The position numbers and the translations under genes were made by a program. DNA of 64,000 nucleotides from positions 96,001 through 160,000 of the forward strand of contig JAPDJH010000002.1 in the NCBI GenBank assembly GCA_029259175.1, written 5' to 3'. Below the pieces are notes generated by a model. That model made no database searches. It was not told the origin of the DNA and saw only the letters and a program-made list of their open reading frames with translations. This document shows, in pieces, positions 1 to 64,000 of the stretch (position 1 is its first letter; each line of letters starts with the position of its first letter). Origin of the DNA: Hadesarchaea archaeon. Lineage in GTDB: Archaea; Hadarchaeota; Hadarchaeia; Hadarchaeales; Hadarchaeaceae.

Positions 1-1
1 G

Positions 2-691
2 GTACTCAGATTATATCATGCACGAATAGTTAGCGAGAAAGAGGCACCGGTTCTTCATCGCATTGTGGAGCGTATTGCTCAAAACGCGAAAATACCCAAA
101 CCGAAAATAGCAGTCATCCCTATAGAAACTCCAAATGCTTTTGCTACCGGTCGTTCCCCAGCACACTCCGTGGTGGCCGTGACTCGAGGAGCGCTTGAAC
201 TTTTGAGTGAAGAGGAGCTCGAAGGAGTGATAGGGCATGAGATGGCTCATATCAAGAACCGCGACATGCTGATCAACACGCTTGCAGCAGTAATAGGCGC
301 GGCTGTTACATATCTGATGTATTTCTCATTGTTTGCTGGAAGCGGTAGAGATCGGGAAGGATCCAGCAGCATTTTAGCAATCTTGGCCATAATCGTTGCA
401 CCGTTTGCTGTGATGCTTGTGAGATTTGCAATTTCACGTGCCAGAGAGTTTGAGGCCGACAAGAGTGGAGCTACTTTTTCCAGAAAACCCTTGGCCTTGG
501 CAAGCGCGCTTCGCAAGATAGAGTCTAAGGTGAAAACACAACCAATCACTGGTGGGAATCCTTCCACTTCGCATCTCTTTATAATCAATCCGTTTCGTGG
601 TGCTCGGCTGAGTTCGCTTTTCGCGACTCATCCTCCCACAGAGGAGCGGATAAAAAGACTGGAGTGGCTTGCCAAAACGGGACAATACTAA
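2..691 (+). CDS. htpX: Zinc metalloprotease HtpX (M48), 5'-truncated by the window edge
   Basis: PNAFATGR, HEMAH zinc motif, SRAREFEAD, LFATHPP; the frame is open back to position 2. Confidence 0.95.
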   Translation, partial: VLRLYHARIVSEKEAPVLHRIVERIAQNAKIPKPKIAVIPIETPNAFATGRSPAHSVVAVTRGALELLSEEELEGVIGHEMAHIKNRDMLINTLAAVIGAAVTYLMYFSLFAGSGRDREGSSSILAILAIIVAPFAVMLVRFAISRAREFEADKSGATFSRKPLALASALRKIESKVKTQPITGGNPSTSHLFIINPFRGARLSSLFATHPPTEERIKRLEWLAKTGQY

Positions 692-870
692 AATCCGAGA
701 AGAGAGGGGCCTACAAATCGAAGGGCTATCTCAAAGAGGATCACGCCGATAATGAAATAGAGCATGTGTTTTGGCTGTATCTTTATCCCGTGTCCTTCTT
801 CCTCAAAGTACCGGATCAGTCCTGCACCACTAACCGGCATTCTCTCTTGTCTTCTCCGCATCCTTCTCAC
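688..870 (-). CDS. secG: Preprotein translocase subunit Sec61beta/SecG
   Basis: Basic N-terminus, SGAGLIRYFEEE, KIQP and a single C-terminal TM helix. Confidence 0.85.
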   Translation of the reverse strand: MRRMRRRQERMPVSGAGLIRYFEEEGHGIKIQPKHMLYFIIGVILFEIALRFVGPSLLGF

Positions 871-1396
871 TAAGACTTTGGTTTCTTTTTATTAATCTTT
901 GTAGAATCTCTTCCTGAGTTCGTAATACATCGGTGCGTGTTCGTGCCCTTTGATACATGTGAAGTGGCTCAGCGTTTAGATGGAGGAATGTGTTGCCCCA
1001 TTTGAATGGTCGCAGAAGATCACGAGCTAGCTCCTCATATCCCAGAATGTAAAGCGCGGCAGATAGCGCTTCGGCTGTACTAAGTCTGGTGGGCCGTCCG
1101 TAGTTGATGGGATTGGCAGCCACCAAGTACGGAAGTGCACGTGGATGAACCCGCTTCCAGAGTTCCTTAAATGCTCGGATGTTGTGCCACGAACAATCGA
1201 TAGCGGTTATCCCAAACCTGTCTGCAATTGGTTTGTCTTCTGGCGAGAAGCATATCTCCGAGTGCGGATCAAGCAGAATGCTGGAGCGGGGCACACGGCG
1301 ATAGTGAACGGGAGTGAGAAGTCCTTGGTTGATCAGCCGGCGTGCCGTGCATTTTTTTGGATCGCATTCGTGAAGATGGAGAACATAAAGCTTCAT
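830..1396 (-). CDS. tsr3: 16S rRNA aminocarboxypropyltransferase Tsr3 (DUF367)
   Basis: CDPKKCTA, DCSW, LPYLVAANPINYG, LSTAEAL, FKWG motifs. Confidence 0.95.
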   Translation of the reverse strand: MKLYVLHLHECDPKKCTARRLINQGLLTPVHYRRVPRSSILLDPHSEICFSPEDKPIADRFGITAIDCSWHNIRAFKELWKRVHPRALPYLVAANPINYGRPTRLSTAEALSAALYILGYEELARDLLRPFKWGNTFLHLNAEPLHMYQRARTRTDVLRTQEEILQRLIKRNQSLSEKDAEKTRENAG

Positions 1397-1404
1397 CGAC
1401 GTAC

Positions 1405-2376
1405 CTATGCTTCCATGATGGATTTAATATATGCAGTTTCCTTCTGCAGAAGCTCTTTTCCCTCTAAGACCTGTTCGACACTCTTGAACGCCGTTTCAAG
1501 GACAATGGTCTCGACGCCTTTCCTTTTCACGATTCGTGCATATCTCTCCAAGTTGGCTCTCTTGAGCAATCCCCATTCTAGGTGTAGAGGAGGATGAAAC
1601 ATTTTCTCACCAGGCACATAGTCGTTCAAGTGGAGCTCTTTGATGAAATCTGCTGGGATTTCCTCCATTATATTTTCTGGTGGGTCTGGCACGTCTTTGC
1701 CATTATCAGCACGGGTAAACCAGTGCCCGATATCGAAGTTCAAGAATATTTCGACATCCTTTTCTCTCATTTCTCGGACGACTCGAATGCAGTCTGGGAG
1801 TTCGCTAAAAATTTCATCAAAGGCGGTGTTGTTTTCGAGGTGGAGAGCAATCCCTAAATCATTGCACATTTTTCCGAGCTCCTCCAAACTCTTTTTAAGA
1901 GATTCCGTTATGAGATTGAGATACCATCCCACTCTATGCCAGAAGGGCGCTGTTCCTGGATGGGTATTCACATAGATCGCTCCTACGTCCGCCGCGAATT
2001 GAATGCATTGTTTGTGGATTTTCACAGCAATTCTCCGATCGCTTTCCTGCGGGGCACATATGCTTCCTCCGACGTAGGAGTAGGGAAGATGGAGAGAGAG
2101 AGTGACATCATAAGATTTTGCTAGTTCTCGGATGTGTTGTCTTTCTTCCTTGCTCATATCTAAGTATGGATTCGGAGAATCCCCATCCAATTCTACGTGA
2201 TTCAATCCCAGCGCTTTTGTGATTTCCAGTTGAAGTTTCACATCTTTCTTCGCTTTCTCGAGAGCCAGCGCATTCATGGTTCCAAGGTCTATCTCTCCTC
2301 GCCGAAAAGCGGCCTTTTGTTCTTCAGACAGATGGTCATATACAAGACAGTTCGTGTAGTCTCTTCCCAGTCGCAT
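1405..2376 (-). CDS. Sugar-phosphate isomerase/epimerase, xylose isomerase-like TIM barrel (AP_endonuc_2 family)
   Basis: SLHLP, THPG, LENN, FDIGH, LHLND and H-x-P metal motifs; start moved to ATG 2376 because the longer ORF runs into the IS. Confidence 0.8.
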   Translation of the reverse strand: MRLGRDYTNCLVYDHLSEEQKAAFRRGEIDLGTMNALALEKAKKDVKLQLEITKALGLNHVELDGDSPNPYLDMSKEERQHIRELAKSYDVTLSLHLPYSYVGGSICAPQESDRRIAVKIHKQCIQFAADVGAIYVNTHPGTAPFWHRVGWYLNLITESLKKSLEELGKMCNDLGIALHLENNTAFDEIFSELPDCIRVVREMREKDVEIFLNFDIGHWFTRADNGKDVPDPPENIMEEIPADFIKELHLNDYVPGEKMFHPPLHLEWGLLKRANLERYARIVKRKGVETIVLETAFKSVEQVLEGKELLQKETAYIKSIMEA

Positions 2377-2456
2377 TCTACCGGTGAAGGTAATTCCATA
2401 GAATATTAAAAACTTCTGGATAATTCGGGCTTGGGACAAAAATCGATAGCGTGAGT

Positions 2457-2774
2457 TCAAGTTTCCTTCGCACGCCGGCCCGCAAGCCCCAGCACGCGCT
2501 CGTCCTGCGGTCTGAGTTCCACCGTCCACTCGTGGACTTCCGCCCGATGCCGCTTTAGGAACTCGACGACCCGCGGACCGTCCTCCTCCCGCACCAGCAC
2601 CACGTTTCGCATCACCCGCACGTGTGGGATCCCGCTCAGGAAGCCCGGTCTGAAATACCGGTACCGCCCCCGGTTCGAGTAGTCTGTGTACCCGTAGAAT
2701 TGCTTGCAGAACCGCATGACCTCCGCATGCTTCACGCGCCCGTATAGCTTGAAGACTATCAGTCGTCCACGCAT
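2457..2774 (-). CDS. IS-encoded small accessory protein, possible Cas2/VapD-like ferredoxin fold
   Basis: 105-aa ORF wholly inside the TIRs and divergent from the transposase; beta-alpha-beta pattern (LIVFKL...FCKQFYGY...RVMRNVVLV); the fold is inferred. Confidence 0.7.
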   Translation of the reverse strand: MRGRLIVFKLYGRVKHAEVMRFCKQFYGYTDYSNRGRYRYFRPGFLSGIPHVRVMRNVVLVREEDGPRVVEFLKRHRAEVHEWTVELRPQDERVLGLAGRRAKET

Positions 2775-2778
2775 TTCC

Positions 2779-2810
2779 TACGGTTAGATATTAACCGTAA
2801 GATTTATATA
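2779..2810. promoter_or_regulatory. Palindromic operator plus a shared bidirectional TATA box of the IS
   Basis: TACGGTTA-N5-TAACCGTA (2779-2799) next to TTTATATA (2803-2810), roughly 22-30 nt from both divergent starts (ATG 2774, GTG 2832). Confidence 0.6.
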
Positions 2811-2813
2811 CCT

Positions 2814-3881
2814 TTGGGTAGGGTTTTCATCGTGCCACGATTCGATCGAAAGCAGCGAGAGCTCAACCGGCTGATCCGCGAGATCAAGAGCAGGCGCTTT
2901 CCATACAGACCGCGCGAGGGGCGCGAGATCGACTGGTCGAAGTACGATCAGGCACAGCTCCGCGAGATCAACGACATGCTGCTCACGATCCGCGACGCGG
3001 TCGACGAGGCCGCGCTCAGGCTCGGGCTCGAGGAGTGGCACCCGGAGGGGCCAGGGAGACCGCCCTACCCTCCGGCGGACATGGCGAAGGCCCTGCTGAT
3101 CCAGCAGTACTTCGGAGTGTCCAACCGGGTAGCAGCCGGGCTGGTTCTCCTCTTCAGGGAGAAAATGGCGATCAGAGAAGCCCCCTCCTACAAGGCGATT
3201 GAGCGCGCTTACGAGTATCCGGAGGTGCTCGCGATTTTGGAGGAGGTGCTCAGGCTCACCCAGGAGCCGCTGAAATCAGTCGAGCACAACTTCGCGGCCG
3301 ACGGGACAGGCCTCCCAACCTCCGTCAAGCACAACTGGGAGCGCGACAGAGACGACGAACAGGAGCGAGCCAGTTTCCAGAAGCTCGTCGCGATGGTGGG
3401 AACCACGTACTCGCTGGTCTCTGCGGTCGAGTTTCCCGAGAACCCCTATGCCCACGACTCGCCTTTTCTCGAACCACTGCTTCACCGGACATCCGCTGTC
3501 TATCCGTCGATCGGGGTGGTCAGCCTCGACGAGGCGTTCCTGTCAAGAGAAAACTGCGAGCTGATAAATGCCGTCGGCGGAATTCCCCGCATAAGCCTGA
3601 AGCAGGGGATAACGCTCAAGCAAAAGGGGAGCCCCGCGTGGAGGCAAATGCTGCTGAGCTTTCTGACACGCCCTCAGGAATGGCTGCGTGAGTACCACAT
3701 GCGCTCGGTTGTTGAAAGCGTGTTCTCCGCGTTCAAGCGCAAATTTCAAAGGCCGTTGATGCGTCGCATCTCGAAGCGGAGGCGCACCGAGGCGCTGGCC
3801 CGGATCTGCACGTACAACCTTAGACGGCTGTGCTATCTCAGGTATCTCGAAGGCTTGGATGTTGGATGGGGAGCTAGCTAA
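2814..3881 (+). CDS. DDE transposase (IS4/IS5-like fold, ISA1214 group)
   Basis: AADGTG (D), SLDEAF (D), YHMRSVVESVFSAFK (Y-R-E-K motif); true start may be GTG 2832. Confidence 0.92.
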   Translation: MGRVFIVPRFDRKQRELNRLIREIKSRRFPYRPREGREIDWSKYDQAQLREINDMLLTIRDAVDEAALRLGLEEWHPEGPGRPPYPPADMAKALLIQQYFGVSNRVAAGLVLLFREKMAIREAPSYKAIERAYEYPEVLAILEEVLRLTQEPLKSVEHNFAADGTGLPTSVKHNWERDRDDEQERASFQKLVAMVGTTYSLVSAVEFPENPYAHDSPFLEPLLHRTSAVYPSIGVVSLDEAFLSRENCELINAVGGIPRISLKQGITLKQKGSPAWRQMLLSFLTRPQEWLREYHMRSVVESVFSAFKRKFQRPLMRRISKRRRTEALARICTYNLRRLCYLRYLEGLDVGWGAS

Positions 3882-3903
3882 TTTCGTCCCAAACCCGGAT
3901 AAT

Positions 3904-5703
3904 TCAGGACCCTTTGGGTTCTACCCACTCAAACTTTCGCTGAAGGGTTTTTGGATATATTTCGCGCCAATCATAGTTGAGCTTTTTGGCCCAGTAAAAG
4001 AAGGCTCGAGGGTCAATGTAGCTTTTGAGAGAGGTGTTGAGATTGTAGTTCTTTGTAGATTTTGCGATTTCGTATTTCACTTTGGCTATCAAGATTTTTT
4101 CACGATACCTTTTGACGCGCTCAAGATGTTTCATTTTCCTTTGTCTGGTTTTTTCCTTAAACTCTCTTTTCATTTTTCTTATTTTCTCCTTTTCTTCTCG
4201 AATTCTCTTCCTTAGCTTTTGAATGATTTGTTTTCTTCGAGGCGTTGTTTTTTTCTGTTTGAGCTCCTCGAGCCGGGTTTGAAGAGTGGCTAAGTGTTGC
4301 TCACGTTTTTTCAGTTTTTCAGTAAATTTCTCCCGCCGCTTTTTTTCGTCTGATTCGTATTTTTCTATAATAGAGCGAAGGGTTTGTTGTAGTTTTTTTA
4401 TTCGCTCGGCTTTTTTCTGAAGCGACTCTCTCCAATTTTTTGGAAGTTTTCGTTTGTGATTGCATTCGATGGCGGCATTGAGATTGGCTCGCACGGCGGC
4501 AAATTTTTTCATGATGGGGTGTTCGTCCGGCTTTACAGGATGTGTGTTGAGATATTCCTCAACGATTTTGGTCGCGTGGTAAGTGCGGAATACTTTTGCT
4601 GTGAGTCCCGGCATCACTTCTGAAAGAAAGGCATTTACCAACTCGGATCGAACTCCGTCGAAAATTCGCTCTCTTGGTGTTTTGATGAAGGATTTTAAGT
4701 TGGATAGAACTTTTTCTGGCAATTTTACTGTTTTGACCCACCTCACCGAATCTTTCCCCAAGAAATCGAATCTCACCGTACCGTCGGAGTTTATCTTCAC
4801 ATGTGATCCCCGAAGCGTAGTTGCACCAACCGTATCGGCTTCGTCTTTGTCTTTTTCGTCTCCCACCCGCAGCTTTAGCTTGTCTATTAAGTAGGCGACC
4901 GTTGCTATTTTGCGCCTCAGCTCATCCGGCGAGTCCAAGTTTTTCCAGATGTGCTCTCGAACTCTTTCAATATATTGCTCCAGTTTCCGCGCGGTGTCGT
5001 ATTTTTCTTTTTCCCTTAGCTGTCTGAACTCGAAGCTTTCGGATATCCACACGTATTTCATCTTCCCAGTAAGTTTGTCTCTCCATTTGGCTATCCATAG
5101 GGCCTTTGGATCGAAGACCCTGCCACCCCATTTTTCGCCCCGAGGAGTGGGAGGGGTCGGGGCGTTTGGGGAAAGATTGAGAATGATATCGGAGTAATAG
5201 ACTCTGGGCTTCCATCGCCCGCGCAACGGATGCTTTCCCCGACCCATGAATATGCCGGGCGGTTCAACGGTATAATTTGCGATTTCGACTCGTTGTCCGT
5301 TTATGATGGCATACCCATATCTTTCTTTGTTTTCTTCCCGTTGTTTTTTCCTCAGCTCGCTCAGGCGTTTTTTCTCCTCTTTTGTTAATTTTTCCTTTTT
5401 CTTCTTCTCCCTTTCCAACCACCGCTGTATGCTTGAAAAGTCGAAATCTTCGGGGCGCGCAACCGCTTTCAGCCCCAAAGCTTTTGAAAAATCCTTGAAA
5501 AAGTTTTTCACAAATACCGGATCTTTCACATACTCGGTCTCGAGCTTTTTTACCCAAGCGACTGCCATTTCTTCCTGCTCAGGATTGAGCCTGAGCCTTC
5601 TTCCTTTGTATTTTATGGAAAAGCCCACTGGTTCATACTCAGGAATAAGAACTCCGTTGTGTATGAGTTCCTTCATCTGAAACGAGTTGTTGTTTGGATC
5701 CAT
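3904..5703 (-). CDS. top1: DNA topoisomerase IB, eukaryote-like large type
   Basis: HNGV, EPPGIFMGRGKHP, LRVGDEKD, FLGKDSV, AKVFRTYHA, CNHKR, coiled-coil linker and SLKSYIDPR catalytic Tyr. Confidence 0.97.
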   Translation of the reverse strand: MDPNNNSFQMKELIHNGVLIPEYEPVGFSIKYKGRRLRLNPEQEEMAVAWVKKLETEYVKDPVFVKNFFKDFSKALGLKAVARPEDFDFSSIQRWLEREKKKKEKLTKEEKKRLSELRKKQREENKERYGYAIINGQRVEIANYTVEPPGIFMGRGKHPLRGRWKPRVYYSDIILNLSPNAPTPPTPRGEKWGGRVFDPKALWIAKWRDKLTGKMKYVWISESFEFRQLREKEKYDTARKLEQYIERVREHIWKNLDSPDELRRKIATVAYLIDKLKLRVGDEKDKDEADTVGATTLRGSHVKINSDGTVRFDFLGKDSVRWVKTVKLPEKVLSNLKSFIKTPRERIFDGVRSELVNAFLSEVMPGLTAKVFRTYHATKIVEEYLNTHPVKPDEHPIMKKFAAVRANLNAAIECNHKRKLPKNWRESLQKKAERIKKLQQTLRSIIEKYESDEKKRREKFTEKLKKREQHLATLQTRLEELKQKKTTPRRKQIIQKLRKRIREEKEKIRKMKREFKEKTRQRKMKHLERVKRYREKILIAKVKYEIAKSTKNYNLNTSLKSYIDPRAFFYWAKKLNYDWREIYPKTLQRKFEWVEPKGS

Positions 5704-5764
5704 TTGGCCACACCAGATTTTTTATTTTTTCTCTAAGGAATTATATGCTTAGTTGGCGATAGAA

Positions 5765-6736
5765 ATGGTCAGAAAATTAAAAGTGGAGGAGGCAGTTGGA
5801 CATCGATTGGCTCACGACGTTGTTCAGTATGGGCCGAATTTGAAGGCCGTTATCTTTAAGCGCGGCCACTTGATTAGAGCCGAAGACATAGAGCGTTTGA
5901 AGGATTCCGGAAACTATTATGTGTATGTCGAGGGTGGAGAAGAGCAAGGGATTCACGAAGACGAAGCAGCCATCCGCTTGATGAGAGCTGCAGCCGGAAA
6001 GAACGTTTTTTTATCACGACCCAACAAGGGAAGGGTTGATGCATTCGCGTCTATCCCTGGGATCCTGCGCGTCAACGTGTCTCTTTTGAGAGAAATCAAT
6101 TCGATAGATGGTTTCATATTAGTGAGTAGAAAGGATTACTCGCTTGTAGGAAAAAGCGAGCTCGTAGCGTCGGGCAAGATAGTTCCCTTATTCATTTCAG
6201 AAATAGAGTTGCGGCGGGTAGAGAAGACTCTCAGATCGCAGACACCTGGAATAGAAATCTTTCCTCCACAAAAGAGAGCGGTGTGTGCAATCATAACTGG
6301 AACTGAAGTGTACGAGGGTCGCGTAAAGGACGGTTTTGTTCCGGCCATAAATACTAGACTAGAAAAAGTGGGGCTGAGATTGAGCAAGATCTGTTATGTG
6401 CCCGACGACGTAGAGCAGATAAAGAGCGCAATTCTGGATAGCGTGAAAACCGCTGATATTGTGTTAGTCGGGGGAGGAATGGCGGTTGATGCTGGCGATG
6501 TTACTCCGGAAGCGATCAAAGCAACTGGAGCAAAGGTAGTTTCGAGAGGAATTCCGGTGTTTCCCGGTGCAATGTTGATGGTCGCTTATCTCGACTCCAT
6601 TCCGATTCTTGGCCTTCCGGCATGTGTTATTCCGGACAGATTGACCAGCTTTGATTTGCTCCTTCCAAAGCTTTTGCTTGGCGAACCGATCACGAAAGCG
6701 ATGATTATAGAACTTGCACACGGGGGGTTGCTTTGA
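5765..6736 (+). CDS. Molybdopterin-binding protein (MoeA-like, MoCF_biosynth domain)
   Basis: LAHDV, FKRGH, ITGTEVYEG, GGMAVDAGDVTP, PVFPGAM, GLPAC. Confidence 0.85.
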   Translation: MVRKLKVEEAVGHRLAHDVVQYGPNLKAVIFKRGHLIRAEDIERLKDSGNYYVYVEGGEEQGIHEDEAAIRLMRAAAGKNVFLSRPNKGRVDAFASIPGILRVNVSLLREINSIDGFILVSRKDYSLVGKSELVASGKIVPLFISEIELRRVEKTLRSQTPGIEIFPPQKRAVCAIITGTEVYEGRVKDGFVPAINTRLEKVGLRLSKICYVPDDVEQIKSAILDSVKTADIVLVGGGMAVDAGDVTPEAIKATGAKVVSRGIPVFPGAMLMVAYLDSIPILGLPACVIPDRLTSFDLLLPKLLLGEPITKAMIIELAHGGLL

Positions 6737-7308
6737 TTGGCGCCGTAATACTGGCTGCTGGAGAATCACGGAGAATGGGAAAATTCAAGCCCTTAATCGA
6801 GATTGAAGGAAAACCGATGCTTCAGCACGTGATTGAAAACTTTCAGCCTCTCGTCGAAAAAGTTGTGGTGGTGTTAGGATTTAGCGCAGATTTGCTCATT
6901 CCCTTAATACAACGACTCGGTGCGGAGTACGTGATAAACGAGTCTTATCGGAAAGGGATGGCCTCCTCTTTTAAGAAAGGATTGGAGCAATGTCTTGACT
7001 GTGATGCAGTTTTTCTGGCTTTAGGAGATCAGCCTTACGTGGATCCACATTATCTGCGAAGAGCCATTCAGACCTGGAAAAATAGCGCAAAAGTGGTGAG
7101 TCCCGTTTATCAGGGGAAGAAAGGTCATCCTGTTCTAATCGACAAATCTCTATTCAATGAATTTCTAAGCATTTCACCAGAAGAACAGCTCCGAGATGTA
7201 CTTCGTCGTCATTCTGCGGATCAAGTGCTTTTAGAGGCGGGCAAGTGGGCGATCGTTGATTTGGATTTCCCGGAAGATCTCAGCTTGATCAGAACCGGAG
7301 AGCTTTGA
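6733..7308 (+). CDS. Molybdenum cofactor cytidylyltransferase-like NTP transferase (MocA family)
   Basis: ILAAGESRRMG..K, GMASS, LGDQP, GHPVL, DLD motifs. Confidence 0.88.
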   Translation: MIGAVILAAGESRRMGKFKPLIEIEGKPMLQHVIENFQPLVEKVVVVLGFSADLLIPLIQRLGAEYVINESYRKGMASSFKKGLEQCLDCDAVFLALGDQPYVDPHYLRRAIQTWKNSAKVVSPVYQGKKGHPVLIDKSLFNEFLSISPEEQLRDVLRRHSADQVLLEAGKWAIVDLDFPEDLSLIRTGEL

Positions 7309-8377
7309 CAGGACAAACGGTTACACAGAGGCCGCATCCGTAGCATTTCGAAGTGTCGACTCTAGCTACTCTTCCCACAACGTGGATCGCATCATATGGG
7401 CAGTGTTTTTGACAGAGCCCGCACGCGGTACACCTAGAGGCGATTACTTCCACGGGTTTGGCCGAAACTCGCAGGGGCTCGTCGCGCAGATGGGGCAGAG
7501 CTTTTCCTTTTATATCTGCAATGGCAGAGTATCCCTTTCGTTTCATGAACTGTGCTAACTGGTCGGCTATGATCCCGTATATCTGAGGCCCCCTCACGAT
7601 AGCAGCTGTACACACCTGAACTGCTGATGCCCCGACCATGAGGAACTCGGCCGCATCGTTGCCCGTAGAGATACCTCCCACTCCAATCACTGGTATGTCT
7701 ACTGTTCGGGCAATGTCAGCAACGCAACGCACGGCTAGTGGTTTGATTGCCGGTCCGGACAACCATCCATATCCGTGTGGTGAGCCCATGTATGGCATGG
7801 CTGTTTCGATGTCGACTGCCAAGCATGGACCGAGCGTGTTTATTGCTACTATTCCGTCAGCTCCAGCTTCTGCAGCGGTTTTTGCGAAGATCTTTATATC
7901 GAGCACGTTTGGGCTTAACTTGACGAACACCGGGACCTCAACCACCTCTTTTGCAGCCTTTACTGCTGCCGCTACCGGAGATGGATCGTTGCCCAGATAG
8001 TGGGTGGACAGTTCAAGAGCGTCGGCTCCCGCATCCACGACTTTTGGGGCGACCTCCTTTATCTCCTCAGCTTTATACCCTACGCTGGCGATGAGCGGCA
8101 AGCCAGTCTTTTTAGCCTTTTTGTACTCCTCTTTAACCCACTGTTCAAGGGGCAGATCCGACCAGAGCTCAGCATTGAGTAAACTATCTTTTATTTTAGC
8201 TATGCATGGCCTCGGGACTTGAGCTGGGGCCACGCTCACCGTTTTTGCAACTAGACCTCCAGCTCCACCCTCGGCAGCTTTTACTAGCATATCGCCGTTC
8301 CACACGTTTGGCCCAGCAGCTGGCATCACAGGATTTCGAAATTTCAGCCCCACGATCTCTACGGACAAATCCACCAT
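7289..8377 (-). CDS. Dihydroorotate/dihydropyrimidine dehydrogenase-family flavoprotein with C-terminal 2x[4Fe-4S] domain (PreA-like)
   Basis: NPVMPAAGP, VAKT, FVKLSPN, AINT, LSGPAIKP, GVGGI; two CxxCxxCxxxCP motifs. Confidence 0.88.
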   Translation of the reverse strand: MVDLSVEIVGLKFRNPVMPAAGPNVWNGDMLVKAAEGGAGGLVAKTVSVAPAQVPRPCIAKIKDSLLNAELWSDLPLEQWVKEEYKKAKKTGLPLIASVGYKAEEIKEVAPKVVDAGADALELSTHYLGNDPSPVAAAVKAAKEVVEVPVFVKLSPNVLDIKIFAKTAAEAGADGIVAINTLGPCLAVDIETAMPYMGSPHGYGWLSGPAIKPLAVRCVADIARTVDIPVIGVGGISTGNDAAEFLMVGASAVQVCTAAIVRGPQIYGIIADQLAQFMKRKGYSAIADIKGKALPHLRDEPLRVSAKPVEVIASRCTACGLCQKHCPYDAIHVVGRVARVDTSKCYGCGLCVTVCPVKALRF

Positions 8378-8381
8378 TTGC

Positions 8382-9719
8382 TCACCTCCTCTTTCCTATC
8401 CGCGTCCACAGTTTTGCTGCTGCACGTCTTGACACAGTAGTTACATAATCTTCAGCGATTGTTTGCATCTTGCGTTCCTTCATGACTATTTTTCCTCCTA
8501 TGATTACCGTTTCCACATCACTACCTGAAAATGTGTTTACGAGGTGTCCTAAAACGGTGGTGGTGTTTACTGGTGTTGGGGCTCGCGAAGTGTCCAGAAT
8601 GATCAGATCAGCCCATTTACCTTTTTCGATTGATCCTAGTTTGTCGCCCATTCCATACAATTCTGCCCCTTTGATTGTAGCCATTTCTAACACTTGTCGA
8701 GGAGTAATCACTCTCGGATCTCTGGTGTTCACCTTATGAATCAAATAGGCCGCTCGGATGTTTTCAAAACCGTCAAAAATGTATCCGTCATTTCCCAGAC
8801 CCACAAGAATTCCTTCTTTTAGCATTCTAGGTACAGGAGCCACTCCTACCGCATTGAGCATGTTACTCATCGGGTTATGCGCGACTCTTGCCCCAGTTTT
8901 TTGTACGATCTTCAATTCGTCTTCGTTTAGGTGGACGCAGTGTGCTAGTACAACATCTTCCTTGAGCAGCCCCACATCATTTAATCGTTCTATAGTTCGC
9001 TTTCCATGATGAATGTAATTGTAGTAGACATCTACAAGCCCTTCGGAAGTGTGAATGGTCAGGGGGACGCGATATCTGCTAGCAACTTCACGTCCATATT
9101 GGAGAAGTTCGTCGGAAACGGTGAACGATGCGTGGATGCTAACCATGCCGAAAAGGTGTGTTGAGCGATTTTTTCGCATTTTTTTAATGAACCTGATGTT
9201 TTCTTTCATGCCTTTGGCTCCCTCGGTGCTTGAGTTTCGCTCGGTACTTTCGAAAGCGAGTATTCCCCTCATTCCGACCTTCTCAACAGCTGAGCCGATT
9301 TTATCCAGTACTCCAGAAATCGCGTTGGGTCCGGAAAACGTGTCTGCAAATAAAGTGGTTCCGGTTTTTACGAATTCAAGGCTCGCGGCCAAAGCACTCG
9401 CGTACGCATCTTCTTTGTTCATCGCCTCGTCCATTGGCCACCACACCCGTTGAAGAATTTGAGCAAAATCGGTGGGTGGTTCAATTTTCAGAACGGCACC
9501 TCTTAACAGGATGCCGTAGAGGTGGGTGTGAGAGCATATCAGTCCAGGCATCACGATTTTGCCCTGAGCATCGATCACCTCGTCTGCAGAACCTCTTGCA
9601 TTTCCTTTGGACACGAACGAAATTTTTCCGTCTTCAATTCCAATGGAACCCTTTGGAATAATAGTACACCCAGAATCCATCGTCACTATGAGAGCGTTTT
9701 TGATCAATATATCAACCAT
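8382..9719 (-). CDS. Amidohydrolase, SsnA-like aminohydrolase
   Basis: PGLICSHTHLY, HASFT, IHTSE, LAHCVH, HNPMSNMLNAVG, GNDG; start trimmed to ATG 9719. Confidence 0.88.
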   Translation of the reverse strand: MVDILIKNALIVTMDSGCTIIPKGSIGIEDGKISFVSKGNARGSADEVIDAQGKIVMPGLICSHTHLYGILLRGAVLKIEPPTDFAQILQRVWWPMDEAMNKEDAYASALAASLEFVKTGTTLFADTFSGPNAISGVLDKIGSAVEKVGMRGILAFESTERNSSTEGAKGMKENIRFIKKMRKNRSTHLFGMVSIHASFTVSDELLQYGREVASRYRVPLTIHTSEGLVDVYYNYIHHGKRTIERLNDVGLLKEDVVLAHCVHLNEDELKIVQKTGARVAHNPMSNMLNAVGVAPVPRMLKEGILVGLGNDGYIFDGFENIRAAYLIHKVNTRDPRVITPRQVLEMATIKGAELYGMGDKLGSIEKGKWADLIILDTSRAPTPVNTTTVLGHLVNTFSGSDVETVIIGGKIVMKERKMQTIAEDYVTTVSRRAAAKLWTRIGKRR

Positions 9720-9795
9720 TCTATCATTACTCCAAAAACGTGAACAATATAAAGTTTTATGGCGCTCTGAGAATACGCTGATGCGGAGTGAGCGG

Positions 9796-11124
9796 ATGCC
9801 AGATCTCGTGATAAGAAACGCTCGTCTAGCATTGCCCGAGGGGATCGTGCGTGCTGAACTCTCAGTCACCGATGGAAAGATAGACAAGATAGCGATTTCT
9901 GGGATACCTAAAGGGGAAAATGAGATTGATGCCAAAGACCGAATTGTCATTCCAGGGGTGATCGATTCTCATGTGCATATTCATGATCCTCGATTTCTTC
10001 GCCGAGAGACCTTTAGAACAGGGAGCATAGCTGCGGCAGCGGGCGGAGTCACTACGGTGTTGGTGATGCCTCTGGATACGCCGGTAACCGATGTGCAAAG
10101 CGCAAAAAAAATTATTGCCGCCGGGCGCCGAGCGAGTCTAATCGACTTTGCCCTTCACGCTGGAAACATGACGGAGGAGTCGATCGAGAACGTTGAAGCG
10201 TTGGCGGCTTTGGGTATAAAGTCTTTCAAAGCTTTCACGTGTTCGCCCTATTATCTCCGCTCAGAAGCGATGGAAGCTCTGATGGATCGAATAAAGGCCG
10301 TGGATGGAATTCTTTTCGTTCATGCGGAGGATGAGCAGACTTTGCAGGCACAACGTGCCAAGTTAGGCGAGCGAAGAGATCCTTTGGCACATCATGAGTG
10401 TAGACCCTCTGAAGCTGAAGAGCGAGCTGTTAGAGACGTCCTAGAGCTTGTAAAAAAACACGAGTGTAAAACCCATTTTGCCCACATCACCACGCGCAAA
10501 GCAGGCGAGCTCATCAGAGATGCAAAGCAAAATCACCTACCCGTTACGGCTGAGACATGCATTCACTATTTGGTCTTTACTCGAATGGATGTTGCGGAGA
10601 AGGGGCCGTATTTGCGTGTTAATCCTTCTCTCAAAGATGTAGAGGATCAGAAAGCGTTGTGGGAGTTCTTGAAAGCTCACATTATAGATGTGGTCGCTAC
10701 TGACCACGCACCGGGGACAAAAAAAGAGAAAGAAATTGGATGGGAGAGCATATGGAAGGCTCAGATCGGTATTCCGGGGGTCGAGACTCTCCTTTCGCTT
10801 CTTTTGACTTTTGGGGTCGGTTCGGGGCGGCTCACCTTAGATAGAATGGTCAACGTGGTTTCGACACGGCCAGCTCAGATATTTGGGCTCTACCCTCGCA
10901 AAGGAGTGATCCGAGAGGGAAGCGATGCCGATTTGGTGATTCTGAACTTTAGAAAGAAGAAAATCCGAGCCAAGAATCTGCACTACAAGGTCGGCTGGTC
11001 TCCGTATGAGGGGTTGATGGTGAATGGGTATCCGCTTATAACTGTCTCTCGTGGTGAGATCATATACAAAGATGGGGAAATCTTAGGGAAGCCAGGCAGG
11101 GGACAGTTCCTATCTTTGAGCTAG
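9796..11124 (+). CDS. Cyclic amidohydrolase (allantoinase/dihydropyrimidinase/dihydroorotase family)
   Basis: PGVIDSHVH, AAAAGGVTT, SFKAF, VHAED, AETCIHY, ATDHAP, GSDADL, WSPYEG; start trimmed to ATG 9796. Confidence 0.9.
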   Translation: MPDLVIRNARLALPEGIVRAELSVTDGKIDKIAISGIPKGENEIDAKDRIVIPGVIDSHVHIHDPRFLRRETFRTGSIAAAAGGVTTVLVMPLDTPVTDVQSAKKIIAAGRRASLIDFALHAGNMTEESIENVEALAALGIKSFKAFTCSPYYLRSEAMEALMDRIKAVDGILFVHAEDEQTLQAQRAKLGERRDPLAHHECRPSEAEERAVRDVLELVKKHECKTHFAHITTRKAGELIRDAKQNHLPVTAETCIHYLVFTRMDVAEKGPYLRVNPSLKDVEDQKALWEFLKAHIIDVVATDHAPGTKKEKEIGWESIWKAQIGIPGVETLLSLLLTFGVGSGRLTLDRMVNVVSTRPAQIFGLYPRKGVIREGSDADLVILNFRKKKIRAKNLHYKVGWSPYEGLMVNGYPLITVSRGEIIYKDGEILGKPGRGQFLSLS

Positions 11125-12330
11125 AGCACTTAGACCTTCTGCAAATGACCAGAGGCTCGTGAAGATATCTGGACGGGAAAGTTCCTTCTCAGTCAACACG
11201 CATAAACTCGAGCTTAATTTCGCATTTGTGATGCTATCTATCAGTTTTTTCTGTACATCTTCTGGGGCAAACCGAGTGTCGATAATGATCAGAGCTAGAT
11301 TCACATCAGTTTCTTTTGCGAGCAAATCGAGCGCAACTCGCCATTTTTTCTGCTCTAATGTGACCAGGATAAAAACTCCTGGAGCGTGAATTTGAAGTTC
11401 TCGTACCTTTTTCCTCATTTTCTGCAATGCCTTTTCGGCGATGGGTGCAGGTTTCAGATTTTTCACGCGCGAGAGCACCGCGAGACAGAGGGTTTTTGAG
11501 TTTGATATCAACACGATTTTTCGTTCTTGCTTTGGTATTCGATCAAGATGTTTGGCTCCCGATGCAAAAGCAGGTAAGCCAGATATGAAAACACCACCAG
11601 CTTGACGGACTGCAGCTCGGAACAAAGACGAGGTTTGGTTACTAGAGAACACAAGAACGTGCTTCTCCTTTCCGATTTCTGTCAGGGAATCAAAGAAGGC
11701 CCTTCCCGAGCGAAGTTGGTGGACATGTAATGCTAGAACATTTGAGTGTTCGTCTTTGCCAAGCAACTGGATGAGAGTCTCGGGCAACGGTTTATCACCA
11801 ACACAGAAGGCACTGCTGATTCCGACTTTCAAGTCTTTGAAGCACTTCAGGATCTCGCCCGAGATGTCTCCCATGTGTGTTAAGAGAACGATTTTTCCAT
11901 TCGGTAGCGGAGGGTAGGGTGATAAAAAAACTTTGTTTCGAGGAACCATCAGTCCTGCAGATCCAGGTCCCAACACCCATATTCGCTTGTTGGCTCGCTC
12001 CAACTCTCTTTCAGTCTTTTGAGATATGGTGGGCGTGAAGAGAACCAGAGCACGAGCCGTTCTCGAGATTATCTTTCTTATGTTTTTTTCGAGCACAGGC
12101 TCAGGCAAACACACTCCAACGATATCGCATTGCTTCGGAATCTCTGACACACTTTTTCCGCAATCGGGTCTTTTTCCACTCAAGTCGATGGGAACAAACT
12201 TCTTGAATTCTCTCATGTTTGAGAGAATTCGCTCGAATATCTGGCGGTACTGGGGCGCGAGCTTCTTCTGTTCCCAAATACCCACCAGCCCTATTTGCTT
12301 GGGATTGAAGAGCCGGTCGATTTGTTTCAT
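11110..12330 (-). CDS. Divergent acetate-CoA ligase (ADP-forming) alpha-like subunit
   Basis: LFNPKQIGLVG, VLGPGSAG, AAVRQAGG, VLISNS resemble ACD-alpha; the phospho-His loop is absent. Confidence 0.65.
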   Translation of the reverse strand: MKQIDRLFNPKQIGLVGIWEQKKLAPQYRQIFERILSNMREFKKFVPIDLSGKRPDCGKSVSEIPKQCDIVGVCLPEPVLEKNIRKIISRTARALVLFTPTISQKTERELERANKRIWVLGPGSAGLMVPRNKVFLSPYPPLPNGKIVLLTHMGDISGEILKCFKDLKVGISSAFCVGDKPLPETLIQLLGKDEHSNVLALHVHQLRSGRAFFDSLTEIGKEKHVLVFSSNQTSSLFRAAVRQAGGVFISGLPAFASGAKHLDRIPKQERKIVLISNSKTLCLAVLSRVKNLKPAPIAEKALQKMRKKVRELQIHAPGVFILVTLEQKKWRVALDLLAKETDVNLALIIIDTRFAPEDVQKKLIDSITNAKLSSSLCVLTEKELSRPDIFTSLWSFAEGLSALAQR

Positions 12331-13046
12331 TCGTTGCTCTCTCCCAATCCTATTCTGGCGTCCACAGCTTTGACTCCTTTTCCTTTCTCAAACACGAAGA
12401 GCGGGTTGATGTCAAGTTCTTTGATTTGAGGGAATTCCGCCACGAGATTTCCAACTTTTACAATGGTGTCCGCGATGGCTTCAATATCGGTTTGCGGCCG
12501 TCCTCGGTATCCGGAGAGGAGCGGATATCCTTTGATCTCGCGAATCATTTCTAGCGCTTCCCCAGAGTTCAAGGGCGCGAGCCTGAAGCTAATGTCTTTC
12601 AGCACCTCCACCCAGATTCCTCCGAACCCGAACATCACTGTGGGGCCGAAGGATTTATCTTGCAGCCCTCCCACGATAACCTCTGCAGCTGGCGATAGAT
12701 GCTCCTGCACAGCTACTCCAAGGATCTGTGCTTTCGGGTTGTAAGCACGAATGTTGTCGAGGATCTCTTGATAAGCCCGTCGTAGTTCAGTTTCTGATCC
12801 AATACCGACACGCACACCACCACAGTCGCTCTTATGGGTAATATCTGGAGAAACTATTTTCAAAACCACGGGGTAGTTGATTTCTCTTGCGAGTCTTATG
12901 GCTTCGTCGAGGTTTGTGGCCAATTGGGTCTTGTTTACGGGAATTTCGCAAGCTTGGAGAACTTGCTTGGCTTCCGGCTCAGTAAGGATTTTACGCCCCT
13001 CGGTCTTGGCCTTTTCCAATATTTCGACAATTGTCGATTTATCCAA
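12327..13046 (-). CDS. Acetate-CoA ligase (ADP-forming) beta subunit, ATP-grasp
   Basis: YPVVLKIVSPDITHKSDCGGV, FGPTVMFGFGG, ELDINPL, AVDARI. Confidence 0.93.
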   Translation of the reverse strand: MDKSTIVEILEKAKTEGRKILTEPEAKQVLQACEIPVNKTQLATNLDEAIRLAREINYPVVLKIVSPDITHKSDCGGVRVGIGSETELRRAYQEILDNIRAYNPKAQILGVAVQEHLSPAAEVIVGGLQDKSFGPTVMFGFGGIWVEVLKDISFRLAPLNSGEALEMIREIKGYPLLSGYRGRPQTDIEAIADTIVKVGNLVAEFPQIKELDINPLFVFEKGKGVKAVDARIGLGESNE

Positions 13047-13095
13047 CCTCTCAACCCCTGTGCATCTTTCAAATGTTATATAAATCGTTTTTGGA

Positions 13096-14010
13096 TTACG
13101 AGTTTTGACGAAAATGAGACGGCAAAATCTTTTTTCCAGCTTTTAGTCCTAGAACTAGACCCAACATAAGATCCGATCCAGATGTTTCGCCCAGTTCCAA
13201 CACGCGGCGCGCGGATCTCTCAACAGAAGGAGGGTCTCCCGCGAACACGGATTCCAATAGCTCCTCTACCGCTTTGTTTGCTTGTCCTTGGAAACTCTGT
13301 TTAAGAAGTTGCGAACTCAGCAAAGTGGTTCTGGATGAGCATCTGTCCACACTTTTCTTTAAGCTACTCAGCCCGGGACAAGAAGCTCTCGTTGTGTTTG
13401 CGATCCAAACGAGGGAACAGCCCAGCCCGCACAGGAAATCATCTCCGGAGGGGGTCAGGCCCGGACCCAGACCTATTAGATTGCCCGTGTCACGTTCGTC
13501 GGGTTTTTCTCCGTTCTCGATTTTTTGAACAAGTCTAAGTATTGCTTCGAAAGCCCGTGCGAGAAAGGGATCTGAAGTATTGAGTTTTTCACCTTCTACA
13601 AGGGACGGGTAAAGAGAAAGAAGCCCGCTCTTTTTTGTGTTTTTTATGAAATCCTGCAGGGCCCGATACCCGATGTGGAACTTTTTCAAATCTAGCTCTG
13701 TAACACCAGTCTTTGGCTTCCATATAATCGCTTGACTGAAATCAATTGCTATGTGACCGCTAAGCGTGATTTTCTTATTTCTTATTTTCACATCGGAGCC
13801 AGCAGCTATACCAATGGTTTTGAACGTGTCGATATTTGCTATTAAACTAATGGGATTCAGAATAGAGCGACTGGTGAGAACCCCCACTAGCTTATCCTGA
13901 AACCGCAGGTTGAGCGCGTGTTCGAAAGTGCTGTGAACCGTGCCGCGTGTTTGAGAGCACAGAGTTTCCAGAGCGCAGCATCCGATTTCCAGAGCTTTGA
14001 TGTACCGCAT
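13096..14010 (-). CDS. DUF2877 protein (YlbF/AllH-like)
   Basis: VHSTF, LIGLGPGLTPSGDDFLCG, RTTLLS, LGETSGSD. Confidence 0.9.
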   Translation of the reverse strand: MRYIKALEIGCCALETLCSQTRGTVHSTFEHALNLRFQDKLVGVLTSRSILNPISLIANIDTFKTIGIAAGSDVKIRNKKITLSGHIAIDFSQAIIWKPKTGVTELDLKKFHIGYRALQDFIKNTKKSGLLSLYPSLVEGEKLNTSDPFLARAFEAILRLVQKIENGEKPDERDTGNLIGLGPGLTPSGDDFLCGLGCSLVWIANTTRASCPGLSSLKKSVDRCSSRTTLLSSQLLKQSFQGQANKAVEELLESVFAGDPPSVERSARRVLELGETSGSDLMLGLVLGLKAGKKILPSHFRQNS

Positions 14011-14056
14011 CCCAAATAAGAAGAAGAGAAGGGAGACAAAAAGTGTTTGTAGATGT

Positions 14057-14647
14057 TCAGCCTAGGAGCTCTCCGACCAGTTTTCCGGCCTTTATCCGAT
14101 CCCACTGCTCCTTGGTCATGGTCTGAAGCATGGTACCAAAGTGGCTGACTTTATCCGGATGCTCGGTGAATCCATAGGTTTTGAAGAGCTTTCTGGAACC
14201 GATGGGAGTTTCGGCACTGGCCTCCACCACATCCACGCCCAAGACATCGAAATAGTGCTCTAGCTTGCAGGGCCAGAGATATGCGCCAATCTGCAACCCG
14301 CGGATCAGAGTGTTAGTGTGAAGACTACAGCCGATTTTCGGATCTCTCAGCACCCCGTTGGTCACTCCTACAACCTTGCCCTCCACTCTGCCCACGAGAC
14401 AGAAGTGAGTTTCCGGCGGGCATCCCCACATAGGTCTGTTCTCTCGCCACAGATAGAGTTCCGTGATTATCTCGGAGCTCACCAGATCGAAAAGGTCTTG
14501 ATGGTATGTAACGTTCTTAACTAGAGCGTCAGCCACTTCCTCAATTTCGTCCTTGGTCATGCTGGTGACCACCATTTCGTCTCCGTTTGGTAGCGTGATT
14601 CTTCTTCCTGGATAGGGTTTCATGATTTTGCTCCAATCAACGCTCAT
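14057..14647 (-). CDS. Putative GNAT-fold N-acetyltransferase
   Basis: beta-rich core LVGRVEGKVVG, RGLQIG (motif A-like), LFKTYGF; SD GGAGGTGA upstream of ATG 14647. Confidence 0.6.
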   Translation of the reverse strand: MSVDWSKIMKPYPGRRITLPNGDEMVVTSMTKDEIEEVADALVKNVTYHQDLFDLVSSEIITELYLWRENRPMWGCPPETHFCLVGRVEGKVVGVTNGVLRDPKIGCSLHTNTLIRGLQIGAYLWPCKLEHYFDVLGVDVVEASAETPIGSRKLFKTYGFTEHPDKVSHFGTMLQTMTKEQWDRIKAGKLVGELLG

Positions 14648-14761
14648 GTTTTCACCTCCTGTTTTTAGTGCGAACACTCGCCTTTAAGTTTTGCGTAGAC
14701 CTATGGCCGAAATTGATTGAATTTCTGACTGGAAAAATTTGGAAACTTTAAATACATGTAG

Positions 14762-14777
14762 GTAAGATATATCTTAC
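14762..14777. promoter_or_regulatory. Perfect 16-bp palindrome, probable antitoxin operator
   Basis: GTAAGATATATCTTAC lies between TATA TTTAAATA (~14747-14754) and the antitoxin ATG. Confidence 0.65.
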
Positions 14778-14787
14778 TGGTAGAGAA

Positions 14788-15048
14788 ATGGCTATAGACA
14801 TGACACGATTATCCGAAAAGGGACAAGTTGTTATCCCGAGCGAGTTACGAAAACAAATGAAGCTGAAAAAGGGAGCGAGATTTATTGTGATAGGAATGGA
14901 AGACTTCATCATTTTGAGAAAGTTGGAGATTTCCAAAGAGCGAATGGAGCTAAAACGTCTCTTGCAGCGTGCGCGAAAGCAGGCAAAACGGGTTGGTTTT
15001 ACACAAAAGGAGATAGATCGATTGATTCACTCTATCAGAAAGGTTTGA
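14788..15048 (+). CDS. AbrB/MazE/SpoVT-family antitoxin
   Basis: TRLSEKGQVVIPSELRKQMKLKKG signature. Confidence 0.9.
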   Translation: MAIDMTRLSEKGQVVIPSELRKQMKLKKGARFIVIGMEDFIILRKLEISKERMELKRLLQRARKQAKRVGFTQKEIDRLIHSIRKV

Positions 15049-15503
15049 GGATGAAAATAGTCCTTGATACCAACGTGCTCGTTTCGGCATTTATATCTAA
15101 ACATGGAAAACCGGCGGCGTTGTTAGATCTTATTTTGACATTTCCGGAAGTTCAGCTGATCACTTCGAAACCGATTCTGGAAGAACTCGAGAGTGTCCTT
15201 CGCAGAAAGGAAGTGAGAGAAAGGTTTGGCTATTCTGTGTCCGATATCGAATCGTTTGTTCACGCAGTTCAAAAAGTTTCACTCGAGGTAAAAATAAAAT
15301 CGGATTTCAAAGTGGTGGCAGAAGATCCGAAAGACAACCTCGTTTTAAGCACCGCTTATGATGGAAAAGCAGATTATGTGGTTTCGGGGGACAAGCACTT
15401 AAAAGGGTTGAAGAAATTCAAAGGAATTAAAATAGTGAATCCGGCCCAGATGATAGAGATTATTCTAAAGGAGTTTGAGAAGTTCATTTTGCAAGGCCTG
15501 TAG
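15045..15503 (+). CDS. PIN-domain (VapC-like) toxin
   Basis: IVLDTNVLVSA, EEL, DPKDN, VSGDKHL; overlaps the antitoxin stop. Confidence 0.92.
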   Translation: MRMKIVLDTNVLVSAFISKHGKPAALLDLILTFPEVQLITSKPILEELESVLRRKEVRERFGYSVSDIESFVHAVQKVSLEVKIKSDFKVVAEDPKDNLVLSTAYDGKADYVVSGDKHLKGLKKFKGIKIVNPAQMIEIILKEFEKFILQGL

Positions 15504-15563
15504 AATGTATCAGAAGAAATAACGGTGGAATTGGAAGTAGGTTTTTCAGTCTTGCGTAAGACT

Positions 15564-15899
15564 TTAGAGGGGCTGAAACTTGAAGCCCTCGATATCTCTG
15601 CCCCGAAGTTTCCGCAAGTGCCCCCACACGGGCTTGACACGCATTCCGGTCTTTGGATCGTCGGTCATTACCTGACCCAATACGTGAACTTCGCCGAACT
15701 TGGCAATTCCGAGGGTAAGCGGCGGCATTTCGATACCTTCTGGCGGAAAGTAGAGTTTAGTCCAAGTAATGAGAGTTCCTTCTTGCGGTAGCTCAACTTC
15801 CTCGAATTCCTCTCCCTTGCATTGCAAGCAACGGTCGTGTTTGGGCAACATGAGCTTGCCGCAAGCTTTACACCGATACGCTACCCATTTCTGCTCCAT
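15564..15899 (-). CDS. DUF35 Zn-ribbon/OB-fold protein (thiolase partner)
   Basis: CKACG...CLQC, GTLITWT, GMRVKPVW; directly downstream of the thiolase. Confidence 0.9.
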   Translation of the reverse strand: MEQKWVAYRCKACGKLMLPKHDRCLQCKGEEFEEVELPQEGTLITWTKLYFPPEGIEMPPLTLGIAKFGEVHVLGQVMTDDPKTGMRVKPVWGHLRKLRGRDIEGFKFQPL

Positions 15900-15901
15900 C
15901 T

Positions 15902-17062
15902 TTACCAGCCTCTTTCCAAGATGTGAATAACCGTGTTGTTTCCGAATCCTCCGAAGTTGCAAGCCAACGCTCGCTTGGGATCTTTTACTTGGCGCTCACC
16001 GCATTCCCCTCGGAGTTGCCATGTGAGCTCAACCACTTGAGCCACCCCCGTCGCTCCTACCGGGTGTCCTCGCGCTTTGAGACCGCCTGACGGGTTAATG
16101 GGCAAATCTCCGTTTATGCTAGTGACCCCCTTTTCAACGGCGAGATGAGCAGTTCCCTTTTCGAAAAATCCTATGTCCTCGCTCTCGGCCAATTCTAAAA
16201 TTTCGAACGCATCGTGGAGTTCAACTACATCGATATCCGACGGTCCACACCCCGCCATCTTGAAAGCGCGTTCTGCCGCCAGTTTTACCGATTTCAGCAC
16301 AGCGGGATCTTCTCGTTCTTGCAGAGCCTGAACGTCTGTTGCTTGTCCAAAGCCAGCAACCCTGACCGGCTTGTCTGTGTATTTCTTCGCTTTGTCCAGC
16401 GGGCACAGCACCACCGCAGCTGCCCCGTCGCTTATCGGGCATACATAGTAAAGCCGCAGCGGATCGGAGATCATGCCTGAACTCATCGCGCCTTCAATCG
16501 TGCACGCACGCTGAATGTGGGCATATGGGTTCTTGAGACCGTTTTCATGATTTTTTACAGCAATCATGGCCAGATGGCGTTCAGTGACTCCATATCTTTC
16601 CATATAGATACGGGTAAGCATGGCCGCCATCGCCGGAAGAGTAACCCCGTGAATATACTCTGCCGTTGGGTGGGTCATGGTGGCCACGAGATCAGTGATT
16701 ATGTCCGTGTCGGCGGTGCTCATTTTTTCTCCACCAGCGACCAAAACCAAGTCGTAATAACCCGAAGCCACGGCCAGAATTCCATTTTTCAAAGCCGATC
16801 CTCCGGCAGCTGGTCCGTTTTCTACTCGATCTGCAGCTGCCGGAATTAGATTGATGCGGTCAACCAGCGAGCTGGCAACGGCGGTCTGGAAAACCGTTTC
16901 GCCGGCCATCATGTTCGCCACGTACACTGCATCGAAGTCTTCTTTTTCGACGTGTGCATCCTTTATGGCTTTGAGGGAGGCCTCGGCTAAGAGATCCATC
17001 AAATCTTCCTTTCGCCTCCCAAACTTCGTCATTCCACATCCGATTATAGCAACGTCTCTCAT
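15902..17062 (-). CDS. Thiolase-domain protein (SCP2-type/archaeal) lacking the N-terminal catalytic Cys
   Basis: VAIIGCGMTKFG, GGEKM, PISDGAAA, ELHDAF, NPSGGLKARGHPVGATG; ENGPAAGG where ENACASG is expected. Confidence 0.9.
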   Translation of the reverse strand: MRDVAIIGCGMTKFGRRKEDLMDLLAEASLKAIKDAHVEKEDFDAVYVANMMAGETVFQTAVASSLVDRINLIPAAADRVENGPAAGGSALKNGILAVASGYYDLVLVAGGEKMSTADTDIITDLVATMTHPTAEYIHGVTLPAMAAMLTRIYMERYGVTERHLAMIAVKNHENGLKNPYAHIQRACTIEGAMSSGMISDPLRLYYVCPISDGAAAVVLCPLDKAKKYTDKPVRVAGFGQATDVQALQEREDPAVLKSVKLAAERAFKMAGCGPSDIDVVELHDAFEILELAESEDIGFFEKGTAHLAVEKGVTSINGDLPINPSGGLKARGHPVGATGVAQVVELTWQLRGECGERQVKDPKRALACNFGGFGNNTVIHILERGW

Positions 17063-17153
17063 CGCCCTCCCCCATCCGAGATGGTTTTCTTTCTATATAA
17101 TCTCACCGGAATGAAGAACCGATAGCCTATAACTGCCGTGAGGTCACTATAGA

Positions 17154-17522
17154 ATGATGTCCGCCGAAGCACTTCGGTACATCGAATACGTGTTTGCGGG
17201 TGTTCTGTTTTTGGTGATCGTGTCGTCAGCGATTGTGCTGTTTCAACAGACCGCAAGCAAAAACGCGTTTTTTGATGATGTCCAAGGCTTGGTGCTGGTT
17301 ATAAACTCTATGAGCAACCCCGGCACAATTCAATACTATTCTCTTAAAATCCCAGATGGAGCGCAAGTGGTTTTTGATGACCGCGTTGTCTCAGCACTGA
17401 TAAACGGTGACTCCGAAAATTTCAACATAGAGGTCCCGGTGATCCCCATAGTGTTATCAGAAGGAAATTATGACTTGAAACTCGTGCGAGCCGAGAACGG
17501 GGTGGAAATCATTGTTAGGTGA
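17154..17522 (+). CDS. Small membrane-anchored, pilin-like hypothetical protein
   Basis: Short N-terminal peptide, hydrophobic helix and beta-rich C-terminus. Confidence 0.5.
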   Translation: MMSAEALRYIEYVFAGVLFLVIVSSAIVLFQQTASKNAFFDDVQGLVLVINSMSNPGTIQYYSLKIPDGAQVVFDDRVVSALINGDSENFNIEVPVIPIVLSEGNYDLKLVRAENGVEIIVR

Positions 17523-18543
17523 AGAAAGGGGTGCACACGAAGTCCCGCTGATAGTGATTTTTGGAGTTTTCCTAGCGTTTCTGCTTATGCTGATTTTTGT
17601 CAATGTTTACTCACAGCAGGCAGGGGCGCGCGTCGACGAAGAAGCCAATTCATTGCTTGAGCAGTTGTCTCAAACCGTCTTCCAGTCTTTTTCTACCCAA
17701 ACTGTCTCATCAGTGCAACTTCCGCTCACTTTGGGTGGGTGCCAGTACGTGCTAGAGGTAGTTGATAACTCCAATTTGATTGTCCGTATCCTTTCCGGGC
17801 TACGAGCTGGTTCGGAGTACATCATAATCAGCCAGATTCCTCTTTCCCCCGACAACTCAGCCTATCAGCCGGGAACCACGCTTTATTTTGGATCTTCCGA
17901 CTCTTCTGTCCTCTTGTCCCAGAAACCAATCGAGATAACAGAATCTGAGTCACCTCAGTTTGCTGGAACACCTCCTCCGGAGTTTTACTATTTCGCCAAG
18001 AAACATCCGGTGGAGGCGGCGAGCATTCTCGAAGCGTTTTTCGTTGTTCGCGAGAATCTTGAGGTAGCAGATGCTTCCAGATATGCTTACGAGGAAAACT
18101 CCGTGCTGGTTGAATTGAGGTTGGAGAATGATGATACTCTTCTGGTAAAAGCGAAGCTAGTTCTTGATACTATGAAAGTCGGTGCCGTGGAAAATGCTGT
18201 TGTGGTTTCGGCCGTGGAATCTCACGCAGGGGAACAAGGAGAGCTAGTGGGGTGTCCGTCCGTGGATAATGCTTGGATGTCTGGATGGGTCTATTCACCG
18301 TCCGAGGTCCTCGCGCACTTGAGTTCCAGAACGTGGAAAAATGAGAACGATGTGGCGGTGTCCCTTTCTTCTGATGCACGCGTCTCAGCGGCAGCGGTCA
18401 CCACTAATGTTGGTCAGTACCCCGCTTGGCGCGTCGAGTCTCCCCCGTACGTGATTTATTATAGAGCCATGCCGTGGTGGGAGCTGGAAAATGAGCCCGG
18501 CTTTCTTTTCCAATCCTATCCTCCGCTGGAACCAGTAATTTAG
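17512..18543 (+). CDS. Hypothetical protein with a class III (pilin-like) signal peptide
   Basis: EERG/AHEVPLIVIFGVFLAFLLMLIFV N-terminus. Confidence 0.55.
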   Translation: MLGEERGAHEVPLIVIFGVFLAFLLMLIFVNVYSQQAGARVDEEANSLLEQLSQTVFQSFSTQTVSSVQLPLTLGGCQYVLEVVDNSNLIVRILSGLRAGSEYIIISQIPLSPDNSAYQPGTTLYFGSSDSSVLLSQKPIEITESESPQFAGTPPPEFYYFAKKHPVEAASILEAFFVVRENLEVADASRYAYEENSVLVELRLENDDTLLVKAKLVLDTMKVGAVENAVVVSAVESHAGEQGELVGCPSVDNAWMSGWVYSPSEVLAHLSSRTWKNENDVAVSLSSDARVSAAAVTTNVGQYPAWRVESPPYVIYYRAMPWWELENEPGFLFQSYPPLEPVI

Positions 18544-19748
18544 AATAGTTCTACTTCTACACTCTCTCCCTTACGCAGTCCTTCTATATTCTCTGGTATT
18601 AGCACAAAACCATCCGCGTTTACTAAAGAACTCAGAATTCCAGAACCAGTGATCCTCATCGGCTCAGCCAAGACTTGCTTACCAGCTTTTCGAATCTTTA
18701 CTCGCAAGATGTCCGTTCTTCCCACTGTTGATCCTACATCGCTTGTTAGAAGTGCTTTGACTGTTTTCTTCCCATACTGAGGAGGAAGACCGCGGAGTTT
18801 CATAATGACTGGCTTCACAAATACATGAAAGGCAAGCAACGAGGCAACGGGGAAGCCGGGCAAACAAAAAACGGGCATGCCTTCGATCAATCCAAAGGCA
18901 GTTGGCGATGCGGGGCGCATAGAGACCCCATGAAAAATAAGCTTTCCTAATCTTTGAACACATTCTGGGGCATAGTCCCTCTTACCGACCGAAGTGCCAC
19001 CCGAGATGATTATCAAGTCACATTCGGTTATTCGTAGGAGCTCTTTTTCGAGCAGCTTGGGATCATCCGAAACCCTTTTCATCGAGACAAGATGTGCTCC
19101 ACACTCGCTCACCGCGCTGGAAAGAGAATAACTGTTCACATCGATCGTTTTGTTTTTTTCGACTTTCCACGGAGAGACTAGTTCATCGCCGGTCGTTATA
19201 AGAGACACTCGGGGCAGTGGGTGAACCCTGACTTTGAGTTTCCGAAGCTGAGCTAGCATCCCGATTTCCTGTGGACGAAGCAAAGTCCCCGCTCTCATGA
19301 TCAGCTCCCCCTTTTTCACATCCTCTCCTTTTCTGGACACATTCCTTCCGGGAGCTAGTGGTCTGAGAACTTGAAGGATATCACCTCGTACTATTGTATG
19401 TTCCAGCATTACCACTGCATCCGCGCCAGAAGGAAGAGGATCTCCCGTCGTTACTTCCATGGCTTCTCCCTTTTTCAGTCTTTTTCTTTTGCTGGCTATT
19501 CTGAGCACTGCGGGCTTGTTTTGACTTGCCCTATAGGTGTCCGAAGCTCTGACAGCATATCCGTCTACAGCTGATCTATCAAATGAGGGAACATCTTCTG
19601 TCGCGACGATGTCTTCAGCCAATACGAGCCCATGCGCATTATGAAAGACCACTGAGTGAGGGGGGAGAGGGCTCACGTGGGAAAGCGCGTTCTTTAAGGC
19701 AACAGAGAAGGGAATGTATTCTTGGAATCCTTTTCCTCGTACCTTCAT
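18540..19748 (-). CDS. moeA: Molybdopterin molybdenumtransferase MoeA
   Basis: FDRSAVDGYAV, TGDPLP.GADAVV, TTGDEL, SGGTSVG.RD, LPGFP. Confidence 0.95.
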   Translation of the reverse strand: MKVRGKGFQEYIPFSVALKNALSHVSPLPPHSVVFHNAHGLVLAEDIVATEDVPSFDRSAVDGYAVRASDTYRASQNKPAVLRIASKRKRLKKGEAMEVTTGDPLPSGADAVVMLEHTIVRGDILQVLRPLAPGRNVSRKGEDVKKGELIMRAGTLLRPQEIGMLAQLRKLKVRVHPLPRVSLITTGDELVSPWKVEKNKTIDVNSYSLSSAVSECGAHLVSMKRVSDDPKLLEKELLRITECDLIIISGGTSVGKRDYAPECVQRLGKLIFHGVSMRPASPTAFGLIEGMPVFCLPGFPVASLLAFHVFVKPVIMKLRGLPPQYGKKTVKALLTSDVGSTVGRTDILRVKIRKAGKQVLAEPMRITGSGILSSLVNADGFVLIPENIEGLRKGESVEVELF

Positions 19749-20258
19749 CTACTCACGCGCGTGTTTTACTAAATGTGGAAGCTCTGGGGCTATGATCCGC
19801 ATAGCGATTTTAACGGCATTGGGAGCACCGGGAAGACAAAAGATCAACCGCCCTTGGAAAACCCCTGCAGTCGCTCTCGTGAGCAGGGCGGGGGCACCGA
19901 CTTTTTCATAACCGATTCTTCTTAACACTTCTCCAAAGCCCGGGAGCGTTTTTTCCAATTGAGGTTCGATGGCTTCTATGGTTATATCCCGACGTGTTAT
20001 TCCCGTTCCTCCGGTGAAGATTATCACGTGTTTTTTCTTAATCATTCGTTTGAGAGCTCGCAAAATTTTCTTTTTGCTGTCGGGGACGACAACGCGTTCT
20101 GTTTGATGCCCCCTGCGCTGCAACAAATCCACAATGATTTTTCCTGAGACGTCCGTATCCCTCCCTTTTTTCATGGACTCGTATCGAGAATCACTAACCA
20201 CCACAACCCCGATTTTGAGACGTTTTGGTGCCTCCTTCCTGTGTTTTTGGAAACTCAT
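19749..20258 (-). CDS. moaB: Molybdenum cofactor biosynthesis protein MoaB/MogA
   Basis: VSDSR, DVSG, TGGTGITRRDIT, PGFGE, LPGAP. Confidence 0.93.
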   Translation of the reverse strand: MSFQKHRKEAPKRLKIGVVVVSDSRYESMKKGRDTDVSGKIIVDLLQRRGHQTERVVVPDSKKKILRALKRMIKKKHVIIFTGGTGITRRDITIEAIEPQLEKTLPGFGEVLRRIGYEKVGAPALLTRATAGVFQGRLIFCLPGAPNAVKIAMRIIAPELPHLVKHARE

Positions 20259-20692
20259 TGCTTCACCTTTTCTACGACTTTAATTTCTCTGATCGCCGTG
20301 GTGGGATATTGGCCCTGCTCATTCTTTTCCAATCCTTTGGTCATATCCCAAATCGTGAGCAAACCTATGGCGACACCCGTTAGCGCTTCCATTTCCACAC
20401 CAGTTTTCCCAATGCTTTTTACTTCCACTTCCATCTCCACACCATCGTCCAGCAGAGATGTTCGAACGTTCACTCCGGTAATGTGTATGGGGTGTGTCAG
20501 CGGGATAAGTTCCGGAACTTTTTTTACAGCTAAAATAGCCGACGTTTTTGCAACACCTAGAACATCTCCTTTCGGAACTTTTCCTTCAGATATCAGCTTC
20601 ACAGTTTCAGGCTTGAGCTTGATGAAACCTTTGGCTCTAGCAATCCTCACTACATCTCTTTTATCACTTATGTCGATCATCTGAATCTTCAT
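20255..20692 (-). CDS. moaC: Cyclic pyranopterin monophosphate synthase MoaC
   Basis: MIDISDK, KGDVL, LIPLTHP, TGVEMEAL, IWDMTK. Confidence 0.96.
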   Translation of the reverse strand: MKIQMIDISDKRDVVRIARAKGFIKLKPETVKLISEGKVPKGDVLGVAKTSAILAVKKVPELIPLTHPIHITGVNVRTSLLDDGVEMEVEVKSIGKTGVEMEALTGVAIGLLTIWDMTKGLEKNEQGQYPTTAIREIKVVEKVKQ

Positions 20693-20704
20693 GGGCTCAC
20701 AAAT

Positions 20705-20989
20705 TTAGTAATACATGCAGTTGGTCAAAAATTCTTCGATTGGACACCAAGCTTGTACTCTTCCAATACGCGTTCGCTTGACCTTTCCCCAAGATTCGAG
20801 AGTTTTCAAAACTTGATTGACTTCTCTGACTCTCCAGTTTAGCACGCGCGCGATATCGCGGCTTCTCATTACTCCATATCGGCGCAATATGAACTCAACA
20901 ATTTCGTGGCGCGCACGCTCTAACCATTCTTCCCCATCCATCTCCATTTCAATGTCTTCTTCGTACCCCAGCGGCTGGATGCCGACCAC
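20705..20989 (-). CDS. Winged-helix DNA-binding protein
   Basis: SRDIARVLNW..REVNQVLKTLESWGKV HTH-wing pattern. Confidence 0.7.
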   Translation of the reverse strand: MVGIQPLGYEEDIEMEMDGEEWLERARHEIVEFILRRYGVMRSRDIARVLNWRVREVNQVLKTLESWGKVKRTRIGRVQAWCPIEEFLTNCMYY

Positions 20990-21030
20990 CTAATTGATGT
21001 GATGACAGGGGATAAAATAAGATTTTTGGT

Positions 21031-21453
21031 TTACCGCAGTTTTATGATCGACTTTGCGAGTTCTGCCATGTGTTTGAAATGCTCCTGAGTGAGTGGTGCG
21101 CCGAGGCCGATGCCTGGACAGTCTTCCGAGACTTCAAACACTAGACCACCGTCATTTTTTGATACCAAGAATGGGTATAATCGACAAACGGTGGGACGTA
21201 TATCATATATCTGGCATGCTTTGTTTTTCAAGAAAATACATACTCCGTTGCGTTTTTTCATTTTGTATTTGAAATTGCCCAAGCCCGAGATAGGCGACGC
21301 AAATTCCAGTGGTTTTAAACCGGTTTTCTTTGATATTTTTTTGACCTCGCTTTCCAACAAATAGATGATGCGGCCACGATGAGGAGTATCTCCACAACAT
21401 CGGGCGCAACGCTGGCACTCAAATCGCACGTTTTTCGGCGCGCGAATGTTCAT
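21031..21453 (-). CDS. YkgJ-family cysteine-cluster protein (CxxCxxCC)
   Basis: FECQRCARCC, CIFL, CQIYDIRPTVCRLYPF, CPGIG. Confidence 0.9.
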   Translation of the reverse strand: MNIRAPKNVRFECQRCARCCGDTPHRGRIIYLLESEVKKISKKTGLKPLEFASPISGLGNFKYKMKKRNGVCIFLKNKACQIYDIRPTVCRLYPFLVSKNDGGLVFEVSEDCPGIGLGAPLTQEHFKHMAELAKSIIKLR

Positions 21454-21562
21454 AGCACCTATCTTTTTTTTGTTTTCATCGTTTTTATACTCGTAGCCAA
21501 CACTCGTTTTTGCTCGTTAATGTATTTTTTAAGGCATTCAATCTAAAAGTAGTTGAGAGAAC

Positions 21563-21793
21563 ATGCAGGTGATAGTGTATATCCGCACGGAGCCGGGCAA
21601 GGCGCTAGACATTTTGGGAAAAATAAAAGGTCTGCCGGGTGTGAAATTCGCCGCTGCAACCACCGGTCGCTTTGATATCGTCGCCCGACTAGAAGTCGCT
21701 GATGTGGAAGGAATCGGAAAATCTGTAGTTGGCGAGATCCAGCAAATCCCAGGTGTCCGATATACTGAGACTTCACTGATCGTGGCCACCTGA
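21563..21793 (+). CDS. Stand-alone Lrp/AsnC ligand-binding (RAM) domain protein
   Basis: TGRFDIVA, IQQIPGVRYTETSL. Confidence 0.88.
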   Translation: MQVIVYIRTEPGKALDILGKIKGLPGVKFAAATTGRFDIVARLEVADVEGIGKSVVGEIQQIPGVRYTETSLIVAT

Positions 21794-21846
21794 TTTAAAT
21801 AACTTGGTTCGAGAGAAGTCAGGGGATCGCTCTGACAACAGTCTCC

Positions 21847-22791
21847 TTGGTGAGCAAAGTTGGCCGGGTTAGAGTATACAAGGTCAGCAATCCCGCGCTA
21901 CCCAAGCGGAGTTTTATACTCTCGATTCCATGGGCTCAGCGGATAATTTATGATCCTAGCATATGTGGTCTTAAACTTGAGGACTTGGCGAAAAAATGTA
22001 GTGAAGAATTCCTCCGAGTTGCGTGGGAACTCGTTCCTCTCTTCAGACGATTGAGAAACTTTCAGATTGCCGAGTTGGTGGTTCTTAGGGGAAGTCTGGG
22101 TTATCACTTTGATCAGGCATACCGAGCGGTATTTGGCAGATATTTGCCCCGATGTTTTGTAGGCGCCAAGCGGTATCGAATTTCAGGTGGGGAATTTGGA
22201 GCCAACATCTTTTACACCAATTTTGATTCTCTTCCAAGTCGAGGTCTTTTGTTTACAGGGGACACCATCGCTACGGGGGTCTCACTTTCACAGACTCTTG
22301 CGGTTACGCGGAGCGAACTCAGGAATAGAGATTACGATATTTCTGCCCTGCTCGTTTTCACGATCGCTGGTTCTTTCCGTGGTTGTTCTAGGCTATTAGA
22401 ATGGGAAGAAAGATACCGCGAATGGTGGCCGAACTTCCGTGTGTATTTGTTTGCATGCGAGGCCTTGTTTGGTCTGGCCCCCAATGGGACAGATTTGCTT
22501 TTTGCTCATCCCGAAGCTATTCTGCCAGCAGAGACCAAACAGAGAGTGATTCGAAGATATGGGGACCTTGATTCTGGATACCTGCCAAGCCGGATATGTG
22601 CAATATTCGACTGGGGAGATCGAAACTTCAAACCTGACCGTCACTTGGAAGATCTGATCAAGTTTTGTCGCGAGCATTTGCGCAGAACGCGAGAGCCACA
22701 AGCCAGAAGAGTACTTCAAAAGCTCGTGAGTAAAGCCAAAACCGAGCTCAAAAACATTCGCGGAAGAAACCAGTTATACAAACCGAAGTGA
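21847..22791 (+). CDS. Divergent phosphoribosyltransferase-fold protein (UPRTase-like)
   Basis: VVLRGSLG and PRPP-loop-like FTGDTIATGVSL; DWGDR near the C-terminus. Confidence 0.55.
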   Translation: MVSKVGRVRVYKVSNPALPKRSFILSIPWAQRIIYDPSICGLKLEDLAKKCSEEFLRVAWELVPLFRRLRNFQIAELVVLRGSLGYHFDQAYRAVFGRYLPRCFVGAKRYRISGGEFGANIFYTNFDSLPSRGLLFTGDTIATGVSLSQTLAVTRSELRNRDYDISALLVFTIAGSFRGCSRLLEWEERYREWWPNFRVYLFACEALFGLAPNGTDLLFAHPEAILPAETKQRVIRRYGDLDSGYLPSRICAIFDWGDRNFKPDRHLEDLIKFCREHLRRTREPQARRVLQKLVSKAKTELKNIRGRNQLYKPK

Positions 22792-22828
22792 TTAAAACCA
22801 CGCTTTCTAAACTTTCCTTTTGGTCATA

Positions 22829-25531
22829 ATGAAGCACGAGTTGCCGAAAGATTACGAGCCTCTCAAAGTCGAACCGAAATGGCAGAGAGAGTGGATGGAG
22901 TGGAAGATTTACGAGTTCGATTGGTCTGATCGAACCCGGCCGACTTACGTGATAGACACGCCTCCCCCATATCCGTCCGGCGAATTTCACATGGGAACTG
23001 CTCTGAACTGGACCTACATGGACATTGTTGCTAGGTACAAGCGCATGCGTGGTTACAATGTTTTCTTCCCGCAGGGATGGGATTGTCATGGATTGCCCAC
23101 TGAGGTGCAAGTTGAGAAGAAATACAAAATCAGAAAATCTGATCTGCCTCCAGAGAAGTTTCGAGAACTCTGCGTCAAGCTGACATTAGAGAACATCGAG
23201 CACATGAAAGAGGAAATGAACTCGTTGGGTTTTTCAATCGATTGGTCAACAGAATACAAGACAATGGATCCGGAGTATTATGGTCGAACTCAGCTCTCCT
23301 TTGTGAAATTATATAAGAAGGGTGTTATCTACCGAGGAGAACACCCCGTGAACTGGTGTCCTCGGTGTGAAACTGCGATTGCCGACGCCGAAGTGGAGTA
23401 CGAGGATCGTGAAACGAGATTATACTATATTGACTTTGAGCTGGTCGGTGGCGATAAAATAACTATTGCCACGACTAGACCAGAATTTCTGCCTGCTTGT
23501 GTAGCGATAGCGGTGCACCCCAGCGATGAGCGGTATCGCGGACTGATTGGCAAAAAGGCACGCGTACCACCGTTGGGACAAGAAGTAAAGATAATCTCCG
23601 ATCCTGAAGTAGATCCTGAGTTTGGAACGGGTATTGTGATGATCTGTACATTTGGTGACAAAACCGATGTTAGATGGGTTAAGCGCCACAAGCTCTCGAT
23701 CGTCAAGTTGCTGGACGAGCGAGGGAAAATCACTGAGGCTGGAGGCCCCTATGCAGGCATGGATATAGAAACGTCAAGGCGAAAAATCATAGAAGATTTG
23801 AAGAAAGCAGGACTTGTGAGAAAAGAAGAACCACTTCAGCAAAGTGTTGGTGTGTGCTGGCGTTGCAAGACACCAGTAGAGATTTTATCGAAACCTCAAT
23901 GGTTTATGCGCGTTCTTGATCTCAACGATTTAGCAATCCAGAAGGCAAAGGAGGTCCGCTGGGTTCCATCTCATATGTTAACGAGGTTCGTGGATTGGGC
24001 TCGGTCTATGGACTGGGACTGGGTGATCTCTAGGCAACGTGTATTTGCTACTCCTATCCCGGCTTGGTATTGTAAACAATGTGGAGAGCCATTGGTGGCC
24101 GACGAGCAACATTTGCCCATAACTCCGGGTAAAGATCCGCCTCCTTTTGAGAAATGCCCTCGATGCGGTGGAAAAGAGTTTGAACCAGAACGAGACGTGT
24201 TGGATACTTGGATGGATAGCTCCATCACGATTGCTGTTCATGCTGGTTGGCCCAATATGGATTCGCGGTTGTTTCCAGCCGATTTGCAGCCCAATGGTAC
24301 AGACATCATTCGAACTTGGGATTATTACCTGATGGTTCGACACCTTGCCTTGCTTGGTGAGGCGCCTTATCGCACGGTCTTGATAAACGGAATGGTAGTT
24401 GGAGATGACGGACGAAAGATGTCAAAGTCTCTCGGCAATTACGTGGATACTACTTACGCACGAGGAAAGTGGGGCGCTGACGCGCTGAGGCAGTGGGCGG
24501 TTATTGCTGCCTCGACGGGTGCCGATGTTCCATTCAATTGGAAAGACGTTGAATTTGGACACAGATTCATGCGCAAGTTCTGGAACGCGGCGAGATTTGC
24601 TTACCCTTATCTAGAGGGCGCATCGAAGCTCAAGCTGGAAAAGGTGAAACTCCGTTTGGTCGATCGATGGATTCTCAGTAGATACAATCGATTGGTGAAA
24701 GAGGTCACCGAACATCTTGAAAACTTCGAGTTCAACCATGCGTTACGGAAGATTCACACCTTTGTGTGGCACGAACTATGTGACATGTATATCGAAGAAG
24801 TAAAACATCGTCTGTACGAATCCGCTGAGGACTCGGATGGGGCGCGGGCCGTGCTTTACCATGTAATATTAGGATGCGTACAGATGCTGGCTCCCTTCAT
24901 ACCCCACTTCGCTGAGGAAGTTTTTCAACAAGTTTTCAAGCGCGAGGAAGTATTTGCCTCTATTCAGAGTGTCCACCTATTGTCTTGGCCTTCTTATGAT
25001 GAGAAATGGATTGACAAGCAGACGGAGCGGGCTGGAAAACTTCTTAACTCCGTGGTTTCGGCCGTGCGACAATTGAAAGCCAAAAAACGTTTATCGTTGG
25101 TTCATCCCGTGGAGGAGCTGCAAATTCACACTCCTGACCCCTCCTTGCGAAAGATCATTGATGAGTTGGAGAAGGATATCTGCGGAACTCTCAAAGTTGG
25201 CAAGCTCATCTACTTAGAAACGGCTCCGGCAATCGAGCACACCATCCAGTCGGTTAGCCTAAACTATGCAACGGTTGGACCAAAGTATCGTGGCAAGCTG
25301 AAAATGCTCGAACACGAGTTGCAAAAGCTGACTCCCCAAGAAATTGTTGAAAAAATTAAAGATGGAAAATTGGTTCTGCAAGCGGCTGGAGAAATTTTCG
25401 AGCTTGGGGTTGACGACTTGATAATAAACAGAGAGGTAAGAGTCAAAGAGAAAGATGTCGACGTGGTTGAGACAATAGGTTTTCCGATTGTACTTATCGT
25501 TAGATTAAGTGCCACCGCTTCGAAGAATTGA
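22829..25531 (+). CDS. valS: Valine-tRNA ligase
   Basis: DTPPPYPSG-HMGT (HIGH variant), GWDCHGLP, DWVISRQR, KMSKS. Confidence 0.97.
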   Translation: MKHELPKDYEPLKVEPKWQREWMEWKIYEFDWSDRTRPTYVIDTPPPYPSGEFHMGTALNWTYMDIVARYKRMRGYNVFFPQGWDCHGLPTEVQVEKKYKIRKSDLPPEKFRELCVKLTLENIEHMKEEMNSLGFSIDWSTEYKTMDPEYYGRTQLSFVKLYKKGVIYRGEHPVNWCPRCETAIADAEVEYEDRETRLYYIDFELVGGDKITIATTRPEFLPACVAIAVHPSDERYRGLIGKKARVPPLGQEVKIISDPEVDPEFGTGIVMICTFGDKTDVRWVKRHKLSIVKLLDERGKITEAGGPYAGMDIETSRRKIIEDLKKAGLVRKEEPLQQSVGVCWRCKTPVEILSKPQWFMRVLDLNDLAIQKAKEVRWVPSHMLTRFVDWARSMDWDWVISRQRVFATPIPAWYCKQCGEPLVADEQHLPITPGKDPPPFEKCPRCGGKEFEPERDVLDTWMDSSITIAVHAGWPNMDSRLFPADLQPNGTDIIRTWDYYLMVRHLALLGEAPYRTVLINGMVVGDDGRKMSKSLGNYVDTTYARGKWGADALRQWAVIAASTGADVPFNWKDVEFGHRFMRKFWNAARFAYPYLEGASKLKLEKVKLRLVDRWILSRYNRLVKEVTEHLENFEFNHALRKIHTFVWHELCDMYIEEVKHRLYESAEDSDGARAVLYHVILGCVQMLAPFIPHFAEEVFQQVFKREEVFASIQSVHLLSWPSYDEKWIDKQTERAGKLLNSVVSAVRQLKAKKRLSLVHPVEELQIHTPDPSLRKIIDELEKDICGTLKVGKLIYLETAPAIEHTIQSVSLNYATVGPKYRGKLKMLEHELQKLTPQEIVEKIKDGKLVLQAAGEIFELGVDDLIINREVRVKEKDVDVVETIGFPIVLIVRLSATASKN

Positions 25532-25705
25532 AACAAGCATCAATACTAAAACGAAAGTGAGTAAAAGCAGGATGTTTAGAATTCGTGTTTTTCGCAACTT
25601 GGCTTGTTGCCGTTTGAAAATTTCTTCACAGGAAGGAGAACATATGTATTTTTCTGGCGGCGTGGGTTTGCCGCAAACAATGCAGTGTCTGTGATCTTCA
25701 ACCAT
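25505..25705 (-). CDS. DUF2116-family Zn-ribbon membrane protein
   Basis: HRHCIVCGKP...CSPSC plus a C-terminal TM helix. Confidence 0.88.
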   Translation of the reverse strand: MVEDHRHCIVCGKPTPPEKYICSPSCEEIFKRQQAKLRKTRILNILLLLTFVLVLMLVSILRSGGT

Positions 25706-26397
25706 TATTTCACCGGCTCTACGGTTGTTCCTGAATGTGAAGCACCTGCGACGATTTCAGGTAGTCTCGGCACATCGGTTGCTGGCAACACAAAAGTTTT
25801 CAACTTGTATCTGTCTATCAGCTTGACGGCAATGGGATCAAGAACTATTTTTATGCCCGGTTTTTGACGAACATGACCAAACATTTTGACGAGTTCTTTC
25901 GTGGTAAGGCGCAGAATTTTTTGCGCCTCGGGGTTCGTTTTCGGATCAGCGGTGTATATCCCATCTACGTCGGTGATAAATATCAAAAGCTCCGATCCGC
26001 TTGCATTGGCGAGGAGCGCTGCGACGGCGTCAGTTGTTTGACCGGGAGCAGTACCTCCCATCACAGGGATTTTACCATGCATGGCTTGTTCAAGCGCAGC
26101 TTCTATGGTGGTAGGGACTTCTCTCCCAATTTCGCTACCCAGCAGGAGTGAGAGAAGCTTGGCATTTAGCCGCGTCGTCCATATGCCGATTTCGTCCAAA
26201 AGACTGGAAGACAAGTGAAGTTTTTTTCCAGCCTCCATATATTTTCGAGCAGTTTCTCCTCCTCCAACGACCACGTAAACCAAGTGCCCTTGACGTTTCA
26301 GGGTCTTCACAGCGCTAGCGATCTCTGAAAGTAATTTTACATCGAGTTCTCCATTTTTGGCGAGAATCGAGCCACCGATGTTTAGGGTAATCCGCAT
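25705..26397 (-). CDS. pyrH: Uridylate kinase (archaeal)
   Basis: IGGS, VVGGGETAR, DEIGI, PGQTTDAVAA, DVDGIYTADP; start trimmed to ATG 26397. Confidence 0.95.
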   Translation of the reverse strand: MRITLNIGGSILAKNGELDVKLLSEIASAVKTLKRQGHLVYVVVGGGETARKYMEAGKKLHLSSSLLDEIGIWTTRLNAKLLSLLLGSEIGREVPTTIEAALEQAMHGKIPVMGGTAPGQTTDAVAALLANASGSELLIFITDVDGIYTADPKTNPEAQKILRLTTKELVKMFGHVRQKPGIKIVLDPIAVKLIDRYKLKTFVLPATDVPRLPEIVAGASHSGTTVEPVK

Positions 26398-26478
26398 TGT
26401 CTCCTCTCTTCTCTGATTTCCGCATATAAAAATCCTTGATGTTTTTAACCGTTGAATAAAGAGGTATTCCCGATTGGT

Positions 26479-27732
26479 ATGCCCGCCGACTCCAAAACGA
26501 TGTATCACTTCCGAAAAATGCTCGAGGAGCTAGAGAGTAAGAAGGGACGAGGCACCGAGCTTATTTCAGTTTATATTCCTCCGGATTTCGAGCTAGCCAA
26601 AGTTTTACAGCAACTTCGTGAGGAACAAGGAACCGCTGCGAACATCAAGTCTAAATCTACCAGAAAAAACGTGCAAGGCGCTCTCGAGCGAATTATTCAG
26701 TTTCTCCAAGCATATATGCGGACCAACAAAAAACCACCCAAGAACGGGCTGGCGATTTTTGCCGGCAATGTAGCGGGGAGAGATGATTACGTGGATATCC
26801 AGCTCTATTGGATCGAGCCTCCGGAGCCCGTGAGAGTCCGGATGTATCGGTGTGATCAGCAATTCGTCTTGGATCCTCTCAAGGAAATGCTAGAAGTAAA
26901 AGAAACCGTCGGTGTGGTGGCGATCGATGGGAAGGAAGCCACCATCGCGACCGTGAGAGGGAAAAATATTGACATCGAGCGCTCTTTGACGTCGGGGGTT
27001 CCTAGCAAGCACGGCAAGGGTGGACAATCCGCTAGGCGATTTGAACGCTTAAGGGAAATCGCAATTCATGAATACTTTAAGCGAGTCGCTGAGGCCATGA
27101 ACTCCATATTTTCGAACATTCCTGATCTGAAGGCAATTCTTGTGGGTGGTCCTGGTCCAACGAAAGAGGATTTTCTGAAAGAAGAATTGCTTCATCCAAA
27201 TATTCGAGAAAAGATAATTGGAGTAATCGACACTGGATATGCGGACGAACAAGGAATAAAAGAAATCGTGAACAAAGCGGGAGAAATACTCGGCGAGCTA
27301 GAAATCATGAAAGAGAAGAATTTGATGCAGAAGTTTTTGCAGGAACTGGTTATTGGATCTGGATTGGCTGTTTTTGGTGAAGAAGAAGTTCGGAAAGCTC
27401 TAGAAGTTGGTGCCGTTGATCGATTATTAATCTCTGAAGCTTATGGAGAGACGCGAGCGCAATTGAAGTGTATGGGGTGTGGTTACGAATTCGAGCAACG
27501 TACCAAGAATTTCAAGATATTTCAGCAACAACTTCCAATGAAAGCTTGTCCCAAATGTGGTGAAAAAAAGCTAACCATTGTGGGAGCTCATGATATCGTC
27601 GAGGAGTTTCTCGAAATGGCGGAGCAAAAGGGTTCAAAAGTGGAGTTCATCTCGACCCAAACAGAGGAAGGCAAACAACTTCAGCTAGGTTTTAAAGGAA
27701 TAGCGGCGATCTTGCGGTTCAAGCCGGGCTAA
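26479..27732 (+). CDS. prf1: Peptide chain release factor aRF1
   Basis: GTELISVYIPP, NIKS, YRCD, GGQSARRF, Zn-finger insert, GIAAILRF. Confidence 0.98.
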   Translation: MPADSKTMYHFRKMLEELESKKGRGTELISVYIPPDFELAKVLQQLREEQGTAANIKSKSTRKNVQGALERIIQFLQAYMRTNKKPPKNGLAIFAGNVAGRDDYVDIQLYWIEPPEPVRVRMYRCDQQFVLDPLKEMLEVKETVGVVAIDGKEATIATVRGKNIDIERSLTSGVPSKHGKGGQSARRFERLREIAIHEYFKRVAEAMNSIFSNIPDLKAILVGGPGPTKEDFLKEELLHPNIREKIIGVIDTGYADEQGIKEIVNKAGEILGELEIMKEKNLMQKFLQELVIGSGLAVFGEEEVRKALEVGAVDRLLISEAYGETRAQLKCMGCGYEFEQRTKNFKIFQQQLPMKACPKCGEKKLTIVGAHDIVEEFLEMAEQKGSKVEFISTQTEEGKQLQLGFKGIAAILRFKPG

Positions 27733-28970
27733 GTCCCCATCTCCCAAGAGCGCTGATATTCTTGTTGTTCGGGAGTGAGTGGCTCGAGTTCTACTCCCAT
27801 TGCCTTTAGCTTGAGAGTCACTACTTTCCGATCTATTTCGGGTGGAACGTTGTAGACCCCGGGCTCCATCTGGCTGCCATACTTTGCCAAGTACTCGACA
27901 GACAATGCTTGTAATGAGAAACTCAGATCCATTATTTCGATGGGATGCCCCAGTGATCTTCTGCCGGCGAGGTTCACCAACCGCCCCTCCGTGAGCAGAT
28001 ACAATCTTCTGCCGTTTCGCAACGTGAATTCTTCCACGTCTTCCATAATCTTTCTGCGTTTTTTGCTGATTTGTGCGAGTCCACCGATGTCTATCTCCAC
28101 GTTGAAGTGGCCAGCATTGCAAAGAATGGCTTTGTCCTTCATTATACGGAAATGCTCTTTGCGGATCACGTGGTAGCTGCCGGTAGCAGTAATAAAAATG
28201 TCTCCCACTCGTGCGGCGTTTCGCATTGGAAGCACTTCAAATCCTTCGAAAGTAGCTTCTAGGGCCTTCACGGGATCAGATTCCACCACAACGACCCTAG
28301 CCCCCAGACCTCTAGCTCTCGAGGCAATCCCTCGTCCCACGAAGCCAAAGCCGATAACCACCACTTTTTTTCCCGAGATTTGAGTGTTCGTGATGCTCAT
28401 CAGAGCTTGCAGAGTGGACTCTGCTGTTCCGAACCTGTTATCAAAGTACCGTTTACCCGGCGAATCGTTGACGGCTATCACGGGGATTCGCAATACTCGA
28501 TCCCGTTCCATAGCTTTCAAGCGTATGACTCCGGTGGTAGTCTCCTCTGAGGCACCCAGGATCTGAGTTATCAACTTGGGTTTTTTGTGTGCGAGCACTA
28601 TGAGGTCTCCACCGTCGTCGATCAAAATATCTGGCTTGGTAGCCAAAACTCGGTTCAGATTCTTATAATATTCTTGCTTGCTTTCACCACGTTTGGCGAA
28701 CACCTGTGCTCCCTCTCCGGCGAGAGCCGTAGCCACTTCATCTTTGGTTGAGAGAGGATTGCAGCCTGTGATCGCGACTTTTGCACCACCCTCAATGAGT
28801 GTTTTCATCAGGACAGCCGTTTTTGCTTCCACATGCAGCGCCGCACCGATTTGCAAACCCCTGAGCGGCTTTGTTCTAGAAAAATGAGACATGATTTGGC
28901 TCAAGACTGGCATGTGGAGCTTTGCCCACTGAATCATTTGCCTACCAACTGTTGTTTTGTCTCGTTTCAT
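27729..28970 (-). CDS. ahcY: S-adenosyl/S-inosyl-L-homocysteine hydrolase
   Basis: CNPLST, DDGGDL, EETTTG, FDNRFGT, NAGHF, GRLVNL, GHP. Confidence 0.95.
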   Translation of the reverse strand: MKRDKTTVGRQMIQWAKLHMPVLSQIMSHFSRTKPLRGLQIGAALHVEAKTAVLMKTLIEGGAKVAITGCNPLSTKDEVATALAGEGAQVFAKRGESKQEYYKNLNRVLATKPDILIDDGGDLIVLAHKKPKLITQILGASEETTTGVIRLKAMERDRVLRIPVIAVNDSPGKRYFDNRFGTAESTLQALMSITNTQISGKKVVVIGFGFVGRGIASRARGLGARVVVVESDPVKALEATFEGFEVLPMRNAARVGDIFITATGSYHVIRKEHFRIMKDKAILCNAGHFNVEIDIGGLAQISKKRRKIMEDVEEFTLRNGRRLYLLTEGRLVNLAGRRSLGHPIEIMDLSFSLQALSVEYLAKYGSQMEPGVYNVPPEIDRKVVTLKLKAMGVELEPLTPEQQEYQRSWEMGT

Positions 28971-30265
28971 CCGGCTCTCTCCACTAAATCCATTGCCATT
29001 TCTTGTGCACGAGAGAGAACTAGTGATTCATCCATAGTCAATACTTGTCGATCCTTCATGATGATTTGTCCGTCGCAGATTACGTCGCTGACGTCGCCAC
29101 CGTTAGCAGCATATACCAAGTGCGAGACCACATCGTGCATTGGTGCTAGGTGAGCCGATCGGAGATTTACCAAAATGATGTCTGCTTTTTTTCCTACCTC
29201 AATACTTCCGATTTCATTTTCCAAGCGCAGAGCTTTGGCTCCTCCAATGGTGGCCATTTCGAGGGTTTCCCACGTGTTCACAACCGTGGGATTGTTTTCT
29301 CTGACTTTGGCAATCAAGCTGCAGATTTTCATTTCTTCGAACATGTCAAGATTGTTGTTGCTTGCTGCGCCGTCCGTTCCAATCCCTACCGTGATCCCTT
29401 CACGTAAATAGCGGGCGATTGGAGCAATCCCGGAAGCCAGCTTGAGATTGCTCACGGGGTTGTGGGCGATCTTTACGTTTCTTTGTTTTAGTATTCTCAT
29501 TTCTTCATCGTTCACTTTTACGCAGTGAGCAGCGAGGACTTCTGGACCGAGAAATCCTATTTGTTCCAAAAACTTGATGGGACGCTCTCCTTGAAACTCG
29601 ATAGTGTTTTTGATATCTCCTTCGCTTTCGGACACGTGGATGTGAATCCCCACGTTATGCTTGCGCGCGAGCTCCTTCACCTCTAACAAACACTCCTTCG
29701 AGCACGTGTAGGGCGCATGGGGGCCATACATGGTGAGAATCCGCCCGTTGGCTTTTCCGTGAAATTTTTGCACGAGTTCTGTTCCTTTTACAATTTCCGA
29801 TTTTCGCCTTTCCGGATCTCCAAGTTCGATTATCCCGTAAGACAATACCCCTCGTATGCCCGATTCTTTTACTGCTTTTGCGACCCGATCCATGAAGAAG
29901 TATTGGTCGGCAAAGCATGTTGTTCCGCTTTTGATCATCTCAAGGCAGCCGAGCATTGCGCCCCAGTACACATGGTCGGCAGTCAGGTGAAGCTCCATTG
30001 GCCAAATCTTTTGTTCCAGCCATTCGATTAGCTCCATATCGTCGGCAACACCTCGGAAGAGAACCATTGCTAAATGGGTATGAGCGTTGATTAATCCCGG
30101 TAATACGGCTTTTTGGCGGGCGTCTATTTCGATATCAGCTTTCTGTTTTACTTCCCCGATTTGAGCTATTTTTCCATCTTGGATTAGCACGTCAGTGTTT
30201 TTCAGAACTTGCCGCCGTCCATCACAAGGAATGACAGTTCCCTTCTTGATGAGGATGCTCTCCAT
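28967..30265 (-). CDS. mtaD: 5'-methylthioadenosine/SAH/5'-deoxyadenosine deaminase (MtaD/DadD)
   Basis: PGLINAHTH, GPHAPYTC, HIHVSE, AAHCV, HNPVSNLKLASG, GTDGAASNN. Confidence 0.9.
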   Translation of the reverse strand: MESILIKKGTVIPCDGRRQVLKNTDVLIQDGKIAQIGEVKQKADIEIDARQKAVLPGLINAHTHLAMVLFRGVADDMELIEWLEQKIWPMELHLTADHVYWGAMLGCLEMIKSGTTCFADQYFFMDRVAKAVKESGIRGVLSYGIIELGDPERRKSEIVKGTELVQKFHGKANGRILTMYGPHAPYTCSKECLLEVKELARKHNVGIHIHVSESEGDIKNTIEFQGERPIKFLEQIGFLGPEVLAAHCVKVNDEEMRILKQRNVKIAHNPVSNLKLASGIAPIARYLREGITVGIGTDGAASNNNLDMFEEMKICSLIAKVRENNPTVVNTWETLEMATIGGAKALRLENEIGSIEVGKKADIILVNLRSAHLAPMHDVVSHLVYAANGGDVSDVICDGQIIMKDRQVLTMDESLVLSRAQEMAMDLVERAG

Positions 30266-30269
30266 TTTT

Positions 30270-30776
30270 TCACCTAAGTGCTTTCACAATGGCACGACCG
30301 AATTCGCGGGCAGCTGGAGGGCCATTGGCTGTGATTATCTTCCCGTCGATTTCTACAGATTTTCCAGTATACGTTGCCCCTCCTGCTTCAAGAATTTCGA
30401 TGAACTGACCGTTCCAGATTGTGGCTTTTTTGCCTTTGAGAACTCCAGCTTTTGCCAAGATTCCGGGAGCGATACAAATGGCTCCCAGCACTTTGCCTAG
30501 CTTGGCGGCTTCTCTAGCAATTCGGTGGGCTTCCCGATCTTCGTAATATACGGATGCTCCGGAGCCTCCGATGAAAATCACCGCATCGTATTGAGCGGTG
30601 TCTACCTCGCTGAGCAGGATCTTAGCTTCAGCGGTTCCTCCAAGCATTCCGCGGATAGTTCCACGCTTGGAGCTGGCCACCGCGGTTTCGATTCCAGCTT
30701 TTTCTAGCTCTTCTTGGGTGTGGAACAACTCCTCATCTCTGAAGTTTGCCGGCGCGATTATTAACAACGCCTTCAT
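30270..30776 (-). CDS. DJ-1/PfpI family protein
   Basis: FRDEE, FIGGSG, GAICIAP nucleophile elbow, ITANGP. Confidence 0.93.
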   Translation of the reverse strand: MKALLIIAPANFRDEELFHTQEELEKAGIETAVASSKRGTIRGMLGGTAEAKILLSEVDTAQYDAVIFIGGSGASVYYEDREAHRIAREAAKLGKVLGAICIAPGILAKAGVLKGKKATIWNGQFIEILEAGGATYTGKSVEIDGKIITANGPPAAREFGRAIVKALR

Positions 30777-30920
30777 GAGCTCAAACGACACTATTCGTTC
30801 AAAATTAAATGTGTTTAGGATAAAGAGCTAGGTTTTCGTCGTCCAAGAAATCGTAAATTACAAAAGAACCAAGGCTCTATTCTATAGGGGAGGCTGGGGC
30901 CGAGGTATCTCGGTGATGAG

Positions 30921-31766
30921 GTGAAGCTAACCAAAACCTTGGCCTCGGCCGCCCTAGAGCTGGCTCAGGAACTCGGAGCCAAGGCCATTTTAGTTTCTAC
31001 TCAAACTGGACGGACTTATCATATGTTAGAACACATGACCCATGGCCCGCGTGTTATCGCCGCTACCGTTAATCGATCAACCTTTGAACGGCTGAGGGCC
31101 GAGGGTGCCCAAGTTATCTTGATGCCTAGCGGCACAAGGATTCCTCAACTTCAACATGCCATCGGTAGAGCTTGCGTTGAGGGCCTAGTTCAAAGAGGAG
31201 ACGTGCTGGTTTGTTTGATAGGTGAACGACCGGGAGCAGAAGCAGATACTCTTTTCGTTCATCAAGTCAACGGACTGGAAGGTCAGCCTCTCGCTGGTCT
31301 AGATCGTGTTGCCGAAAATGTGATCGAACTTTCGATAAAAATGGCACGCGAGGGAATGGATGGCAAGCCAGTTGGGACTTCCTTCACGATTGGCGATGCT
31401 GGAAAAGTTATGCGGCTCTCGGCCCAAATTGGCATAAACCCCTTCAAGAGCTACAGGATTTCGGTCTTGGATAGAAAGAGCTGGTACCCCATCCGAAGAT
31501 ATGCTCTGGCATGTGAGGGGACATTCGTTGTACGCTCAAATGGTTTGATTGTTGGTGCCGACCGATATCTAAAAGCCGACCATGTTCGTGTTTCCCTACC
31601 CAGCGGCCTCGGAACCAGACATCGTGCGATAGCTCGAATAACCAAAGTCACACGAGCCGTGGGCGTAGTTGTTTCCGAAAGTGATCGCCAAGTTAGGGTT
31701 TTCCGGGAAGGCAAGCTAATCGCCACCATAGACCCGCTTGGCAAGTTGTGGGCCGAGGTTGCGTGA
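30921..31766 (+). CDS. dacZ: Diadenylate cyclase DacZ-like (PK_C-like domain plus DisA_N)
   Basis: REG..GKPVGT.F.IGD, NPF, GLGTRHRA, VVSES; DGA motif appears as EGT. Confidence 0.8.
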   Translation: MKLTKTLASAALELAQELGAKAILVSTQTGRTYHMLEHMTHGPRVIAATVNRSTFERLRAEGAQVILMPSGTRIPQLQHAIGRACVEGLVQRGDVLVCLIGERPGAEADTLFVHQVNGLEGQPLAGLDRVAENVIELSIKMAREGMDGKPVGTSFTIGDAGKVMRLSAQIGINPFKSYRISVLDRKSWYPIRRYALACEGTFVVRSNGLIVGADRYLKADHVRVSLPSGLGTRHRAIARITKVTRAVGVVVSESDRQVRVFREGKLIATIDPLGKLWAEVA

Positions 31767-31813
31767 GCTATACATCGTTTTAAGTCTTCTTTCCACAGGA
31801 TAGAGAGGTGAAT

Positions 31814-33625
31814 ATGGGGAAGAAATTCTACATCACCACACCGATATACTACATAAATGCGGAGCCCCACATAGGACACGCCTACACCACAGTCATAGCC
31901 GATATTTTTGCGCGTTGGCACCGGCTGAAGGGAGAGGATGTTTTTTTCTTAACAGGGTTAGATGAGAATTCAGTCAAAACCGTCCAAGCCGCTAAAGCTC
32001 ACGGATTTTCCGATCCTCAAGCGTATGCTGACTGGATGGCGGAAAAATGGATCAGTGTGTGGAAAACCTTGAACATAAGCTACGATGATTTTATCAGAAC
32101 TACTCAGGAGAGGCACAAACAAAACGTCCGAGCATTATTTACGCGCCTGCGTGAACGTGGAGAACTGTATAAGGGAACTTATCGGGGGCTTTACTGTGAG
32201 GGTTGTGAGGCCTATTTGTCGGAAGAAGAATTGGTAGATGGAAAATGCCCGTTGCACAAAACACCACCAAGAAAAGTGGAGGAAGAAAACTTTTTCTTCA
32301 GGCTTTCAAAGTATCAGGATGCTCTCTTGGAACACATCAAAAAGAACCCAGATTTCATTCAACCGGAAAGCAGACGAAACGAGATAGTTTCTTTCATTCA
32401 ACAGGGACTAAAAGACGTTAGCATTACGCGGCACGGCGCTCAATGGGGTATTGAAGTTCCAGGAGAACCCGATCAGCGCATATGGGTGTGGTTCGATGCT
32501 TTGATCAACTATCTGCTTCCGAGAGATTACTGGCCCGCTGATATTCACCTGATAGCCAAGGACATTTTGCGTTTCCACTGCGTTATCTGGCCAGCTATGC
32601 TGATGGCCGCAGGATACGAACTTCCGAAGTGTATTTTTGCACATGGTTTTATGACAGTGAATGGTCAGAAAATAAGCAAATCATTAGGCAACACTATAAA
32701 TCCTGTTTATCTGGCTCAGAAGTACTCAACAGACGTTCTGAGGTATTTTTTTGCTCGTGAGATTTCTTTTGGTCAAGACGGGGATTTCTCGGAAGAAAAC
32801 CTGTGTAAACGTTTAAACGACGAACTCGCTGATATCTTGGGCAATTTTGTCCATCGGGTGCTCACATTCATAAAGAATTATTTCGATGGGCGCGTGCCAG
32901 AAGGTGAAGTTGACGAAGAATTTTGGTCACAGGTGGTCTCGAAAATAGACAAGATAGACGAGCTGATGGAGAGAGTAGCAATTACGCAGGCGGTGATGGA
33001 AATTCTGATGTTGGCCAAGATTGGAAACGAATACTTCCAAAAGCATTCTCCGTGGGAAACCGTGAAATCTGACCAGAAACGAGCCGCCATGTGCTTGTAT
33101 AACGCGGTCAATTTGGTGAAATCGCTTTGCATTCTGATAACTCCTTTCATGCCTTCGACAGGCAAAGAATTAGCTAATCAACTGAATTACGAAGTTACTT
33201 CTTTAGATCAAGCAAGGCAGCCAGACTTGAAGCCCGGACACGCTATAGGTCAACCGAAGCCGTTGTTCTCCAAAGTAAAAGCGGTTAAAAAGGAAAACTC
33301 TCGGATTTCGCTTGAAGAATTCAAGAAGCTGGATTTGCGCGTGGCCAGAGTAGTCTCCGCTGAGCGCATATCTGGCACCACACGTTTGCTTAAGCTGGAA
33401 ATTGACTTGGGCGATGAATCACGAACGTTGGTCGCCGGGATCGGAGATCAGTATTCTCCGGAGGATTTAGTTGGAAAAAACATAGTGGTTGTCGCCAACC
33501 TAAAACCTGCTAAAATCCGAGGAGTTGTTTCCGATGGGATGCTGTTAGCCGCTGAGGATGAGAAAGGTAAAATTGCGGTGCTTGTTTCCGATAAGGAGGT
33601 TAAGCCAGGGAGTAAGGTGAAGTAG
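31814..33625 (+). CDS. metG: Methionine-tRNA ligase with C-terminal tRNA-binding (Trbp111-like) domain
   Basis: YITTPIYY..HIGH, YCEGCE, WFDAL, KISKS, LDLRVA...NLKPAKIRG. Confidence 0.97.
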   Translation: MGKKFYITTPIYYINAEPHIGHAYTTVIADIFARWHRLKGEDVFFLTGLDENSVKTVQAAKAHGFSDPQAYADWMAEKWISVWKTLNISYDDFIRTTQERHKQNVRALFTRLRERGELYKGTYRGLYCEGCEAYLSEEELVDGKCPLHKTPPRKVEEENFFFRLSKYQDALLEHIKKNPDFIQPESRRNEIVSFIQQGLKDVSITRHGAQWGIEVPGEPDQRIWVWFDALINYLLPRDYWPADIHLIAKDILRFHCVIWPAMLMAAGYELPKCIFAHGFMTVNGQKISKSLGNTINPVYLAQKYSTDVLRYFFAREISFGQDGDFSEENLCKRLNDELADILGNFVHRVLTFIKNYFDGRVPEGEVDEEFWSQVVSKIDKIDELMERVAITQAVMEILMLAKIGNEYFQKHSPWETVKSDQKRAAMCLYNAVNLVKSLCILITPFMPSTGKELANQLNYEVTSLDQARQPDLKPGHAIGQPKPLFSKVKAVKKENSRISLEEFKKLDLRVARVVSAERISGTTRLLKLEIDLGDESRTLVAGIGDQYSPEDLVGKNIVVVANLKPAKIRGVVSDGMLLAAEDEKGKIAVLVSDKEVKPGSKVK

Positions 33626-33627
33626 TT

Positions 33628-34260
33628 TTGATTAAGCTCGATCTCCATGTGCATTCCACATATTCTGTCGATGGCCGGTGTGATATTAAGGATCTCGTCC
33701 GGATAGCAAAAAAGAAAGGTATCGATGGTTTTGCACTCACCGACCACAACACCATCGAGGGGCATAAAGTACTTTCGAGATTTAGGAGGAATGACGTTCT
33801 CATAATTCCGGGCGTGGAAATAACTAGTTCCAAAGGTCACATTGTTGCACTGGGAATTCGAGATCTCATTCCTCGAGGTTTGGAGCCAGCCGAAGTGGTG
33901 GAGAGGATTAAAGAGCAAGGAGGTGTCGCAATAGCGGCGCACCCTTTTGTGCTTGGTCGGAATCCCAGCTTAGTTTTTTCAGCAAAATTTGACGCGGTGG
34001 AGGGGTTAAACGGGCGGGCGTTTTTTCCCGCTAACCAGCTTGCTCAGAAAGTAGCGCACAATCTGAAGCTACCGATGGTTGCGGGTTCGGATGCCCACCG
34101 ATGTGATGAGATCGGGTGTGTTTTTACGAAACTGAATGCGCACTTTTCCATAGATAGCGTGTTGGAGGAGATTCGAAAGGGCAGAACAACCATTGGCGGC
34201 AAGCCCTTGTCATTTCCCAAAGTGCTCTGGAGAAGTCTGATAAAAGTATTCGGAAAATGA
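33628..34260 (+). CDS. PHP-domain metal-dependent phosphoesterase
   Basis: DLHVHSTYS.DG, LTDHN, PGVE, AAHP, GSDAH. Confidence 0.92.
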   Translation: MIKLDLHVHSTYSVDGRCDIKDLVRIAKKKGIDGFALTDHNTIEGHKVLSRFRRNDVLIIPGVEITSSKGHIVALGIRDLIPRGLEPAEVVERIKEQGGVAIAAHPFVLGRNPSLVFSAKFDAVEGLNGRAFFPANQLAQKVAHNLKLPMVAGSDAHRCDEIGCVFTKLNAHFSIDSVLEEIRKGRTTIGGKPLSFPKVLWRSLIKVFGK

Positions 34261-34263
34261 GCG

Positions 34264-34291
34264 CAAGGGCGGGGGAGAACCCCCGCCCTTG
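34264..34291. terminator. Strong GC hairpin between convergent genes
   Basis: CAAGGGCGGGGG-AGAA-CCCCCGCCCTTG, a 12-bp perfect stem. Confidence 0.6.
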
Positions 34292-34316
34292 AGGGAGGCT
34301 GGACCCGAGGCGATGG

Positions 34317-34502
34317 TTATCGTGATTTTCGGGCGTATTCCATCAGTCCTTTGTACCCTAACTCGCGCATCACCCAATCGTGAATCATTTTTCGGACGAC
34401 TTCACTCCGGTTGGTTCCAATACCTACTTTTATCAGATCATCGATGACCTTGAGATACAGGCCGTCTATAAAGACCCGGACTTCAGCCTTTTTTTCCACC
34501 AT
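34317..34502 (-). CDS. Ribbon-helix-helix (CopG/NikR-like) regulator
   Basis: VRVFI..LYLKVIDDLI..G...NRSEVVRKMI. Confidence 0.8.
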   Translation of the reverse strand: MVEKKAEVRVFIDGLYLKVIDDLIKVGIGTNRSEVVRKMIHDWVMRELGYKGLMEYARKSR

Positions 34503-34593
34503 CTTGCCTCCTCTCCTGTTTCAACACCTTTGCTTTGAATTCGCGCTCGAGCTTGGACGGACGCAAGCGTGCAATTGTTTTCAGTTTTATCAT
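34483..34593 (-). CDS. Small basic 36-aa ORF (MIKLKTIARLRPSKLEREFKAKVLKQERRQDGGKKG), absent from the ORF track
   Basis: SD-like GGAGGGTGA just upstream of the ATG; overlaps the RHH start. Confidence 0.4.
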   Translation of the reverse strand: MIKLKTIARLRPSKLEREFKAKVLKQERRQDGGKKG

Positions 34594-34684
34594 CTCACCC
34601 TCCAGCTAGCATCCAGCTAACTTGCATCTATAATCCATCACGAAGGGTTAAAAAGGTTTCGGAGACGTAAAAAAACCGAGCCGA

Positions 34685-35449
34685 TTATTCTGTTGTTTTT
34701 CTGATTATGATTGATTTGTTTTTTCCAAGCCGGATCTCTTGCAGAGCTTTGCTCGCGAGATAAGCAGCTTCTACGGGTTTTTTGGCTCCCCCTATCCCTG
34801 CCTTTAGCTCAACTCCTAAATCCCTCTTTATACGGGCGAATATCTCAACCATACAATCTTCGCCCAATCCATTTGTGATCGCCATGAAGTTGTCACCCCC
34901 CATGTAGAAGGTGAGAGCACCCTCACGCAGGAGCTGACTTGCGAGTTCCTGATAGGTCCGCTGGATCAGAACATGTGTGTCGTAAATGGGCTTGGTGTCG
35001 GTGAAAAGTGTTGAGTGGTTGATGTCCGCATGTGCAATTTCAACCCAACTATCTCGAAGTTTGCCCAAGATCTTACCTACCACTACTCCTTTTCTTTCGG
35101 GAGATCTGGAACTCCCAGCGCTTTGAAGGGCCAGAGTGGCGTTTACTTGGGCTTCGTAAGCTTTTTCTCCAATACCTACTCCCATGCTTGCCGTCAAAGG
35201 AAACTCTTGGGCAAACCCTCTCGCAATACTCTCGTGCTGTTCGAGGCTTATTCCGTTGGTTACCCCTATGAGGTTGTCTTGTCTCGTCTGGAATACCAGC
35301 CCACCAAGTTTCCAGAATTTGGCTTGAAAATACGCATACGCCTTGGCTTGTAGGATTTGGAGCTCTGGCTCCGGGCGAGGTTCTGGGGTGACGGTCCAGG
35401 GCCCGTAGTTGTCCAGCTGAATTACGGTGATTTGAAGCTTGGTCATCAA
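34685..35449 (-). CDS. gch3: GTP cyclohydrolase III (IIa)
   Basis: IQLDNYGPWT.TP.PR.E..LQ, R.DN, AHADIN, GGDNF, LKAGIG. Confidence 0.93.
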   Translation of the reverse strand: MMTKLQITVIQLDNYGPWTVTPEPRPEPELQILQAKAYAYFQAKFWKLGGLVFQTRQDNLIGVTNGISLEQHESIARGFAQEFPLTASMGVGIGEKAYEAQVNATLALQSAGSSRSPERKGVVVGKILGKLRDSWVEIAHADINHSTLFTDTKPIYDTHVLIQRTYQELASQLLREGALTFYMGGDNFMAITNGLGEDCMVEIFARIKRDLGVELKAGIGGAKKPVEAAYLASKALQEIRLGKNKSIIIRKTTE

Positions 35450-35501
35450 GACAAATACGGGTACGATATAAAAATAGGTATATACGGAGAGGTGGCATGC
35501 A

Positions 35502-36848
35502 ATGAAAATATACTGCGAGACCTATGGGTGCACATCCAACAAAGTAGATGCGGAGATCCTGCGAGGGCTGATAGTAGAGTGTGGCCACGAATTAACAGAC
35601 GACATTCTCCAAGCCGATGTGGTCGTTGTGAATACTTGCGCGGTCAAGGGCACCACCTATAAAAGAATGTTAAAGCGATTATCTGAACTCAAAAAATCAG
35701 ATAAACGAATAATCGTTGCCGGGTGCTTGCCCCTCATAGATTTACAAGCTATCAAACACGTCGGAGAGTTTGATGGGATAATCGGATGCAAATCATTGAG
35801 CAAGTTCCCAGAAATGTTAGAACGTATCGGTCGAGGCGAACGAAATCTTACCTTTGTAGAACCCGTCGCTGACAGCAAGCCCATAATGTGTAAGCGCAGA
35901 TACAGCTCGGTCTGTGCGGCCATCCCCATAGCCGAGGGGTGCGTGTCAGCTTGCTCCTATTGTTCGGTTCGATTTGCTCGAGGAAAACTGAGAAGTTTTG
36001 ATCCTGAGCACATCGTGAATGAAGCTAAACAGTTAGTCCGGTCGGGCTATCGAGAGATTCAGCTGACAGCACAAGACACGGCAGCATATGGGCTAGATAT
36101 CGGAATGCGCTTACCAGAGCTCATTCTACACGTGGCGGAGATACCCGGGGATTTCAGGATCCGAGTAGGAATGATGAATCCTCAAAACGTGTTGTCCATG
36201 GTTGATGAGCTGATCGACGCCTTTAGACACGAGCGTGTTTACAAGTTCCTTCATCTTCCAGTACAGTCTGGTTCAGATCGCATTCTGCACACGATGCGGA
36301 GAAACTACTCAGTAGACGAGTTCATACACATCGTTCAGGAATTTCAAAAAAAGATTCAAAATTTATTCTTGTGTACCGATGTGATCGTTGGATTTCCGGG
36401 CGAGTCTGAAGAAGACTTCGTTCAAACCAAAGAACTAATCCGGCTGATAGCTCCGGATAAAACCAACATTTCCAAATTTTACCCCATGCCTGGTACCGAG
36501 GCTGCACACATGCCTCAGCTGAACGGCCGGGTTGTTGCACACCGTTCTCGGGAGCTTTCAGCGCTCTGTCGTGAGATCGGTCGACAAAAGAACGAGTGCT
36601 ATGTGGGGAAAAAGATGACTGGGTTCGTCATAGAACCGGGAGAAAAAGGTGGTTTTATCCTCAGAAGTGAAAACTATAAACAAGTGATAGTGGAACAAGC
36701 AGAAGTTGGGGAATTTCTAAGGGTGAAAATCACTGAGGCTTTTCCTACCTATCTAAGAGGAGAACCGCTACACAACAACTTTTTCGAAAAGTCAAAAAAT
36801 CTCGATGGCGGACGACTACGCCGATGTGCTGAACCTGGACCACGATGA
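35502..36848 (+). CDS. tRNA t6A37 methylthiotransferase (archaeal/eukaryotic MtaB type), radical SAM
   Basis: ETYGCTSN, NTCAV, GCLP, GCVSACSYC, HLPVQSGS, DVIVGFPGE, TRAM domain; the C-terminal tail runs into the island. Confidence 0.92.
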   Translation: MKIYCETYGCTSNKVDAEILRGLIVECGHELTDDILQADVVVVNTCAVKGTTYKRMLKRLSELKKSDKRIIVAGCLPLIDLQAIKHVGEFDGIIGCKSLSKFPEMLERIGRGERNLTFVEPVADSKPIMCKRRYSSVCAAIPIAEGCVSACSYCSVRFARGKLRSFDPEHIVNEAKQLVRSGYREIQLTAQDTAAYGLDIGMRLPELILHVAEIPGDFRIRVGMMNPQNVLSMVDELIDAFRHERVYKFLHLPVQSGSDRILHTMRRNYSVDEFIHIVQEFQKKIQNLFLCTDVIVGFPGESEEDFVQTKELIRLIAPDKTNISKFYPMPGTEAAHMPQLNGRVVAHRSRELSALCREIGRQKNECYVGKKMTGFVIEPGEKGGFILRSENYKQVIVEQAEVGEFLRVKITEAFPTYLRGEPLHNNFFEKSKNLDGGRLRRCAEPGPR

Positions 36849-37077
36849 GTCGGCTGAGTATCTGATCCTGGTGGGGGCGAAGGGCGCGCAGGTGCTCGTC
36901 CCGATCCCGAGCTTCTCGACGTACACGATAACCATCACGACCCTGCCCACCCAGCCGGTCGCGCAGCTCCCGCCGCTCAGGGTCGCGGTCTTCGACGGGA
37001 TCGCTCTCGCCGCGGCGGTCGTGTTCATCGTGTGGAGAAATCTGAGAAAAGGGACGGGAGCAGGTTTACAGCCCTAG
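36805..37077 (+). pseudogene. Orphan C-terminal fragment of a membrane-anchored cell-surface protein
   Basis: T/P-rich linker, TM helix and basic tail (WRNLRK); no signal peptide; GC-rich like 41600-42350. Confidence 0.55.
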
Positions 37078-37201
37078 TTGCCGATTGTTCAGTTGTCGTT
37101 GCAAAGTGGGAGCTGAAAACGCAAAAAATTTTGAGCTTCAAAATTTGGTCTAACCAAATTTAAAGGCGAAGTCCTTCAAATCTTTTTGGGAGGCTGGACA
37201 A

Positions 37202-37411
37202 GTGAATCGAACTCTTGAGGACTCGGAAATCTCGTTTGGCGTCTCCAGCTACAGCTGGATCTTCAACAACCTTGAGAATACTGAGCCCTCCGAGTGGGCC
37301 GTGACTGGGCCGCTGACGATCGTGCCACCGGCTCCTCTCGTCTACTCCCCGACCCATCCGGTGCAGAGCGAGTACCAGGGCTTCTTCCTGAGTGGGGTAA
37401 GGACGCAGTAG
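37202..37411 (+). pseudogene. Internal fragment of a surface protein related to 40575-42614
   Basis: PPAPLVYSPTHP resembles PPAPEVQSDTHP; ends in VQSEYQGFFLSGV, identical to the downstream gene. Confidence 0.6.
37361..37401 (+). repeat. 41-bp exact direct repeat, copy 1 (copy 2 at 42465-42505)
   Basis: GTGCAGAGCGAGTACCAGGGCTTCTTCCTGAGTGGGGTAAG occurs at both positions. Confidence 0.9.
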
Positions 37412-37462
37412 CTGTTGTAACCATGAGCACGAAATGGAATCGCGATGGACTTTATTATCGAG

Positions 37463-38832
37463 CTACCAAGTTCCAGGTTCTTTCGGGGGCGGAACCCCGA
37501 ATCCCTTGGCCGCCGAACGCTTTCTGAAAAAGCTCATGACACCAGCCGCGGCACATATGAGTATGCCAAGTATCAGGATCACAGGCAAATCGAGCTGCAG
37601 ACTGGTGGGTTGCTCGGGGGGAGGGCCGAAGCAGTAGAGCGTGCCATGAGTCGAGCCCACATATACTCTATTATAAGCAACAGCTGGAGATGACGAAATA
37701 ACATTGACAGTATCATAGCTCCAGATTATCGAACCGTTCTCAACATTCAGCATGCAAAGTTTGCTCCCAGCGCCGATGATGACTTTCCCGTCCGCGACGG
37801 CGGGAGATGAATAAAACCACGTTTCGTCGATGAAGGTGCTCCACACCACCGAGCCGTCCCTTGCATCCAAAGCGTAAATGCAATTGTTGTATCTGGATCC
37901 GAAAATCACCTTGCCGTCAACGACGACGGGGGAATTTGTTATCATCACGTTTTCGGTGTCGAAGTGCCAGAGGAGTTCCCCGGTGCGTGCGTCGAGTGCC
38001 CACACTCCATCGCCAGACAGGTGTCCCATGAATCCAGCGCCGATGTAAAGGACGTTATCAACAACTACTGGCGAGGTAGGTATCTCATCTCCGATGTGAA
38101 ACTTCCAGATTAGATTCCCGTTGTCGGCATCCAAAGCATAGACCCAACCAGTATATCCTATTCCTCCCGCTCCAGTCCCGAAGTACACAATACCATTCAC
38201 AAATGCGGGTGCCTCCATAACATGTCCCATCGCGCCGCTACCATCGCTGTACTCCCAAATCAACTCACCCGTGTTTGCGTCTAAGCAATAAAACCACCCA
38301 TCCCAAGAGCCGAAGTAAACCCGGTTATTCACCACAGCCGGAGCTGAGTCGACCCCGTGGAGCCCTTTACTTGGCCAAGGAACTTCGAAACGCCATTTCA
38401 CTTCACCCGTCTCGGCATCGAAAGCGTAGAGATAGTTCTCATCGCCAACATAAACTGTGCCGTCAACAACAGTTGGAGAAGGGAGAAGACCCCCCCTGCA
38501 TCCCGGCCAGCCTGATAGCTCCACACTAGCGAGCCGTCCTCGGCATCGAGAGCATAGATGTAAAGATGACCGTCCATCCTATTCAGCGCCGTGAAATAAA
38601 CCTTGCCCTCGGCAACAGCGGGCGACGACCCGATGTCTGCGTATCGAGGAGAAAACCACCAGATGACTTCCAGCTCGTCAGGAATATTCGCTGAAACTAA
38701 ACCTGTTCGTGCCCAATCGCGACGGAAGGTCGGCCACTCATCATCTATGCTCGGCTGCCCAGCAACGGTCGGAAGAACGAGGAAAGCCAACCCTAACAGC
38801 AAAACCGCTGCCGTTTTCAGACCTGTGTACAT
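37463..38832 (-). pseudogene. PQQ-like beta-propeller (BamB-like) surface protein, copy 1, frameshifted at a G7 run
   Basis: Signal peptide plus WPTFRRD in frame 38832-~38490; the rest is in frame 38524-37463; adding one G to the run at 38490-38496 restores DAGGGLLPSPT (paralog DAGGGRHPSPT). Confidence 0.85.
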
Positions 38833-38890
38833 CGATATCCTTTTGCTTTCAGAACTCTTAAAAAGATGAACAGCAATTATCAATGAGGGC

Positions 38891-39136
38891 ATGAGCTGGA
38901 GGCTGGCCTCTTCGCTCGTAATTTGCCTTGCACTACTTGGTTCGATCGTGCAACCCTTGATGTTGGTGGCTGTCCAAGAGTTACGGGCGGTGAGTTCTGA
39001 CACCGATTATTTTAGCTCCCCTTCCTCAGACTCGGAGCAGCCACCGATCATCTCAAACACCGTTGAAGTCTCCGACGGCTTTCAAGATAACCAAATCTCG
39101 CCAGCGGCGCAATACTGGATCGAAAAAACTGAGTGA
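38891..39136 (+). pseudogene. Truncated N-terminal paralog of the surface protein at 40575
   Basis: MSWRLASSLVICL...NTVEVSD...QISPAAQYWIE versus MGWRLASSVVVCL...DTVEISE..QVSPTARPWID. Confidence 0.75.
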
Positions 39137-39193
39137 AATCAAGAGTGATTTGCTAACCTAAAATAAAACCCAAGTATCTATAAACCTAACATG

Positions 39194-40513
39194 TCAAAAG
39201 TGCCTTCGCTTACCTACAACTCTAGACGCGCCGAATGCAATTGTAACGATGATCACGAGAGAGATACCGAGGAGCTGGAACCAGTCGAACGAAGTGGTGG
39301 ATGATAATTTTGGACCATAGCAAATGAGTTCGCCATTCCTATTACCCACAAATATTTTACCATATGCAATTGCCGGAGACGATGAAATAAGGCCACCAAC
39401 ATCTTGGCTCCAGATTATCGAACCATTCTCAACATCTAGAATGTAAAGTTCGCTCCCCCCCCCCCCGATGATGACTTTCCCGCCCGCAACGGCGGGAGAT
39501 GAATAAAAATATGTTTCGTTGTTGATGGAAGTGCTCCACACCACCGAGCCGTCCCCTGCATCCAAAGCGTAAATGCAATTGTTGTATCTGGATCCGAAAA
39601 TCACCTTGCCGTCAACGACGACGGGGGAATTTGTTATCATCACGTTTTCGGTGTCGAAGTGCCAGAGGAGTTCCCCGGTGCGCGCATCGAGTGCCCACAC
39701 TCCATCACCAGATAAATCTCCCATGAAGCCAGCGCCGATGTAAAGGACATTATCAACAACTACTGGCGAGGTAGTTATCTCATCTCCGATGTGAAACTTC
39801 CAGATTAGATTCCCGTTGTCGGCATCTAATGCGTAGACCCAACCGGTGTATCCTACTCCTCCCGCTGCAGTCCCGAAGTACACGATATCATTCACAAATG
39901 CTGGTGCCTCCGTAACGTGTCCCATCGCGCCAACACCATCACTGTACTCCCAAATCAGCTCACCTGTGTTTACGTCTACGCAATAAAACCACCCATCCCA
40001 AGAGCCGAAGTAAATGCGGTTGTTTACCACAACTGGAGCAGAGTCGACCCCGTGGAGCCCTTTCCTTGGCCAAGGAACTTCGAAACGCCATTTCACTTCA
40101 CCCGTCTCGGCATCGAAAGCGTAGAGATAGTTCTCATCACCAACATAAATTGTACCATCAGCAAGAGTTGGGGAAGGATGACGTCCTCCTCCGGCATCCC
40201 GGTTGCCACGGTACTTCCACATAACCGAACCACTCTTAACGTCAAGCGCATAAATGTAAAGATAACCGTCTTTTCCTACCCCTGTGAAATAAACCTTATT
40301 CTCACCAACGGCGGGCGATGATTTAATATCAACTAGTTCCGAAGAAAACTTCCAGATAACTTCGAGTTCGCTAAGAATGTCTATCGAAGCCAAGCCTGTT
40401 CGTGCCCAATCGCGACGAAATGTTGGCCACTCCTCCTCAGTTTGTCCAGCAATTATAGGGACACCAAGCGCGATTACTATGAGCAAGACGACCAAGGTGA
40501 TACGATGTTTCAT
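39194..40513 (-). CDS. PQQ-like beta-propeller (BamB-like) surface protein, copy 2, intact
   Basis: Signal peptide, repeated SSPAV/YALDA.tG...W blades and C-terminal TM helix; contains a G12 run (39455-39466). Confidence 0.9.
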   Translation of the reverse strand: MKHRITLVVLLIVIALGVPIIAGQTEEEWPTFRRDWARTGLASIDILSELEVIWKFSSELVDIKSSPAVGENKVYFTGVGKDGYLYIYALDVKSGSVMWKYRGNRDAGGGRHPSPTLADGTIYVGDENYLYAFDAETGEVKWRFEVPWPRKGLHGVDSAPVVVNNRIYFGSWDGWFYCVDVNTGELIWEYSDGVGAMGHVTEAPAFVNDIVYFGTAAGGVGYTGWVYALDADNGNLIWKFHIGDEITTSPVVVDNVLYIGAGFMGDLSGDGVWALDARTGELLWHFDTENVMITNSPVVVDGKVIFGSRYNNCIYALDAGDGSVVWSTSINNETYFYSSPAVAGGKVIIGGGGSELYILDVENGSIIWSQDVGGLISSSPAIAYGKIFVGNRNGELICYGPKLSSTTSFDWFQLLGISLVIIVTIAFGASRVVGKRRHF

Positions 40514-40574
40514 GCTTTCCGTACTTTCTTCCTCACAACTCTTAAAAGGTTTGCAAGCAAGCTTCAATGGTGGT

Positions 40575-42614
40575 ATGGGCTGGAGGCTGGCATCCTCGGT
40601 TGTGGTTTGTCTTCTGTTGCTAAGCTCGGTAACTTCATCCGTTGTGCTGGCGAACACGGTCGAAACACAAATTTCTAGTTCAGATGATACCAACCTTAGT
40701 TTCCATTCCTTGGAGAACTCGCTGTCAATCCTCTCTTCAGACACGGTTGAAATCTCGGAGAACTCCCAAGTTTCGCCAACCGCGCGACCTTGGATAGACC
40801 AGCTAAATGAGTTCGAAAATGCCTTGGTGATGCTCAAGCGTGATTGTGAAAACCTAGATGAAGAACAACTCAATCGTCTGGTCTATGAACTTCAGCTGAG
40901 TGCCGAGAACTTCGAGAGCGAGTTCTCAAGCACGCTCAGGGCCATTGGGGAGCTGGATAACACGTTGCTCGTGGTGCGCCCAGATGGGACGCGCTCGGTT
41001 GAGGCGACGGTCGGGCAGGACGAGAGGTTCCTGAGGTGGTGTGAAAACGTGTTACAATTAGTGCAAGAGTTCACCGAGTGGACCGGCAGACTCCGGGAAA
41101 ACCTTGAGAAAGTCGATACGGTTCTTGAATATCTTGGGGCGATTAGAGAGCTCATCGAAATGGCACCATCCGGAAACACCGTCGTCGTAGAAGACTTCTG
41201 GCTCGAGCGCTACGAATATGAAGTCGGGTGGGTTAGGATCGAGCCACGCGAGGCTCGCATAGGCGACTACGTGCGCGTCGGCATAAAGCTTCACAACACG
41301 GATTGGCTCGCACGCGGGCGCACGTGGCTGTGGTTCGGGGGATTTCTCGAAGGACTGGAGGGCTACGCCGACCTGGGCGCGACCCAGACTTTAACCACAT
41401 ACGTGGACGAGTTCACGATTCCAAGATGGTATCGGGAGGACTACTTTGTCAGCGTTGAGGGTCGCTGGGAGTCCTGGGCGCTCATTTTCTTCGTCTGGAC
41501 CAAGACTGGCGAGGGAGAGATATCGAAGCAGGAGCTTGTGATCAACAAACGTCCAAAATCATCTGTCCGACCTGTCGAACCCCAAGAACCCAGCCCTTGG
41601 GGCACCACCTTCACCTACTGGACCGACATCGACGACCCGGACGGCGAAACGGTCACGGTTACCCTTTACAAGGACGGCATCAAATACGGCGATTCAAAAA
41701 CCGTCCACGGCTCTGGCTCCCCGAGCTGGACCTGGACTTCGACCGCGGACGACATCGGCGAGCACACCTACTACTTCGAGATCACTGACGAGTACGGGGT
41801 CACCGTCTACGATCCTCCAACCGGTGTTCATTCCGGCCCCACCGTCACTAAGCGTTCCACAACCCTCACGATAACCGTCAGCGACGACACCCCGGCCTTC
41901 GGTCAGCTCATAACCTTCACCGGGGAACTCCGCGACGAGTTCGGCGAGCCCGTTGCTGGGAAGACGATTAGGCTCTACAAGACCAAGATAAATGAAAACC
42001 CGGTGGACACGGGGCTGAGCGCCACGACGGACTCGCAGGGTCGCTACACGATTTCATTCGTCTACGAGGATACGGAAGTTTTCGGCTACTTCGCTAGCTT
42101 CGAGGAGGACAATCTGTACTTCGGCTGCGAAAGCGGCAAAATCTGGATCGGGGACACCGAGCCCCCGCCAGCCCCCGAGGTCCAATCCGACACCCACCCC
42201 GACCCCAACGTGTGGTACGCGCGCTCCGAGGTGGTCTTCAGCTGGCCAACACCCCCGGACGACTCCGGGATCGTGGGGTACAGCTACGCCCTTGACTCGC
42301 TGCCCAACGAAACTATAGAGACGACCGGGAATTCGGTTCTCCTTCAGGATGTGCCGGACGGGGAGCATTGGTTTTATGTGAGGGCGCAGGATGGTGCCGG
42401 CAATTGGACTCCGGATGATGCCGTGGAGAGCAAGGCCTGCCGGGTGCGGATCGACACGAAGGCAGTGCAGAGCGAGTACCAGGGCTTCTTCCTGAGTGGG
42501 GTAAGCATGCCAAACAACTACTACTTCATTCCGCCATCTAATGTCACTGTCACCGGAGTGACCTTCAAGATGGGCGGTACTTCAGTCCCAGGTGAAAAAA
42601 ATGAGCGGAGATAG
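40575..42614 (+). CDS. Secreted multidomain cell-surface protein (coiled region plus Ig/FN3-like beta-sandwich repeats), apparently C-terminally truncated
   Basis: Signal peptide, DPDGETV, TDSQGRY, DSGIVGYSY, DGEHWFYVRAQDGAGNW; no anchor; ends overlapping thiD. Confidence 0.75.
   Translation: MGWRLASSVVVCLLLLSSVTSSVVLANTVETQISSSDDTNLSFHSLENSLSILSSDTVEISENSQVSPTARPWIDQLNEFENALVMLKRDCENLDEEQLNRLVYELQLSAENFESEFSSTLRAIGELDNTLLVVRPDGTRSVEATVGQDERFLRWCENVLQLVQEFTEWTGRLRENLEKVDTVLEYLGAIRELIEMAPSGNTVVVEDFWLERYEYEVGWVRIEPREARIGDYVRVGIKLHNTDWLARGRTWLWFGGFLEGLEGYADLGATQTLTTYVDEFTIPRWYREDYFVSVEGRWESWALIFFVWTKTGEGEISKQELVINKRPKSSVRPVEPQEPSPWGTTFTYWTDIDDPDGETVTVTLYKDGIKYGDSKTVHGSGSPSWTWTSTADDIGEHTYYFEITDEYGVTVYDPPTGVHSGPTVTKRSTTLTITVSDDTPAFGQLITFTGELRDEFGEPVAGKTIRLYKTKINENPVDTGLSATTDSQGRYTISFVYEDTEVFGYFASFEEDNLYFGCESGKIWIGDTEPPPAPEVQSDTHPDPNVWYARSEVVFSWPTPPDDSGIVGYSYALDSLPNETIETTGNSVLLQDVPDGEHWFYVRAQDGAGNWTPDDAVESKACRVRIDTKAVQSEYQGFFLSGVSMPNNYYFIPPSNVTVTGVTFKMGGTSVPGEKNERR
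42465..42505 (+). repeat. 41-bp exact direct repeat, copy 2
   Basis: Identical to 37361-37401. Confidence 0.9.
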
Positions 42615-43956
42615 ACCCCCGTGCGCTTTGACCATTGCTGGCTCTGATTCTGGCGGCGGTGCGGGAGTTCAGGCAGATCTTAAAACATTTGCAGCTTTGG
42701 GTGTCCATGGTTTGTGTGTTTTAACCTCTGTTACTGCTCAAAACACGCGCGGCGTGCTGGCTATTCATCCGTTGCCAGCTGGAGCAGTAAAGAAGCAGCT
42801 CGAAGCCGTGCTTTCCGATTTTGCTGTGCGTTTCGCGAAAACTGGGATGCTAGCCACGCCCGAGAACATTCGGGTGATAGAACGCGCTGTCACCCGACAC
42901 AATTTGCAGTTGGTGGTCGATCCCGTAATGATTTCCACCACTGGTCACCGTCTGATTCAACAAGAAGCTGAAGAAGAGCTTCTCCGGCTCATTGAGCGCT
43001 CCACACTAGTTACCCCGAATGTTTTCGAAGCCCAATTTTTGTCTGGAATAAACATTCACACCGTTAAAGATTTAGAACGCGCCGCGCGCGAGATCAAACA
43101 TCGTTTCGGACTTGGAGCAGTGCTAGTAAAAGGAGGCCATCTTTCAAATAGGAAGCTAGCGGTCGACGTGCTTTTGGTTGGCAGGAAAATCTACCGCTTT
43201 AGTTCACCGCGCATAGCTGGCAGATTCCACGGTGCCGGATGTGTGTACTCCGCAGCGATAACAGCGGAATTGGCAAAAGGTGCGCCCATGGATAGAGCTG
43301 TAGAACGCGCGAGAGAATTCATAATCCACGCTTTGGATTCAGCGCTCGAGATAGGAAAGGGTGGTCTCCGGACGGTGAACCCACTGGCTCAGCTTTTCCG
43401 TCGATTAGCCCAATTGGAGGCAATCGAAGAAATCTGGACGACTGCGAATGAGCTGGTTTCGCACCCCGCGTTTGTCGATCTTATTCCCGAAGTGGGCACG
43501 AACATCGCTGTAGTGTTGCCGGGTGCCCACTCGCTTGAGGATACGGTTGGTTTATCAGGGCGCATAGTTCGAAGTGGAAGCAAAGCTGTGCTGACCGGCT
43601 TTCCACAGCTAGGTGGATCCCAACACGTTGCACGAGCAACACTTACCGCACACCACATCAACCCAGCGATCCGCGCTGGAATAAACATATGCTTTTCTGA
43701 GTCGTTTGTGAAAAAGCTCAAGCAAATGGGCCTATCGGTTTATTCATTCAATCGAAACGCGGAGCCGCCGGGAGTGAAGACCATGGAATGGGGAATCCGA
43801 ACAGCACTTCCAAAAAATGTGAAGCCACCGGTGGTGGTGTACGATCGGGGAGGCAAGGGAAAGGAAGCAATGATTCGCATTTTTGAAAGCTCTGTAACTC
43901 AACTCAAAGCCGTTTTACTCCGTTTGGCAAGCGCCGTTTATAAGCAGCAGAAGTAA
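42601..43956 (+). CDS. thiD: Bifunctional HMP/HMP-P kinase and thiamine-phosphate synthase (ThiDN)
   Basis: TIAGSDSGGGAGVQADLK, VDPVM, KGGH, HGAGC; C-terminal LIPEVGTN...GGSQHVAR...GKEAM (ThiN). Confidence 0.95.
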   Translation: MSGDRPPCALTIAGSDSGGGAGVQADLKTFAALGVHGLCVLTSVTAQNTRGVLAIHPLPAGAVKKQLEAVLSDFAVRFAKTGMLATPENIRVIERAVTRHNLQLVVDPVMISTTGHRLIQQEAEEELLRLIERSTLVTPNVFEAQFLSGINIHTVKDLERAAREIKHRFGLGAVLVKGGHLSNRKLAVDVLLVGRKIYRFSSPRIAGRFHGAGCVYSAAITAELAKGAPMDRAVERAREFIIHALDSALEIGKGGLRTVNPLAQLFRRLAQLEAIEEIWTTANELVSHPAFVDLIPEVGTNIAVVLPGAHSLEDTVGLSGRIVRSGSKAVLTGFPQLGGSQHVARATLTAHHINPAIRAGINICFSESFVKKLKQMGLSVYSFNRNAEPPGVKTMEWGIRTALPKNVKPPVVVYDRGGKGKEAMIRIFESSVTQLKAVLLRLASAVYKQQK

Positions 43957-43977
43957 TAATGGAAGAGAGGTGGGCAA

Positions 43978-44193
43978 ATGGGGCGCATCCGAACAGTTTT
44001 CGTCAAGCGCATCGCCAGGGAGCTCTTACAACGCTATTCGGATCGTTTTTCCTCAGATTTTGAAAATAACCGAAAACAAGTGGACGAACTTCTGCCCACT
44101 CTTTCGAAGTCAACCCGTAATCGAATCGCAGGCTATATAAGCTCCCTATGTAAACAATCACAGGTGAGCTCGAATGCCTCCGGTAGTGGATAA
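43978..44193 (+). CDS. rps17e: 30S ribosomal protein S17e
   Basis: MGRIRTVFVKR, DFENN, RNRIAGYI. Confidence 0.96.
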   Translation: MGRIRTVFVKRIARELLQRYSDRFSSDFENNRKQVDELLPTLSKSTRNRIAGYISSLCKQSQVSSNASGSG

Positions 44194-44350
44194 GGAAAAG
44201 TGTACTGGATGTGGTTCCTGCGCTCAAGTGTGTCCGGCCAATGTTTTTGACATCGTGGACGGCAAGGCGGTTGTTGCGCGGTCTCAGGACTGCATCGAGT
44301 GCCGAGCGTGTGAAGCAGCGTGTCCTAACAACGCCATCAGCTTTCCATAA
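44174..44350 (+). CDS. 2x[4Fe-4S] ferredoxin, 58 aa (below the ORF-track cutoff)
   Basis: Translates as MPPVVDKEKCTGCGSCAQVCPANVFDIVDGKAVVARSQDCIECRACEAACPNNAISFP; AGGTGA SD upstream. Confidence 0.93.
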   Translation: MPPVVDKEKCTGCGSCAQVCPANVFDIVDGKAVVARSQDCIECRACEAACPNNAISFP

Positions 44351-44384
44351 AGGCAATAAACTCGAAATCCCAGAGTAGCTGTTG

Positions 44385-45293
44385 ATGGGCTTCAAAAATA
44401 GGCTAGTGTGTCCGCTGGTTGTAGCTATCGCTATTGAGCTTTGGCTGATATGGCTGTCCTTCGGTGCTAGCACCTTTCAAGAACAGATGGGCCTGATATT
44501 ATTCTCGACTTCTTTTTTCCCGTTGGTTTTACTGATTCTTTTCATCCTTTATCCATCGGAATTCAAGGAGTTGATTGCTTCACTTCCGCTTCCTTCTCTT
44601 CCTCCCAAACCTTCGGTTCAGAGTTCTACACCTTCAGCTGAACCAACATCTCAATCAAAAGCCGCGACTCCACGGCCGGGTTCCGTGCCTCCGGGTGCTC
44701 CAACCAAGAAGCTACCGGATCTCGCCTCGCAGATTCGCCGGAAACCCGAAATCATCAAGTTGGTTTCTGGTAGCCCAGAAAAGGACGCCTCTCTCCCAAC
44801 TACGCGTTCACTTCCCACCATCGTTCCCAAGGGGCTTATCAAACCACCTGCTACTACCGGCCCGGAAAAGTTCACTACCATCGTTCCGAAACAAATTCTG
44901 GAAAAACCTCCTGCCACGCCCAAGCACAGACGATTGGACGCACCTCCGGAACGACCCATCGATCTTCAAACCCTGATTTCGAAGGCCAAAGGTATGAAGT
45001 ACGATCTTGCAGGCTGGTGGCCTCTCGGATGGACCCGTGTCATACCCCGCCCCGATCTGCCGGCCCAGTTCTGGCGCATGAAGCGCGGGAAGCCCACCCA
45101 TGGTTTGCTGATGGGTCAAGACCGGGAGACTGGAGAGTATGTGGCGTGGGTGGCGACGGTCCGGGATGGAGTGTTTCGCGGAATCTTCGAGGCTCTCCGG
45201 GCCAAGAGCCAGAAGGAGCTGGTGGAACGAGCAAAGGGATTAATGAAGCGAATCGACATGGAGCAAGCAGCGCTTGCAGAGGATCAATTTTGA
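44385..45293 (+). CDS. Hypothetical membrane protein: two TM helices, Pro-rich linker with a tandem repeat, C-terminal domain
   Basis: Hydrophobic N-terminus; PTIVPKGLIKPPAT / TTIVPKQILEKPPAT repeat. Confidence 0.6.
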   Translation: MGFKNRLVCPLVVAIAIELWLIWLSFGASTFQEQMGLILFSTSFFPLVLLILFILYPSEFKELIASLPLPSLPPKPSVQSSTPSAEPTSQSKAATPRPGSVPPGAPTKKLPDLASQIRRKPEIIKLVSGSPEKDASLPTTRSLPTIVPKGLIKPPATTGPEKFTTIVPKQILEKPPATPKHRRLDAPPERPIDLQTLISKAKGMKYDLAGWWPLGWTRVIPRPDLPAQFWRMKRGKPTHGLLMGQDRETGEYVAWVATVRDGVFRGIFEALRAKSQKELVERAKGLMKRIDMEQAALAEDQF

Positions 45294-46295
45294 TGAGTTA
45301 AAAAAATGAAAAATCCCGCCGTGCAAAGTGGTGCCCCGGCACCGACGCGAAGGAGAACTTTCGAGCGATTAGTACCGGTGGGCTGAACGCCTCGCCGAAG
45401 CTCGGCGCTTACACCCCCGGCCTATCAACGGGGTCTTCTGGCCCCAGCTCGCGCCCCGACCACCCTTTCGGGCGATCGGAGCAGGGCGCCTAGTCTAGGG
45501 GGCTGCTTCGGCCTTAGATGCTTTCAGGCCTTATCAGCTGGCGCGTGGCTACCCGGCCTGCCCTGTCGGACAGCCGGTACACCAGAGGCGCCGGCCTCCT
45601 GTTCCTCTCGTACTAGGGAGACCTTCCCCGCAGGCGCCCTACGCCCCCGGAAGATAGCATCCGACCTGTCTCGCGACGGTCTAAACCCATCTCACGTTCC
45701 CCTTTAACGGGCGAACAACCCTACCCTTGGCCGCTGCTACACGGCCAGGATGGGAAGAGACGACATCGAGGTAGCAAACCGCGGGGTCGATGGGGACTCT
45801 CGCCCGCGACCACTCTGTTATCCCCGGGGTACCTTTTCTGTCATCCGAGGCCCTCACCAATAGGGCACTCGGGTTCGCTAGGCCCGGCTTTCGCCCCTGC
45901 GAGCCTTGGTAGTGAGCTCGCAGTCAGGCCGGCTTATGGCCTTGCCCTCTACGGCGGATTTCTGACCCGCCTGAGCCGACCTTTGGGCTCCCTTGTTACC
46001 TTTTCGAGGGACTGCCGCCCCAGCGAAACTGCCCACCTGCCGCTGTCCCCACTCCCGAGGAGCGGGTTAGAAACACAGCACCGGATGGGCGGTGTTACAT
46101 TGGCGCCTCCACCGGACCCGGAGGCCCGGCTTCGACGGCTCCCGCCTACGCTCTGCACCCGAGGCCGTGTTCCAACGACAGGCTGCAGTGAAGGTCCACG
46201 GGGTCTTCGCTTCCCTCCGGGGGTCCCCGGCATGTTCTGCCGGCCAGTGGGTTCACCGGGTTCCGGGCTGGGACAGTGGGGGGCTCGTTGATCCC

Positions 46296-46327
<32 letters not shown>

Positions 46328-46332
46328 TTACG

Positions 46333-47034
46333 CTACCTTAAGCGCCCTTCTCTCGCGCGAGAAGGGTGGACCGTATCATCGTCCTCTCTCGAGGACGCCC
46401 GGCGTACGGTCTCTGAGGATCCTCCCTCAACGAGCCTTCGGAGTTTTTCCTTCTTCTCCGGATGGCGGAAACCCACTACTTCTTGAAATCGTCGCACTCG
46501 CTGGAATCCTTTGACCACGAGCGACCACTGTGGGTGCTTTCCCCACCCGCGCGCTTTTTTCACCCGTATCGAACTCTCGATTCCAGCCGTTCTCAGGATT
46601 CGCTGAACCTCTGTGATAACGGGCTTTGCTATCATGTCTATACCGACATAAGGATATGTGTACACCCGCGCGCCGTGAGTCTGGATGTCGATTCCGCAGT
46701 AGCCCTCCGTGTCGAAGAGTCCTCGCACGATTTCGAGTTCCGATTGCTGGTTTCCCAGAAATGCTTTTGGTATCTTGGCGGTTGTCAGCTTCCGGCCCTT
46801 TGGATAGCCGAGCTTGCGTAGCAATCGGTGAATTTCGCGCTGGTTGGAGGTCACCGCCCAGCAATTGGGTGCCACTCGGCGCAGGTTTGGTTTTATTCCA
46901 AAGATTTGCTCCACCAGTTTTCCACACCGTTCCACGAACTCCCGGTTTCGATCTCTGCAGAACACGGTGTAGGAGTTCCCGTACACGCCGCCGTCACCGA
47001 GCATCACTCCGATCAGATAGGCCAGCGATCCCAT
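46333..47034 (-). CDS. Two-motif LAGLIDADG homing endonuclease (intron-encoded)
   Basis: LAYLIGVMLGDGG and IVRGLFDTEG motifs, VGFRHPEK; reads through the ribozyme 3' core and stops in the 3' exon. Confidence 0.93.
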   Translation of the reverse strand: MGSLAYLIGVMLGDGGVYGNSYTVFCRDRNREFVERCGKLVEQIFGIKPNLRRVAPNCWAVTSNQREIHRLLRKLGYPKGRKLTTAKIPKAFLGNQQSELEIVRGLFDTEGYCGIDIQTHGARVYTYPYVGIDMIAKPVITEVQRILRTAGIESSIRVKKARGWGKHPQWSLVVKGFQRVRRFQEVVGFRHPEKKEKLRRLVEGGSSETVRRASSREDDDTVHPSRAREGRLR

Positions 47035-47204
47035 TGTCTCTCTTTAAGAGGGACTTTGTTACTATTTATGGATTTCTCTGGCTCTCGGGAGTTTCCTGCG
47101 GGTCGACCTCATCGAGAACGGACCTTGTTACCTCCAACACGGAGGTAGTCCGTTCCCTATACGTCTTCCCCGCATACAGCCGGGTTTAACGACCCCCTTC
47201 GTCG
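46343..47204 (-). mobile_element. Group I intron (862 nt) in 23S rRNA at the E. coli L1923-equivalent site
   Basis: 5' exon ends in U with P1 GACCCU/GGGGUC (U.G pair); terminal G; P3 CCCGGC/GCCGGG, P4 UGCGGG/CCCGCA, P7 GACCGUA/UACGGUC, R-like UCAGAGACCGUA, S-like GAUGAUACGGUCC, P8 and P9 hairpins. Confidence 0.92.
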
Positions 47205-49358
47205 AGGGTCAGAGTTACCCCCGCCCCTTGGCGGCGCTTCGGCCGGCTGAACCCGGCTTTCACGTACCGCCGGTGGGCAGGATTCAGCTCCCGTACTCAC
47301 CCTTTCGGGCTCGCGGGAACCTACGTTTTTATTAAACAGTCGGCCCCCCCTTGTCACTGCGACCTGCCTCTCGCGAGGCAGGCACCCCTTCTACCGAGGC
47401 TACGGGGCCAACTTGCCGAGTTCCCTAGCCCGGTGTATCCCGACACGCCTTAGGCTTCTCACCCAGGGGCACCTGTGTCGGTTCTAGGTACGGTCACCTG
47501 GGATCCCATTTCCCAGCTCCCTTTTCACGGGCCCTAGGGCTCAGCCGAACCCGCCTTTCGGCAGGCCATTCCCGCCTTCGTCCGGTTCTCTCCGTTACGG
47601 AACTCCCCGGACTTGAGCGGTTAGATGGGGCGACGACCCCACTCGGCCTACCCCGAGGCGTCGGGAGCTAGGCCTTGCGTTGCCGCAGGTACCCAGGTGG
47701 CTCCGGAATATTAACCGGATTCCCTTTTGGGTGCCTCTGGTTGAGGGCACCCTTAGGACCGGCTAACCCTAGGCTGACGACCATTGCCTAGGAACCCGGG
47801 CCCCTTCGGCGGCCGGGATTCTCACCCGGCTCTGCTGTTACTACCGCCAGGATTTTCATTCCGACGCGGTCCACCAGACCTCACGGCCTGGCTTCTCCCC
47901 ACGCCGGACGCCCCCCTACCGGATCGGCCTACTATACTTCGGCCGCCCCGGGGTCTCGGTGGCCGGCTTAGCCCCGAGTATCTTCGGGGCCCCCTCCCTC
48001 GGCGGGTCCGCTGTTACGCGTTGTTTAAAGGATGGCTGCTTCTAAGCCTACCTCCCCGCTGTCTGAGGGAGAGGACGCCCTTTCCGGTAACACTTAGCCG
48101 GCACTTGGGGACCTTAACCCCGGTCTGGGTTTTTCCCCTCTCGGAGCGGGAGCTTACCCCCCGCATCCCGTCTCCGGCGGTCTACGGTGCTGGCGGCTTC
48201 GGAGTTCGACAGGCGAGGCGAGGGTTTCCCCCCGTCACTCGCCAATCGGTGCTCTACACCGCCAGCGACCTCGCGCCGGGCCTGACTGCGGCCAGCTTCG
48301 GGGGGAACCAGCTATCACCGGGCTTGATGGGTCTTTCGCCACTAGCCCGGGGTCATCCGACCGGATTGTACACCAAGACCGGTTCGGCCCTCCACCGAGC
48401 GTACGCTCGGCTTCGGCCTACCCCGGACTAGATCGCCCGGTTTCGGGTCGCCATGCCGTGACTCCGGGCGCTCTTCACACCCGGCCCCTCGCCCTTTCGG
48501 GCTGCGGGCATCTCGCTTTCGCTCCGGCTCCGGGGATCCAACCCCCTTAGCCTCGCCACGGCAAGGCACTCCCTGGCCCGTGATTCCAGACGGACGGCAC
48601 GACCCCGATTGGCCTCCCTCGTACTACCGCCTCGCGGCGGGTTCCTTCGGGAGGTCTCATCTCTTTCGAGCCGTGCCCAACTGTCCCCACCTGGTTTCAG
48701 GCTCTTTTCACCCCCCTTCCGGGGTGCTTTTCAGCTTTCCCTCGCGGTACTGTGTTCGCTATCGGTCTCGGGACGTATTTAGGGTTGGAAGTTGATGCCT
48801 CCCAGCTTCGGACGGCATTTCTAAGCCGCCCTACTCAGGATACCTCTCCTCGTAGCCTGCCCAGTTACGCCTACGGGGCTTTCACCCTCTACGGCGCGGC
48901 GTTCCAGCCGACTTCGGCTTCCCGGGCGAGGCATTGGGAGAGGTCCTACAACCCCACATCCGCACTCGGTTTCCCGAGCGCGTTCGGTTTGCCCTGTGCC
49001 CCTTTCACTCGCCGTTACTCAGGGCATCGCGATTGCTTTCTTTTCCTCCCGGTACTCCGATGTTTCGTTTCCCGGGGTTCCCGCTCGCTGCCGCGAGCGC
49101 CGGGGTATTGCCCCGGCAGGAGGTCCCATTCGGCGATCCCGGGATCAAAGGCTGCATGCGCCTACCCCGGGCGTTTCGCCGCTTGCCGCGACCTTCCTCG
49201 GCGCCCGAGCCGAGCCATCCCCCAGGTGGGTTCCGGTGTTCTCCCACGAGCCGGCACCGGGAACACTGCCTTTGCACGGCGGTCATTTCGCAAATGAGCG
49301 CGATCCGCCTTCAGTACACGAGCTTTCGGGCTCGCGCACCTCATCCCAAGTGGATATG

Positions 49359-49431
49359 TGGACCCGGCGGGACTCGAACCCGCGACCTCCGGCTTGCAAA
49401 GCCGGCGCTCTACCAGCTGAGCTACAGGCCC
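49359..49431 (-). tRNA. tRNA-Ala (TGC) in the 16S-23S spacer
   Basis: GGGCCTGTAGCTCAGCTGGTAGAGCGCCGGCTTTGCAAGCCGGAGGTCGCGGGTTCGAGTCCCGCCGGGTCCA. Confidence 0.97.
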
Positions 49432-49465
49432 TTCGAGGGTCCGGTGCTCCAAGGAAAGGAAACTC

Positions 49466-50960
<1,495 letters not shown>

Positions 50961-51154
50961 TGGAAGACGACCGCAGCTTGCGTGGCGGGGTTTTTATAAC
51001 CTTGGAGCACCGGACCTATCTCGGACCCGAGCTCTCCAGGAGCCCTGGTTTGTTCGGGCCCACATATCTGGGTCCACACCAAGAGAGCAGTCTCTCATCG
51101 CTGGACAGTTTTTGTCCAAAGCTCGGACCGACGCCCTCACCGCGCGGTGTGGAC

Positions 51155-51192
51155 TGTATATCTTTTTGTTGGATGAGGGATTTAAAACTTAC
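51155..51192 (-). promoter_or_regulatory. Probable tandem BRE/TATA promoters of the rRNA operon
   Basis: Minus strand AAGTTTTAAATC and AAAAAGATATACAG upstream of the 16S leader. Confidence 0.5.
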
Positions 51193-51260
51193 TCTTGGTC
51201 TTCTCATAACATGGTTATACTATGCTGAGTGTTTTAAGGCACGACTTCTAAAGGAGAGTG

Positions 51261-51587
51261 ATGTCGAATCGCTATGTGTTTCTCTATGTCACGGCCGGAG
51301 GTGCAAGAGAGGCGCAGCGAATAGGCGAGCGGCTGGTTCAGGAGCGCCTAGCCGCTTGTGTCAACATCTTTCCGGTTCGCTCGGTTTACCGGTGGAAGAG
51401 GAAGATTGAGCGAGCCAGAGAGGTCGTGATGATAGTCAAGACCCGGAGATCTTTGGTAGAGCGGGTGAAGCGGAGAATTCTCGAACTCCATTCTTACGAG
51501 CTCCCGTGCATTGGGGTGTTCAATATAGATGCTGGGCTTAAAGAGTTTCTGAGGTGGATCGATGAGTCTACCGGAACGCGTCACTAG
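51261..51587 (+). CDS. cutA: Divalent-cation tolerance protein CutA
   Basis: LVQERLAACVN, SVYRW, KT, HSYELPCI. Confidence 0.93.
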   Translation: MSNRYVFLYVTAGGAREAQRIGERLVQERLAACVNIFPVRSVYRWKRKIERAREVVMIVKTRRSLVERVKRRILELHSYELPCIGVFNIDAGLKEFLRWIDESTGTRH

Positions 51588-51792
51588 GGAAACTAAGCTT
51601 GCTGAGGTCATGGAGATTCCGGGCGCTATGGAAGTGCTATCCAAGCATCGCCTTCCCTGTCTTTTCTGTCCAATGGCCAGTCTCGAGATGTCCGAGCTGG
51701 AGATCGGTCGGGTTGCGGAGATGTACGGCATAGACGCCGATGCTCTGCTGCAGGAACTAAATGAAAAGCTTGCGGAAGCCAAGGGGGAATGA
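51562..51792 (+). CDS. DUF1858-domain protein
   Basis: EVLSKHRLPCLFCPMA.LE...AEMYGIDADALLQELN. Confidence 0.8.
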   Translation: MSLPERVTRETKLAEVMEIPGAMEVLSKHRLPCLFCPMASLEMSELEIGRVAEMYGIDADALLQELNEKLAEAKGE

Positions 51793-51796
51793 GGGA

Positions 51797-52081
51797 ATGG
51801 TAATCGTAAAGTTTTTTGCGAGCTTTAGGGAGCTTACGGGTGAGCCCAAAACGACTGTGGAAGGTGTGCGAACGGTTGGAGAGTTGCTGGATCACTTGTC
51901 CGCAAAATATGGGCAGAAGTTTGTTCAAAGTGTTTTTGAAGATCCCGAAAGCAGGAGGCTGAGGTCCACCGTGAACATCTTGGTAAACGGGCGATCGATA
52001 GTGCTCATGGAGGGGCTAGAGACCAAGCTCTCGGATTCGGACTCGGTGGCCATCTTCCCTCCCATCTCCGGTGGCGAGTGA
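51797..52081 (+). CDS. moaD: MoaD/SAMP ubiquitin-like sulfur carrier
   Basis: VKFFASFRE, ILVNGR, VAIFPPISGG followed by an extra E. Confidence 0.9.
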   Translation: MVIVKFFASFRELTGEPKTTVEGVRTVGELLDHLSAKYGQKFVQSVFEDPESRRLRSTVNILVNGRSIVLMEGLETKLSDSDSVAIFPPISGGE

Positions 52082-52509
52082 CGATTATGGCAGTGGGTCG
52101 TGTTCACAAAAAGGGTGAAGTGGATCTCTGCAAGCTTATGGAGGAAATAAGGCAAAACTTGGGGACTGAGGTGGGTGCCCTTGGATGTTTTGTGGGGATA
52201 GTTCGGGGCACGGCCAAAAGCGGCGAGAGGGTTGATTTGCTCCACTACGAAGCTGCTGAAGAAGCGGCGACGGTGCTCACCGAAATTGCGAAGGAGGTAC
52301 AGGAGCGCTTTGGATTGGAGGAGCTTCAAATCCACCACATCATCGATGATCTAAAACCAGGTGAGGATGCGATTTATGTCGTCGCCTGTGGAAAGCATCG
52401 GAAGGAAGTCTTCCAGGCGCTAGTTGAGGCGATGGAGCTGGTGAAGTCAAAAGCTCCTGTGTGGAAGAAAGAAATCACTCCCTCGGGTGGATACTGGGTG
52501 GAAGGATAG
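52078..52509 (+). CDS. moaE: Molybdopterin synthase catalytic subunit MoaE
   Basis: GA...FVGIVR, LHYE, HR, KSKAPVWKKE. Confidence 0.93.
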   Translation: MTIMAVGRVHKKGEVDLCKLMEEIRQNLGTEVGALGCFVGIVRGTAKSGERVDLLHYEAAEEAATVLTEIAKEVQERFGLEELQIHHIIDDLKPGEDAIYVVACGKHRKEVFQALVEAMELVKSKAPVWKKEITPSGGYWVEG

Positions 52510-52518
52510 GGTGTTCCA

Positions 52519-53085
52519 ATGGTTCGTGCGTTCATCGCCATTCCAATCAACGAAGCCACTAGAGGTGAACTCGTAAGTGTTCAGTCAGAACTCCCCCGCA
52601 CCGCAGGAAAAATGAAACTTGTCGAGCCACAAAATCTTCACCTCACGCTGAAATTTTTGGGCGAGGTTGAGGAGGAAAAAATTCCGGAGATTCACTCTGC
52701 AGTGTCTAGAACCCTCGAGGGGATGGAGGCCTTCACAATGAGAGTTGCTGGGATAGGGGCTTTTCCAAGTCCTCGCAACATCAGGGTGATCTGGGCCGGG
52801 GTGCGAGAAGGAGAAGCCCAAGTCAGGGCGGTTCAGCGCAGAATCGACGCTGCTCTGGTGGCGCTCGGTTTCTCTCCGGAGCGCAACTTCTACCCCCACG
52901 TGACCATAGCGAGAGTGAAATTTGTGCATAATCGAAGCGAACTTGCATCCTTTATCGACCTCAACCGGAACCGGGAATTCGGTGAAGTCCAAGTGACTCG
53001 AATCGAACTCATGCGGAGCACGCTCACTCCGCAAGGCCCGATCTATTCGAAGCTTGCGGAGGTCGAACTGAAATCAACGCTCTAG
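52519..53085 (+). CDS. thpR: RNA 2',3'-cyclic phosphodiesterase / 2'-5' RNA ligase (2H family)
   Basis: RAFIAI, HLTLKFLG, PHVTIAR, STLTPQGPIY. Confidence 0.93.
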   Translation: MVRAFIAIPINEATRGELVSVQSELPRTAGKMKLVEPQNLHLTLKFLGEVEEEKIPEIHSAVSRTLEGMEAFTMRVAGIGAFPSPRNIRVIWAGVREGEAQVRAVQRRIDAALVALGFSPERNFYPHVTIARVKFVHNRSELASFIDLNRNREFGEVQVTRIELMRSTLTPQGPIYSKLAEVELKSTL

Positions 53086-53095
53086 CTGTTTGCTT

Positions 53096-53866
53096 TCAAG
53101 CAGGTGATACCGCCGAAAGCTGCCGCCACGAAGCCGGAGCGTTACCCTGCCCGGTAGACGGATTGTAATAATACACGTCGTTGAAATATGCCCACACCTC
53201 CAGACCGGGATATTTGTGTTTGCGGAAATAACCGTACGGATAACCTGGGCTGTCATACAGCTTACCTTCTTCATCGTCCCAGTACGGCCCAGATGTGGCT
53301 TCTAACTGAAGCCATTTGGTTCCATCCATTATTTCAACCCATGCGTGTCCGCCTATCTGTCCGCTGAAGTTCACCTCTCCAACTACCACGCGCACATCCG
53401 TAGCGGGGATGCCCATGCTTCGGAGGATGGAGACTAGCGTATAGGCTTGGGATTCGCAGTCGCTCACGACCTTGCCCGGCACGGGATTCGTTGGGTAGTT
53501 CGGCGTTTGGGTGAGAAACTCATGGGGTGTCAGCCATTTTTCTTGCACGCCGTGTAAAGTCTGATCAGAAACCCACACCCATTGGACGGCGACTTGGTAT
53601 GCCTCCTGTGGGCTGGAAAGAGTGGATGCAATACTCTGAACGGCGGGATCAGCTGGAGTAACATATTGCTGGTAGCCGGAGAGCTGTTTGAAGTTTTCTT
53701 TTCTCAGCACCAATGGGCCTCTTCTCAGTATCCGCGGGAGGAACTTCTTTCTGATTTGTAAAATTTGTTGATTCTCCCCTTCGAACGGCCAGATATCCCA
53801 CACATAAAGGTTCACCAGGATAAGCACCACCACCAAGGAGGCTCCGGCGACTATTTGCCACTTCAT
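53096..53866 (-). CDS. Membrane-anchored transglutaminase-like cysteine protease domain protein
   Basis: N-terminal TM helix, SDCES (Cys), GHAWVE (His), LEAT. Confidence 0.8.
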   Translation of the reverse strand: MKWQIVAGASLVVVLILVNLYVWDIWPFEGENQQILQIRKKFLPRILRRGPLVLRKENFKQLSGYQQYVTPADPAVQSIASTLSSPQEAYQVAVQWVWVSDQTLHGVQEKWLTPHEFLTQTPNYPTNPVPGKVVSDCESQAYTLVSILRSMGIPATDVRVVVGEVNFSGQIGGHAWVEIMDGTKWLQLEATSGPYWDDEEGKLYDSPGYPYGYFRKHKYPGLEVWAYFNDVYYYNPSTGQGNAPASWRQLSAVSPA

Positions 53867-53971
53867 ACATTACCATCCTCTTTGAGTTTTCAACCATTTT
53901 AACTGTGCTAGAGCTGTGAGGAGACCTTTCTCAACCGAAAGTGATTTACCTTGGCCCGGTAGAGTATTATC

Positions 53972-54036
53972 GCCCCGATGATGTCACGACATCGGCTGAG
54001 CGTACCGATGATTAGATGATGGGCGGACTGAGGGGC
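53972..54036 (+). ncRNA. Box C/D methylation-guide sRNA
   Basis: GCCCC/GGGGC terminal stem, C box ATGATGT, D' CTGA, C' ATGATTA, D CTGA; both guides have 9-nt complementarity to the 23S in this window. Confidence 0.75.
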
Positions 54037-54060
54037 TCCTCAAAAACCGTTGTTCTTGAT

Positions 54061-54438
54061 TTAGATCCCATACGTTACGGTTCGAGCCCCGTAGGCGCAG
54101 TACTTCAACTGTTTGCAGCTCCTGCACAGCCGGTAGAGTTCGTCGTACTTCCCAGCCTTCGCCAGCTGGAGCGCTTGCTCGCACGCATCCGTTCTGTACT
54201 GTTTGGCCAGTCCAAAAGCTATGAGAGTGAGCGTTTTGGATATCCCCGGGATCGTGTGTATTTTCTGCGGGATCACCCGCACGAGCTTGTCGAAGCTATC
54301 GGTTTCCACTTTAGCCACTACGGAGTACGGTCCTGCTACAGAGTAGGCCTCGGTTACTTCTTCCACGTCCAACAACCGTTGAAGCACATCCTCCACTTGA
54401 CCGATTTCGGCAGATACCAGAACTATGGCAACAGGCAT
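54061..54438 (-). CDS. Lrp/AsnC RAM-domain protein with a C-terminal Cys-rich extension
   Basis: AYSVAGPYSVVAKV, IHTIPGISKTLT; tail C..LCRSCKQLKYC. Confidence 0.8.
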   Translation of the reverse strand: MPVAIVLVSAEIGQVEDVLQRLLDVEEVTEAYSVAGPYSVVAKVETDSFDKLVRVIPQKIHTIPGISKTLTLIAFGLAKQYRTDACEQALQLAKAGKYDELYRLCRSCKQLKYCAYGARTVTYGI

Positions 54439-54447
54439 TTGGTCCCC

Positions 54448-54678
54448 TCACTCGAACGCGAACAGCGTGAGCGTGTTGGCAATCCCCTGCAACCCGTGGA
54501 TACGTTTAGTCACTACCTCCGCCACTTGTTCGAATCGCTCTGCCTGTACTTTCACCACTACATCGTAGGGTCCAGCAACCGAGTACGCTTCGGCTACTCC
54601 TTCGATCTCACGCAGTGCCTTTAGGAGTTCACCGATCCTTCCCACCTGCGCCTCGATCAGCACGTACGCAATCGGCAT
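54448..54678 (-). CDS. Stand-alone Lrp/AsnC RAM-domain protein
   Basis: AYVLI, AYSVAGPYDVVVKV, IHGLQGIANTLT; start trimmed to ATG 54678. Confidence 0.88.
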   Translation of the reverse strand: MPIAYVLIEAQVGRIGELLKALREIEGVAEAYSVAGPYDVVVKVQAERFEQVAEVVTKRIHGLQGIANTLTLFAFE

Positions 54679-56048
54679 CAGCTCCCACCTCCTGACTTCG
54701 GAAGCCGTTTTAGGGCCTCCTCGATCATTTTCTCTGGGAGTTCGTAGTCTATTAGTTTTTTCCTCAGAAAAGCATCCCACGCAGCTAGGTCAAGCAGTCC
54801 GTGACCGCTATTGTTGAACAGGATAACCTTTTCCTCCCCTGTTTGCTTGCACCTCAGTGCCTCGTCTACCACTGCCTTGATCGCGTGAGCCGTTTCCGGC
54901 GCGACAACAAAACCTTCTGCGCGCGCGAAGAGCCTGGCTGCTTCGAACACTTCGTTCTGGTGATACGCAACTGCCTCCATGTAACCCTCTTTCGTGAGCT
55001 TGCACAGGAGTGGCGCGTCACCGTGATAGCGCAGCCCTCCGGCGTGGATGGGCGGCGGAACAAAGGTGTGTCCCAGCGTGTACATCTTCAGGAGAGGAGT
55101 CAATCCTGCTGCGTCTCCGTGGTCGTATGTATAAGGGCCGCGAGTCAGGGTGGGACACGCTTTCGGTTCGCACGAGACAGCCCGGAGTTCTGGCCTTTTT
55201 CCCGTGAGCTTGTCAGCCAGAAATGGAAAGCACAGACCTGCGAAGTTGCTTCCCCCTCCCACGCAACCGAAGATTACATCAGGGTACTCGTCCACCTGTT
55301 CCAGCTGTTTTTTGGCCTCCAGCCCCACGACCGTCTGATGCAGCAGCACATGGTTCAGCACGCTTCCAAGCGAGTACTTCGTGTCCTCATGTGTCGCTGC
55401 ATCCTCGATGGCTTCCGAAATCGCAATCCCCAGACTGCCCGGACAGTTGGGATCCTCTTGCAACACTCGGCGTCCGTAGTTGGTGCGATCACTCGGACTC
55501 GGCAGGCATTCCGCTCCCCACGTTTCCATCAAGATTCGGCGGTAGGGCTTCTGCTCGTAGCTGACTTTGACCATGTACACGGTGCACTTCAGGTCAAACA
55601 GCATGGTCGCGAACGCCAGCGAACTGCCCCACTGTCCTGCACCCGTTTCCGTGGTGAGCCGCTGCACCCCCTCCCGCATGTTGTAGTATGCTTGGGCAAC
55701 AGCAGTATTTGGCTTGTGACTTCCAGGCGGACTCACTCCCTCCCACTTGAAATAGATCCGCGCAGGGGTTTTGAGAGCGCGCTCTAGGCGCACGGCACGG
55801 TAGAGAGGAGTAGGCCTCCACAATCGATAAACCTCTCTCACTTCTTCTGGGATGGGGATCCAGCGCTCTTGGCTGACTTCCTGCTTGATGAGCTCCATCG
55901 GAAAAATCGGAGCAAGCGCGTCCGGGCCTATAGGTTCTCCCGTTTGGGGATTGAGCGGGGGGTCAAGTGGGCTCGGAAGATCCGCTTGGATGTTGTACCA
56001 AGCCTTGGGGATTTCATCCTCCGGCAAGAGGATTTTTGTTTGCTCCAT
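54678..56048 (-). CDS. trpB2: Tryptophan synthase beta chain 2 (TrpB2)
   Basis: [15 protein letters not shown] (PLP Lys), [29 protein letters not shown]; start trimmed to ATG 56048. Confidence 0.95.
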
Positions 56049-56111
56049 CTGCCCACTCCTTTCTACCAGTCTATATAAGGTTTTGCGAAAAATGTCCATC
56101 AGTGAACAAGA

Positions 56112-56738
56112 ATGCTGAATGCGCTCGTGCAGCTCCCCATCGGGTTCGTGGTGGCTCTTTCCGGCGCACTCATCCCGGGCCCGCTTTTCACTTATATTGT
56201 AGCCAAGTCGCCTAGAGAGGGAGGGCTGGTGGGAGCTCGCGCGGTCGTTGGTCATGCTCTGGTTGAGGCCGTCATTCTCGTGCTCATCCTGGTCGGAGTC
56301 GGAACGATTCTCCAGCATGCGTTCATCCAGCGAGCAATTGGAATAATCGGCGGTGTTCTGCTTGTAGTACTCGGCGCGCTCAGCATCGCGCGGATGAGTT
56401 TTCAGTCAAGCACTCGCGGAATTTTTGTGAGCTATCATCCAATCGTAGGTGGAGCCATGTACAGCAGCGTGCTGAACCCTACAGTACCGTTGTGGTGGGC
56501 CACCATTGGGCTGGCGATGCTCGTGGAGGCCTACGCGGTAGGTGCAGCGCTCGGGGTGGTGTGCTGGCTCGTTGGCCACTACTTGGCGGATTTCGGCTGG
56601 TTCTCGCTAGTCTCCTTTTCGGCTGCCAAAGGAGGACGCGTGCTGAGCGAGCGCGGATATCGTCGACTCCTTTTAGGATGTGCTGTTTTTCTCATGGTTT
56701 TTGGTTTCTACCTGTTTGTCAAATATGCGTGGCTTTAA
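56112..56738 (+). CDS. LysE-family translocator
   Basis: [16 protein letters not shown]....WW, multiple TM helices. Confidence 0.88.
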
Positions 56739-57347
56739 AGAAGTGAGAAACTCGTAAGTCGCGGTGCCCATTCCCTCTGCCAGAACGCGGGCGATGTCGC
56801 TTGGTTCGTCCAAGTCGAACTCGACGTGTGGCGATCGGTATACCTTGAGATCGACACCAGCCCGCAGTGCTTTTTCACAGTGGACTGGAAAGCTTTCTCC
56901 TCCAAAACACAACGGGATGACGTCTGCGGGTCTGAGTAGAAGCGCATTTGTTCCGCTGGTTTTCGATGGCGCGATCACCACAGAGCGCGTGGTCGAGAGC
57001 TGAATGATGTGTTCAACATCAGGGCTCCGAAGCAAGGGGAGATCAGCTGGTATTATGAGCACGCTGGAAGGCTTCAACTGTTCGATTCCCCACCGCAAAG
57101 CGTCGTTCAGTTCTAGGCCCGGCTCGCGCAATCCTTTCGCCCCCATCGAGCGAGCGTGTTTCAGAACCGCCAGATCTGCAGACACCACATAGGGCTCCGC
57201 CAGCTCGCATCCGCACACAGCTCTTAGAACGTCGGTGAGCATTGCGAGCGTGAGCCCCTTCCGCTCTGTTGGGGAGAGCACGGAAGAGAACGAGGATTTC
57301 GCCAAGTTCAATGGCTTCACGGGGATAAGGACCGGCACCGTGCTCAT
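56673..57347 (-). CDS. cofC: 2-phospho-L-lactate/PEP guanylyltransferase CofC
   Basis: IPVK..AKS, ER..L..AMLTDV, ADLP, GTNAL, FGGESF, DLDEPSD. Confidence 0.92.
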   Translation of the reverse strand: MSTVPVLIPVKPLNLAKSSFSSVLSPTERKGLTLAMLTDVLRAVCGCELAEPYVVSADLAVLKHARSMGAKGLREPGLELNDALRWGIEQLKPSSVLIIPADLPLLRSPDVEHIIQLSTTRSVVIAPSKTSGTNALLLRPADVIPLCFGGESFPVHCEKALRAGVDLKVYRSPHVEFDLDEPSDIARVLAEGMGTATYEFLTSLKPRIFDKQVETKNHEKNSTS

Positions 57348-57416
57348 GAAATCCTAATGAGTATTGCACGTTAACCTCTTTTGAATGTGTGTGGAATAAG
57401 TGGTTGAGGCCGCAAG

Positions 57417-58430
57417 ATGAGGCACGAAGATATCGTTACTTATTCCCGCAACGTTTTCCTCCCCGTCAGCAACATCTGCCGAAACCGCTGCGCCTACTGT
57501 GGCTTCCGCGGTCGGCCGAACAATGGCGGCTGGCTGCTCACCACGTCAGAAGTGTTGAGCATGGCATGGGTCGGCAAATTGTGCGGCTGTACCGAGGCTC
57601 TGATAACCACCGGGGAGAGACCTGATTTCTTCTTATCGGTTAAGGAAAGGCTGCGCGAGTGGGGCTTCCGAGACTTCACTCACTACGTTGAGCACCTCTG
57701 CAAATCACTTCTGAGGCTGGACATGCTTCCTCATGTGAATCTTGGAGTCCTAAGCAAGCACGAGCTGCGCAGACTGAAGCGTTGGTGCGCCAGCATGGGG
57801 CTCATGCTCGAGTGCGCCACTCCCTTGCCAGCACATGCACATAGTCCTGGAAAGACTCCTGCGTTCAGGCTGGCAACAATCGAGGCGGCTGGAGAACTGA
57901 GGATTCCTTTCACCACCGGGATTCTTGTGGGTGTTGGCGAATCTGAAAGAGATCGCATGTTCTCCCTGCATCTCATCAGAGAACTCCACGACCGATATGG
58001 GCATATCCAAGAGGTGATAGTCCAGCCATTTGAGCCAAAACCAAATACGCCAATGCATGCCTGGAAACCACCTGCTTGGCGGACCGTGCTCCGAACCGTG
58101 CGGGCAGCGGCACGCATTTTGCCGGAAGTTCCCATCCAGTTCCCGCCTAATCTATTGCATCTCTACGGATTCTTCGAGAGACGGGTGAGAGAACTCCTGC
58201 GTGCAGGGGTGCGCGACTTCGGCGGAATTTCTCCTATTACTCCTGATTTTGTGAATCCCAGAGCCCCGTGGCCGAGCGCGGAGCAGCTCCGTGCCGCTAT
58301 CCTGCGCGCGGGGTTCCAGCCACGTGAGAGACTTCCAGTTTATCCCTGTTACGTGGAGCGGCGGTGGATGTCCGCGGAGGTGAAGCGTATTGTGGACCGA
58401 ATATCAGACGAGGCTGGATATCGAAACTAG
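57417..58430 (+). CDS. cofG: FO synthase subunit CofG
   Basis: TYSRNVF, CRNRCAYC, LPHVNLG, SMGLMLE, PFTTGILVG, GHIQEVIVQ, QFPPNL, DFGGISP. Confidence 0.95.
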   Translation: MRHEDIVTYSRNVFLPVSNICRNRCAYCGFRGRPNNGGWLLTTSEVLSMAWVGKLCGCTEALITTGERPDFFLSVKERLREWGFRDFTHYVEHLCKSLLRLDMLPHVNLGVLSKHELRRLKRWCASMGLMLECATPLPAHAHSPGKTPAFRLATIEAAGELRIPFTTGILVGVGESERDRMFSLHLIRELHDRYGHIQEVIVQPFEPKPNTPMHAWKPPAWRTVLRTVRAAARILPEVPIQFPPNLLHLYGFFERRVRELLRAGVRDFGGISPITPDFVNPRAPWPSAEQLRAAILRAGFQPRERLPVYPCYVERRWMSAEVKRIVDRISDEAGYRN

Positions 58431-59511
58431 CGAGCTTCGCGCATTGCTTTCGGCGGCGCTCGCCGGTGATGAGCTTGAAGTCCAAGACATCACACGTCTG
58501 CTCTCGGTCCGAGGATCGGACGTCTCCATCGTCATCCGCGCGGCTGACGAGCTACGCGAGCGACTCGTGGGAAACATTGTGACTTATGTTAAAAACCGCA
58601 ATCTGAATTTCACCAATATCTGTACAGGTTCTTGCCGCTTCTGTGCCTTCAGAAGGTCTCTAGATGCTCCCGATGCATATGTGTTGAGTGAGGCCCAGAT
58701 TCGAACCAAGGTGCGTGAGGCCAGAGACGTGGGTGCCACCGAGGTTTGCGTTCAAGGAGGTCTCCATCCCGACTTTGGCCTCCAAGACTACATCAAATTG
58801 CTACACATCATCCGCGAAGTCGCCCCTCAAATTCACATTCACGCCTTCTCCCCCGCCGAAATCGATCACATCTGCAAGCAGGAGGGGATGGAGGTGTCCG
58901 AAGTCTTAACAGAGCTACGCAACGCGGGTTTGGACTCGATGCCCGGAACCGCTGCCGAGATCCTTGTAGATCGTGTGCGCGCGCTCATTTGTCCCGAAAA
59001 AATATCGGCTAAGCGGTGGATCGAGATCATCCGCACCGCACACGAGCTGGGAATTCCCACCACCGCCACCGTTCTGTACGGGACTGTCGAGCGTCCTCCA
59101 GAACTCGCGCAACATCTCCAAATCATCAGGCGAATCCAACGGGACACTGGTGGTTTCACCGAGTTCGTTCCACTTGCCTTTATTCCATTTCGAACTCATC
59201 TTTTTGCTACAGGCATCCATCATCCCCCTTCTCTGTCCTACAGCTTACTGGTTCACGCCGTCGCAAGATTGGTTTTTGCTGAGCTGATCCCGAACATCCA
59301 AGCTTCTTGGGTCAAGCTAGGTCCAGATGGGGCATCGCTCATGCTGCGCGCGGGAGCAAACGATCTCGGCGGCACTCTGATGGAAGAACATATCACGCGC
59401 GCAACCGGCGGAACTCGCACGAGCATGAGCGAGTCCCAACTCCGGCACCTGATCGTGCGTTCAGGACGTATTCCAAAGCAACGAACGACTCTTTACGGGA
59501 TTCTGGACTAG
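58390..59511 (+). CDS. cofH: FO synthase subunit CofH
   Basis: NRNLNFTNICTGSCRFCAF, HIHAFSPAE, SMPGTAAEIL, NIQASWVK, NDLGGTLMEE. Confidence 0.95.
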   Translation: MWTEYQTRLDIETSELRALLSAALAGDELEVQDITRLLSVRGSDVSIVIRAADELRERLVGNIVTYVKNRNLNFTNICTGSCRFCAFRRSLDAPDAYVLSEAQIRTKVREARDVGATEVCVQGGLHPDFGLQDYIKLLHIIREVAPQIHIHAFSPAEIDHICKQEGMEVSEVLTELRNAGLDSMPGTAAEILVDRVRALICPEKISAKRWIEIIRTAHELGIPTTATVLYGTVERPPELAQHLQIIRRIQRDTGGFTEFVPLAFIPFRTHLFATGIHHPPSLSYSLLVHAVARLVFAELIPNIQASWVKLGPDGASLMLRAGANDLGGTLMEEHITRATGGTRTSMSESQLRHLIVRSGRIPKQRTTLYGILD

Positions 59512-60836
59512 AGAACTGGTAACAGCTTTTCGATCTCCCAGTCGCTCACGTGCGCCGAGAACTCCTGCCATTCGCGCCCCTTGATGTATAGGAAGTGGTT
59601 GAAGAGATGATCTCCCAGGGCCTCCCGCATCAAGCGGCTGCGCTTCATCTCTCTCAACGCCTCACCCAGTGTTCCGGGCAGCGACCCGATCTTGAGCGCC
59701 TCTCTCTCCTCCGGGCTCATCCTGAAGATGTCTCGTTCGATGGGCTCCGGCGGATCAATCCGCTCTTCAATACCTTTGAGTCCGGCCGCCAGCATAACCG
59801 CAAACTGGAGATAGGGATTGCCAGCGGGGTCGGGATTGCGCAGCTCTATTCTCGTCCGCTGTCCTCTACCCGCCGGCACCCGGATGTAAGCGCTGCGGTT
59901 GAGATTGGCCCACGAGATGTACACGGGGGCTTCGTATCCTGGAACCAAGCGCTTGTAGGAGTTGACCGAAGATGCGAGCACAGCACAGATCTCACGCGCG
60001 TAGTGGATAAGCCCCCCAATGAAATAGAGCGCCTCTTTGCTGAGCTTGTACGGCCCGCGTGCGTCATAGAACACGTTTTTTCCCTGCTGGGTCATCAGGG
60101 ACTGGTGCGTGTGCATTCCGCTTCCGTTCACACCGTAGATTGGCTTCGGCATGAAGGTCGCATACCATCCGTGTTGATCCGCTATGGTCTTAGTAGTATA
60201 CTTCATCAGGGTCACACGATCGGCGGATGTGAGCGCATCGGCGTATTTCAGGTCTATCTCGTGCTGGCCTGGGGCCACTTCGTGGTGTGAAGCCTCGACC
60301 TCCAGGCCCATTGTGTTGAGGTAGTTGACGATCTGGTTTCTAATCGCCTCCCCTCTATCCCGCATGAGATCGAAGTAGTTCCCATAGTCGGTCGGTTTGG
60401 TGGTTGGATTCCCTTCCGCGTCCCGCATCAGCAGAAAGAACTCGTACTCGGGAGCAGTGTAGAAGACCCACCCGTGCTCTTTTGCCTTATCCATCATGCG
60501 CTCAAGCGCCCAGCGCGGGTCACCTTCGAATCTGTTGCCGTTGTGGTCGTACACCTCACACGCCAAGCGCGCCGTTTTCAGCTCACCCTCGGTCCACGGC
60601 AGAATCACAAAGGACTCGGGAACGGGTCTGAGCCTCATATCAGACTCCTCAATGGTTGCGTAACCCATTATGGAAGAACCATCGAAGAATATCCCTTCGT
60701 CCAAAGCCTTTGAAAACTGAGAGATTGGGATGGTTACACTCTTCACAGCCCCGAGGATGTCTGTGAACTGCAGCTGAACGAACTTGACGCCCTCCCGCTT
60801 TGCCAGTTGCAACACGTCTGTTTTGGTTCTTGTCAT
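59508..60836 (-). CDS. glnA: Glutamine synthetase type I
   Basis: FDGSSI, EYEFF, HHEVAPGQHEI, TFMPKP, NGSGMH, NSYKRLVPGYEAP, RIELR.PDP. Confidence 0.97.
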   Translation of the reverse strand: MTRTKTDVLQLAKREGVKFVQLQFTDILGAVKSVTIPISQFSKALDEGIFFDGSSIMGYATIEESDMRLRPVPESFVILPWTEGELKTARLACEVYDHNGNRFEGDPRWALERMMDKAKEHGWVFYTAPEYEFFLLMRDAEGNPTTKPTDYGNYFDLMRDRGEAIRNQIVNYLNTMGLEVEASHHEVAPGQHEIDLKYADALTSADRVTLMKYTTKTIADQHGWYATFMPKPIYGVNGSGMHTHQSLMTQQGKNVFYDARGPYKLSKEALYFIGGLIHYAREICAVLASSVNSYKRLVPGYEAPVYISWANLNRSAYIRVPAGRGQRTRIELRNPDPAGNPYLQFAVMLAAGLKGIEERIDPPEPIERDIFRMSPEEREALKIGSLPGTLGEALREMKRSRLMREALGDHLFNHFLYIKGREWQEFSAHVSDWEIEKLLPVL

Positions 60837-60934
60837 CTATCTCTCATTTCCCGAGCAAGATTTAAGCGTTAGGATTTGCCAAACCCTTTTGTTCCCAAAA
60901 ACCATTAAACGTTGTTCAACATTTAAGTTGAGTG

Positions 60935-61804
60935 ATGCACAGCGACAGAAATGCTATAGTTTTAACTTCCGGTGGTGCAGACAGCATTCCTCTGCTCTAC
61001 CACGTAGCGAAGAAAATCCGGCCCAGACACGTTATCGCCATCCACGCCGACTACGGTCAGCGGATGGCCGAACTCGAGCGTCTCGGCGTTGAAAAGACTG
61101 TCGAGCTTTTGTCCAGTAAGGGATATCCAGTCGAGCTGAAAACGGTGAACATCCGGTGGCTCGGAGAGCTTTCCACCTCCAAGCTTGTTCGGGACGAACC
61201 ACTGCCCGAAACACCCGTCAATGCCCTTCAAGATCCTGAGGCCGCTTCCAAGCGCATCCTGTGGTGGTGGGATGTGGTCCGAAATCTCCAACTGGTCACC
61301 ATAGGTCTGGCATTCGCGGAGAGTATCGATTTATCGTCCTATCTGCGCACGGGAAGGCGCAACATCTACGATGTGTACATTGGGATAAGGCGGGAAACCC
61401 CAGTACCCATGAAAGACAACACTCCTGAGTTTGTTGAGCTGATGAATCGTGTTGCAGATCAAGCGACCCATTTTGGCGGGTACCGAGTTCTAGCTCCGTT
61501 CATAACCAAAGACAAAGACGCGGTTATCAAATATGGTGAGGAGCTCGGAGTGCGATGGGAGTTCACGTTCTCTTGTTATACCAACGTGCGGGTGTGGGAG
61601 CGTCACCCTCGGGCCAATATCGAACTACCATTGCACTGCGGATGGTGCTCTAACTGCCGGAGACGAGCTAAAGCCTTCGTGGATGCTGGTGTGCCGGATC
61701 CCACTCTCTATCAGACGCCACCCCTACGGAACACAGAATATGCTCAAATCGGCAAGGCCTACATCCAGCGCGTTTTCCTCTCAGCCCAGAACCCAGATCA
61801 ATAG
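60935..61804 (+). CDS. queC: 7-cyano-7-deazaguanine synthase QueC-like PP-loop ATPase
   Basis: SGGADS, DYGQR, RN, D.tPEF, TFSCY...HCGWCSNC. Confidence 0.8.
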   Translation: MHSDRNAIVLTSGGADSIPLLYHVAKKIRPRHVIAIHADYGQRMAELERLGVEKTVELLSSKGYPVELKTVNIRWLGELSTSKLVRDEPLPETPVNALQDPEAASKRILWWWDVVRNLQLVTIGLAFAESIDLSSYLRTGRRNIYDVYIGIRRETPVPMKDNTPEFVELMNRVADQATHFGGYRVLAPFITKDKDAVIKYGEELGVRWEFTFSCYTNVRVWERHPRANIELPLHCGWCSNCRRRAKAFVDAGVPDPTLYQTPPLRNTEYAQIGKAYIQRVFLSAQNPDQ

Positions 61805-63733
61805 TAAAGACGCGATCGTGAAAACCACACTCGAGAGCACCGCGGACTTTGCCACCAGCGACCACAATTCGACACTGTCTCCCGGCGCCTTGATCACGGC
61901 GATATATCGGGCAATCACGGCCGAAAGCAATATGCTGGTCAGTCCCATAACTAAGCGCAGCAGAGAGAGTTCTGCGGCCTCCATCGCACCAATCATGAGC
62001 GGAACCCCTGCAACACCGGCAGCAGACATCTGAGCAGCGAGCGTGTACTTCATTCCCGACATGAAATTCATCACCCACACAGCCATTGCACACACCACCG
62101 GAATGAGAACTACTGACACGAGCCAGAGATTGCTCATCGCCTCATCAATACGTTCTCTAAACCTGCGTTCCACACGCTGCAGCGTTCGGAGAAACTCCGC
62201 CGCCAGCATGCAAGCTCTTCCGGCTGCGGCTTCGTTGTCTCGTCTTATTCGAGAAATTATGTGGAGAAACCCTGCTATGACCGGATTGTAACGCTGGCGA
62301 TGCACGATGGCCTCTTTCATGTTCATGCCGAATTCGTTCATACGCGAGCTTGCACCTTTCAGTTCGCTGGCTAGCGGCGACCCCTCCATGAGTTCTGCAG
62401 CCTCCACCATCGCGACCTGAGCCGGCTTTCCATCTAGCATTCTGGATCCAATCGTATTCAGAGCGTTTGCCCAATCCGAGACTTTTCTTCGTTCCTCATC
62501 GCGCGCCGCTCGTCTGTTCCTCGCGTACGCGTATCCATACACTCCGAGAGCTGCTCCGACTCCCCATACTAGCCACATGGTGGAAAAGCTCAGTGCGATT
62601 TGTCCCACCACTCCTTCTCTCACTCCGACCAAGTAGAGGACCCCAGGCCACCCCAGCGCCAGAAAACACACAAGTAGGATCACCCAGCTCGGAAACACGC
62701 GCGTGCCTATTCGGAGCTTTCCCGGCGGTGGTAAGCGCGGGTCGTCCTTCCAGCTTTCTATGATCTGGACCGTGGCAGGCCTGTTTCGCTCCATGTAAAG
62801 CGTGAACGCCGCAAACGAGACCACGAGAGCAGCAGCGATACCCACGAAAAACTTTAGGTCAACCAGCTGGACACCAATCATGCTGAAAACTGGAGAAAGA
62901 CCCACAGCTCCGATAATAGCCAGCGATCCAAAGGTTAGAAAGGCTAGAGTGGGCATCACAAGCGAGCCCAGCTTTTTTGTGAGTTGTTCTTCCGATCCCT
63001 CGAGCACACGGTTGGGCGCTTTAGCGATATCCATGATTCGCATGCTTTCGTCCTTTGTACCCGAGGATCGGAGAATGTCGAAGATGGCTTGGCGCACATT
63101 GTCATCAATCTCGCCCCATTCATTCGCTACAGACACCAACAAATGACGCACGGTTTCAAAGCGTCTCCGCTCATCGAGTTCAAAAAGTCCCCGTTGCAAA
63201 TCCTCCGCCAGTTTTCCTTCGCTGGCATCGGCAGCGTAGACCGTGGCTCCTCGGAGATCTGGTTTGTGGTAGAGGAAAAAGCTCAACAACATAACGGTGT
63301 TTATAGCCAGACTCTGTGCCTGTGCCCTGCGCGTAGAAGCCCGCACGGAGGGGTAGAGCTGAAAGACCAGCCCACTTAGACCTCCGAGCACCGACCCGAG
63401 TATTGGGAGATACAGAGTCTCTAACAGATCCCCTGATACGAGCCAGAGTATGAGAAAGGGGAGTATGGGCAGAAAAAAACTGAACAGCATCCCTGCTGCC
63501 CACTCTTCGTCACTCAGCTGCAGTCCTGAGTCTTTCAGATCTTTTTTCGTTCGTTCGCTAACTCGGTACTCGCGTACCAAAGCTCCAATGATTTTCCTCG
63601 CAAATCTGCAAAACTTCTCATAAAGGGTGTGTCGGCGTTTTGCTTTTTTTCTCTCGAAAACCCTGCGAACATCCTCTGGTATCGGAAACTCTGTTGGAAG
63701 GGACTCTATTGTTTTTTCAGCCAAGCGCGCCAC
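61781..63733 (-). CDS. Multi-pass membrane protein, archaeal type IV pilus/type II secretion F-domain (TadB/C-like) platform
   Basis: Two cytoplasmic helical domains each followed by TM bundles; lies downstream of a probable secretion ATPase end. Confidence 0.65.
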   Translation of the reverse strand: MARLAEKTIESLPTEFPIPEDVRRVFERKKAKRRHTLYEKFCRFARKIIGALVREYRVSERTKKDLKDSGLQLSDEEWAAGMLFSFFLPILPFLILWLVSGDLLETLYLPILGSVLGGLSGLVFQLYPSVRASTRRAQAQSLAINTVMLLSFFLYHKPDLRGATVYAADASEGKLAEDLQRGLFELDERRRFETVRHLLVSVANEWGEIDDNVRQAIFDILRSSGTKDESMRIMDIAKAPNRVLEGSEEQLTKKLGSLVMPTLAFLTFGSLAIIGAVGLSPVFSMIGVQLVDLKFFVGIAAALVVSFAAFTLYMERNRPATVQIIESWKDDPRLPPPGKLRIGTRVFPSWVILLVCFLALGWPGVLYLVGVREGVVGQIALSFSTMWLVWGVGAALGVYGYAYARNRRAARDEERRKVSDWANALNTIGSRMLDGKPAQVAMVEAAELMEGSPLASELKGASSRMNEFGMNMKEAIVHRQRYNPVIAGFLHIISRIRRDNEAAAGRACMLAAEFLRTLQRVERRFRERIDEAMSNLWLVSVVLIPVVCAMAVWVMNFMSGMKYTLAAQMSAAGVAGVPLMIGAMEAAELSLLRLVMGLTSILLSAVIARYIAVIKAPGDSVELWSLVAKSAVLSSVVFTIASLLLIWVLG

Positions 63734-63999
63734 TCTCCGAGTACTCGCTTGATATGGGGACCGTGCTGTTTGAGCAACGTGAAGTACACACCGTAGGCTT
63801 TGCTAACAAACGGAAGCTCAAGCACTTCTGGTTTCTGTTTGGAAAGCTGAAGCAGGTCGGACTTCACCCGGGCTTCCAAGAGTAGTTGTTTCAAGAAGTC
63901 GTCATCCTTGATGCCCAGTCTTCTGCATAGCTCAGGGATCAGGTGACTACCACCACGGCTGGGTGGAGCGAATCGCACTTTTTTCGCCGTTTTGGAGAG
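63706..63999 (-). CDS. C-terminal end of a gene cut by the window edge, probably a pilus/secretion ATPase
   Basis: Frame open to the edge; overlaps the TadC-like gene; identity comes from context only. Confidence 0.4.
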   Translation of the reverse strand, partial: LSKTAKKVRFAPPSRGGSHLIPELCRRLGIKDDDFLKQLLLEARVKSDLLQLSKQKPEVLELPFVSKAYGVYFTLLKQHGPHIKRVLGEWRAWLKKQ

Positions 64000-64000
64000 G

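Follow-up and report, generated by a model that had tools for sequence, protein, structure and literature searches.

A predicted IB4-like group I intron with a LAGLIDADG reading frame in helix 69 of the 23S rRNA gene of a Hadarchaeales archaeon

The window analyzed here is a stretch of 64,000 nucleotides from Hadesarchaea archaeon (contig JAPDJH010000002.1 of GenBank assembly GCA_029259175.1, positions 96,001 to 160,000 of the forward strand). The source genome belongs to the Hadarchaeales and comprises 1.31 Mb in 23 contigs with 90.9% completeness. Its only rRNA operon lies in the window on the minus strand, and the 23S rRNA gene of this operon is interrupted by an insert that is itself present as a single copy (Table 1). 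In the alignment with the archaeal LSU model, 867 nt stand between ...UAACUCUGACCCUC and GUAGCG where the model has 5, so that the insert is 862 nt long. Because the same C stands at both junctions, the boundary could be shifted by one base; the group I rule, by which the exon closes with U and the intron with G, sets the boundaries exactly at 46343-47204. A preliminary description of this DNA had put an intron at these positions and claimed that its removal restores helix 69, which agrees with the model alignment, where GACCCU^CUUAAGGUAGC is regained upon removal.

The insertion site was numbered by way of a bacterial homologue, an intron of Anaerolineales (L092). The canonical length of the E. 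coli 23S rRNA is 2904 nt. The archaeal 3' exon gave no match to the E. coli 23S gene but the exon of the bacterial homologue did, and its intron falls between the bases that match 1922 and 1923 of the annotated 2903-nt E. coli gene; since this gene is 1 nt below the canonical length, the site is L1923 within one base. The target of I-CeuI is named the 'n.1923 LSU target site' in PMC3315327, and the preliminary identification of the site with that of the I-CeuI intron thus stands within the same one base.

Table 1. Positions in the window of the rRNA operon, the proposed intron, its predicted ribozyme elements and its reading frame; percentages and counts refer to the alignment of 12 homologues.
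Feature	Position	Strand	Basis and remarks
rRNA operon		-	single copy in genome; 16S 49466-50960; tRNA-Ala(TGC) 49358-49431; 23S 45350-49246
Host 23S rRNA gene	45350..49246	-	3897 nt including the intron; LSU_rRNA_archaea 2686.6 bits; model of 2987 positions
Group I intron (proposed)	46343..47204	-	862 nt, 23S helix 69 (3' strand), L1923; LSU model alignment and U.G/terminal G rule
P1 5' strand	47205..47211	-	UGACCCU, last 7 nt of 5' exon, ends in U of the U.G pair; recovered by MFE fold
P1 3' strand, internal guide sequence	47190..47196	-	GGGGUCG; covariation, MFE fold
P10 guide	47197..47199	-	AAG, pairs with first 3 nt of 3' exon (46340-46342); 97.2% of cells paired, 12 sequences
P3 5' strand	47179..47184	-	CCCGGC; partner 46398-46403 lies beyond the ORF
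P3 3' strand	46398..46403	-	GCCGGG; covariation
P4-P5-P5a-P5b domain	47097..47174	-	covariation and MFE fold
P4	47169-47174/47097-47102	-	100% paired
P5	47163-47165/47105-47107	-	100% paired; 3/3 pairs covary
P5a	47148-47157/47114-47123	-	
P5b	47141-47147/47129-47135	-	
P6 and P6a 5' strands	47080..47096	-	P6 47087-47096, P6a 47080-47084; partners 46417-46426 and 46432-46436
P7 5' strand	46405..46413	-	G, bulged A, then GACCGUA; motif CAGAGACC invariant
P7 3' strand	46368..46375	-	UACGGUCC; preceded by J8/7 GAUGA
P8 hairpin, GAGA loop	46380..46397	-	inner 5 pairs 100% paired, 3 doubly changed; MFE fold
P9 hairpin	46345..46366	-	86.7% paired, 7/8 pairs doubly changed; MFE fold
Terminal G (omega-G)	46343..46343	-	last intron base; invariant 12/12, exon C next
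LAGLIDADG ORF, 233 aa, double-motif	46333..47034	-	in P6 loop; ORF translation, Pfam

The ribozyme fold was examined in an alignment of 12 distinct introns (identical copies removed) with 10 nt of exon on each side, made with MAFFT without structural fitting and comprising 925 columns with a mean column identity of 68%; five DPANN loci (L018-L022) and the 719-nt insert of one relative (G034) were left out of it. P1, in which the end of the 5' exon pairs with the internal guide sequence, forms all seven pairs in 12/12 sequences, with the U.G pair at the splice site in every one of them and two pairs doubly changed; an exon base and its guide base change together, being G-C in 4 sequences and A-U in 8. 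P10 is weak evidence when taken alone, because it is short and nearly invariant, and P2 is absent from the model of the window intron. P3, which spans about 780 nt, is 100% paired in 12/12 sequences with three of its six pairs doubly changed, and P6 is paired in 94.8% of cells with four of eight pairs doubly changed (P6a is weaker, with 68.3%). A guanosine-binding G-C pair in P7 beside a bulged nucleotide is a feature of solved group I ribozymes. The P7 of this family consists of a G-C pair, a bulged A, a second G-C pair and six further pairs, the 8 pairs being 100% paired in 12/12, and the G, the bulged A and the following G-C pair are invariant in all 12 sequences; a double change from G-C to A-U, hence compensated, occurs in the window copy only. 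P4 and P7 hardly vary among the 12 homologues, and the long-range pairs of P3 and P6, which close over the ORF, are the most telling structural evidence. All the elements that the preliminary description had called readable (the U.G pair of P1, the terminal G, P3, P4, P7, P8 and P9) are present and are now backed by covariation among the 12 homologues.

Over the whole model, standard pairs fill 93.1% of the 858 cells of the 12 homologues compared to 35.3-48.5% after a shift of the 3' partners by 1-3 columns, a difference that is inflated because the window sequence itself served as the template for the structure. Doubly changed pairs number 41 of 78 compared to 7-16 in the slid controls, and the observed covariation score was reached by 0/500 shuffles (such counts are not probabilities because the 12 sequences are related). 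Minimum free energy (MFE) folding of the separate halves recovered P1 and P4-P5b in one (z = -4.02, with an equally good fold in 0/200 shuffles) and P7, P8 and P9 in the other (z = -2.49). The stems contain 68% G-C pairs, within the range of 56-74% seen in the homologues; the suggestion in the preliminary description that GC-rich stems point to a thermostable ribozyme is thereby reduced to a weak hint, and the argument from GC content was dropped, as the stems of the window are not distinctive among their homologues.

The generic group I covariance model of Rfam (RF00028, gathering score 50) gives the window copy 14.4 bits (E = 0.78) over its 3' part only, a shortfall attributable to the ORF, which parts P3-P6 from P7-P9 by about 650 nt. 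The same model gives 23.9 bits (E = 8e-4) to a homologue that also carries an ORF (L010), and 64.3 bits (E = 3.2e-16) to the ORF-less intron of Anaerolineales (L092), where model positions 1-253 are matched from the P1 of the exon on. It also detected none of the 39 archaeal introns of an earlier survey, in which the IB4 and IA3 models did detect them (PMC6125680).

The low RF00028 score of the window copy would also fit a classical archaeal intron of the bulge-helix-bulge (BHB) type with a LAGLIDADG gene, which the tRNA splicing endonuclease cuts and a ligase joins, as in the 23S introns of Thermoproteota. Such a reading would agree with the BHB motifs in the tRNA introns of this host, and with the LAGLIDADG_3 gene, a type characteristic of introns and inteins in archaea, the best solved relative of the window ORF being an archaeal intron endonuclease (PDB 2dch, E = 0.0016). 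In the BHB motif a 4-bp helix is flanked by 3-nt bulges that contain the splice sites, a geometry validated here only by tRNA controls. The scan accordingly looked for a helix, a 3-nt bulge, a 4-bp helix, a 3-nt bulge and a helix, each cut being set behind the second base of a bulge; every offset up to 6 nt from either junction was tried, and in this range a motif was found in 0/12 introns. At the two registers compatible with the product, the central helix has 1/4 or 3/4 pairs and the inner helix is absent, whereas the same scan returns a perfect 4/4/4 motif at offset 0,0 in two of the three intron-bearing tRNAs (tRNA-Asn and tRNA-Ser, the tRNA-Trp being the exception). The organism thus uses BHB splicing for its tRNAs while the rRNA intron offers no such substrate, and BHB splicing would moreover leave the covariation in P1, P3, P4-P6 and P7 unexplained, so that this mode of excision is highly improbable. 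The earlier proposal of a group I rather than a BHB intron is supported by the compensatory changes in the 12 homologues, by the score of L092 above the RF00028 threshold and by the BHB scan, self-splicing itself being deduced from the fold. Both tRNA genes with perfect motifs are located outside the window, tRNA-Asn at G000:C1:32373-32505 with an intron of 57 nt and tRNA-Ser at G000:C2:111232-111335 with one of 16 nt. Two tRNA-Arg calls of ARAGORN with introns of 682 nt and 291 nt do not resemble tRNAs and were discarded as false positives.

The reading frame inside the intron gives a hit to Pfam LAGLIDADG_3 (PF14528) with E = 3.2e-16 and 59.8 bits (cut-off 22.5) in two stretches, and two motifs, LAYLIGVMLGDGG and VRGLFDTEGY, are recognizable in the translation. 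Among solved structures, 2dch is followed by intein endonucleases, and I-DmoI is marginal (E = 0.53). The frame reads through P6', P7, P3', P8, P7' and P9 and ends at a TAG stop codon located 10 nt into the 3' exon. It extends past the start of J6/7-P7 in 12/12 homologues, and in five of them, the window included, the only stop is this same TAG. The conserved C-terminal tail of the protein is nothing but translated ribozyme core, and translation and folding would compete because the ORF overlaps the catalytic core. The endonuclease genes are not all of one kind: in the homologue L010 the same ribozyme has an ORF of the LAGLIDADG_1 family, compared to LAGLIDADG_3 in Calditenuis, and therefore endonuclease genes invaded the P6 loop more than once.

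Some LAGLIDADG proteins of organelles act as maturases. A group I fold unable to splice autonomously, needing its own LAGLIDADG protein as a maturase, a host factor or high temperature, would suit the entanglement of protein and RNA functions in 12/12 homologues, where the ORF runs through P6', P7, P3', P8 and P7', and also the absence of P2 and the short P9 region compared to the bacterial L092. On the other hand, all helices and joining segments of the core are intact and agree with the consensus of the family, and the sole change in P7 is compensated; dependent splicing is therefore regarded as rather unlikely.

Contigs across the junctions were gathered from four runs of one sample, two of DNA (X4 and X6) and two of RNA (X7 and X8); the runs containing this stretch are labelled as hydrothermal vent and marine sediment metagenomes. 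In the DNA runs, both junctions are covered by a contig of 1042 nt (X4) and by one of 996 nt (X6), each with 2 mismatches; these contigs may derive from the source sample of the window. An exact skip of 862 nt is bridged by two RNA contigs in X7 and four in X8. The same skip is present in one 56-nt DNA contig of X6 (with a shorter side of 22 nt and at a depth of 58.3 compared to 3.5 for the organism) and absent from DNA run X4. The skip contigs are not creditable to splicing because of this short DNA contig and of the intron-less rRNA genes of other organisms that could yield the same skip; loose ends at 46342 belong to intron-less helix 69 sequences of other archaea in the same sample. The exact 360-nt exon contig has a depth of 203.9 (X7) and 44.1 (X8) compared to 5.28 and 2.8-2.9 for the intron contigs, and of 5.26 compared to 7.3 in DNA run X4; contig depths being coarse, this contrast between exon and intron in RNA is a weak hint of splicing.

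The ambiguity of these RNA contigs gives some room to an insert that is retained, excised without ligation (leaving a fragmented 23S rRNA) or, as an assembly artefact, absent from the cell. However, the two DNA contigs cover both junctions, 8 related genomes have homologous inserts at this very base, removal of the insert exactly restores helix 69, which is essential, and the RNA depth contrast leans, if weakly, in the same direction; an unspliced or artefactual insert is thus scarcely credible. Separately from these contigs, one RNA contig of X7 (730 nt, depth 5.28, window 46404-47103) has a layout of 697 + 3 + 30 nt that resembles a circular assembly path joining two positions internal to the intron. 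Its back-joint has no BHB motif and no repeat, the longest shared word being 5 nt, and it is not the joint that a circularized group I intron would show.

The intron is distributed unevenly among relatives. A DNA search of 60 relatives found it in seven, with 65-70% identity, and a protein-based scan of the species collection gave 12 loci with amino acid identities of 61-64% in Hadesarchaea/Hadarchaeum, 51-56% in Calditenuis and 23-29% in DPANN archaea. This part of the LSU gene is assembled in 27 of the 60 relatives and readable at the site in 25 (the site is doubtful in G046, and no motif was obtained from G024); an L1923 insert is present in eight of the 25 (G001, G007, G025, G034, G037, G041, G042 and G049) and absent from 17, including the genus-mate G003. 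The intron of another genus-mate (L007 of G001) is 66% identical to that of the window, below those of other genera (67-70%), and it is identical to L093 from a Candidatus Hadarchaeales archaeon. The L1923 insert of the family-mate G034 (L039, on G034:C4) is 719 nt long, shorter than the others; it was missed by the DNA search and found through its exon flank. In a family-mate (L050, G015:C10), L1923 is uninterrupted and an insert follows CTTAAGGT, at or near L1931, and starts with a similar P3/J3/4 motif; it is probably a sister intron at a neighbouring site. In G025, a second LSU contig (L010/L051, G025:C80) has exons of Thermoproteota type and a 751-nt L1923 intron with the LAGLIDADG_1 ORF mentioned above. 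This bin may be mixed because it has 7 LSU-like matches.

The catalytic core itself is far more widespread. An exact 27-base signature of P7, P3' and P7', which the window copy matches except for one compensated pair, was found in 51 stretches of the species collection (L053-L103), in 17 archaeal and 34 bacterial records of many phyla. A P3/P4 motif lies upstream of the core in 48/51 of these, of which eight are ORF-less (95-159 nt between P3 and P7) and 40 have an insert (427-762 nt). By site, 19 of the 51 stretches are at L1923 and 17 at L1917, and the other 15 include several apparently near L1931. The intron of Anaerolineales at the same site as that of the window (285 nt and ORF-less) forms a simple P6 hairpin in the place taken by the ORF in the window intron, and shares 20/25 and 24/28 bases with core segments of the window intron at matching offsets; the local score of the 5' segment does not exceed the highest one among 200 shuffles. 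A catalytic core that is nearly identical in 17 archaeal and 34 bacterial species records suggests that this family of elements moves freely between domains.

Two bases of the 5' exon may bear on the history of the window copy. At 47210 and 47212 (minus strand), in the loop of helix 69 and 6 and 8 nt before the splice site, the window has G and C, whereas all other Hadarchaeales copies examined have A and A, whether they carry the intron or not (seven relatives of the order were aligned). These are the only exon differences from G003 between -42 and +74, and the window bases are identical to those of Calditenuis and Nitrososphaerota hosts. Calditenuis is likewise matched by the paired guide base and by one base next to it, so that one of the two loop changes is compensated in the guide. 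As judged from these alignments, the changes could be a co-conversion tract or a parallel change. A more ambitious possibility, advanced here only tentatively, is that of an active and heat-tolerant self-splicing ribozyme that recently homed from a donor with a helix 69 of Thermoproteota type, a co-conversion scar of about 25 nt having rewritten the two loop bases. If so, it would offer a tractable first archaeal group I ribozyme for the bench, with an endonuclease frame whose stop codon exists only in the unspliced precursor.

Taken together, the insert is with high confidence a mobile IB4-like group I intron in helix 69 of the 23S rRNA of the single Hadarchaeales rRNA operon, its catalysis, endonuclease activity and homing being deduced from sequence and fold. 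The IB4 subtype is suggested by the site, since every LSU/1923 intron in PMC6125680 is of this subtype. In the precursor rRNA, the exon sequence UGACCCU would pair with the guide of the intron to form P1 and present the U.G pair at the splice site, and the P3-P9 core would fold while the ORF forms a loop on P6. The 5' splice site would then be attacked by an external guanosine docked at the G-C pair of P7, after which the terminal G would enter the same pocket and P10 would align the 3' exon, so that joining of the exons would restore helix 69. The double-motif LAGLIDADG protein of the P6 loop would cut intron-less sites and in this way drive homing.

The preliminary description was right that archaeal group I introns had already been reported. 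IB4 introns at LSU/1923 are known in five archaeal phyla (IB4.7,.9,.11,.13,.17,.18,.20,.21 and.28; Nawrocki, Jones and Eddy 2018, PMC6125680); the kind of intron, the site and the host domain were thus published in 2018, and concepts are unchanged by the present case. What it adds to the introns catalogued then is a secondary structure backed by covariation, and the extension of the L1923 family to Hadarchaeales. The passages of PMC11291895 consulted contain nothing on introns of Hadarchaeota, and the titles and abstracts found by literature search report no splicing assay of an archaeal group I intron; on the strength of those titles and abstracts, this copy, compact, GC-rich and of hydrothermal origin, is a reasonable candidate for the bench. 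The meganuclease I-MG11, as described in PMC13748971, has a recognition sequence different from the helix 69 sequence and was set aside as irrelevant.

Among known systems, the window intron resembles most directly the archaeal LSU/1923 IB4 introns of PMC6125680 in its site, its host domain, its metagenomic origin and the frequent LAGLIDADG ORFs of that set, and in being missed by the generic Rfam model. Its homologues also occur in Calditenuis/Caldarchaeales, Nitrososphaerota, Aenigmatarchaeota and Micrarchaeota, phyla which that survey lists for L1923. It differs from them by its Hadarchaeales host; the two entries of Hadesarchaea source in that survey (filed under Euryarchaeota, from its reference 34) are not at L1923 but are introns of the IA3 subtype at LSU/2500. 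Compared to Ce.LSU.5/I-CeuI of the Chlamydomonas eugametos chloroplast, as presented in PMC3315327, the n.1923 target is shared, and so is the association of a LAGLIDADG endonuclease with a group I intron; I-CeuI is homodimeric, whereas the product of the window ORF is a single chain of the LAGLIDADG_3 type that contains both motifs. With the archaeal BHB rRNA introns (I-Tsp061I, PDB 2dch; I-DmoI) it shares an archaeal rRNA intron encoding a double-motif LAGLIDADG protein, and it differs by its ribozyme fold and the absence of a BHB motif. Finally, the bacterial helix 69 introns (L092 of Anaerolineales at L1923 and 17 loci at L1917) have the same P7/P3'/P7' signature as the relatives of the window intron, the same P3-P7 layout and any ORF likewise between P3 and P7; they differ by their bacterial hosts, by longer P9 extensions and, in some cases (8 of the 48 signature loci that could be measured), by having no ORF.

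Follow-up and report, generated by a model that had tools for sequence, protein, structure and literature searches.

Why should the gene for an intron-encoded homing endonuclease be preceded, between a TATA-like box and its start codon, by a copy of the very exon junction at which its intron sits? The question is raised by a locus in the 23S rRNA gene of Hadesarchaea archaeon (NCBI GenBank assembly GCA_029259175.1, contig JAPDJH010000002.1, positions 96,001 to 160,000 of the forward strand). These 64,000 nt constitute the window that was analysed, and all positions below are numbered within it. The host gene, the intron and the endonuclease gene are arranged as follows.

45350 to 49246, minus strand: 23S rRNA gene, host of the intron (Rfam LSU_rRNA_archaea, 2686.6 bits)
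46343 to 47204, minus strand: group I intron of 862 nt, with C 47204 as its first and G 46343 as its last nucleotide (pairing counts across 26 homologous introns, an invariant terminal G, and a joined form in contigs)
46333 to 47034, minus strand: LAGLIDADG homing endonuclease gene of 233 codons (open reading frame; Pfam LAGLIDADG_3, E 3.2e-16, in two stretches)

The ligated exon sequence, GTAACTCTGACCCTCTTAAGG, taken from the exon ends, agrees with the Rfam archaeal LSU consensus and with uninterrupted 23S genes in nine genomes of the same family, and RNA as well as DNA contigs include a joined form lacking the 862 nt. Having only 22 nt on one side and occurring in a DNA run too, this form may come from intron-less relatives. 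In one sample, contigs covered the intron at a depth of about 3-5 (RNA runs) and 3.5-7.3 (DNA runs), similar enough that DNA carry-over into the RNA runs is possible.

The type of intron determines what a copy of its junction could do, as will be seen below, and was assigned from the following structural elements.

47205 to 47213, minus strand: exon strand of P1, TCTGACCCT, its 3' end being the splice-site U (U.G pair in 26 of 26 introns)
47188 to 47199, minus strand: internal guide sequence (helices 1 and 2, with 90.6% and 96.1% of cells paired)
47087 to 47091, minus strand: 5' strand of P6, CTCCC (helix 7, 96.9% paired, four of five pairs with changes on both sides)
46422 to 46426, minus strand: 3' strand of P6, GGGAG, within the coding sequence (helix 7)
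46369 to 46411, minus strand: ribozyme core under the 3' end of the gene (helices 3, 8 and 9, 100%, 100% and 98.7% paired)
46345 to 46366, minus strand: P9 hairpin, CCCTTCTC/GAGAAGGG, directly before the terminal G (helix 10, six of eight pairs changed on both sides)

Judged from these comparisons, the insert is an IB4-like group I intron at an LSU/1923-type site and most probably not a bulge-helix-bulge intron. Group I rules place the end of exon 1 at U 47205 and the start of exon 2 at C 46342, a shift of 1 nt from the boundary proposed in the first-pass annotation that leaves the ligated sequence unaffected. Within the guide, GGGGTCGTT (47196-47188) forms P1 with exon 1, and AAG (47199-47197) forms P10 with CTT of exon 2. 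One column pair of P1 (20-41) is A-U in 14 and G-C in 12 of the 26 homologous introns, covarying with the exon. The terminal G, which stands before CTTAAGG, is an invariant column in the 26 sequences, while the base preceding it is variable. Individual core segments are P7 GACC (46411-46408), P3' GCCGGG (46403-46398), the P8 hairpin (46397-46380) and P7' GGTC (46372-46369), an order of P3 and P7 that gives the canonical pseudoknot. Across the 26 introns a core model of P3 to P9 in canonical order, comprising 60 pairs, has 93.2% of cells paired; shuffles reached 81.3% (none of 500 attained 93.2%) and slid versions 38-51%, a comparison biased in favour of the model by its having been drawn by eye from this sequence. 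Changes on both sides of a helix were found in P3, P5, P6, P8 and P9, and P4 and P7 are invariant.

The Rfam Intron_gpI model scored below its gathering score at 46348-46479 (14.4 bits against 50, E 0.72). Archaeal introns are described as giving no significant RF00028 match and as needing an IB4 subtype model (Nawrocki, Jones and Eddy 2018, PMC6125680). A bulge-helix-bulge structure was also considered, but 3-nt bulges 4 bp apart could not be placed by eye at the splice sites, and the boundaries are explained by P1, P10 and the terminal G. The intron is a candidate for guanosine self-splicing. It shares insertion site, host gene and the presence of LAGLIDADG genes with the archaeal IB4 LSU/1923 introns of PMC6125680, where homologues of the Caldarchaeales type are listed under that heading; the Caldarchaeales-clade homologues in our comparison belong to the group given there as Aigarchaeota or Thaumarchaeota. 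The table in that paper differs in having no IB4 LSU/1923 intron from Hadarchaeota, and its Results section mentions neither promoters nor junction mimics.

The two P6 strands close the loop L6, which contains the TATA-like box, the junction mimic and the LAGLIDADG gene. The gene begins with the ATG at 47034-47032 and carries two LAGLIDADG motifs, making its product a two-motif monomer, with acidic residues D14, D108 and E110 invariant in seven homologues; the nearest solved chain is 2dch (E 0.0016). Its stop codon, TAG, lies in exon 2, an arrangement also predicted for L003, L004/L022, L023, L025, L039 and L040 from tblastn coverage to query residue 233. Since its own reading frame stops only in exon 2, the excised intron would lack a stop codon, which favours the unspliced transcript as the mRNA. 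Weak matches within long open reading frames (L009-L021) were left out of the comparison, as were L035-L038 (23-28% identity), which have a protein-coding, intein-like context.

The sequence upstream of the start codon is organised as follows.

47063 to 47069, minus strand: TATA-like box ATAAATA, 28 nt before the ATG (sequence, and A/T-box counts in related introns)
47044 to 47061, minus strand: conserved 18-nt block TAACAAAGTCCCTCTTAA, consensus TAACARAGTCCCTCTTAA (per-position conservation in nine non-redundant introns)
47044 to 47055, minus strand: invariant 12-mer AGTCCCTCTTAA
47120 to 47131, minus strand: P5-region sequence GTAACAAGGTCC, repeated directly at 47051-47062 with 11 of 12 identities

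The first-pass annotation had reported that positions 47062-47042 of the minus strand, GTAACAAAGTCCCTCTTAAAG, match the spliced junction at 16 of 21 positions, nine of them contiguous across the insertion point, with ATAAATA directly upstream and the ATG 7 nt further on. All of these positions were confirmed on rechecking, the 7-nt gap being 47041-47035, and a match of at least 16/21 arose in only 3 of 3000 dinucleotide shuffles of the intron, both strands being counted. An exact run of at least nine spanning the junction arose in 94 of 3000 such shuffles, and this figure (about 3%) is the more conservative because the 21-nt frame was picked post hoc. The mimic is in sense orientation, and the sequence CCCTCTTAA lies within the mimic region, inside 47070-47035.

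The secure part of the match to the exons is limited to nine nucleotides, CCCT-CTTAA (the hyphen marks the junction), which form the end of the 12-mer. TAAC also matches and aligns with the TATA-like box in clades that have no mimic. AGT is invariant yet unlike the exon, which has TGA here and TAA in most hosts. The 3' half of a LAGLIDADG site of 20-22 bp is missing, as the sequence 3' of TTAA is neither conserved nor exon-like. The first 12 nt of the 21-mer (47062-47051) repeat 47131-47120 at 11 of 12 positions, so an exon origin is not required for that part. In the 1.3-Mb genome the 12-mer occurs once; its sites with at most one mismatch number four including this one, roughly what chance would give by a rough estimate, and the 9-mer occurs four times against 9.2 expected. 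A single 12-mer and a 9-mer below expectation indicate that this is not a host-wide motif.

The first-pass annotation had suggested looking for the same mimic upstream of homologous genes, and the 12-mer was found to be exact in eight of the nine Hadarchaeota genomes that have this endonuclease. A phylum-wide search of 66 Hadarchaeota genomes, nine with the gene, yielded no further variants. Among distinct upstream regions that bear the mimic the 12-mer is exact in 10 of 11, at loci whose endonucleases are 57-97% identical (median 63%; ten loci compared, the eleventh being too short). Each position of the 18-nt block is kept in six to nine of the nine non-redundant introns, except that A and G alternate at the R position, the commonest base occurring in five of nine, whereas the flanks are kept in only three to six. 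The single variant, G001, reads AGTTCCTCTTCTTAA, which breaks the DNA register and retains the options for RNA pairing. Three sub-lineages whose genes are intact (L040, L043/44 and the L041 group) have lost the mimic or carry it degraded, and it is absent from the homologous introns of the Caldarchaeales clade, which indicates that it is dispensable.

The context of the block is also maintained: in 8 of 11 regions the distance from TTAA to the start codon is 8-10 nt, and the 18-nt block directly adjoins the TATA-like region, a fixed promoter context that suggests a role at the level of DNA. An A/T-rich box (at least six of seven) ending 20-35 nt before the start was found in 25 of 30 introns from all clades and at 94 of 426 control positions (22%); it was counted with this restriction on distance because a plain search for the most A/T-rich window often took TTAAAT of the mimic itself. 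The box studied here starts at -35, on the genome-wide peak of A/T hexamers at -36/-35, and together with its spacing is consistent with a candidate internal promoter for the endonuclease. The first interpretation of the locus stands in that the motif is real and conserved in homologous introns and the TATA-like box recurs; a bulge-helix-bulge intron is not supported.

Taken as a conserved cis-regulatory block in the region of expression control, the mimic probably controls the endonuclease gene. How it would do so is less certain. The likeliest mechanism, though held with less than even confidence, is that the mimic is a DNA operator used for autorepression, by analogy with phage T4 I-TevI. 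In this mechanism the A/T-rich box and TAAC region would form an internal archaeal promoter for a leaderless or short-leader mRNA starting at the ATG or a few nucleotides before it, with the block filling the space between box and start. Of the homing site, the block retains the centre and left-proximal bases (CCCT-CTTAA) but not the right half, so the endonuclease could bind it without cutting, and recruitment of RNA polymerase would be blocked, an autorepression of the kind shown for I-TevI in the phage T4 td group I intron. For this candidate operator we infer promoter activity, binding by the endonuclease, lack of cleavage and repression alike. Monomeric I-AniI, a LAGLIDADG enzyme, reportedly concentrates affinity and specificity in one half-site, and alterations to the other prevent catalysis at no cost in binding (PMC2777416). 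Against an operator, about half of the LAGLIDADG site is missing here, and an I-AniI half-site in isolation is reportedly bound only at about 0.8-4 uM (PMC2777416). Several other observations weigh in the same direction: sense orientation is needed by RNA-based explanations and not by an operator, the G001 variant breaks the DNA register yet keeps the RNA pairing options, the element is dispensable, and it includes both the 11/12 repeat of P5 and an AGT unlike the exon.

Because the intron belongs to group I, its guide sequence is complementary to any sense copy of the junction, and this opens a rival explanation that lay outside the view of the first-pass annotation. The mimic may imitate the ligated exons in RNA, CCCU-CUU pairing with AAGGGGG in the intron through a P1-like CCCU/GGGG helix with a U.G wobble and a P10-like CUU/AAG helix. 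The guide, freed after exon release, would take up the internal copy and so block reverse splicing; alternatively, the terminal G or an external one would cut after CCCU (47049), giving a freed or circular RNA that starts 14 nt before the AUG. Cyclisation at sites paired with the guide sequence is a known reaction of group I introns. The guide is defined here by covariation, CCCUCUU (CCCTCTT of the 12-mer) is exactly complementary to AAG plus GGGG with U.G at the reactive position, the sense orientation of the copy is the one that the model demands, and a guide fixed by the exon would account for an unvarying 5' partner. Even in the sole variant, UUCCUCUU in G001, the C-to-U change still pairs with G, and CUU is kept. 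We nevertheless consider this explanation unlikely. The duplex energies are ordinary (-10 to -12 kcal/mol against -13.4 to -16 for the ligated exons), and the mimic ranks second to fourth among intron sites in four of nine introns, falls outside the top four in the other five and is best in none. Pairing gives a reason for only 7 of the 18 conserved bases and none for TAAC, AGU, AA or the fixed spacing to the TATA-like box, and it would have to be dispensed with in the three sub-lineages and the Caldarchaeales clade, where the element is absent; no joint at 47049/47048 was seen among the contigs, which drop rare forms. Two folding results count neither way: nested folding of the guide/mimic helix had a probability of 0-0.19 in a truncated 5' part, confounded by missing partners of P3 and P6, and with the core helices enforced its probability is 0 by construction, as it would be a pseudoknot.

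A different role in RNA, which appears distinctly improbable to us, would have the mimic form the 5' arm of a hairpin masking the ribosome-binding site, its pyrimidine tract pairing with the SD-like purine tract before the start. The gene would then be silent in pre-rRNA and intron RNA, and transcripts from the internal promoter, starting inside or after the arm, would be translatable, as with T4 td/I-TevI; the likeness to a pyrimidine-rich exon junction would be largely incidental. Such a hairpin is predicted here and in L023, L024, L025, L026, L028 and L040 at -4.9 to -17.5 kcal/mol, and both arms changed together in L028 (8 bp, z -3.9) and L040 (10 bp, z -4.25), although z is weak (-0.7 to -2.3) in five of the seven. 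The 16S 3' end is GAUCACCUCCU, SD-like 4-mers peak genome-wide at -12 to -9, and a regulatory hairpin limits translation of I-TevI according to a review (PMC2988022). However, none is predicted in L003, L022, L027 and L039 (-0.3 to -1.6 kcal/mol, positive z), where the 12-mer is exact. A stem arm need not be invariant, UUAA is conserved though it falls in the loop, and any SD-like tract pairs with a CU-rich one. The element may instead be read by another player, such as a host factor, TFB or RNA polymerase, or the initially melted region, or it may be a relic of descent: a duplicated P5 strand, a duplicated 5' end of the gene, or exon sequence that arrived together with the gene, the origin suggested for T4 sunY/I-TevII. 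The junction likeness would then reflect chance or history, of no present use to endonuclease or ribozyme. That 94 of 3000 shuffles produce the nine-base run is in keeping with this, as are the P5 repeat, the occurrence of ACAGAGTCCCT both in the mimic and at codons 2-5 in L003, L039 and L055, the conservation of AGT with no rationale in exon or guide, and the three losses; flanks of the I-TevII gene within its intron reportedly resemble the exon junction (Loizos et al., via PMC3984707). We think it unlikely all the same, for the 12-mer, with its one genomic copy, does not recur as a host motif, the resemblance forms a single upstream run where that of sunY is divided by the gene, and a neutral copy would not stay identical at about 63% protein identity while its flanks change. 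For the same reason the alternative raised in the first-pass annotation, that the mimic is the scar of the gene's invasion, fails on its own to explain the invariance.

Returning to the operator, its fullest form would have an active archaeal LAGLIDADG endonuclease double as a transcription factor that binds a copy of half-site plus centre in its group I intron, located between the TATA box and the point where a leaderless mRNA begins, and shuts its own promoter without cutting; since the same bases also pair with the ribozyme guide, the 12-mer would couple control of the gene in DNA to control of the intron in RNA. That combination strikes us as somewhat doubtful.

The analogy with I-TevI proved closer than first supposed in that here too the gene lies in a peripheral loop of a group I intron, that of P6. 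According to a review, the I-TevI operator has 15/20 identity to the homing site and overlaps a late promoter (Edgell et al. 2004, via PMC2988022), and is bound like the homing site but cut about 100-fold less (PMC2988022). In both cases, on that description, a sequence like the homing site stands directly upstream of the gene, overlapping or abutting an internal promoter (a candidate one here), and the mimic is without features needed for cleavage (here by sequence only). I-TevI differs in being a GIY-YIG enzyme that binds DNA through a separate domain and cuts remotely, whereas the present enzyme is a monomeric LAGLIDADG protein known from its sequence; against the 15/20 of its operator, the secure match here is 9 nt (16/21 in this intron), in a host with archaeal TATA/BRE promoters. 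T4 sunY/I-TevII also has intron sequence adjoining the endonuclease gene that resembles the exon junction, but there the likeness is reportedly split across the gene and cleavable when fused (Loizos et al. 1994, via PMC3984707), while here it is contiguous, upstream and under purifying selection. WhiA likewise uses a LAGLIDADG scaffold for transcriptional control at its own promoter (a candidate function here), yet is described as a domesticated, nuclease-dead bacterial protein with an additional helix-turn-helix domain and not an active intron-encoded enzyme (PMC3240954).

Cyclisation of the Tetrahymena type and cryptic 5' splice sites share with the mimic an intron pyrimidine tract complementary to the guide, with U.G at the reactive position. 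Cyclisation sites known so far lie near the intron 5' end, and the mimic differs in lying about 155 nt in, in L6 beside the gene start, and in also copying the 3' exon (the P10 part). A search of the mainly open-access literature, main texts only, found no operator or junction mimic for a LAGLIDADG enzyme or an archaeal intron enzyme.

To our knowledge, I-TevI, a phage GIY-YIG nuclease, is the only homing endonuclease for which autorepression has been demonstrated. If the operator reading is true, the present locus would be a second case, with another nuclease fold and in another domain of life, and as an independent case would indicate that selfish endonucleases repeatedly evolve limits on their own dose; it would also be a natural instance of LAGLIDADG binding without cutting, useful for scaffold engineering. 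If instead the mimic acts by pairing with the guide, it would be an internal product mimic, suggesting how group I introns in the rRNA of thermophiles avoid reverse splicing or mature their mRNA. On either reading, the archaeal group I introns reported in 2018 are joined by Hadarchaeota introns with a likely internal archaeal promoter, and a LAGLIDADG gene in an archaeal rRNA intron should no longer be taken to imply the bulge-helix-bulge type.

The genome assembly (1.3 Mb in 23 contigs, completeness 90.9%) places the endonuclease gene in the following setting:

Within the window, minus strand: 16S-tRNA-23S operon
45350-49246, minus strand: 23S gene, with a single large insert that holds an open reading frame
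47034-46333, minus strand: the endonuclease ORF, 233 codons
47091-47087 paired with 46426-46422: helix P6, closing the loop that holds the TATA-like box, the junction-like 21-mer (the mimic) and the gene

The ORF product is a LAGLIDADG_3 protein with two motifs, and its closest solved relative is chain 2dch, a "putative homing endonuclease" (E 0.0016). The frame crosses the 3' splice site and its TAG stop lies in exon 2, 7-9 nt beyond the junction (46333-46343); the intron, once excised, would then carry no stop, consistent with the mRNA being an unspliced transcript. Coverage by tblastn to the last query residue suggests an exon-2 stop also in the homologous loci L003, L004/L022, L023, L025, L039 and L040. 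Ribozyme core helices supply the coding sequence of the ORF's tail, which shows no protein-level conservation, and in the homologues L024, L026 and L028 the ORF ends before P7. In two metagenome introns that lack the mimic, L045 and L046, the first LAGLIDADG motif is LGSGG and not LGDGG (intron alignment A2, columns about 283-291), a substitution that removes the catalytic Asp and may leave their enzyme inactive.

The intron is group I. A bulge-helix-bulge class for the 23S insert was dropped in view of the P1 U.G pair, P10, the terminal G and the paired core helices; with the boundary moved by one ambiguous base, exon 1 ends in U (47205) and the intron in G (46343). The structure was drawn by hand and counted on an alignment of 26 homologous introns, in which 93.2% of 1467 cells were paired, versus 81.3% in shuffles (0/500 reached 93.2%) and 38-51% with partners slid, the slid controls favouring a structure drawn, as this one was, from the window's own sequence. 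The splice-site U.G is present in 26/26 introns, the next variable P1 pair (A-U in 14, G-C in 12) follows the exon, and P3, P5, P6, P8 and P9 show changes on both sides, while P4 and P7 are invariant across the 26. P3 and P7 interleave in the canonical pseudoknot order, and P10 (CUU of exon 2 with AAG) is 96% paired. The gene's 3' end overlaps P6', P7, P3', P8 and P9, and I-TevI is arranged likewise in the td intron of T4, its gene in the P6 loop with its end over the core helices. We take the insertion site to be E. coli position 1923, from an alignment and the table of the 2018 paper cited next. That paper lists IB4 group I introns of archaea, Aigarchaeota among them, at LSU/1923, and LAGLIDADG genes lie in several (Nawrocki, Jones and Eddy 2018, PMC6125680); this kind of intron has been known since 2018. 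The general Rfam group I model scored below threshold on our intron (14.4 bits), as the same paper reports for archaeal introns (PMC6125680).

The first-pass annotation had described minus-strand 47062-47042 as a degenerate copy of the homing site and a candidate autorepression operator. Its letters and coordinates for the mimic, the box and the ATG proved correct on re-reading: 16/21 positions are identical to the ligated exons, 9 of them contiguous, the ATAAATA box occupies 47069-47063, and the ATG follows the 21-mer after a gap of 7 nt. Of 3000 dinucleotide-shuffled versions of the intron, scored on both strands, 3 gave at least 16/21 and 94 an exact run of 9 or more bases across the junction. 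The ligated sequence agrees with the Rfam consensus, with nine uninterrupted 23S genes from the same family, one from a same-genus genome, and with a joined form in contigs that skips exactly 862 nt. That joined form is no proof of splicing in this organism, because it is also in a DNA run and has just 22 nt on one side.

Searches with the protein gave relatives, 51-72% identical over the best segment, in 6 genomes of related organisms, 13 genome records and 20 metagenome contigs, and every relative with a readable upstream flank sits at the same rRNA site. Once identical upstream regions were removed 30 remained, and the motif sought in them recurs: the 12-mer AGTCCCTCTTAA is exact in 10/30, and the related genome G001 is a further bearer with AGTTCCTCTTCTTAA. 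In the phylum sample the gene occurs in 9/66 genomes and the exact 12-mer in 8 of these 9. An alignment anchored on the motif gives an 18-nt conserved block, TAACARAGTCCCTCTTAA, in which each position is shared by 6-9 of the 9 non-redundant sequences (R alternating between A and G), against 3-6 of 9 on either flank; the bearers' proteins are 57-97% identical (median 63%). On the midpoint-rooted protein tree the element is absent from the Caldarchaeales clade (9 rows) and present in 10/18 rows of the other clade, where three sub-lineages that lack it have a degraded, variable homologous stretch. At the least, four changes account for this pattern: a single gain and three losses.

An internal promoter for the endonuclease gene is plausible. 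A window with at least 6/7 A/T has its end 20-35 nt upstream of the start codon in 25/30 introns (30/30 at 5/7), compared with 94/426 control positions inside ORFs; these introns are related and not independent, and the box recurs in every clade. The box-to-start gap is 20-22 nt in all Caldarchaeales cases, the spacing that leaderless transcripts show. A/T-only hexamers in front of 1350 long ORFs of this genome peak at -36/-35, and the intron's ATAAATA begins at -35. In the RNA data, which are assembled contigs, record 13 of metatranscriptome run X7 (730 nt, depth 5.3; window 46404-47103) spans 46404-47100 and joins 47100 to 46404 with 3 extra letters. It has the look of a circular molecule of roughly 700 nt whose ends would lie within the P4' strand and at the P7/P3' boundary, and which would include the box, the mimic and codons 1-210. 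A true RNA circle is one explanation; template switching during reverse transcription and an artefact of the assembly graph are others. Group I introns are expected to form circles through their terminal G, a pattern that this contig does not match.

That the block is a DNA operator read by the endonuclease is the likeliest of four readings, held tentatively and at clearly less than even chances. It resembles the homing site, lies between box and start, at a constant distance from each (in 8/11, TTAA is 8-10 nt ahead of the start codon), and is unique in the genome. I-TevI offers a precedent: its operator, at 15/20 identity to the homing site, overlaps the late promoter, binds the enzyme as well as that site does and is cleaved about 100-fold less (PMC2988022). 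However, the secure exon likeness is only 9 nt, TAAC aligns with the TATA-like box in clades without the mimic, AGT is invariant yet unlike the exon, and 47062-47051 repeats a P5 segment at 11/12. The right half-site is also absent. The asymmetry of I-AniI favours the operator, one half-site carrying binding and the other being read at catalysis, but its half-sites in isolation bind weakly (PMC2777416). It is rather unlikely that the block acts in RNA as a product mimic: its CCCU|CUU is the exact complement of the intron's internal guide sequence, the copy is in sense orientation and the sole variant still pairs, but by duplex energy every intron has equal or better guide-sequence duplexes elsewhere (the mimic ranks 2-4 in 4/9 introns and lower in 5/9), and this pairing makes no use of 11/18 conserved bases. 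The operator and this RNA role are not exclusive, because a sense-strand junction copy in a group I intron automatically pairs with the guide sequence.

Still less probable is a 5' hairpin arm over a Shine-Dalgarno-like tract, predicted in 7 sequences and with both arms changed in L028 and L040, but not predicted in 4 sequences that retain the 12-mer. The block might also be read by another factor or be a product of history, which we regard as rather unlikely, to the same degree as the RNA mimic: a 9-mer arises by chance in 3% of cases, internal repeats are present, and ACAGAGTCCCT recurs at codons 2-5 in L003-type introns, but neutral sequence would not remain invariant. In the window's intron, 47051-47062 (GTAACAAAGTCC) and 47120-47131 (GTAACAAGGTCC) form a direct repeat (11/12), the second copy making up the A-rich internal loop plus the 3' strand of hairpin P5, which all clades conserve. 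L003, L039 and L055 have ACAGAGTCCCT once at the 5' side of the mimic block, some 30 nt ahead of the start codon, and again as codons 2-5 (T-E-S-L), and GAGTCCCT or GAGTCGCT is present twice in L027 and L022; such doubling suggests that the mimic and the 5' end of the gene are linked by a local duplication or by gene conversion. In L056 (A2, columns 95-127) the GGTAACAAAG...GGGATACCCGCGAG segment of the P5 region is duplicated in tandem, which adds about 33 nt to the ribozyme's peripheral domain.

The operator principle is already known for T4 GIY-YIG and HNH enzymes, with one proven and two putative cases. The first-pass annotation knew of no archaeal LAGLIDADG counterpart, and our literature search likewise returned no operator description for a LAGLIDADG enzyme or an archaeon, its sole related match being WhiA, a domesticated LAGLIDADG-fold regulator. 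The case for an endonuclease operator here is one of comparative sequence evidence.

The H69-loop exon sequence of this genome, TCTGA, with guide sequence GTCGTTAAAC (47188-47214), is of the type of the Caldarchaeales introns; TATAA with GTTGTAAAAC is found in G003 (L060), an intron-less genome of the same genus, and in the other Hadarchaeota. The difference hints at exon-flank co-conversion, or at a recombinant intron 5' end after inter-phylum transfer. In genome G015 (L072) the LSU/1923 site is uninterrupted and another insertion begins 8 nt downstream, after CTTAAGGT (around position 105-170); given a GGCTGTATGC core similar to that of our intron, this insertion is probably of group I and of LSU/1931 type. 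Within the family the intron occupies its site in 4/31 genomes (this one, G007, G001 and G041) and the site is uninterrupted in 9 of the 31, one of the same genus, a patchy distribution as expected of a mobile element.
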